Source: Candidatus Harpocratesius repetitus (GTDB lineage Archaea > Asgardarchaeota > Lokiarchaeia > Sigyniarchaeales > Promethearchaeaceae). From it: a DNA stretch of 32,000 nt. The stretch is taken from contig JAIZWK010000001.1 of NCBI GenBank assembly GCA_021498095.1, positions 2,010,001 to 2,042,000 of the forward strand, read 5' to 3'. Made by a program: the position numbers and the translations under genes. The notes beneath the pieces are model-generated. The model was not told the DNA's origin, did not search any database, and saw only the letters and a program-made list of their open reading frames with translations. Each line of letters starts with the position of its first letter. The stretch's first letter is position 1. Below, one piece after another: positions 1 through 32,000 of the stretch.

Positions 1-257
1 TAGCATTAGATCCACCCATTATTTTAGCAGATGAACCTACAGCAAATTTAGATAAAACTAATGCTGAGTTTATTGGAAGACTTTTTGAGACATTAAGAAA
101 ACAAGGAAAAACCATAATCGTTGCCACTCATGATGAGAAATTGATCAAACATGCACATCGAATTTTAGAAATGGCAGAAGGAAAATTTCTTAAAGATGAA
201 GTAATTAGAGAAGTAACTTTTCAAAAAACAGATAAAGAATTAAATGAGGCGATATAG
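1..257 (+). CDS. ABC transporter ATP-binding protein (LolD/MacB-like), 3' end only (5' truncated by window)
   Basis: Frame 3 reads ALDPPIILADEPTANLDKTNAEFIGRLFETLRKQGKTIIVATHDEKLIKHAHRILEMAEG...EAI*: Walker B/D-loop (ILADEPTANLD) and H-switch (ATHD). The TAG at 255-257 overlaps the GTG start of the permease. Confidence 0.93.
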   Translation, partial: ALDPPIILADEPTANLDKTNAEFIGRLFETLRKQGKTIIVATHDEKLIKHAHRILEMAEGKFLKDEVIREVTFQKTDKELNEAI

Positions 258-2197
258 TGGGGTTTAGTTTTGCATTAAAAGATATATTTCGACATTCAGA
301 GCAGACTCGTGCTTATTTTCGAAATTCTATTTCAATTTTTACATTGTTTTTCGTATTTTGGAATGTGATAAGAGGATTTGGGTTCCTTTTTATGCCTAAT
401 TCCATTCAGATGCTAAATTATACAATATATGAAATAATAACTCAATTTTATTTCTTTCTTTTTATAATTACTTCAATTTTAGCGATTTCAATTATTCTCT
501 TAAATAATCATGCGATTATCCAAGATAGAAAGAAGGATATTGCAATTATGAAGGCAATAGGGACTTATCCTTCTCATTTATACAGTTTTTACCTTTCTGA
601 ATTGCTATTTTTAGTTATAATAAGTTTTCTTTTAGCATGGGTTTTTGCTTTCTTTATATATTTAGCGATTTACTTAATTTTAAGTCCTATTCTTTCTATC
701 GTTTCTTGGAATTCTGATCAAACATTTTCATTTTTATTTTTTGCAGGAATGCTCTTTGCTACTTTTATGGTAAATGGATGGGAAATTCGAAAAATTGGAA
801 GGATTACATATAGTGAAGCAAAAAGTGGAATAATCAAAGCAGAAACAAACTGGAAGATTCAACCTGCAATACGGAAATGGCTGGCAAAACGATCATCTTC
901 TATAAATTTGGCAGTAAGAAATGTACTACGAAAAAAATACAAAGTTCGCCAAACACTATGGCTAATATCCATTGCAAATTTGATTGTATTCTCAAGTTTA
1001 TTTGGATTAGTCATTATTAATTCGACTGGACAAAACTATATTGCAAAAGCGCAGAGTGATTATGTTGTTGCGATAGGAGAGAATACTTTATTAAAGACAT
1101 ATGCAGATGGATATTCCAGTTTTACGAATTCAGATGTTTCACCTTTATTGGAAAAAGATTTTCTTGATATTAATTCGAATCTAACAGATTTTTCATCAGA
1201 TTTAAGTAATTATTTAGATCATTATGATATAAATGGTTTTGATGCCCGACTTTTTACAGTTCAAACTATTACTGAAGATCCTGGTGTTGTTTTACAAACT
1301 TATGTAAATCTTTCAACAGGAATTGAGTATCAAGAATATGTTCTTATTGGAGGTAAAGATTCCCGAACAATCCCAATACAAGGTGTCATCTTTAACCAAA
1401 CTTTTCAAGATTGGTATTATGAAGGAGCGTTGCTTAATTATCAGTATGGGGTGGCAATAGGTGATACATTAGCAGGTGAAATCTATGAAAATCCATATGT
1501 ACAATGGTTGATATATTCTAGTCTTGATACAAATCGGACTTATCGACTTAAAGTAAATGCAGTAGTGTTTGATACATTCAATCATGGAAACTCTGCCTAC
1601 CTTTATTTGAATACTCTCCAAGAAACCTTGAAACGACCAAATTATATCAATTTAATTCTAATTGATTATAGTTCTCTCATGTTTTCAGCAGAAAATAATA
1701 TTCAAAATTCCTTTTTAGAAGGATTGGACACTCTTGTGAAGGCAAAAATGGGGAGTAATTTTGGAATTGTTGATTTAAGTTCTATATTTTCAAAGAATTT
1801 GAAATCTCTTCAAATTAACACTCTATCGTTATTAAGCTTGATCGCTTTAATGAGTATAGTTGTCAGTTATAATTTATACAATTTTGAACGAGGTCGAATA
1901 CATGAAGATAAAAAGGATTATGCGATTCTTTTATCCTTAGGGGCACGATTCAAGACACTTCATAAAACAATTTTCTTTGAATTACTCTTTTTTAGTGGAA
2001 TAGGAGTTATTCTTGGGTTCATTGGTTCTATGTTTTTCACTTTATTATTTTTAATGCAAAATGCAATTCGTCCGAGTATTTTGTTCCCACTAAGTATCCT
2101 TTTTGGAATGTTGATAATATATATTGGATTGGCTATGGGGATTTCTAGAATGTTTCAATTTAAGAAATATATTGATTATTTATCTATTTCTACGTAA
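257..2197 (+). CDS. ABC transporter permease, FtsX/MacB family, two FtsX-type membrane modules
   Basis: Two motifs typical of FtsX permeases (RKKDIAIMKAIG...FYLSELL and DKKDYAILLSLGA...IFFELL), multiple TM helices and a large extracellular loop. Translationally coupled to the upstream ABC ATPase. Confidence 0.88.
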   Translation: MGFSFALKDIFRHSEQTRAYFRNSISIFTLFFVFWNVIRGFGFLFMPNSIQMLNYTIYEIITQFYFFLFIITSILAISIILLNNHAIIQDRKKDIAIMKAIGTYPSHLYSFYLSELLFLVIISFLLAWVFAFFIYLAIYLILSPILSIVSWNSDQTFSFLFFAGMLFATFMVNGWEIRKIGRITYSEAKSGIIKAETNWKIQPAIRKWLAKRSSSINLAVRNVLRKKYKVRQTLWLISIANLIVFSSLFGLVIINSTGQNYIAKAQSDYVVAIGENTLLKTYADGYSSFTNSDVSPLLEKDFLDINSNLTDFSSDLSNYLDHYDINGFDARLFTVQTITEDPGVVLQTYVNLSTGIEYQEYVLIGGKDSRTIPIQGVIFNQTFQDWYYEGALLNYQYGVAIGDTLAGEIYENPYVQWLIYSSLDTNRTYRLKVNAVVFDTFNHGNSAYLYLNTLQETLKRPNYINLILIDYSSLMFSAENNIQNSFLEGLDTLVKAKMGSNFGIVDLSSIFSKNLKSLQINTLSLLSLIALMSIVVSYNLYNFERGRIHEDKKDYAILLSLGARFKTLHKTIFFELLFFSGIGVILGFIGSMFFTLLFLMQNAIRPSILFPLSILFGMLIIYIGLAMGISRMFQFKKYIDYLSIST

Positions 2198-2253
2198 GGA
2201 TCAAGAGATCTTATTTAAATACATTTTTTCACTTTATTTTTTTGTTCTATTCC

Positions 2254-5211
2254 TTATTTTCCTTTATTTTTACGTGGACCGATTAATAAATTAATTATTT
2301 TTGGGATTTCTTTAATTCTTAACATAGTTTGAGCTGGGATTGCAATGGATTTTCCGATTTTTTGAATTGCTAATAAACTATATATTATTCGTTCCAAGTA
2401 GTCTATTAAGTCTCCAGGAAAGATTTTAATTTCAAATTCTTCCTTAAATGTTTCAATAATCTCAGAAATAGTCAACCCACTTAAACGATAATCGAAAATA
2501 AATCCTTCTACGTTTTTTCGTCCACAATCACAATATGGAGAATCTTCACAAGTACAATTAAATATATCTTCTACCCATCGTAAAATCACTTCATAAACTC
2601 TACGATTTATATGAGTTCTATGCTTTTTTCCCATATAATCTGCATGAATCATGGATAATACTGAATTTGAAAAGAGATTATTTGATCTGGATTGACGTTC
2701 ACTTTTAAGACTTAACTCTGCCAACATCCGATTGGTAACGTATACATTCATAAACGAATTCAAATTTTGAGCCAAACGAAGCATGTCCGCTGGTGGGTTT
2801 TCTTCTGTAATCTGATGGATGAGTTCATTTCGAATTTCAATTGCTTGTTTTAAAGACAGGTAGGATTCTGCTACCGCTTTTCCAAATCTTGTAGTTCTAA
2901 ATTCGGTATTATTATAAACTGGTTTTATCATTTTTTCTTGGTATAGATATTTTACTGCCGACTTTAGATGAAATTCGCCATTAAAAAGTAAGGAGTGAAA
3001 AAATCTAAGATTGTTTTTGCTGATTCCTCGTTCAGGTCGACGATCATAACTATACATGCTGATAATTGCCAAAATCTCGGAATATTGCTTATCATCATTA
3101 GGTGCCAATTGCAGTGGTTCAATTTCTCCTTTTAGTAATCGAATTGCTAGTTGTTCTTCTGTTTCCATATATGATGCCATAAAAGATTTTCCCGGGGTGA
3201 TTAACAAATAGACCTTTCCAAGATCGTGCTTTTTTAATCTTCCTGCTCTCCCACTCATTTGCTCAAAGTCTGCGACAGTTAAAGGTTGAATTCCCATAGT
3301 AAGATTGTAGAAAATTACTAAACTTGCTGGAAAATCTACACCTGCTGCTAAAGCTGCAGTCGTAACCACACAAGCAATTTTTTGCAGTTCAAAGCTTTTT
3401 TCAATGAATTTTCGCTTTCCATAATCCAATCCACCATGATATGCATATGCTTTAATATTGTTTTTTCTCAGCTGCTCTGCTAATTTTTCAGTATTTTTTC
3501 TTGAATTTGTAAATACAATTGTTTGACCCTTATATCCAAAACTGGAACGTTTCCTGTATTCTTCTCGAACTAATCGACGCATATGCTTAAATTTTGTTGC
3601 TTCATCCATGCACATAACAATATGTCGCTCTATGGGAACTGGACGATCCTTATAATGAATTAAGGTGGCACGTAGGTGATTTGCTAGTTTTTCTGGGTCC
3701 GATATTGTTGCACTTAAGTATAACATTTGAGCTTTAGGCAAATGAAGTCGCAATCGAGCAATTAATCCATCTAATATAAATCCCCGCTCCGGATCAGCTA
3801 ACATTTGAATTTCATCTACCACAACCGTACGAAAATCGCGAAGTAAAAATGGGTGTCCACTTCGTAAGAGAATATCTATTGCTTCATACGTGGCAATAAC
3901 CACGTCAGCTTTTGTTAACGACCCGAAATCTTCTTTGATTCCCTCTTTACGGGAAATGTGAGATATCCCTATTTTTAAAGCTGATTTTACCCCGAACTTT
4001 TCTAACTCTTTATATTCTTGGAATCTCATGTTGGCTAAAGCAACAATCGGAACTAAATATAACATTTTTTTGCTTGACTTGATAGATTTCATTCGTTTGA
4101 GAAATTTTTGCTGCTCTGCAGAAAATTGGATCGCTTCTGGCTTTATATTTTTTATTTTTTCTTGAAGTGGAAATGGCGAAATCAAATTTTGATTTTTAAT
4201 TAAAATTTCAATTTTATTCTCTATTATTTTACCAATCCCTGTCATTTCTCCAATCATTGTCTTTCCTGAAGATGTGGATGATACAATTAATTCATCTTGA
4301 TTATGGAGCAATCCATGTTCTAAAGCCATGATTTGAGCAGGAAGTAGTTCAACTCGTTTTTTTTGTGAATAATAAATCTGTAAAGGATATGGAATGGGAA
4401 AATCCCAAATTGTCTGTCGCTTTTCTTCAGTTGATTTGATTTTTTTCTTTTTAATATTAACTAGAGTGGCTTCTCTATGGGCTAAAATATCAAAATTAGG
4501 GCTAAATATATTCAAAACTTTAACTACATCATTATAACGTTTCAACATTTGTCGCAAATATGATTTAAATGCAGAAGATATCTCAATTCTGGTTTTTAAA
4601 CTGTTTATTATTTCATTACCTGCACATTTTCGACAGACAAAGAAGGCTTGATTTTTATAGCGATTAAATTCATCAATTAAGGTATATCGTTTTTCTTGCT
4701 TGCAAGAATGACAAAAAAGGTAATTTCTAATATTGGTATACTGCAAATTCTCTAAATATTTGTAGATAGGTTGTAAAGATTTAAGATAATCATCCATTTG
4801 TTCTTTTTGCACTTCATGTGCTTCAGTTTCAACGACTTGATAATTTTCAAATTGATGACCTTGTGGACGATTCAAATGGTTGCCGACAATACAAAATTTT
4901 GCATTGAGAATAAAATTGCGAAACTCTGTAGGATCTATTACTCTTAAAGCATTTTCAGGCACTGTTGCTTTTAAATTTCTTTTCCAGAATTTGAATGGGA
5001 CAAATGAACCATTTTCAGTTTCAATATCAAATAACACTAAACCTGTAAAAAAAGGGCGTTCACGGTATCTTAATTCATGATAAAAGGGATCATCTTTAAT
5101 TATTTCAAAACAAACTACATCAAAATATTTTTTTCGAGGATGCTCGTTATCTTTATCAAGAATAATAAAATATTTTTTTTTTTGCAATATTCCAGAAATA
5201 CTGGGAGCCAT
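2254..5211 (-). CDS. Archaeal superfamily II DEAD/DEAH-box helicase (COG1202 / DUF5814-type) with N- and C-terminal Cys clusters
   Basis: Walker A SSTSSGKT, VVVDEIQ (DExx), YLSAT (motif III), TAALAAGVDFPA (V), QMSGRAGR (VI). C-terminal CTCEDSPYCDCG and N-terminal CHSC...CRKC. Confidence 0.92.
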   Translation of the reverse strand: MAPSISGILQKKKYFIILDKDNEHPRKKYFDVVCFEIIKDDPFYHELRYRERPFFTGLVLFDIETENGSFVPFKFWKRNLKATVPENALRVIDPTEFRNFILNAKFCIVGNHLNRPQGHQFENYQVVETEAHEVQKEQMDDYLKSLQPIYKYLENLQYTNIRNYLFCHSCKQEKRYTLIDEFNRYKNQAFFVCRKCAGNEIINSLKTRIEISSAFKSYLRQMLKRYNDVVKVLNIFSPNFDILAHREATLVNIKKKKIKSTEEKRQTIWDFPIPYPLQIYYSQKKRVELLPAQIMALEHGLLHNQDELIVSSTSSGKTMIGEMTGIGKIIENKIEILIKNQNLISPFPLQEKIKNIKPEAIQFSAEQQKFLKRMKSIKSSKKMLYLVPIVALANMRFQEYKELEKFGVKSALKIGISHISRKEGIKEDFGSLTKADVVIATYEAIDILLRSGHPFLLRDFRTVVVDEIQMLADPERGFILDGLIARLRLHLPKAQMLYLSATISDPEKLANHLRATLIHYKDRPVPIERHIVMCMDEATKFKHMRRLVREEYRKRSSFGYKGQTIVFTNSRKNTEKLAEQLRKNNIKAYAYHGGLDYGKRKFIEKSFELQKIACVVTTAALAAGVDFPASLVIFYNLTMGIQPLTVADFEQMSGRAGRLKKHDLGKVYLLITPGKSFMASYMETEEQLAIRLLKGEIEPLQLAPNDDKQYSEILAIISMYSYDRRPERGISKNNLRFFHSLLFNGEFHLKSAVKYLYQEKMIKPVYNNTEFRTTRFGKAVAESYLSLKQAIEIRNELIHQITEENPPADMLRLAQNLNSFMNVYVTNRMLAELSLKSERQSRSNNLFSNSVLSMIHADYMGKKHRTHINRRVYEVILRWVEDIFNCTCEDSPYCDCGRKNVEGFIFDYRLSGLTISEIIETFKEEFEIKIFPGDLIDYLERIIYSLLAIQKIGKSIAIPAQTMLRIKEIPKIINLLIGPRKNKGK

Positions 5212-5319
5212 ACTTATAGTAAATGAAAAGAATTGGCAATTTTTTTGTTTTTCTCTTTCTAAAGATCATTAAATAGAAAATAATATATTGATGTAACTTA
5301 ATTACAAGAAAAAAAGGAG

Positions 5320-5478
5320 TTAGAATCCAAATGCGGATTTGATGTTTGTGTAAATGTTGGAAATTTCCTGTAATTTTTGAGGATCATCCATAACGCTTTT
5401 GATCCAACCAGCTAATCCTTGATCTCCTTGCTTGACCCAATCTAAAAACATTTCTACTGTAGCTCGGTTATCTGACAT
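5320..5478 (-). CDS. Small hypothetical protein (52 aa), absent from the ORF track
   Basis: ATG at 5478, TAA at 5320-5322: MSDNRATVEMFLDWVKQGDQGLAGWIKSVMDDPQKLQEISNIYTNIKSAFGF. GC-richer than its flanks, protein-like composition, fills an otherwise empty intergenic gap. Confidence 0.7.
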   Translation of the reverse strand: MSDNRATVEMFLDWVKQGDQGLAGWIKSVMDDPQKLQEISNIYTNIKSAFGF

Positions 5479-5619
5479 TTTTTATCAATCCATTCTTTAT
5501 ACTTTGTTGATACTTATATTTTTGAAGTTAAAAATTTTCGCAATTTGAACATTGAAAGATTAAAACTTTTAAAGCTTTTCACTATAAGAACTTTTAAAGA
5601 TGAAAGCTTAATTAGATGT

Positions 5620-6687
5620 ATGGTTATAAGTATTAAATCTCCAAATTCTGACGATATATGGAATCGATGGAAACGTCAGAATGTTAAATCTCAAAATTTA
5701 GAAAAGCATTATAAAATTAAAGGTTCAATTTTTAATCTTGAAAATATTACTGCTGCAGAATATGTTAAGAGCGTAGAAAAGGGAGCAATAATTTTCTACA
5801 CTAAAAAAGAAACTTCAAAACCAGAAGATGTAAAACCAAAAATCAAATATATTTCACCAAAAAAAATAAACAAAGAAAAATATTATGAATTTCGTCAATC
5901 GCCTTCAAAAAGTGATTGGAAGGATGATTTTGCTGTTCCTTTTTATTCTTCCTTGAAACCCGTGTCTTGTTCAAAATGTAAAGGAAAAGGAACCGTAACT
6001 TGTAATAAATGTAAAGGTGAACGTTTTTCTGTCTGTCCTGATTGTGGTGGTAATGAGAAAAAATGTAAACAGTGCTCAGGTACAGGAAAATTAACTGAAA
6101 GTATCACAATTGTGAATGAGAAAGGAGAAAAAATAAAAAAAGAAATCTCATATCAATGTAATTCTTGTTTTGGGTCAGGTCATATTATTTGTTCAAAATG
6201 CGGTGGAAGAGGTAAAGTTCCATGTTCTTATTGTAATGCATCAGGTGTTTATCGTTGTGATGAATGTGATGGCTATGGAATTATTTATCAATATGAGATC
6301 CGACCTGTTCCTTTCAAACGCGAATCACGTTCTGAACCCATTTTATATAGTTCAATGAAATTATCTGGTTTGGAATCGATGATTGGTAAAGATATTCAGC
6401 AAGCTATTGATGAAGTTGAAGGAATTTTAATCTCTAAACCCGATAAACAATTAGATAAAAAATTCATTGAACCTTCATTAGGGTTTCTTTCAAAAGATAT
6501 TCAAAAAATTGCAAAATCTGCTAAGAAAGATTGGGAAAATGCTCAAAAGAATTCCGATCTGAGCATATCTTTACCAATTTATCTCTTTCCCGTATTGGTA
6601 CTTAAATGTGAAACCAAAAAGGGTCGGAAATTTCAAGTATATGCAATTGGTTCTGAAAAAAAATACCGCGTTTACGGTGAAATCTAA
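5620..6687 (+). CDS. DnaJ-type CxxCxGxG zinc-finger repeat protein without J-domain, SSUH2-like architecture
   Basis: Eight CxxCx(G)x(G)-type units (CSKCKGKG, CNKCKGER, CPDCGG, CKQCSGTG, CNSCFGSG, CSKCGGRG, CSYCNASG, CDECDGYG) and no HPD motif. ATG at 5620 is a more likely start than TTG at 5545. Confidence 0.8.
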   Translation: MVISIKSPNSDDIWNRWKRQNVKSQNLEKHYKIKGSIFNLENITAAEYVKSVEKGAIIFYTKKETSKPEDVKPKIKYISPKKINKEKYYEFRQSPSKSDWKDDFAVPFYSSLKPVSCSKCKGKGTVTCNKCKGERFSVCPDCGGNEKKCKQCSGTGKLTESITIVNEKGEKIKKEISYQCNSCFGSGHIICSKCGGRGKVPCSYCNASGVYRCDECDGYGIIYQYEIRPVPFKRESRSEPILYSSMKLSGLESMIGKDIQQAIDEVEGILISKPDKQLDKKFIEPSLGFLSKDIQKIAKSAKKDWENAQKNSDLSISLPIYLFPVLVLKCETKKGRKFQVYAIGSEKKYRVYGEI

Positions 6688-6746
6688 AAACTTTTGAAAT
6701 TTTTGATCCATGATTGATTTTTTTTTCAACTTATCGAGGCATTCAT

Positions 6747-8507
6747 ATGGTTCGATCTTCCTTATCAAAAAATTATGATCCGAAATCATTTTCCGCTAAA
6801 TTAATGATTTTAGGTCTTTCTACTTTGATGGGCGTTATTGGGGGCCTATTTGCGGCATTGCTTCGCTTTCTTATTGAATTTCTTGAAAGTTTTTTTAAAA
6901 ACATAATACTGCCTGTAATTAGTTGGAATGTAGGAAAATTCAATCTCAGTTATCTTTTCCTCCCAACCATCGGGGGTTTATTAGTTGGATTCATTATCTC
7001 AAAATTTTCTAAAGAATCAAAAGGATCTGGTATTCCTTATCTTTTAGAATCCGTTACATTCAAAAGCGCGCATATTTCTCCAACAATTGGTTTCTTTAAA
7101 ACTATTTGCACTTCCATAACAATTGGATCTGGTGGAAATGCTGGTAAAGAAGGTCCAATAGCATTAATAGCCGCCTCTTTTGGTTCGTTTTTTGGACAAA
7201 AGCTTAATCTCCGCGTTGAGGATAAACGCCTATTAATGACTTGTGGATTAGCTGCGGGTATTGCTGGATCATTTAAGGCACCAATTGGTGGTGCACTTTT
7301 TGGATTAGAAATTTTATATCAAGGGATTACCCTTTCAGCCAGCATTCCTGTTTTTTTAGCTAGTGTTGTTGGTGTTGTAATTACTGGTATTTTTTATGGA
7401 TTTGAACCGCATTTTGCAGTAAACTTTGAGATTTCGTCAATTCATGCTGTAGAATACCCCATTTTTATTCTCTTAGGTATATTTTCTGCAGGAATTTCTT
7501 TTTTTCATTTTATTAGCTATAGACAGATATCAAAATGGTTCCAAAAAATTCAAATACCGTTTGTATTCAAACCAGCGATTGGAGGTCTCATTGTTGGAAT
7601 AATTATTATGATCTTTCCTTCTTACGGGTTGTATGGGAGTGGTTTTAATGGGATGCAGATGGCTTTTGATATGAAGTTTACATTAAGTGCATTCTTTTTA
7701 TTAGGTTTCTTAAAAATTGTTGCTGCTTCAAGTACAATAGGATCGGGGGGAAGTGGTGGTGTTTTTGCTCCATTAATTTATATTGGATGTATGTTTGGAG
7801 GATTATTTGCTTTAATATTTCAATTATTATTTCCATTTTCAATTTCTAGTTCAACTTTATATTGTATTTTAGGTGCTGCGGCTGTTTTCTCGGCTTCTGC
7901 TCAAGCCCCTTTGAATATTTGTCTTATTATAGCAGAAATGACAGGGCATTTTGATGTTTTTCCTCCATTAATAATTGCTTCAATTAGTAGTTATTATACT
8001 GGGCGTTTATTTTTTAAAGGTGCTTCGATTTATACTCTGATATTAGGTAAAAAAGGTCGAGGTTTGAAGGCGGATACTCTCTTTTTATTGGGAAAGATGC
8101 AAGTTCATGAAATAATGTCTTCAAATTTGGTTACTATTGCACCAGATCTCCCAATTTTAGAGTTTTTGCATGTAAGTTCAACGCATAATAATTTAAACCA
8201 ATTTCCTGTAGTAAATTTTGGAAATTTGGAAGGAATTGCATTTATAGATGATGTATATCAAATTCCTTATGAGATGTGGAAAGATATTACTGTAAAAGAA
8301 ATTTTACGAAAAAAAAATGTTTATATCTCTGCAAATGCGACTCTGCAAGAAGCGATTGACAAAATGAACGAGTTTCATTTGGGTGCTTTACTAGTAATTG
8401 ATAATTTGCAACAATCTGAAGGAAATAAAGAGCTGCTCTTACAAGGAATAATAACATTAAATGATATTATTGCTACTTGGCGAACGAGTGAATTAGAAAA
8501 AGAATAA
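6747..8507 (+). CDS. ClC-family chloride channel / Cl-/H+ antiporter with C-terminal CBS pair
   Basis: GSGIP, GKEGP (gating Glu), GGVFAP motifs, IYT near the end of the membrane domain, and two CBS domains. Likely start is ATG 6747 (the ORF track begins at 6714). Confidence 0.95.
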   Translation: MVRSSLSKNYDPKSFSAKLMILGLSTLMGVIGGLFAALLRFLIEFLESFFKNIILPVISWNVGKFNLSYLFLPTIGGLLVGFIISKFSKESKGSGIPYLLESVTFKSAHISPTIGFFKTICTSITIGSGGNAGKEGPIALIAASFGSFFGQKLNLRVEDKRLLMTCGLAAGIAGSFKAPIGGALFGLEILYQGITLSASIPVFLASVVGVVITGIFYGFEPHFAVNFEISSIHAVEYPIFILLGIFSAGISFFHFISYRQISKWFQKIQIPFVFKPAIGGLIVGIIIMIFPSYGLYGSGFNGMQMAFDMKFTLSAFFLLGFLKIVAASSTIGSGGSGGVFAPLIYIGCMFGGLFALIFQLLFPFSISSSTLYCILGAAAVFSASAQAPLNICLIIAEMTGHFDVFPPLIIASISSYYTGRLFFKGASIYTLILGKKGRGLKADTLFLLGKMQVHEIMSSNLVTIAPDLPILEFLHVSSTHNNLNQFPVVNFGNLEGIAFIDDVYQIPYEMWKDITVKEILRKKNVYISANATLQEAIDKMNEFHLGALLVIDNLQQSEGNKELLLQGIITLNDIIATWRTSELEKE

Positions 8508-8598
8508 AAATGAAATTTTTAAAAAGCAAAAAAAAGAATTTCTCTTTCGAGAAAATTCTGAAATAATTCGTTTATCCACTTAATCAAAATGAATAAGC

Positions 8599-11500
8599 TT
8601 AACGTTTGCGAATCTTCTTTATTATTACTGCAATTGATACAATTGCCATTCCAACTACAATATATGAGGGATACCCTGGAATATTGTTAAGAAGATCCCC
8701 AAATGGTGATTCTCCTCCATCGCCTTCCATTACAACATTTACAGTGATGGTAACATTAGCTTGAATTTCTTGACCTGCATTGTCTACACCATATACAATT
8801 AAATCGAATTGATACGTTCCCACATGTAAAAGAAAATCACTTACATTTATCGTGGTTTCAACTCCGCTTTCATAGGTTCCATTTACTAAAACAACTCCAT
8901 CTTGTAATAATTCCCATGATGATGGAGTAAATCCTGAAGGAATAGTGGCAATGAACCATACTTCCAAAGGCTGAGAGTAATTTACAGTAAATGTGTCCGT
9001 ATATTGTAGAATTATATCTGATAGGGATAAAACGTGCAATTCAATCTGACATTCTGCTGTCATTCCTTCTACAGTATAAACCCTAATTCCAATGTGATAT
9101 GTTCCCGCACTATATGAAGAAACATTATATCGAATTGTTGAGCCATTATTATATGTTTCGTGTTGAATTAGTGCTGTTCCTGTATCTTCATTATAAATAT
9201 CATAGTAATCTGGTGTAAGATAAATTAAAGTAATTGTCCAATTTAATTCTACATTATCTCCTTCATATATAGTAACGACATCTGGCTGATCGATAAGAAT
9301 ATCTGAACCACCTGATGAACCAGAATCAAGAATGGTTACCTCTATACTACAAAAAGCACTAATTAATTCTCCTTCTCCACCATCTGTAAATGCCCAAAAT
9401 TCTGCACCAATCATATAAGTACCTGGAAGCCAACCAGACATATTGAACATAACTGGAGTATTATTTACATAACTACTTCCATGGAATAGATCAACATAAC
9501 CTGCATTTACATCAATAATGAAGTAATCATCTGGAACTAAATTACCATGTAAAATCGGAATCCATTCTAAAATGATGGTTTCATTATCATAAAATGTCAA
9601 TGAATCAGGTTGATTGATTTCAATCCAATCATTTATAATCATAGGAAATATTTCCACTTGAATACTACAGAATCCTTCGTATCCTTCCGCTGTATAGAAA
9701 TGTGCACCTATACTATAACTACCTGGACCATATGTAGAATTATCTAGGATGAAATAAACATCAGTATTATTCCAGTATGAGTCACCGGTAAACAATATTG
9801 TATTATTCCAAACATCGATAATTTCAAATGTTGTTGGAGTTAGAATTCCATGCAAAATTGGAGTCCACTTTAATTCATAGGTCGATCCTTCAATAAACGA
9901 AATATATTCTGGTTGTAATACTTCAACATATAGCTCTTGTGTTTCATTTGGCAAAATCTCAACTAGAATGCTGCAGAATCCTTCGTATCCTTCCGCTGTA
10001 TAGAAATGTGCACCTATACTATAATTACCTGGACCATATGTAGAATTATCTAGGATGAAATAAACATCAGTATTATTCCAGTATGAGTCACCGGTAAACA
10101 ATATTGTATTATTCCAAACATCGATAATTTCAAATGTTGTTGGAGTTAGAATTCCATGCAAAATTGGAGTCCACTTTAATTCATAGGTCGATCCTTCAAT
10201 AAACGAAATATATTCTGGTTGTAATACTTCAACATATAGCTCTTGTGTTTCATTTGGCAAAATCTCAACTAGAATGCTGCAGAATCCTTCGTATCCTTCC
10301 GCTGTATAGAAATGTGCACCTATACTATAACTACCTGGACCATATGTAGAATTATCTAGGATGAAATAAACATCAGTATTATTCGAGTATGAGTCACCGG
10401 TAAACAATATTGTATTATTCCAAACATCGATAATTTCAAATGTTGTTGGAGTTAGAATTCCATGCAAAATTGGAGTCCACTTTAATTCATAGGTCGATCC
10501 TTCAATAAACGAAATATATTCTGGTTGTAATACTTCAACATATAGCTCTTGTGTTTCATTTGGTAAAATTTCAACTAGAATGCTGCAAAAACCTTCAATT
10601 CCTTCTAGTGTATAGAATCTAGCGCCAATGCTGTAATTGCCCGGAAGCCATGAATCCATTATGTATGTGACTGCTGTGTTGTTATAATATATACTATTTT
10701 GTTCCAAAATTGTGTTATTGCCCCACATATCAATAATCTCATAATAATCTGGTGTTAGTGGGCCAGTTAATACTGGAATCCATGTCAATTCTATGTGTTC
10801 ACCGTAAGTAAACGTCAAGAATTCAGGTTGTATGATATAAATATCTGAATTACTTGGAAGAATAATTACTTCAATAATACATGAATTAGAAATTATTGAT
10901 CCGTTTCCTTCGAATCCTGGTGCAAATGGTACTCCGGCTCCTTCTCCGGCAAAGATACCACCATTATCAGCATAGAATTCACATTGAATAAAATAATCAC
11001 CTGGGCCATAACCTTCAAGAATAAAGTCAACAGGTGTATTATTCTGGTAAGATTCACCGTAATATAGCACTTCTGATTCATTCAAAGCATTAGTTATTAT
11101 ATAATCCAATTCAAAGATATCACCATGTAGAATCGGCAACCAACTAAGGATTATTGTTTCGTTTTCATAGAAAGTTAATTTTTCAGGTTGAATTATTTCG
11201 ATATAGTTGGTTGTATCGAATATATCAATGTATATTGAGCAATATCCTACTTTTCCTTCAATTGTATAGAAATATGCTCCGATTTCATAATAGCCCGGGC
11301 CGTATTCGTCTAAAATATATGTAATTTCAATTCCGTCTGAATATGGCATATCTTCTACTAATATTGAACCATTATATACATCAACTATGGAATAATTTGT
11401 TGGGGTAAGTGATCCATGAATAATTGGGGTCCAACTTAGTATTTTTGTATCAGTATCATTAAAAGCTAAGTATTCTGGTTGAATTACTTCTATAAAAGGT

Positions 11501-12558
11501 TCGGTTGTTATATTTACACTAATTGAGCAATAACCTGTTATATTTTCATATGTATAGAAACGAGCTTCTATAACATAATTTCCTGGACCATACAAAGAAC
11601 TATTTAACTCATAATACACAGTTGTTCCATTAAAATAGGTGTTATTGCTATATAATGGTACATCAAATTCACTTATTTCTACAATTTCGTACCAATATGG
11701 AGTTAAATTACCATATAGAAATGGTGTCCAATATAATAGATAGATTTCATTTTGATAAAAAATCAAATCCCAAGGTTGGTCAACATAGACCCAACGATCA
11801 TCATAGGGATATATATCCACTGTTATGTTCCAATAACCCATTTCTCCTTCTATCGTATAAAATCGGCCTTGAAAAACATAGTGCCCTTCATTATAATCAG
11901 ATAATGCATAGTACACTGTAGATGCATTATAATACACATAATCCACATACAAAAGTGTATCGTTATTATCTGTGACATCAAAAATTTCAAAATAATCTGG
12001 TGTTAATTCTCCGTAAAGATATGGTGTAAAGCTTAATTCCATATAGTTTCCTTCCTGGAAACTCAAATATTCAAAACCAACAACATCAACATGATTATCT
12101 GGTAGAATAATTACATCTGTAATTGCTGTTCCATTTACATTTTCATATGTCATGAAACGAGCTTCAATTGTATAATTACCTGCAGAATAACCTGCCAAAT
12201 TATATGACACTGCTGTATTGTTAGTATAAATATCTGAATCTAATAAGAATGGGCTTGAAGTAATATCCCAAATCTCATAATAATCTTCAGTTATACTTCC
12301 ATCTAAATGTGGAGTAAATTCCACAGTCATATTCATATCACCTTCGATGAATGTTACATTGTCGAGATGATCAACAGTAACTCCACCAGGTGCCTGTAAA
12401 GTTGGAGATAAATCATCCATTCCATTCATGTTCGATTGAGAATTAAATAAGAGTTTATCATTTGCCACAGGTACAGAAATGGCACTTATAACTATTATCC
12501 CAGTTAATACTCCAAGGAACATTATGGAAACGATGCGTTTTGTTTGCAAAGTTAACAT
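8599..12558 (-). CDS. Large cell-surface glycoprotein with ~12 tandem ~100-aa Ig-like beta domains and a C-terminal IPGY-TM-basic (Loki-CTERM-like) anchor
   Basis: N-terminal signal/TM segment. Repeated motif Q-P-x-x-L-x-F...W-x-P-x-L-x-G-x-L-x-P...PG-x-Y-x-I-x-A-x-FYT-x-EG. Many N-x-S/T sequons. C-terminus NNIPGYPSYIVVGMAIVSIAVIIKKIRKR. Confidence 0.85.
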   Translation of the reverse strand: MLTLQTKRIVSIMFLGVLTGIIVISAISVPVANDKLLFNSQSNMNGMDDLSPTLQAPGGVTVDHLDNVTFIEGDMNMTVEFTPHLDGSITEDYYEIWDITSSPFLLDSDIYTNNTAVSYNLAGYSAGNYTIEARFMTYENVNGTAITDVIILPDNHVDVVGFEYLSFQEGNYMELSFTPYLYGELTPDYFEIFDVTDNNDTLLYVDYVYYNASTVYYALSDYNEGHYVFQGRFYTIEGEMGYWNITVDIYPYDDRWVYVDQPWDLIFYQNEIYLLYWTPFLYGNLTPYWYEIVEISEFDVPLYSNNTYFNGTTVYYELNSSLYGPGNYVIEARFYTYENITGYCSISVNITTEPFIEVIQPEYLAFNDTDTKILSWTPIIHGSLTPTNYSIVDVYNGSILVEDMPYSDGIEITYILDEYGPGYYEIGAYFYTIEGKVGYCSIYIDIFDTTNYIEIIQPEKLTFYENETIILSWLPILHGDIFELDYIITNALNESEVLYYGESYQNNTPVDFILEGYGPGDYFIQCEFYADNGGIFAGEGAGVPFAPGFEGNGSIISNSCIIEVIILPSNSDIYIIQPEFLTFTYGEHIELTWIPVLTGPLTPDYYEIIDMWGNNTILEQNSIYYNNTAVTYIMDSWLPGNYSIGARFYTLEGIEGFCSILVEILPNETQELYVEVLQPEYISFIEGSTYELKWTPILHGILTPTTFEIIDVWNNTILFTGDSYSNNTDVYFILDNSTYGPGSYSIGAHFYTAEGYEGFCSILVEILPNETQELYVEVLQPEYISFIEGSTYELKWTPILHGILTPTTFEIIDVWNNTILFTGDSYWNNTDVYFILDNSTYGPGNYSIGAHFYTAEGYEGFCSILVEILPNETQELYVEVLQPEYISFIEGSTYELKWTPILHGILTPTTFEIIDVWNNTILFTGDSYWNNTDVYFILDNSTYGPGSYSIGAHFYTAEGYEGFCSIQVEIFPMIINDWIEINQPDSLTFYDNETIILEWIPILHGNLVPDDYFIIDVNAGYVDLFHGSSYVNNTPVMFNMSGWLPGTYMIGAEFWAFTDGGEGELISAFCSIEVTILDSGSSGGSDILIDQPDVVTIYEGDNVELNWTITLIYLTPDYYDIYNEDTGTALIQHETYNNGSTIRYNVSSYSAGTYHIGIRVYTVEGMTAECQIELHVLSLSDIILQYTDTFTVNYSQPLEVWFIATIPSGFTPSSWELLQDGVVLVNGTYESGVETTINVSDFLLHVGTYQFDLIVYGVDNAGQEIQANVTITVNVVMEGDGGESPFGDLLNNIPGYPSYIVVGMAIVSIAVIIKKIRKR
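9668..10586. repeat. Three near-identical tandem 306-bp repeats (102-aa domains) inside the surface-protein gene
   Basis: The same register recurs at 9668, 9974, 10280 and 10586 (period 306). The copies differ at only a few codons (DSYS/DSYW, GPGS/GPGN). Confidence 0.97.
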
Positions 12559-12757
12559 AATCCTTCACCAATAAATAAAAAATACAATAAAGGCTTCATT
12601 GCTACTATTCCGTAGAAATAGCCATTGAAAAAAGCGTTTTATTGTGTTAATAAAAACATGAAAAATCATCTTTATAAAAATGACCCATCAAAAATACAAA
12701 ATCGTGTTTTCAATAAGAGAAATAAATAATAAAACAATAAAAAATATGGGAGTTAAA

Positions 12758-13330
12758 ATGAATTCTTATAATTTTAGAATATTTAATACAAAAGGAGAAA
12801 TTAATTTAATCCCAACACTGCAAAATGCATATCAAAATGCTGTAGCTTTAAATATAAGCACCGTTTTAATTGCTTCTACTACTGGAATGACTATTTCTAA
12901 AGCTGTTGAAATTTTTCCCCTTTCTGATTTTAAATTAATATGTGTTACTCATAATTTCGGTTTCAGTGAAAAAGAAAATCAAGCCTTTCCAACAGAACTA
13001 AAAAAAGAATTAAAAGAAAAAGGTATTCAATTTATTACAGGGACTTTAGCCTTCTCTGGCGTTTCAAGCGCGCTAATTCGAAAATATCAACATTATGATT
13101 CTACTGCGATATTTTCACGATTAATTCGAACAATTATTGGTGATGGGGTTAAAGTTGCTATGGAGATGGCATTGATGGCCGTTGATGCTGGCTTAGTGAA
13201 AATGGGGCAAGAAATTATCACAGTTTCCGGAACTGGTCATGGTGCTGATACTTGCTGCTGGATAAAATCTGCTTCTTCGCGCATGATAGATTCTTTACGA
13301 GTAAATGCAATTTTTGCAAAGCCTAAATAG
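12758..13330 (+). CDS. Pyruvate-kinase C-terminal (PK_C)-like conserved archaeal protein (COG1751 family)
   Basis: VLIASTTG, VTHNFGF, GTLAFSG, GVKVAMEMALMAVDAGL and VSGTGHGADT match this family as I recall it. Start likely ATG 12758 (GGGAG upstream) or 12746. Confidence 0.8.
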   Translation: MNSYNFRIFNTKGEINLIPTLQNAYQNAVALNISTVLIASTTGMTISKAVEIFPLSDFKLICVTHNFGFSEKENQAFPTELKKELKEKGIQFITGTLAFSGVSSALIRKYQHYDSTAIFSRLIRTIIGDGVKVAMEMALMAVDAGLVKMGQEIITVSGTGHGADTCCWIKSASSRMIDSLRVNAIFAKPK

Positions 13331-13365
13331 ACATTATTTTTTTGTTTTCATATGAATTGTTTTTA

Positions 13366-14582
13366 TTAAAGATATAAAGGAAATCCATTTTTTAACAAAA
13401 TCCTTGGTCGGTAGAACTTGATTTCTTTTTTATAATATTCCTGCATTTCAGCGGTGGGCATTTTCGGAATCATCGATTCTACATAATTCAAAAATTGCAC
13501 CCTTTCACGGTTACATGAACGTTCATATATTATGGGCGGACCGTCTTCATATTTTTTATAAAGTTCTTGATTTTCATAATATCGGGGATGAAATGTATTT
13601 TTGTAATTTTCTTGAAAATCTCCGTATCCGCCGACTTTTGTGCAATCCCAAAATGCTATGGGGAGGAAAGAGAGATTAGGAATGTTTGAACAATCTAAAA
13701 TGTGAATGGAAAGAAATACATGATAAGATAATTCAATGGGTAATTCGGTTAACTCGGGCAAAGAATCAAGATCTAATTTTTCAAGTGGTATGCAATAAGC
13801 CCAGTTTCGAGGAATTCGGAACGGAGGATGTTTGGTTTTATTTTTACCCGAAGTTCGAACGTGACAATTCAGAAGCGTAATTTCTTTAAGATAAAAACAC
13901 TGCGAAAAATCTATCTCCCAATCCTGCAAACTAAGTGTCCAAAATTCAATTTCTCTTAAATATCGATACTGAGACGATTCCGTAGGAATACTGCGTAAAT
14001 TGGAACATCTGGTCAAATCAATTTTAGCAATTATTGGGGGCCAAGCCACAATTCGGTGAAGATCGCATTCTATCAACTTAATTTTCCTGCAGTGAACAAA
14101 TTTGGAAAAATCCACCGATTTTTGAATGAAATGGCATCCATAAAAATCGATATCACTAATTTTATCGACATTAGGGATTTTATTAATATCTATATTTTTT
14201 TCTTTATAATATCCTAATATGCTAATTCTATCCACTTCTTGGCTCTGCGAAAAATCTATCTCCCAATTATCCAATTCGACTTCATAAACCTCGAATTTCT
14301 TCAATAAACGATACTGCGAAGGTTCGTTAGGAATAACATGCAAATTAGGACATCTCCGCAATTTAATAACTTCAATATTTGGGGGCCAAGCCGCGATCTC
14401 CTCAAGATCGCATTGTTCAATCCATATTTTTTACATTTAATAAATTCGGAAAAATCCGCGGATTTTTGCAGAAAATTACATTCATTAAAAATTAATTCAA
14501 AATATTTATCCGCATACTGAAAATTTTGTAAGTCGATATCCTTAATATAGTGAAATCTTGATATATTGGAACTTTGATTCAT
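13366..14582 (-). pseudogene. Leucine-rich-repeat-like protein split by a single-base frameshift (ORFs 14301-14582 and 13366-14361)
   Basis: Adding one A to the A6 run (T6 at 14427-14432) gives ...DFSEFIKCKKIWIEQCDLEEIAAWPPNIEVIKLRRCPNL..., matching the internal paralogous repeat DFSKFVHCRKIKLIECDLHRIVAWPPIIAKIDLTRCSNL. Fused product ~405 aa. AGGAG RBS precedes ATG 14582. Confidence 0.75.
13901..14400. repeat. Internal diverged duplication with 345-bp (115-aa) period in the LRR-like gene
   Basis: TGCGAAAAATCTATCTCCCA at 13901 and 14246; GGGGGCCAAGCC at 14036 and 14381. Confidence 0.9.
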
Positions 14583-14675
14583 GATTTACTTTACTCCTAA
14601 TGTTAAAAAAAATCTAACTTTTTTCAAAAAAAATAAAAAATAAAATCGAAAAAAAGTGATGGAACAAGATATACC

Positions 14676-16145
14676 TTAAAGGCGGCTAACAAAAGCGGTC
14701 ACCTCGGCAATGTAATTATCAAAATGACTTAGAAAATCGTTATAGGTCGGATCTTCTTCGGCTTCCTGCCCGTAGTAGTAGCGCAATTCCTCTATATATG
14801 TGAGGTAATAGCGGTATACCTGCTGGAGCATTTTCAACTTCTTAGAGTCTTGGAACATAAAATGGGGTTGTTCAATTTGATCGTACCAATCTTTTATTTC
14901 ACTATTGAATGCAATATGGCCTTCATCATCCAGATAGGGAACCCAATGTTTTACTTCTATTTTTTCACCATTTATATAAGAGTAAGAAACGGCTTGATCA
15001 GATTTTTCTCCCAAGACTCCAAATGATTTTACTATATTTTCAATGGTGGTTTGGGTATATCCGTAAAATCTGGCCCCGAAATCATTCTGCAATCTTACTT
15101 CCCGAAGCCATTCTGCCATCTCAGTGATGAGTTCTTTAATGGTCATTCCCCGCATTTCGGGTAGATTACGCAGCGCAAAAAAGGCTTCCGCATGGGGTTT
15201 CATGATGCAAACAAGTTGTTTATGGGCTTCTTCATTACCTGCAATCTCATCAATTTGTTTTTGAAATTCTTTAATAGCTTTAGTTCCCGCTGAAAAAATA
15301 TTGATGATGGACAAGCCGTTTTGATGACTGGTCCATACCCTTAATGCTTTACGCTTCCAATATTTAAAATCAAACTGATCTGCTCCATGCAATCCGACAC
15401 CAAATATGCCGGGATCACGCCATGTAATCGAATTATCATCGCGCTTAACCAACCACAGCAAATTTTCCATAATGATCCAATCGATTTTATATCGATTAAT
15501 ATACGTTTTACCTTTCTCGTTTTCGGATTCTATCCATTCGTTTTTAATCGGATCCCACAAATCCATCATGAATTGCGGCTTGATAACGGCGTAAGGCGAC
15601 ATCTGACCCCTAACAAATGTTGCCAGTTGAGCCATATCGAATGAGCCATCATCACGCCTTAAACTCAGCATGACCTTTGTTATATCCACTTCACCTGGTG
15701 TGTCAAGACTTTCCAGAACCTGTTTTCCGCACTGGATAAATTTAGCCAGAAAACTATTTTTTTTGGCACCGATGATAATCTTTGGATCGGGCAAACTTGT
15801 GGGGGGCACATAGTAATGTTCATCTCCCACTTTCGTGGAAAGGTATTGCTCTTTTATTAGTTGTTGCTTTTCGCTTGAAGATAATTTATTTTCTAATAGA
15901 TAATCAATGTCTTCATGAAAATCATCGATATTCTCATAAATCGAAGCCAATGACAACCACATCAGGTGAATCAATTCCCATTCAAATATATAGGACTGTC
16001 CATCTGTTTCTTTAAAATTTCCCAGATTTGTAATATAATCTATTCTACTTCCTCCTTTTTCCAATCTCGCAAAGAATAAACTGTGAACAGGAATATTCAT
16101 TTTATTAAGAAATATGCTCAAAAATGTAAACACATTTTGTTGCAT
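14676..16145 (-). CDS. Hypothetical protein (489-aa ORF), probably the 3' part of a longer frameshifted gene starting at 16616
   Basis: Long open frame with higher GC than the flanking core genes and no motif I recognise. The frame stays open upstream of ATG 16145 (…IEALTTIDKNHPISV-M). Confidence 0.7.
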   Translation of the reverse strand: MQQNVFTFLSIFLNKMNIPVHSLFFARLEKGGSRIDYITNLGNFKETDGQSYIFEWELIHLMWLSLASIYENIDDFHEDIDYLLENKLSSSEKQQLIKEQYLSTKVGDEHYYVPPTSLPDPKIIIGAKKNSFLAKFIQCGKQVLESLDTPGEVDITKVMLSLRRDDGSFDMAQLATFVRGQMSPYAVIKPQFMMDLWDPIKNEWIESENEKGKTYINRYKIDWIIMENLLWLVKRDDNSITWRDPGIFGVGLHGADQFDFKYWKRKALRVWTSHQNGLSIINIFSAGTKAIKEFQKQIDEIAGNEEAHKQLVCIMKPHAEAFFALRNLPEMRGMTIKELITEMAEWLREVRLQNDFGARFYGYTQTTIENIVKSFGVLGEKSDQAVSYSYINGEKIEVKHWVPYLDDEGHIAFNSEIKDWYDQIEQPHFMFQDSKKLKMLQQVYRYYLTYIEELRYYYGQEAEEDPTYNDFLSHFDNYIAEVTAFVSRL

Positions 16146-16616
16146 AACTGAAATTGGATGGTTTTTGTCAATAGTAGTGAGTGCTTCTATTTTAATAGAT
16201 TTTCGGCGAGGTTTTTTACTTTGGAAATAACTAAATCATTATAAACCATTTTTCTGCAATTCCTGTTTTGCCCGATAAATTATCCATCCAGCGTACATAT
16301 TTATGGGTTTTATCCTTATCAAAAAGATCTTCCAAAATATAATTCAAGTCGATAACATCATTATATTCTTCATCAGTGAGCATCATGCTCAATTCTTGAT
16401 AGCCACTGATTGAGTGCATTCGTTCAACTAACCAAGAAAGTCTATTATAAGAACAGTAATAATCAAAACTAATTTTCGGCTCTTCTTTGGGCAATTTTTC
16501 TTTTTTCAGATTTTTTAGATTTTTCAAGTATTCATTATATCTTTTTTTACATCAGGTCGGGAAAAATATTCGAAAGGATTAAACCGCTCTTCTTTTTTGG
16601 GTTGTGCATCTGCCAT
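16146..16616 (-). pseudogene. Frameshifted 5' portion of the 14676-16145 gene (includes ORF 16231-16527)
   Basis: ATG 16616 is in the same frame as ATG 16145. Three +1 corrections (near 16530, T5 16249-16253, T4 16190-16193) give MADAQPKKEERFNPFEYFSRPDVKKDIMN(Y)LKNLKN...GIAEKMVYNDLVISKVKNLAENLLKIEALTTIDKNHPISVMQQ. Confidence 0.55.
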
Positions 16617-16678
16617 GATAATCAAATATTTGATAAGCTGTTACCTATTTAAGAATTGCACGATTTTGATTTGATAGA

Positions 16679-17119
16679 TTATTGATCTCCACCCACCTTA
16701 TAGGCAATCACCACCCGTGCCACCTTCCTCTGCTCAATTTGCTTCAGCAGCCGCCACAATCCTCGACGCATCGGATTCAAGCTTGAACCGTATTCTTTAA
16801 TAATTTTTAAAGGTGTTTCATCATCGAAATGCTCTTTATGATATTTTTTCAATCGTTCGACCTGTCTGTCAAGATTTCCATCTTTCTTTTGTTTGGCTGA
16901 TGAGACTCTGGCATAAATATAGGTCGATTTTGCAGTTTCTTCTGCTGGTTGGCACGGTAGATTAACCGATTCGGGCAGAAAATTCGCCAACTGTTCCCAT
17001 GAGTATCGGCGGTGATTTCCAAATGTCCTTTTTGGAACGAGGTATCCTTTTCTATCCCATCTGCGCAGAGTTGCGGGAGTAACTCCAAGAAGGCGTGATG
17101 TTTCGGAGATGGTTAGCAT
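16679..17119 (-). pseudogene. tnpA: IS607-family serine transposase TnpA, C-terminally truncated
   Basis: MerR-like HTH (LTISETSRLLGVTPATLRRWD...GNHRRY) plus serine-recombinase motif YARVSSAKQK..NLDRQ and EYGSSLNPMRRGL. Ends at VVIAYK-VGGDQ* where the family continues with YKDRL. Confidence 0.9.
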
Positions 17120-17177
17120 AGAATTAAATTTAAGGAAGATCTATATAAATTAAGCGATCAATGATCAAGTTTGATCA
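16680..17177 (-). mobile_element. Internally deleted, non-autonomous IS607-family element lacking tnpB
   Basis: Truncated tnpA. Three TTGATC motifs at ~17156-17177 upstream of tnpA. GC-rich GGTGGGTGGAGATCA immediately after the truncation. Higher GC than the host. Exact ends are uncertain. Confidence 0.6.
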
Positions 17178-18098
17178 AAAATTTTTTTGCTGTTGATAAG
17201 TTTTTTTTTTCATATGAATTTGATAGCTTAAATATGTATTTTCCATTAACATTGCAATAGTCATAGGACCTACTCCACCTGGAACGGGTGTTAAACAGCT
17301 ACATTTAGTTTTTACTGCTTCAAAATCCACATCACCCACCAATTTTCCTGCTTGATTCCGATTTATTCCTGCATCTAAAATTACCACACCTTCTTTAATT
17401 CGTTCAGGTGTAATGAAATTTATTTTTCCCACTCCTACTGCGATGATATCTGCACGTTTAAGATGGAAATCCAAATCCCGCGTGTGGCTGTGACAAACAG
17501 TTATCGTTGCATGTCTGTTAAGAAACATCATTGCTAACGGTTTTCCTATAACATTTGTCCGATTTATAATAACAACCTCTTGTCCATCGATGGGAATTTG
17601 ATATTCTTCTAATAATCGAATCATCCCTTTTGGTGTGCATGAGCCGTAAGTTTCATTTCCAAAAGTATTCTCTCCTATACTGTTGGGACTAAATCCATCA
17701 ACATCTTTTGAAGGATGAATAAGGCGCATAATTTCGGGCTCATATTTGCGTAATTGGGCAGGTAATGGCATTTGAACAAGAATACCATCAACTTTATCAT
17801 CTTCATTTAGTTTTTTAACTAAATTGCGCAAATCTTCTATTTGAGTTTCAGTTGGAAGAGAATAATGAAATGATTTCATTCCAATATATTCACATGTACG
17901 CCGTTTCATTCCTACATAGACTTTTGATGCTTCATCTTCTCCGACAAGAACAGTCGCTAAACCAGGGGCACGAATATTAAGATTTGGATCATTTGCAATT
18001 TGGTCTTTCAATCGTTCAGTTGTGCGTTTAGAAATTAATTTACCATCCAAAATAATTGGTTTTTGAGGTTCAGTTAAATCAGGTTTCTGAGTTGTCAT
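17175..18098 (-). CDS. folD: Bifunctional 5,10-methylene-THF dehydrogenase/cyclohydrolase
   Basis: YVGMK, DGILVQMPLP, KDVDG, CTPKG, GKPLAMM, ATITVCHSHT, DAGIN, GDVDF and TPVPGGVGPMTIAML motifs. Confidence 0.97.
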   Translation of the reverse strand: MTTQKPDLTEPQKPIILDGKLISKRTTERLKDQIANDPNLNIRAPGLATVLVGEDEASKVYVGMKRRTCEYIGMKSFHYSLPTETQIEDLRNLVKKLNEDDKVDGILVQMPLPAQLRKYEPEIMRLIHPSKDVDGFSPNSIGENTFGNETYGSCTPKGMIRLLEEYQIPIDGQEVVIINRTNVIGKPLAMMFLNRHATITVCHSHTRDLDFHLKRADIIAVGVGKINFITPERIKEGVVILDAGINRNQAGKLVGDVDFEAVKTKCSCLTPVPGGVGPMTIAMLMENTYLSYQIHMKKKTYQQQKNF

Positions 18099-18185
18099 GA
18101 TTAAATTATATTAAGAAAAGAAGAAAAAATTTAGGAAATAACAGAGAAAAAAGTTATAATTTTGAGATCAAAGATTGATCAAAGA

Positions 18186-19337
18186 TTAGATTCTGTTTTT
18201 ATATTTCCAAATTCCAAAAATAATTAAAGATACTGCAATAACACATCCTGCAACAATTCCAACGATTGCCCAAGGATTAGTTGATAATTGCCAAATCTCT
18301 TCATTCATCACAGCATTTTTGGAAGAACTGAAAGCATCAGAATCAAACGTTAAGATAACTTTCACTGCATAATACGATAATTTAGCAGATGAAATTGCAT
18401 CTGAACTATCTACATTTACATCGGCAAATCCATAATCAACTGGATTCTGTCGGGATAAAACCCAAGTAAATGTTTCATCATGTAATGGTTGATCCAAAAT
18501 GGTTAAAGTATTTACTGCATAATAAGTCAACATTAAAGAACTTTGCACAATACCTGATTGAATGCCATAACCTCCGTAATGTTTTCCAGCACTCTGATCT
18601 CCAAAGTAATAACTTTCAATATACGTTGTTATTCCATCAATCTGGCTCGAATTTAACTGGCTTAATAAATTCAATTCGTTTAATATTGCAACTGCATAAT
18701 AAGTATCAATTAACGATGCTTCTGCTCCTGGTGCGGATGCGAAAGCCAATTCTTCTGAATTCCAAGCACTTAAAACAAATGCTGCAATATCTGTCGGAGA
18801 AGTTTCATTAATTTTACCGAAGGATGTGAGTAATTTAACCGCAAAGAAGGTATCTGATAAGGTAGGCATTTTTGCACTTATACTCGCAAAGCCAGAATTG
18901 GTTTCATTTTGTAAATCGAATAGTTTTGTGGTTGCATCTTCAATTAATGTGGTGGTAAAATTAGTATCAACCAGTAATCCTGCAAAATATGCATAATAAA
19001 CTTGTGAAATAATTCCTACTCCTACATCTGAGAATTGTAAATAACGATCGCGTAAATAACTTCGAATAATACCTTGATCGTTTAGATTGTTTAATTCAGG
19101 ATCAATTTGCGATAAAATGAATAAATTTGCATAGGTGGTAAATTCTGAAAGGGTCGCTTCGTTATCCCCATTTCCGGAGGGTGAATCAAGAAATGCCCCT
19201 GAAGAATGCTGATTACTGAGGCAAAATTGTTCCAGTAATTCTTTCCGTGAAGTTGCTACAGCGTATTGTGCGGATAGAATCAGAGAGAACATAAATGTTA
19301 TTGATATTAATATCGTTAATTGGTGACGACGTTTCAT
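18186..19337 (-). CDS. Prenyltransferase/squalene-oxidase-repeat (alpha/alpha barrel) protein with signal peptide and C-terminal TM anchor
   Basis: Repeats Q-x(3-5)-G-[FY]-[AG]...[DT]-T-[FY]-[FY]-A-V (QNETNSGFA..DTFFAV; FASAPG..DTYYAV; GGYG..LTYYAV; QNPVDYGFA..LSYYAV). N-terminal MKRR plus hydrophobic signal; C-terminal TM followed by KYKNR. Confidence 0.8.
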   Translation of the reverse strand: MKRRHQLTILISITFMFSLILSAQYAVATSRKELLEQFCLSNQHSSGAFLDSPSGNGDNEATLSEFTTYANLFILSQIDPELNNLNDQGIIRSYLRDRYLQFSDVGVGIISQVYYAYFAGLLVDTNFTTTLIEDATTKLFDLQNETNSGFASISAKMPTLSDTFFAVKLLTSFGKINETSPTDIAAFVLSAWNSEELAFASAPGAEASLIDTYYAVAILNELNLLSQLNSSQIDGITTYIESYYFGDQSAGKHYGGYGIQSGIVQSSLMLTYYAVNTLTILDQPLHDETFTWVLSRQNPVDYGFADVNVDSSDAISSAKLSYYAVKVILTFDSDAFSSSKNAVMNEEIWQLSTNPWAIVGIVAGCVIAVSLIIFGIWKYKNRI

Positions 19338-19417
19338 TTTTCCGAAACCTAACTTTTAATTCTAGATTTGTGCCTTAAAATCAACGATTGATTTTAAAAA
19401 GTGTGGTATTAACCATT

Positions 19418-19449
19418 TAAAATGAAGAAAAGAACCTCCTAATGGAGGT
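19418..19449 (-). terminator. Putative hairpin plus U-rich terminator downstream of the actin-related gene
   Basis: Perfect stem ACCTCC-TAAT-GGAGGT (19434-19449), followed on the minus strand by TCTTTTCTTCATTTT, ~10 nt after the stop codon. Confidence 0.45.
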
Positions 19450-19458
19450 GTGGAGGGG

Positions 19459-21117
19459 TTATTTTGTAAATACTTTGCTGAAATCAACGATACAAGAATT
19501 TGGATTTTCAGTAAAGGTTTGATAAGAAATCATGAATTTTCTGAATGAAGGAAGCGCTCCTAAAATTGCTGCTCCTCGATAAGCCGCGTAAATTCTACTT
19601 GGAGGAAGAATTACATTAACAATAAGTTCATCTTTATGTTTTTCTTCAAATTCTTCGTCTAATTGAATTATCTCTTCTAATTCTTCACTATCATATTCGG
19701 ATTCTATTGAACTTGTTATTTCTGCAAATTCGTTATTATCAACGTCTGTTTTTTTAAGTAATCGCTTTTCTTTTCGATCAATTTTTTCTTCAATAATAAT
19801 CGGATCTAATTTTTCACCACATTTATTACAGAAAGAAGATTCTCCATCTAATATTTTGCCACAATAAGGACATTTTGTAGGATAATGTTGCTTTGCAGCT
19901 CCTATTATATCAATTTGAGGAACTAAGGTTTGTTTAAGATCAGCGCCACAAAACGGACAGAACTCGCTTTCTTCGAAATTTACTATTTCTCCACATTTTG
20001 GACAATTCCCTTCCTTTAAAGAACTTTTACCATCGAGTTGAACCATTTTTTGCTTTTCTTCAAAAAGTGGTATATTTTCTTTTTCTTGTTTAGATTTAGA
20101 TTCATCTTTAGGTATTCGTGCTTTTAAGGTCTCTAAAGATGCTTTAATCTCTTGGATTAATCGTTCCTTAAACCCTGTGATTAATGAAGTTCCTCCAGTT
20201 AGGACTATATTTTGAAGAAGTGGTTTAATATAATGTGGATTTACTAGTAATAATGAGTTAATTACTGCCTGAGCAATACTTTCTGTCTGAGGAGTAATTA
20301 GTTCAGGATGAAATAAGACTTCTGCTGCATTGATAATAATATTTTCATATATATGAAGTGTTTCTCCATCTGGAAGCATGTAATCTACTGCATTGACCGG
20401 ATCTTGAGATGCGCTTATTGGATCAAGACTGATTCGTAAACACTTCTCTTTAATATCTTTAAGTATTTCTCGTTTTTGAAAAATTCCATATTGTGTAAGT
20501 AATTGATTAAGGTATTCTTCAATATCAGATCCTGCAATATTTAATCTACGAATACTTGGTGAATATAATTGAGCATCCATAACTGGTGTGATTGAAGAAA
20601 TTCCTGTGCCGATCTCAACAGATAACCCTGTAGTAAGTCCGATTGAGAATACGGCTGTTGTTGCAGAGTCAATTATCGCAACTTTATTAAATCTATGTGT
20701 TTCAAATAAAAGACGGGCAAAATATTGTGCAATATCTGGAGGAGTTAGTGGTGGAACGATATACACAACATTATATTGAGAAGGATCTTCTATTCTAAGA
20801 ATATTATAGAATATATGATTTAAAATTGCATAATAGTGATCCCAATTTGTAACATTTCCACGGTGAATTGGGTAATCAAGTTTTAATACACCACGCATCC
20901 TGATGGTATCATCACCGACATAAATTTCTTGCGACTGAGTTCCTGCCATTTGGCGATATTTAGGTGTTCCAACAACAGTTGGAAAGACCGCTCTGGGTCT
21001 ATCTTCACCCACAAATCCAACCTTGGTGAACCCTTCTCCTATATCCATGATTATTGTGTATTCATTGTAACTCAATATATTACCACCGAAAGTTGATTTC
21101 TTCCCCTTTATTATCAT
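19459..21117 (-). CDS. Actin-related protein (Asgard ARP) with a double zinc-ribbon/acidic insertion
   Basis: DIGEGFTKVG (phosphate 1), PRAVFPTVVG, YPI..G.VTNWD, EIGTG (phosphate 2), LPDG, AEVLFHP, NIVLTGGTSL, PPSRIYAAYRGAAIL: colinear with eukaryotic actin. About 170 extra residues contain CPKC-CPFC and CPYC-CNKC. Confidence 0.93.
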   Translation of the reverse strand: MIIKGKKSTFGGNILSYNEYTIIMDIGEGFTKVGFVGEDRPRAVFPTVVGTPKYRQMAGTQSQEIYVGDDTIRMRGVLKLDYPIHRGNVTNWDHYYAILNHIFYNILRIEDPSQYNVVYIVPPLTPPDIAQYFARLLFETHRFNKVAIIDSATTAVFSIGLTTGLSVEIGTGISSITPVMDAQLYSPSIRRLNIAGSDIEEYLNQLLTQYGIFQKREILKDIKEKCLRISLDPISASQDPVNAVDYMLPDGETLHIYENIIINAAEVLFHPELITPQTESIAQAVINSLLLVNPHYIKPLLQNIVLTGGTSLITGFKERLIQEIKASLETLKARIPKDESKSKQEKENIPLFEEKQKMVQLDGKSSLKEGNCPKCGEIVNFEESEFCPFCGADLKQTLVPQIDIIGAAKQHYPTKCPYCGKILDGESSFCNKCGEKLDPIIIEEKIDRKEKRLLKKTDVDNNEFAEITSSIESEYDSEELEEIIQLDEEFEEKHKDELIVNVILPPSRIYAAYRGAAILGALPSFRKFMISYQTFTENPNSCIVDFSKVFTK

Positions 21118-21197
21118 ATATTTGGATTATTTTTCTATTAATTCTTTCGTAAGAATTTAATCATTCCTTTTTTTTTAAGTGGAATCTTGATTTTTAT

Positions 21198-21602
21198 TTA
21201 TTCAAATATTTTCTTTTTCGAGAATTCTTTCATCTTTTCTGATTCATGTATTAAAAAATTATCAACATCCTTAGAAATAATCTCATACAAATGTAGTAAA
21301 TATTTCCCCCATTCAGTTAATTCAACCATGCCTCCTCCTCCTGCCCCTCCTTTTTTCGTAATGACAACTTTTTTTCCTGTTTTTTTCGAGATTTTCCGTA
21401 ATTTATCCCATCCGTATTTATAAGAATAGTTTAAAGATTTTGTTGCTTGGGTGAGATTTTGTGTGCGCTTTAACTCAGAGAGTAATTTGATATCGCCCTT
21501 TCCTATAGTAAAATCTCCTTCACCTTGAATCCAAAATTTGAGGTGGAGAGAAAAGTTTCCAAGAGGAGATGAAAATTCCTTTTTTTTAATCTCACTTTCC
21601 AT
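21198..21602 (-). CDS. ModE-like winged-helix transcriptional regulator (N-terminal domain only)
   Basis: IGKGDIKLLSEL...QNLTQATKSLNYSYKYGWDKL...KKGGAGGGGMVELTEWG, typical of COG2005. No TOBE/molybdate-binding domain. Confidence 0.85.
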   Translation of the reverse strand: MESEIKKKEFSSPLGNFSLHLKFWIQGEGDFTIGKGDIKLLSELKRTQNLTQATKSLNYSYKYGWDKLRKISKKTGKKVVITKKGGAGGGGMVELTEWGKYLLHLYEIISKDVDNFLIHESEKMKEFSKKKIFE

Positions 21603-21675
21603 AAAAAGATCTCAGTGAAGTATCTTAAAAATTAGCTTGTTCTAATAGTGAGTAAAAAGAAGAAAAAAATAGATA

Positions 21676-22374
21676 TTAGTTTAAGAAATCTGAAAGCATT
21701 ATTCTGTTTTGAGAAATAAATTTTGATCCAAATCCTTGAATCTCTTCAATTTTATTCGGCTCGTCGATTATTGTGCGAATAATCGTATAAGGGGAATCGA
21801 AAATTTCAAGCAATTTTTCTGCTTTCTTCTTTCCACAATTCAGCAATCCTTGGATAAAATTGATTTGAGCATCTGCTAAATATACATTCTTTCCTGAAAT
21901 TCGGGAAATTGTTGGTGGTTTATCAGATATTTGTTCCCTATGTGCAATTCGTAGCAGAATTTCAATTGAATCTTCAATTTTTCTTGAAGGAATAAAAGTT
22001 GGTAGTATGTCTGAAGATCGATTTACTTCAAAAAAAAGCAGAAAAAGTAAATTTTGGAATTTTTCATTCGTAGAATCGCCCCATCTTTGAAAATTTTCTG
22101 CAATGATTATACCCATTGGATGTTGATATAAAAATTGCTTAATGTATTTCAAGAGATTATCGATTTTTTTAGGACGCAAATCATTGCTATTTAATAAGAA
22201 TACTGCACCATTTGGTGGAATTAGAAAAATTTTTTCAGAAATTGTACTAAAAGAAACGCTGACGCCAAGATTACGCAAAATTTGAACTATTTTTTGCTGT
22301 GATTGAGTAAGAGAAGTTCCAATTTGTATACGATATTGAGAATATTCACTAGATGGATTATGAGAAAACGGCAT
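21676..22374 (-). CDS. Catalytically degenerate ERCC4-fold protein with (HhH)2 domain (ERCC1/EME1-like paralog of the adjacent XPF)
   Basis: Colinear with the neighbour 22453-23187 (IAHREQ vs LAKKEQ; QINFIQGLLNCG vs QEYFIQGLVDVG; IQGFGSK vs ISGIGPK), but GDY...ERKxxxD is replaced by KIF...VFLLNSND. Confidence 0.72.
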   Translation of the reverse strand: MPFSHNPSSEYSQYRIQIGTSLTQSQQKIVQILRNLGVSVSFSTISEKIFLIPPNGAVFLLNSNDLRPKKIDNLLKYIKQFLYQHPMGIIIAENFQRWGDSTNEKFQNLLFLLFFEVNRSSDILPTFIPSRKIEDSIEILLRIAHREQISDKPPTISRISGKNVYLADAQINFIQGLLNCGKKKAEKLLEIFDSPYTIIRTIIDEPNKIEEIQGFGSKFISQNRIMLSDFLN

Positions 22375-22452
22375 TGGTTATATTTAACTAAGCTTTTATA
22401 GGAAAAAATATTCTCTTTTCTAACTTTAAAGAATATTGGAGAAAATCATTTT
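22375..22452. promoter_or_regulatory. Short divergent promoter region between the ERCC1-like and XPF-like genes
   Basis: 78-bp head-to-head spacer. TATAAAAG on the minus strand at 22393-22400, TTTAAA at 22425-22430, and inverted repeat AATATTCT-N15-AGAATATT (22407-22437). Confidence 0.45.
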
Positions 22453-23187
22453 ATGGGAATTAAAATCATTATGGATGAGCGTGAAAGGGGTGAAATTCGA
22501 TCCCAAATGCAATCTTTGCCTATAGATCTTGAAATTCAGACTTTAGATTTCGGTGATTATATTATTTCATCCCGTTGTGCAATTGAACGAAAGCGTGGTG
22601 ATGATTTTGTATCCAGTATTTTTGATCAACGCCTCTTTTTACAGCTCGAGAAATTGAAAAATGCATATCCGCATCCTATTATGATTTTAGAAAACCCTAA
22701 GCGTTTATTTGAGCGGAAATTTGTCAATCCAAAGGCAATTTATGGCGCTTTAATTTATGTAAGCACTAGACTTCAAATTCCTGTGATTCCCACAAAAGAT
22801 GAAGTTCACACTGCAAACATTCTTTTTCAACTTGCTAAAAAGGAGCAAGAAAATGAGACATTTGGAGATGATATATTCGTTCCACAGATTTTTACTGATG
22901 GGATTGTTTCTCGAGGGGATCAAGAGTATTTTATTCAAGGTTTAGTTGATGTGGGAATTCAACGAGCTAATCAATTTCTCGATTTTTTTCAAACACCTGA
23001 ACACATTCTATACGCGTTTGAATTAACAAATGTATCTCGCACAAAATCAGGAAAACCCAAAGGAATTTCTGGAGTTTTAGGTTCCATTTCTGGAATTGGA
23101 CCGAAATTAGTCGAAAGAAATAAGATCTTATTACATTATTCTTATAAACAAGCAAAAAAAGAAAAGCGTAAAACAAAAATTATTTAA
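22453..23187 (+). CDS. xpf: XPF/Mus81-family (ERCC4) structure-specific endonuclease with (HhH)2 domain, short helicase-less form
   Basis: MDERE, GDYIIS...IERKRGDDFVSSIFDQRLF (GDx(n)ERKxxxD active site) and two HhH motifs (GLVDVG, SGIGPK). Confidence 0.92.
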   Translation: MGIKIIMDERERGEIRSQMQSLPIDLEIQTLDFGDYIISSRCAIERKRGDDFVSSIFDQRLFLQLEKLKNAYPHPIMILENPKRLFERKFVNPKAIYGALIYVSTRLQIPVIPTKDEVHTANILFQLAKKEQENETFGDDIFVPQIFTDGIVSRGDQEYFIQGLVDVGIQRANQFLDFFQTPEHILYAFELTNVSRTKSGKPKGISGVLGSISGIGPKLVERNKILLHYSYKQAKKEKRKTKII

Positions 23188-23252
23188 TAAGTGATAAACG
23201 AGAAAAATCGCTATCAAATAATTTTTATTGGATATTTTATTGAAATGTTAAA

Positions 23253-23894
23253 ATGATGAAATTAATGGCAGTAAAAAAGATAATAACACCTATTATTACT
23301 GTAATTGCAATTATTGCTTTATTTCTTGTCTTACCAGGTGATATCCCTTGGTTTTCATATCAATCACAGAATGAAATTTGGTTAATAAAGCTTATATCGC
23401 ATCCCTGGGGATGGTTGATTGGTTCATTTTTTGTCTTTCTCTTGTTTACTGAAATATTGACACATTATAATCAAAAATATAGATTTGTGGATGTAACTAA
23501 AAGTTCATTTTTAACAGCTGTTGTAGAACGCGATTTTTTTGGATTGCTAATTCAATTTCCAAGTATTATTTTATTTGAAGAAATTCTTTTTAGAGGAATC
23601 TTATTAGTAGAGTTAAATTTAATATTTAATGGAATTGGATGCATTTTAATCAGTTCATCCATTTTTAGCATATATCACTTGCATATTTATTTTTCTTCAA
23701 GACAATGGGGAATAACTTTTTTGTATATAATCTTGAGTTTTATTTTAGGAATAGTATTAGCTACCTTCTTTCCTTTTATTGGTATTATCGGTACTTGGAT
23801 TTATCACCTAATTGCAGTTAGTGCCATTTACTTTCGTTGGTACTTGATAGAAAGGAAAAATATGGCCAATAAAGAAGAAAAAGAAGAAGAATAA
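23253..23894 (+). CDS. CPBP/Abi (CAAX protease, Rce1-like) intramembrane glutamic endopeptidase
   Basis: FEEILFRG, FSIYHL and WIYHL motifs within a multi-TM protein. Confidence 0.88.
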   Translation: MMKLMAVKKIITPIITVIAIIALFLVLPGDIPWFSYQSQNEIWLIKLISHPWGWLIGSFFVFLLFTEILTHYNQKYRFVDVTKSSFLTAVVERDFFGLLIQFPSIILFEEILFRGILLVELNLIFNGIGCILISSSIFSIYHLHIYFSSRQWGITFLYIILSFILGIVLATFFPFIGIIGTWIYHLIAVSAIYFRWYLIERKNMANKEEKEEE

Positions 23895-23917
23895 AAAATT
23901 GTCAAATAAAAAAGGGG

Positions 23918-24595
23918 TTATTGTCCCACTTCGCTCAATATTTTGGAAATAATCTGATGGAAATTTGAATTTTCATGAATTCCTTCATTTGTGTCCGAAC
24001 TACGAATTACATTTATGATTGCAATATCTGCTCCATTAAAATATGCAGTTCGAACACGAAGTGGGACTAATCCACCTGCAACACTAATGAAGACATCATA
24101 TTTACCTCTGATTTTTGAAATGTCCCGATAACGAATAATTGAACGTGCTACAGATTCTTCATCTCGACCTTTATGAATAACAACACAATCTGGTTTTGCT
24201 TTTAAAGGTTGAAGCCGTTTCATTGGATCAGAAACCCCTAACATATCGATCATCGAATAAACATTTCGAGTTCGACAAGTAGCAATAAAACGATCTAAAG
24301 TTGCTGTAGGTGAGCTTCCCATAGCTGTAATTGCTCCCGCTCCTGCATTTACCGCGAAATTGACTTCATCAACTGCACCATCTGTGATTTTCAAATCTGC
24401 TACAACAATCCCCCGCCACATACGGCGAATATATGAAATTCCGCGTACACCTTCTTTTTTAATATATGGAGTTCCTGCTTCTATCCAAATTCGTGGGTCA
24501 TATCTAATCTGGGGAAGTACTTTGCGAACCTGTCGTATATCATCATTAAAAGCTATTTGAATATATCTTCGATCGGGGGTTAAGCCCACAGGCAT
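23918..24595 (-). CDS. 3-hexulose-6-phosphate synthase / OMP-decarboxylase-fold enzyme (HUMPS family)
   Basis: IEAGTPYIKKEG, VVADLKITDG, IDMLGV, HKGRDEE and SVAGGL motifs, similar to the HPS domain of archaeal Fae-Hps. Confidence 0.82.
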   Translation of the reverse strand: MPVGLTPDRRYIQIAFNDDIRQVRKVLPQIRYDPRIWIEAGTPYIKKEGVRGISYIRRMWRGIVVADLKITDGAVDEVNFAVNAGAGAITAMGSSPTATLDRFIATCRTRNVYSMIDMLGVSDPMKRLQPLKAKPDCVVIHKGRDEESVARSIIRYRDISKIRGKYDVFISVAGGLVPLRVRTAYFNGADIAIINVIRSSDTNEGIHENSNFHQIISKILSEVGQ

Positions 24596-24608
24596 GATCC
24601 TTAACCTC

Positions 24609-25391
24609 CTATGATTTAAACGTTTTACTTAGTGTATCCATAACAGCTGGACCAACTCCGGTGCCAGAAGGCATGAAAATTACTATTTTCTCCGAAGGAT
24701 CTTGTGCAATATCTCGGATTGTTTGATACGCCCGTAACTGCAAAGCTCCTGGGTTTTTTGCCATTACTTCTGCGGCTTCAGCGAGTTTCTTTGCTGCTAT
24801 GAATTCCCCATCAGCTTTAATGATGGCTGCACGTTTATCACGTTCTGCTTCTGCTTGTTGAGCAAATGCACGCTTCATTTCTGCGGGTAATTCCATTTCT
24901 TGGATTTTAATTCCTCGAATATCAATTCCCCATTCACTTGTTTCCTTATCAACGATATTTTTAATATCTAATGCAATTTTGTCTCGATTTTGAAGGACTT
25001 CATCTAAATTCATAGTTCCCATTACGTCCCTTAAAGCTGCTTGGGTGTATTGTCGTACTGCATAGATAAAATTTTCAATTTTGATAACAGAATCTTCAGG
25101 CCTTTCAACTTTGAAATATACCACTGTATTGGCTAGAACGGGAATATTATCTACCGTCATCACTTCTTGGCGGGGAATATCTTGAGTGATTATTCGTAAA
25201 TCTACCTTTCTTGCTGTTTCAAGTATTGGAAGTACATAAACCAATCCCGGCCCAAGTGTACGCTTATATCTTCCAAGACGGAAAACTACCAATCGTTCAT
25301 ATTCATAAACGCTTTTCAATCCTGAAAATAGGATGCATAATAAGAATAAAAGCGCTATTCCAATAAATACAAATACTGTTCCTTCAGCCAT
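24609..25391 (-). CDS. SPFH/band-7 stomatin-like (slipin) membrane protein
   Basis: N-terminal TM, YERLVVFRLG, VDLRI, QEVMTVDN, LRDVMG, WGIDI, AEAERDKRA, ALQLR. Confidence 0.95.
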   Translation of the reverse strand: MAEGTVFVFIGIALLFLLCILFSGLKSVYEYERLVVFRLGRYKRTLGPGLVYVLPILETARKVDLRIITQDIPRQEVMTVDNIPVLANTVVYFKVERPEDSVIKIENFIYAVRQYTQAALRDVMGTMNLDEVLQNRDKIALDIKNIVDKETSEWGIDIRGIKIQEMELPAEMKRAFAQQAEAERDKRAAIIKADGEFIAAKKLAEAAEVMAKNPGALQLRAYQTIRDIAQDPSEKIVIFMPSGTGVGPAVMDTLSKTFKS

Positions 25392-25611
25392 TTTTGTTCA
25401 ACCTCAGTTCATTGATGAGAAAGTAGATGAGATCCATTTTGTTATCTCTATCTGTGTTTATGAACCTTCCATCAATGAATGATTAATTGATAATGACATC
25501 ATTTTTATATCATTGTGCTTCTTTAAATACTTCCAACAAAGAACCGAAATTTAATTATGCTTTATTGAGAAAATGATTATATAGTGAATTTTTTCATTTT
25601 ATGGTGTTAAT

Positions 25612-26538
25612 ATGAAACGTTATGATCGAACAAAACCATTGAATCTTCCCAGGTTTCGCCTTATAGAACCTCATGTTATGCGAACAAGGGATGAATCTAT
25701 AGGGTATTTTCGCTGTACTCTTAATTTAACGAAAACTCTGCCGTTTATTGAGCAGTATAATCGAGAGCATAATTTTGATAAAACCACTCGGTTGACTCTT
25801 TTCCATATAATACTATGTGCTACTGCGCGTACATTTGGATTATATCCCCATTTGAATCGATTTATCTCAGGACGCAAATATTGGCAGCACAATCGACTTC
25901 AATTCTCTTTTGTGGTTAAGAAAAAGCTTGAAGCTTATGCTAAAGAAACATTTGCAAAAATTGACTTTGATCCATTTGATACACTAGAAACGGTTCGAAA
26001 ACGCGTTCATGCTTTTATCTATGAAGCACGAACAGATAAAGGGAATGCAACCGAGAAAGAAATTGATGACTGGGGAAAATATCCTCGCTGGTTGCTTATG
26101 CTGGCAGTCAAAATCTTTCGTATACTTGAATTTTTTGGTAGAATGCCTAAAAGCCTTACAAAACCTGATCCACTTTATTCAAGTGTGATTTTTGCAAATT
26201 TAGGATCAGTAGGTCTTCCAGCGCCTTATCATCATATATTTGAGTGGGGGACTTCAAGTTGGTTCATTACTGTTGGAAAGATCCATAAAGCACCTGTTGT
26301 GAATGAGAAAGGTGAAGTCGTGGCTCAAGACACAGTTGAATTAGGAGTAACTGTTGATGAACGAATAAGTGAAGGGATGTATTACAATTTGGGTTTGAAG
26401 GCAATTACCGATTTTATCGAAAATCCTGAAAAATTAATCGATCCACCGGAGATTCCAGAAGAGAATCTGCGTGAATTAGCTTTGATCGATCGAGATAAAC
26501 GATTAGCCAAATGGGATAAAAAATATAAAAAAAAGTAG
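25612..26538 (+). CDS. Stand-alone 2-oxoacid dehydrogenase E2 catalytic-domain-like (CAT-fold) acyltransferase
   Basis: P.LNRFI.G, FANLGSVG and TVDERISEG (DHRxxDG site with H>E). No lipoyl or E3-binding domain. Confidence 0.78.
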   Translation: MKRYDRTKPLNLPRFRLIEPHVMRTRDESIGYFRCTLNLTKTLPFIEQYNREHNFDKTTRLTLFHIILCATARTFGLYPHLNRFISGRKYWQHNRLQFSFVVKKKLEAYAKETFAKIDFDPFDTLETVRKRVHAFIYEARTDKGNATEKEIDDWGKYPRWLLMLAVKIFRILEFFGRMPKSLTKPDPLYSSVIFANLGSVGLPAPYHHIFEWGTSSWFITVGKIHKAPVVNEKGEVVAQDTVELGVTVDERISEGMYYNLGLKAITDFIENPEKLIDPPEIPEENLRELALIDRDKRLAKWDKKYKKK

Positions 26539-26716
26539 GATCTTAATCAATAAAAAATCATTCTTTTTTTAGTTTATTATCAAAAGTTTGGAATTTCTTC
26601 ATGAATTTCATTTCATTAATTCAAAGATTCCATAACCCTTGTCAATTTATTCGCTCAAATTTTATTTATAATTTGGATTTTAAGAAGAAAATGATCGTCA
26701 AATTAAAATTTTGAAA

Positions 26717-28287
26717 TCACGAAATCGTTCTACATAATCGATCTATAGAATTTATATATTTAATCTTGATTCCAGCCCTGGTTATAGGTGATTTATCTTG
26801 ATTTGGGCCGGAATATGGTGGAGAAAGGTTGTGATGCAATCTTAGTATTTCAAATACCGCTTTAGAGTATTTTGTATCTTTCATTTTTCGATATTTTTTA
26901 AAAAAAAGTCGATATCTGCCAAAAATTGATTCAATTGTGTTGGTGTTAGCTCGATTGGGTGGAACCATGCTTTGAATTCTCTCAGTTTTATCGTTAAACA
27001 CCTTTTTCTTATTTGAAATAATTTTGCTAGTTTTTTAGCAATTAGATATGGTGAATCAGAATAAATTTTAAGTAAACGACGCTCCTTTTTCTCAAATTCA
27101 TTCCATTTGCTGTCTAATAAATCCTTAAATTCCTTTACAAGTCGTCCACTTTGAAGAGCAATGATTTTAGATTTAATATAATGCAATTCCGCCTCTTTCA
27201 AATCCTTTTGAAAATACTAGATTTTCTTTTGCCAATGTTTGACCTGTTTTTGATATGATTTTATATATGCTCGAAGATTCTGAAGATCTTTTTTATATTT
27301 TGTCCGCTGTGCTTTAAATTTTTTCAATTAATTTCCCCCTTTAGATTGCTTGAGAAATCTATCTTTTATTATATATTTCATCGAGGAAGAATAAATTTCG
27401 TCGGAAAAATGAAATAAAAAAATTCTTTGGATTAGATCCAAAAAGTAGTACATTTTTTCATAATTATAGAATCTCTGGCTATTTTTAATTACGAAGGATC
27501 AATTCATTGACACCTCGGTTTGAATTTTTTTCTCCAACTTTTCGTTTAATTGAAATAATCGTTTAATTATTGAATTGTTCTATACAATAAATAGAATTTT
27601 GGGGCTAAATCGGTGTGGAACAATGGCTATTCCTAAGATTTCGGGTTCATTTGTGATTTTAATATATACTCGAAGTCACTGTTCAAAGCCTTCATGTGTT
27701 TTAAGAACAGTTTAATGCACGCGAATCTCAATCACACTAATCATATTCTCCGCAGGATAAATCGATATAACTTTTGCACACATAGTCTTGTATTTTCTTG
27801 ATAGCAACTGTAACTGCGGAAAGCATATTTTTTGCTAGTTTGAGAGTTTTATAAAAAAACAATTTTTGCATATCCCTGCTTTTTTTTGTCAAAAGCTTTA
27901 AAATATTGTACGTTTTGCTTTCAAGTTTCAATTATGTTGCCAAAAATAAATATTTGAAAGATAATTTGGGAATAATTTAAAAAATATGGCCTCTCTTAAT
28001 TGATCCTTTATCCTTAAAAATAGTCGAATCTCTTTTTTCTAAAGATATTTTTAATTTCTTTTCTTGATTTATTTTTTTAAATCTTATACTCAATTTAGAA
28101 CCAGATGATGCTCTTCCATGATGGAAACCCAATTTTTGAAATAATTTCGAATTAATTGAATGAATTGTTTGAACATTTTAATCACTACTAAATATGGGAA
28201 AATACACGTATATAATATTAATGCTGTATTTTGAATGAAATCGAGAATATCGCTAAAAAATTGGTCTAATTTTCTAAAAAACTTCAT
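26717..28287 (-). pseudogene. Heavily decayed DDE-type transposase (multiple stops and frameshifts)
   Basis: Stitched frames read QKLGFHHGRASSGSKL..KRDSTIFKDKGSIKRGHIF*..., then ...LQNLRAYIKSYQKQVKHWQKKI*YFQKDLKEAEL..., then NTNTIESIFGRYR...LHHNLSPPYSGPNQDKSPITRAG. DST and NxxES resemble DDE residues. Includes ORF-track fragments 28090-28287, 27737-27931, 26881-27201 and 26717-27001. Confidence 0.6.
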
Positions 28288-28407
28288 GTTTTTAGATAAA
28301 AATCCTTTTAATCAAACAGATTTTTAGTTATTTGATTCGTCTTTTTTTCAAATACCTCATAAATTTACTAATCAACTTAATAAATAGATATTATATACTT
28401 TAAACAT

Positions 28408-28992
28408 TTAATTTGTAATTATCGGTTTCCATGAACCACGCTTGTATAATTCGTAAACAATTTCTGCTTCATGAACTGCATCATCATAAGCACGATGGAT
28501 TTCACTGTAAATATGATCATTTGAAAAGAAGAATTCCCAGCATTCTTCCACACTTGGCCATTTGTAATCCGAACCATCAAATCGAGGGGGAAGTTTTAAT
28601 ACTGGAGTGGCTGCAATCATTGGGCAGGGTAATTCTCGAGGAATACGTATTCCCCGATTTTTTAAAAAAGAAAAATCGAATTCTTTATTATATGCAGTAA
28701 CAGGAAATTTATTCATAATTCTTTGAATTTTTGGTGCTATCTCGCTCCACTTAGGTGCATTTAATATATCATTAATTGTCAATGTAGAATTTTGAAAAAT
28801 CCAACAATTTTCCAGCATTTTTGCCTCAAATTTCATCTCAAACTCAGGTTCACGGCATAATGAATCAAACAATTTTGTAATAAAATGAGTTCTCAAATCA
28901 ATCATCGCAATACCAATTTCAACAATTGTGCCTGTTTGTGGTGTTCTTCCAGTGGTTTCGATATCAAGAACAGCAATCCGCATGTTTTGCAT
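28408..28992 (-). CDS. DEDDh 3'-5' exonuclease (DnaQ/RNase T-like)
   Basis: ExoI LDIETTG, ExoII AYNKEFD, ExoIII HRAYDDA. Confidence 0.93.
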   Translation of the reverse strand: MQNMRIAVLDIETTGRTPQTGTIVEIGIAMIDLRTHFITKLFDSLCREPEFEMKFEAKMLENCWIFQNSTLTINDILNAPKWSEIAPKIQRIMNKFPVTAYNKEFDFSFLKNRGIRIPRELPCPMIAATPVLKLPPRFDGSDYKWPSVEECWEFFFSNDHIYSEIHRAYDDAVHEAEIVYELYKRGSWKPIITN

Positions 28993-29190
28993 TAATGATT
29001 GTATATATGGGAATAATTTAAATTAGGTTATTAAGTAAATATCATACTTTTTATTATTATATTTCTCACTCGTTTCTATGAGAAATAAATATATAAAATT
29101 TGAAATTCTTTTTTCAATAAGAATTAAAAAGAAAAAAAGATTTTAGGGTAAAATTTTCAATCTTTTTTGTATGATGGGTTATTTCCTTGT

Positions 29191-29304
29191 CTATCCAAAA
29201 GAAAAAAATGAGTTGGTTGGATTTAAAATGTAAATAACTCCTAATAATATCACAAACAAAAAACCATAGCACAAAAAGTCTCCACAAAAACTTCGATCAC
29301 TCAT
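29191..29304 (-). CDS. Possible small single-TM protein (37 aa), absent from the ORF track
   Basis: MSDRSFCGDFLCYGFLFVILLGVIYILNPTNSFFSFG*, with GGGGA 7 nt upstream of the ATG. Lies in a 460-bp gap. Confidence 0.4.
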   Translation of the reverse strand: MSDRSFCGDFLCYGFLFVILLGVIYILNPTNSFFSFG

Positions 29305-29455
29305 AAAAGATCCCCGATGTTATTTGCCTATTTTTAAATCATTATTGGCATTTAACAAACAAAAAGGAGAATTATTAACTTAAAAAAGTTATAGAAAAAT
29401 TCTCCACCTTTTGGAATGGTGTGCTATTATTAAAAACTTTTTACTGCTTTCACAC

Positions 29456-30241
29456 TCACTCGATATCAGGATTTAGTAATATACATTTTTTCATATAATA
29501 CAAAACAATAATATAGGCTATCGTTTTTGGAATCATCAGCATCCCTAGTAATGGAATCAAATGGACTCCTAACAAGGTTCCTGTATAAGTAAGAAAAGAA
29601 ACAATAATCCAAATTGCACTGTTTTTTACCGCTCGATTGATTTCTGGATGAACACTATTTGATTTCTTTGTAAGGTTATATGATTTTATGAATAAATACA
29701 AAACCTCTATACCAATAATATATAATGGCAAATTGGTTAGCAGGCGAAAACTAAAAATTGTATAATAATATACTGGTTCTGCTCCATATTGATTCCAAGG
29801 GAGTAATATTAGTATTATTCTCACGATTACAGAAATATATGCTACTGCATCAAGTGTTTTAGTATTTTGTCCTAAAGATTTTAAATTCACAATTTCATCT
29901 TTTTTAGAATAAGTTTCTTTCCAAAACAGATAAAACAACAGGTAAAAGAATGTCATTGAAATGCCAGTAATAATCAAACCTGCACCATAAATCAGAACTC
30001 CTATTGAACTAGTATAAATATCAGTTCGACCTCTTATGGAATATTGATACCAAAGATAGGTTCGGGGAAGAAGATGAAAAATATCTCCAAACGCAAGCAA
30101 GAAAAAGGCATTAAATAAATATTTCCATGATTTAGAAGGGTTTTCGGGTTTTTGAATCCAAATTTGAATTAAATTTCCCCATATAATGGCCATGTAGCTC
30201 CATAAAAACACGATTGAGGGAATATTTTCAATCATCACCAT
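29456..30241 (-). CDS. Multi-pass membrane protein of unknown function (GDxFHLxPR motif family)
   Basis: About seven hydrophobic segments. AFGDIFHLLPR and GMLMIPKTIAY resemble a conserved hypothetical membrane family. Confidence 0.75.
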   Translation of the reverse strand: MVMIENIPSIVFLWSYMAIIWGNLIQIWIQKPENPSKSWKYLFNAFFLLAFGDIFHLLPRTYLWYQYSIRGRTDIYTSSIGVLIYGAGLIITGISMTFFYLLFYLFWKETYSKKDEIVNLKSLGQNTKTLDAVAYISVIVRIILILLPWNQYGAEPVYYYTIFSFRLLTNLPLYIIGIEVLYLFIKSYNLTKKSNSVHPEINRAVKNSAIWIIVSFLTYTGTLLGVHLIPLLGMLMIPKTIAYIIVLYYMKKCILLNPDIE

Positions 30242-30349
30242 AGTATATCATTCTCCTAAAGATTTTTATAATTCTTCGTTTGATTCGTATGAAATTCATA
30301 CAAATATGAATAAAGGAAGATCATTTAAAAATATTATTTTATCATCTTT

Positions 30350-30880
30350 TTAAGTATCTCTTCTTTTTGGACCCTCAATCATATTTTCTGCCCATTTTCC
30401 TATTGCATCTTGATTAAGTAAAGCTAAGACAATGCTCTGTGTTTTTTCATGAGATAGAATTAAAATTTGTAATCCTGGGGTAATATCTAAATTATCTCGA
30501 ACCTTTTTTGGAATAACAATCTGCCCTCTTTCAGCCACTTTAACTAATCCAACAAATTCATGATTTTTTGAATTCTTGAGAGGTGCCGATTCTGGCATTT
30601 TGTACCACTTTTCAGCATCTAAAAGCATCATTGCATCCTTACTGTGAGGGAGAACTCCAATAAGTAAGGCAACGTTATCACCTGCGACGATACCAAAATC
30701 TTCTCGAGCTTGCTTGGGAATACAGATCTGTCCGCGTGAATTTATTCTCGCCACGCCATAGAATTTGTTCACATTCATGGAATTACATGATAAAACAAGA
30801 TATTCTTCTTTAACAAATTTCGCTTTTCCTTGCATGCGCTTAATCGATTTAGGAATGACTAAGTTAATCGGACAATTCAT
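30350..30880 (-). CDS. AbrB/MazE/SpoVT-family regulator with tandem swapped-hairpin domains
   Basis: INSRGQICIPKQAREDFGIVAGD and VAERGQIVIPKKVRDNLDITPG, plus a degenerate N-terminal INLVIPKSIKR. Confidence 0.87.
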   Translation of the reverse strand: MNCPINLVIPKSIKRMQGKAKFVKEEYLVLSCNSMNVNKFYGVARINSRGQICIPKQAREDFGIVAGDNVALLIGVLPHSKDAMMLLDAEKWYKMPESAPLKNSKNHEFVGLVKVAERGQIVIPKKVRDNLDITPGLQILILSHEKTQSIVLALLNQDAIGKWAENMIEGPKRRDT

Positions 30881-30933
30881 GCTTTTTCCTTATTTATCTC
30901 TTTAACAAATAGATCAATGAATTCACGATATTT

Positions 30934-30961
30934 TACTGTATTTTAGAAAATATTAACAGTA
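30934..30961. promoter_or_regulatory. Inverted repeat TACTGT-N16-ACAGTA, candidate operator
   Basis: Arms at 30934-30939 and 30956-30961, in the divergent gap between the AbrB-like gene and the acyl-CoA dehydrogenase gene. Confidence 0.3.
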
Positions 30962-30994
30962 TTCTTTTAAAGGGAATTCACAAAAGAAAAATCT

Positions 30995-32000
30995 ATGATA
31001 TTACTCAATCCCCATAAAATGGATCGATACTATCCAGATGAAATTTCGAAACAAATAATGGAAAAAACCGTTCAATGGTTTGAAAACCGTGGTAAAACCC
31101 ACATGCTTCAAGATGATTTTGATCGTGTTTGGTATCAAGATTTTTTGGATTTTTTAAAAGAAAATCAAATTTTCGCCACACTACTCACTCCCACTCAATA
31201 CGGTGATGGAACAACTCGCTGGGATACGTGGCGCAATTGTGAATTTAATGAAATATTAGCGTTTTATGGATTGCATTATTGGTACACCTGGCAAGTGTCT
31301 ATTCTTGGATTAGGTCCAATATTTTTAAGTAAGAATGAAAAAGTCAAAAAAAAAACCGCACGATTGCTGAAAGAAGGGGGAATATTTGCATTTGGTCTTT
31401 CTGAAAAAGAACACGGCGCCGATATTTATTCATCAGATATGATCCTGACAAAACATGGAGAAAACGACTACACTGCCAATGGCTCAAAATACTATATAGG
31501 AAACGGTAATAAAGCGGCATTTGTTTCAATTTTTGGCAAATCTCGACCTCCATTTTTCCCTGAAGATAAGAAATATGGAGATTACACCTTTTTTGTAGCA
31601 AAAACAGATCATCCAAAATATGAATGTGTGCGGAATTTAGTTGCTGTTAGTAGCTATGTAGCTGAATATCGCCTTCACGATTATCCTATAACTGAAGAAG
31701 ATATTTTGGCAAAAGGACGTGAAGCATGGGATATGGCGTTGAATACAGTAAATATAGGAAAGTTTAATCTTGGATTTGCATCAATTGGAATTGCAACTCA
31801 TGCCTTTTATGAAGCAATTAATCATGCCAGTCACCGTATCTTATATGGAAAGGCTGTAACTGAATTTCCTCACATTCAATCCTTTTTTGTGGAAGCATAT
31901 TGTCGATTAGTCGCCATGAAATTATTCGCTTTACGCGCTGCTGATTATTTCCGAGCTGCTACTCCCAAAGATCGACGTTATCTCCTGTATAACCCCATGG
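30995..32000 (+). CDS. Acyl-CoA dehydrogenase family protein (runs off the window end; missing from the ORF track)
   Basis: ATG 30995: MILLNPHKMDRYYPDE...SILGLGPIFL...FAFGLSEKEHGADIYS...ANGSKYYIGNG...LNTVNIGKFNLG. Frame open to 32000. Confidence 0.93.
   Translation, partial: MILLNPHKMDRYYPDEISKQIMEKTVQWFENRGKTHMLQDDFDRVWYQDFLDFLKENQIFATLLTPTQYGDGTTRWDTWRNCEFNEILAFYGLHYWYTWQVSILGLGPIFLSKNEKVKKKTARLLKEGGIFAFGLSEKEHGADIYSSDMILTKHGENDYTANGSKYYIGNGNKAAFVSIFGKSRPPFFPEDKKYGDYTFFVAKTDHPKYECVRNLVAVSSYVAEYRLHDYPITEEDILAKGREAWDMALNTVNIGKFNLGFASIGIATHAFYEAINHASHRILYGKAVTEFPHIQSFFVEAYCRLVAMKLFALRAADYFRAATPKDRRYLLYNPM

What the first reader, a model, noticed from the sequence alone, without database searches (positions are those of the whole stretch)
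19621..20140. Actin-related protein with a ~170-aa double zinc-ribbon plus acidic insertion at the loop where Arp2/Arp3 carry inserts
Seen: between the ERLIQEIKASL helix and the VILPPSRIYAAYRG strand lie two C4 ribbons (CPKC..CPFC and CPYC..CNKC, 19819-20004) and a Glu/Asp-rich stretch. Established: this corresponds to the actin ~322-328 loop in subdomain 3, where Arp2 and Arp3 have short insertions; Asgard ARPs are known. Inference: this is a non-filament or adaptor ARP carrying an interaction module near the barbed-end face. I cannot tell whether this particular fusion has already been described.
Basis: partly seen in the sequence, partly recalled or inferred. Interest (0 to 1): 0.68.

Follow-up and report, generated by a model that had tools for sequence, protein, structure and literature searches.

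The report
Lokiarchaeal actin relative with zinc ribbons
This is a real gene, kept across one order of Loki-type Asgard archaea, for an actin-like protein that lacks actin's ATP-splitting residue and carries two small zinc-binding modules inside a filament-contact loop; the fusion was listed in a 2020 genome table but never studied, and its surface pattern hints that it could cap the growing end of the archaeal actin filament.

Summary
Confirmed. ORF 19459-21117 (-; probably 538 aa from TTG 21075) is an actin-fold protein in which about 170 aa (two C4 ribbons, a basic helix, an acidic tract) replace actin 321-324. It is not a chimera: orthologs occur in 78 of 80 other sampled genomes of this Lokiarchaeia order and in none of 225 other Asgard genomes searched; 173 of 181 orthologs keep all four CxxC pairs. 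[quoted passage not shown] I found no functional study. This scan already found the family in at least seven other genomes. Added here: Gln137 is lost family-wide while the phosphate loops stay; pointed-face contacts (D-loop Met44, Arg62) resemble Lokiactin, barbed-face contacts do not (0.57 vs 0.28, p about 0.01, position sets chosen after the fact); a second paralog keeps the barbed residues. Best guess (0.4): a hydrolysis-impaired barbed-end cap for Lokiactin, with tethered ribbons as adaptors. The long acidic tract is limited to one family. The Arp2/Arp3 parallel concerns position only, and I could not check it.

The parts
19459..21117 (-). ORF of the zinc-ribbon actin-related protein (552 aa from ATG 21117; probably 538 aa from TTG 21075)
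   Evidence: 538-aa database forms P0124/P0125; orthologs start at the same place
20137..21057 (-). Actin core, N-terminal part (residues 21-327 = actin 7-320)
   Evidence: AlphaFold2 pLDDT mostly about 90; TM-score 0.88-0.91 by target to actins
20929..20964 (-). D-loop (residues 52-63), keeps Lys39/Tyr40/Met44 equivalents as in Lokiactin; followed by the conserved MRGVLK (Arg62 invariant)
   Evidence: Met44 95-96%, Arg62 100% of 181 orthologs
20665..20667 (-). Ser151 at the position of catalytic Gln137 of actin; His161 is Ser175, Asp154 is Glu168, Ser14 is Glu28
   Evidence: Gln137 in 0 of 181 orthologs, in all 15 Lokiactins
20470..20481 (-). Site of a 4-residue deletion in subdomain 4 (actin 202-205), found in all 40 members of the close clade and not in the other 141
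19627..20136 (-). The insert, residues 328-497, in place of actin 321-324
20005..20133 (-). Extended helix end and charged flexible linker (residues 329-371; pLDDT < 50 at 340-367)
19948..20004 (-). Zinc ribbon 1 (C372-x2-C-x11-C-x2-C390), kept in all 181 orthologs
   Evidence: zinc binding itself inferred
19819..19872 (-). Zinc ribbon 2 (C416-x2-C-x10-C-x2-C433), missing in 8 of 181 orthologs including Ca. L. ossiferum
19747..19776 (-). Basic helix (residues 448-457) ending in LKKT, a WH2-like word seen in 33 of 40 close-clade members and 8 of 141 others
   Evidence: WH2 function not shown, no WH2 or thymosin family hit
19627..19737 (-). Acidic tract (residues 461-497, 16 D/E, low-confidence helices)
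19495..19626 (-). Actin core, C-terminal part (residues 498-541 = actin 325-368)
19462..19485 (-). Short amphipathic C-terminal extension (D-F-x-x-V-F type; 164 of 181 orthologs; median 21 residues after the Trp356 column against 18 in Lokiactins)
19434..19449 (-). Terminator-like hairpin with U-rich tail just after the stop
   Evidence: z -2.7 for the 62-nt piece; three such sites in the region against 2.7 by chance
18186..19337 (-). Conserved downstream neighbour: alpha/alpha-toroid (PF00432) protein with hydrophobic N-terminus and C-terminal membrane-like segment
   Evidence: present in 78 of 81 loci, median gap 146 bp; synteny only, no functional link shown
21198..21602 (-). Conserved upstream neighbour: small helix-turn-helix protein (ModE-like from memory; weak HTH_1 hit E 0.04)
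   Evidence: (70 of 81 loci)

Best explanation
An order-wide, mostly single-copy Lokiactin paralog that has become a regulator rather than a building block. It probably still binds nucleotide but hydrolyses it poorly. It keeps the pointed-end surfaces (D-loop, Arg62 region, LPDG hairpin) with which an incoming actin monomer docks on a filament's barbed end, while its own barbed surfaces are remodelled and carry a 120-220-aa insert. It would therefore add to the barbed end of a Lokiactin filament and stop or slow further growth on that strand, with the zinc ribbons on flexible linkers tying the capped end to partner proteins. Shown: architecture, distribution, residue pattern, transcription of the MK-D1 ortholog (published). 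Inferred: nucleotide binding, impaired hydrolysis, zinc binding, binding to Lokiactin, capping, any partner of the ribbons.
For: Phosphate-loop and adenine-pocket residues D11, G13, K18, G156, G158, G301, G302 are invariant and K213/E214 nearly so, while Q137 is never Gln, H161 is mostly W/T/S, D154 mostly E, H73 R. Identity to the Lokiactin consensus is 0.57 at 24 pointed-face positions and 0.28 at the barbed-face positions (whole core 0.37; permutation p 0.013); Lokiactins show no such skew (0.83/0.78). Named barbed-face residues change: R147 to L/E, E167 to N/D, Y/F169 to Q/K/R, D288 variable, R290 to W. The other Loki paralog (377 aa, 120 sequences) keeps Y143, Y/F169, H173, D286, D288, R290 and loses M44, R62, A204; paired contrast p 0.04, and 0.01 for the two proteins of this genome. 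The insert hangs from the barbed-face loop on low-confidence linkers. Zinc modules on charged or Pro-rich linkers recur on Loki actin regulators; the Loki2DGel one does not bind F-actin and is proposed to bind another cellular feature (PMC9433394). MK-D1 ortholog RPKM 229 against 501 for Lokiactin; in L. ossiferum Lokiactin is several-fold higher than the other homologues (PMC9834061), which fits a sub-stoichiometric role.
Against: The face sets come from my knowledge of F-actin and were fixed after I had seen the first residue table, and the sequences are related, so the p-values are soft. The skew is weaker in this protein's own clade (0.49 vs 0.25, p 0.057; paired p 0.12), which has also deleted actin 202-205, part of the pointed face. 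Several 'pointed' positions (P38, G63, P243, D244) are kept in the 377-aa paralog too and may be structural. The whole C-terminal third of the core is more diverged from Lokiactin, not only the contact residues. The cleft residues are well conserved within the family (top-residue frequency 0.76), as a co-evolved self-interface would also be. From memory, Arp2/Arp3 have inserts in this loop and still template filaments. No known ARP caps barbed ends, to my knowledge. A transcript level of about half that of Lokiactin in MK-D1 is high for a pure end cap.
Confidence: 0.4

Rival explanations
1. A monomeric pseudo-ATPase scaffold that does not touch actin filaments, in the manner of the nuclear ARPs (Arp4-Arp9): the actin fold is a nucleotide-stabilised platform in a protein or nucleoprotein complex, and the ribbons plus basic and acidic tracts bind protein or nucleic acid.
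For: Large insert, loss of Q137/H161; lateral filament contacts are poorly kept (0.21 identity to Lokiactin); Arp4 is among the next-best folds after actin (Z about 40); no gelsolin, profilin or other actin gene was recognised among the conserved neighbours, which are FolD, a DRG-like GTPase, a CBS protein, a metallo-beta-lactamase-fold protein and an HTH protein.
Against: The D-loop stays Lokiactin-like in length and sequence (K-Y-x-x-V-M-x-D-V in most members) and Arg62 is invariant, which a filament-independent scaffold would not need; Z-scores of Arp3 and Arp4 are tied and below actin.
Confidence: 0.27
2. A second, slow-turnover filament or a Lokiactin co-polymer: the barbed face has co-evolved with the family's own pointed face, and the insert projects outward on its linkers so that the filament is decorated with zinc ribbons.
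For: Pointed face conserved; barbed cleft conserved within the family (0.76); L346/L349/F352 and mostly D286 kept; linkers long and flexible; transcript level about half of Lokiactin's in MK-D1.
Against: Barbed subdomain-3 and lateral positions are the least conserved within the family (0.56, 0.54) and the D288/R290 partners of the kept R62/D244 are lost; L. ossiferum filaments were assigned to Lokiactin (PMC9834061).
Confidence: 0.21
3. An Arp2/Arp3-like nucleator subunit whose barbed face seeds new Lokiactin filaments, the insert playing the part of the Arp2/3 loop insert.
For: Same loop as the Arp2/Arp3 insert (from memory); two ARP paralogs co-occur in these genomes.
Against: The barbed face is the part that has diverged from Lokiactin; the 377-aa paralog, not this one, keeps the barbed-face residues; the fold is nearer actin than Arp3.
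Confidence: 0.08
4. Assembly chimera or chance fusion of a zinc-ribbon gene into an actin gene.
For: Similar ribbons are common in the genome: 21 other ORFs hit the ribbon profile.
Against: Same insert at the same loop in 181 orthologs, two cultured strains and all four sampled families of the order; conserved synteny.
Confidence: 0.01

Closest known systems
[quoted passage not shown] 2020, PMC7015854 Supplementary Table 9
   Same: Ortholog: 51% identity over 550 aa, same insert, both ribbons, same neighbours; transcribed, RPKM 229.
   Different: The table calls it a fusion and gives no position within the fold, no residue analysis and no function.
Ca. Lokiarchaeum ossiferum UYP44711.1, one of three non-Lokiactin homologues in Rodrigues-Oliveira et al. 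2023 (PMC9834061, Fig. 5d,e)
   Same: Ortholog (52% identity), same locus order, assayed by RT-qPCR.
   Different: 499 aa, lacks ribbon 2; the main text has no mention of zinc.
Lokiactin and eukaryotic conventional actin (PF00022)
   Same: Fold (Z 44.8, rmsd 1.9 over 342 residues); phosphate loops; D-loop and Arg62 region; 35% identity to this genome's Lokiactin.
   Different: No Q137, altered H161/D154/H73, remodelled barbed face, 170-aa insert, short C-terminal extension; separate clade (100/99).
Arp2 and Arp3 of the eukaryotic Arp2/3 complex
   Same: Actin paralogs with inserts; from memory both have a short insert in this loop; Arp3 has a C-terminal tail that fills the barbed-end groove (PMC4947185), a possible parallel to the short C-terminal extension here.
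   Different: Insert is far longer and holds ribbons; barbed face diverged instead of kept; 23% identity to Arp3; no evidence of orthology.
Loki2DGel / MKD1-2DGel C-terminal zinc domain (Akil et al. 2022, PMC9433394)
   Same: A (CxxC)2 module on a charged or Pro-rich linker attached to an actin-system protein of Lokiarchaeia.
   Different: C-terminal, single and on a gelsolin; described with an extended Tyr-bearing loop; homology to these ribbons was not tested.

Membership tests
Actin superfamily (PF00022) | Profile score above cut-off and four-subdomain actin fold | tested here: met
   246 bits against cut-off 27; TM-score by target 0.86-0.91 to actins; Z 44.8
Actin superfamily (PF00022) | Phosphate-1, phosphate-2 and adenosine motifs | tested here: met
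   D11, G13, K18, G156, G158, G301, G302 invariant in 181 orthologs; nucleotide binding itself not measured
Lokiactin (conserved Asgard actin) | Falls in the Lokiactin clade | tested here: not met
   Own clade, 100/99; the genome's Lokiactin is a different gene at C1:377025-378179
Lokiactin (conserved Asgard actin) | Catalytic Q137, D154, H161 and sensor H73 | tested here: not met
   S151, E168, S175, R86 here; 100% kept in 15 Lokiactins
Lokiactin (conserved Asgard actin) | Forms two-stranded filaments | not testable with these tools
   needs purified protein or localisation
Asgard ARP clade of DSAG12_03244 / UYP44711.1 | Orthology by tree, insert position and synteny | tested here: met
Double zinc ribbon (PF12773) | Two CxxC...CxxC knuckle pairs scoring above cut-off | tested here: met
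   39.7 bits against 27.3; eight Cys in 173 of 181 orthologs
Double zinc ribbon (PF12773) | Binds two zinc ions | not testable with these tools
   inferred from pattern only
Arp2 / Arp3 | Orthology in a tree with Arp2 and Arp3 | not tested
   no Arp2/Arp3 sequence was recovered
Arp2 / Arp3 | Closer in structure or sequence to Arp2/Arp3 than to actin | tested here: not met
   actin Z 44.8 and 34% identity; Arp3 (1k8k_A) Z 40.3, rmsd 4.0, 23%; Arp2 not listed, so untested for it
Arp2 / Arp3 | Actin-like barbed face able to template a filament | tested here: inconclusive
   barbed-face identity to Lokiactin 0.28 against 0.37 overall; sequence only
WH2 / beta-thymosin motif | Amphipathic helix followed by extended LKKT that binds actin | tested here: inconclusive
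   LKKT-like word in 33 of 40 close members, 8 of 141 others; predicted inside a helix end; no family hit

The most novel reading that the evidence does not exclude
Lokiarchaeia of this order evolved, independently of eukaryotes, a pair of actin paralogs specialised for opposite filament ends: this zinc-ribbon ARP keeps the pointed face and caps or tethers barbed ends, and the 377-aa ARP keeps the barbed face and caps or seeds pointed ends. An actin-fold barbed-end cap would be the mirror image of Arp2/3 and Arp11, and has no described counterpart that I know of.
Probability: 0.25. Interest if true: 0.8.

Novelty: new variant of a known kind. Interest (0 to 1): 0.47.

Why it matters
What the non-Lokiactin actin homologues of Asgard archaea do is an open question; the papers I could read list them, place them in a tree and measure transcripts, but assign no function. 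Both cultured Lokiarchaeia carry this gene, L. ossiferum crawls using Lokiactin dynamics (PMC13716822), and the residue pattern gives a cheap, specific test: end-selective effects on seeded elongation, with D-loop and insert mutants, and a natural one-ribbon variant for comparison. If the capping model holds, archaea would regulate filament ends with repurposed actin paralogs, a parallel to how eukaryotic ARPs arose. Limits: the family was found in one order only, so it says little about the eukaryotic ancestor; the architecture has been on record since 2020; this gene is one more member.

Tried and rejected
No RNA holder listed for the gene. Reads come only from the probable source sample; run X2 covers the gene in pieces, and its holes prove nothing. 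Atlas search with the insert alone gave no usable hit; the whole protein found two Promethearchaeota Actin+DZR clusters. Literature: no paper holds 'Asgard', 'actin-related' and 'zinc ribbon' together; other searches gave nothing on this insert; most subscription papers are not searched. Liu 2013 and Muller 2005, on ARP inserts, were not held, and searches for the Arp2/Arp3 loop insert failed. A fourth, insert-less paralog with Trp at 290 grouped with the family under FastTree (0.997) but not under IQ-TREE LG+C20: relationship unresolved, not used. One-ribbon members do not form one clade in the best tree, but a single loss is not rejected (p-AU 0.215). Records titled Hodarchaeota, Odinarchaeota, Hermodarchaeota or Thorarchaeota: those I placed nest inside the Lokiarchaeia family and share its sequence type, and no genome outside the order had the ortholog, so I treat the titles as mislabels. 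The WH2 reading of LKKT was considered and left as a weak lead. An operon with the downstream toroid gene is not supported (gap median 146 bp, hairpin after the stop). Among the 150 best cluster representatives, ribbons in this loop were seen only in family members.

Full report
Observation. The finding lies in ORF 19459..21117 on the minus strand, 552 codons from the first ATG. The database form from this 4,361,485-base genome and from a Ca. Harpocratesius record is 538 aa, starting at TTG 21075, where the closest orthologs also start. Pfam gives Actin at 21-340 and a double zinc ribbon at 372-434. Aligned to yeast actin, residues 21-327 match 7-320 and 498-541 match 325-368, so 170 residues stand where actin has 321-324. 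The eight cysteines lie at window 19819-20004 as reported; a mixed basic segment (433-460) and an acidic tract (461-497, 16 D/E) follow. AlphaFold2 gives a confident actin core, ribbons at pLDDT 70-78, and linkers under 50. The model matches actins first; among representative chains the order is actin Z 44.8, a Leishmania doublet-microtubule chain 43.1, Arp4 40.4/40.2, Arp3 40.3, Arp8, crenactin and a dynactin chain about 35.

It is a conserved family. A homolog search returned more than a hundred full-length relatives with Actin plus ribbon domains, including Promethearchaeum syntrophicum and Ca. Lokiarchaeum ossiferum. In whole genomes, an ortholog (E below 1e-71, open frame about 420-570 aa) was found in 73 of 75 other genomes of the same order and in 5 of 5 from two further families, and not in the 225 other Asgard genomes searched, whose best match scored like Lokiactin (only four candidates per genome were scored and many genomes are incomplete). 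Of 181 distinct full-length orthologs, all have 122-217 residues at this loop, 173 have four CxxC pairs and 8 have two; the second ribbon is the one lost. The family is one clade (100/99), apart from Lokiactin and from the 377-aa paralog. The post-ribbon segment is long and acidic only in the clade around this protein (median 72 aa, 19 D/E, against 36 aa, 7 D/E). Gene order is stable: an alpha/alpha-toroid membrane-anchored protein follows in 78 of 81 loci, FolD in 73, and a small HTH gene precedes in 70. The gap to the toroid gene is about 146 bp and a terminator-like hairpin follows the stop here, so I read this as inherited order, not a shown operon. A chimera is excluded by the orthologs; one contig of the probable source run also spans the gene.

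Active site. Using a fungal actin copy as numbering reference (17 marker residues checked), D11, G13, K18, G156, G158, G301 and G302 are invariant and K213/E214 nearly so, but Q137 is S, T or A in every ortholog, D154 is mostly E, H161 is W, T, S or (in a third of the close clade) H, H73 is R, and S14 is Q or E in the close clade. All 15 Lokiactins keep Q137, D154, H161 and H73. From established actin chemistry, Q137 and H161 place the attacking water, so I infer nucleotide binding with weak or altered hydrolysis. This is not measured.

Filament faces. From my knowledge of F-actin, the D-loop, residues 61-64, 202-205 and 241-245 of one subunit dock on the cleft (143, 166-173, 346-352) and on 283-294 and 322-325 of the next; a monomer joining the barbed end uses the first set and then offers the second. 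The family matches the Lokiactin consensus at 0.57 of pointed-face positions and 0.28 of barbed-face positions (0.37 overall; permutation p 0.013), whereas Lokiactins show 0.83 and 0.78. Met44 (95-96%) and Arg62 (100%) stay; R147, E167, Y/F169, D288 and R290 change, the last mostly to Trp. The 377-aa paralog shows no overall skew (0.44, 0.43) but keeps Y143, Y/F169, H173, D286, D288 and R290 and loses M44, R62 and A204; the paired contrast gives p 0.04. Cautions: the sets were fixed after I saw the first table, relatives are not independent, the close clade alone gives p 0.057 and lacks actin 202-205, and the whole C-terminal third of the core is more diverged. A short amphipathic C-terminal extension is kept in 164 of 181; Arp3's tail fills the barbed groove (PMC4947185), but I could not inspect coordinates to see whether this one does.

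Mechanism. Most likely (0.4) the protein docks on the barbed end of a Lokiactin filament and presents a face that cannot be extended, with the ribbons as tethered adaptors. Rivals are a filament-independent scaffold like the nuclear ARPs (0.27), a self-polymer or co-polymer decorated with ribbons (0.21) and an Arp2/3-like nucleator (0.08). Zinc modules on linkers are common in this genome (21 other ORFs hit the ribbon profile) and occur on Loki gelsolins, where the Loki2DGel module did not bind F-actin and was proposed to bind another cellular feature (PMC9433394). An LKKT word in the basic helix of the close clade recalls WH2 motifs, but it is clade-limited and has no family hit.

What is known. 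The L. ossiferum ortholog is UYP44711.1, one of three homologues that Rodrigues-Oliveira et al. 2023 placed with other ARPs and found several-fold less transcribed than Lokiactin. I found no paper on the insert or on function, within a library that lacks most subscription papers. The claim that Arp2 and Arp3 have inserts in this loop agrees with my memory but could not be verified. The scan has reported this family from at least seven other genomes.

Verdict. Real and conserved; catalogued in one table line but uncharacterised; a distinct variant of the Asgard ARPs, found in one order. Interest 0.47: a specialist would know that Lokiarchaeia have extra ARPs, but the pseudo-ATPase signature and the one-sided filament surface make their role testable in two cultured strains. 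The most novel reading, a pair of end-specific actin paralogs, has probability about 0.25.

Noticed in passing
L082:3196-4329 (+) = G000 C1:2259695-2260828: The genome's 377-aa ARP (ortholog of MK-D1 DSAG12_02858 by length; 120 relatives) also lacks Q137 (D/G) and has H161 as invariant Arg; it keeps barbed-face residues and loses M44, R62, A204, the pattern expected of a pointed-end cap or seed.
   Followed up: partly
L119, L120, L122-L124: A fourth, very divergent actin paralog (381-400 aa) in the other large family of the order; no insert, but Trp at the R290 position as in the zinc-ribbon family; tree position unstable.
   Followed up: partly
L106, L107, L108: Recent extra Lokiactin copies in some genomes with intact catalytic residues but changed D-loop and Arg62.
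   Followed up: no
window 18186-19337 (-): Orphan alpha/alpha-toroid (PF00432) protein with a signal-like N-terminus and a C-terminal membrane segment, kept next to the ARP in 78 of 81 loci; a candidate conserved Lokiarchaeia surface protein.
   Followed up: partly
window 21198-21602 (-): Stand-alone HTH protein resembling the ModE DNA-binding domain (from memory); in most genomes of the other family a CBS-domain gene lies between it and the ARP.
   Followed up: partly
   Followed up: no
window 19434-19449 (-): Bacterial-style hairpin plus U-rich tail directly after the ARP stop; not checked in other genomes.
   Followed up: partly
G000 genome-wide: 105 ORFs carry a CxxC-x(8-16)-CxxC pattern and 21 besides this one hit the insert's ribbon profile: a widely reused module.
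   Followed up: no
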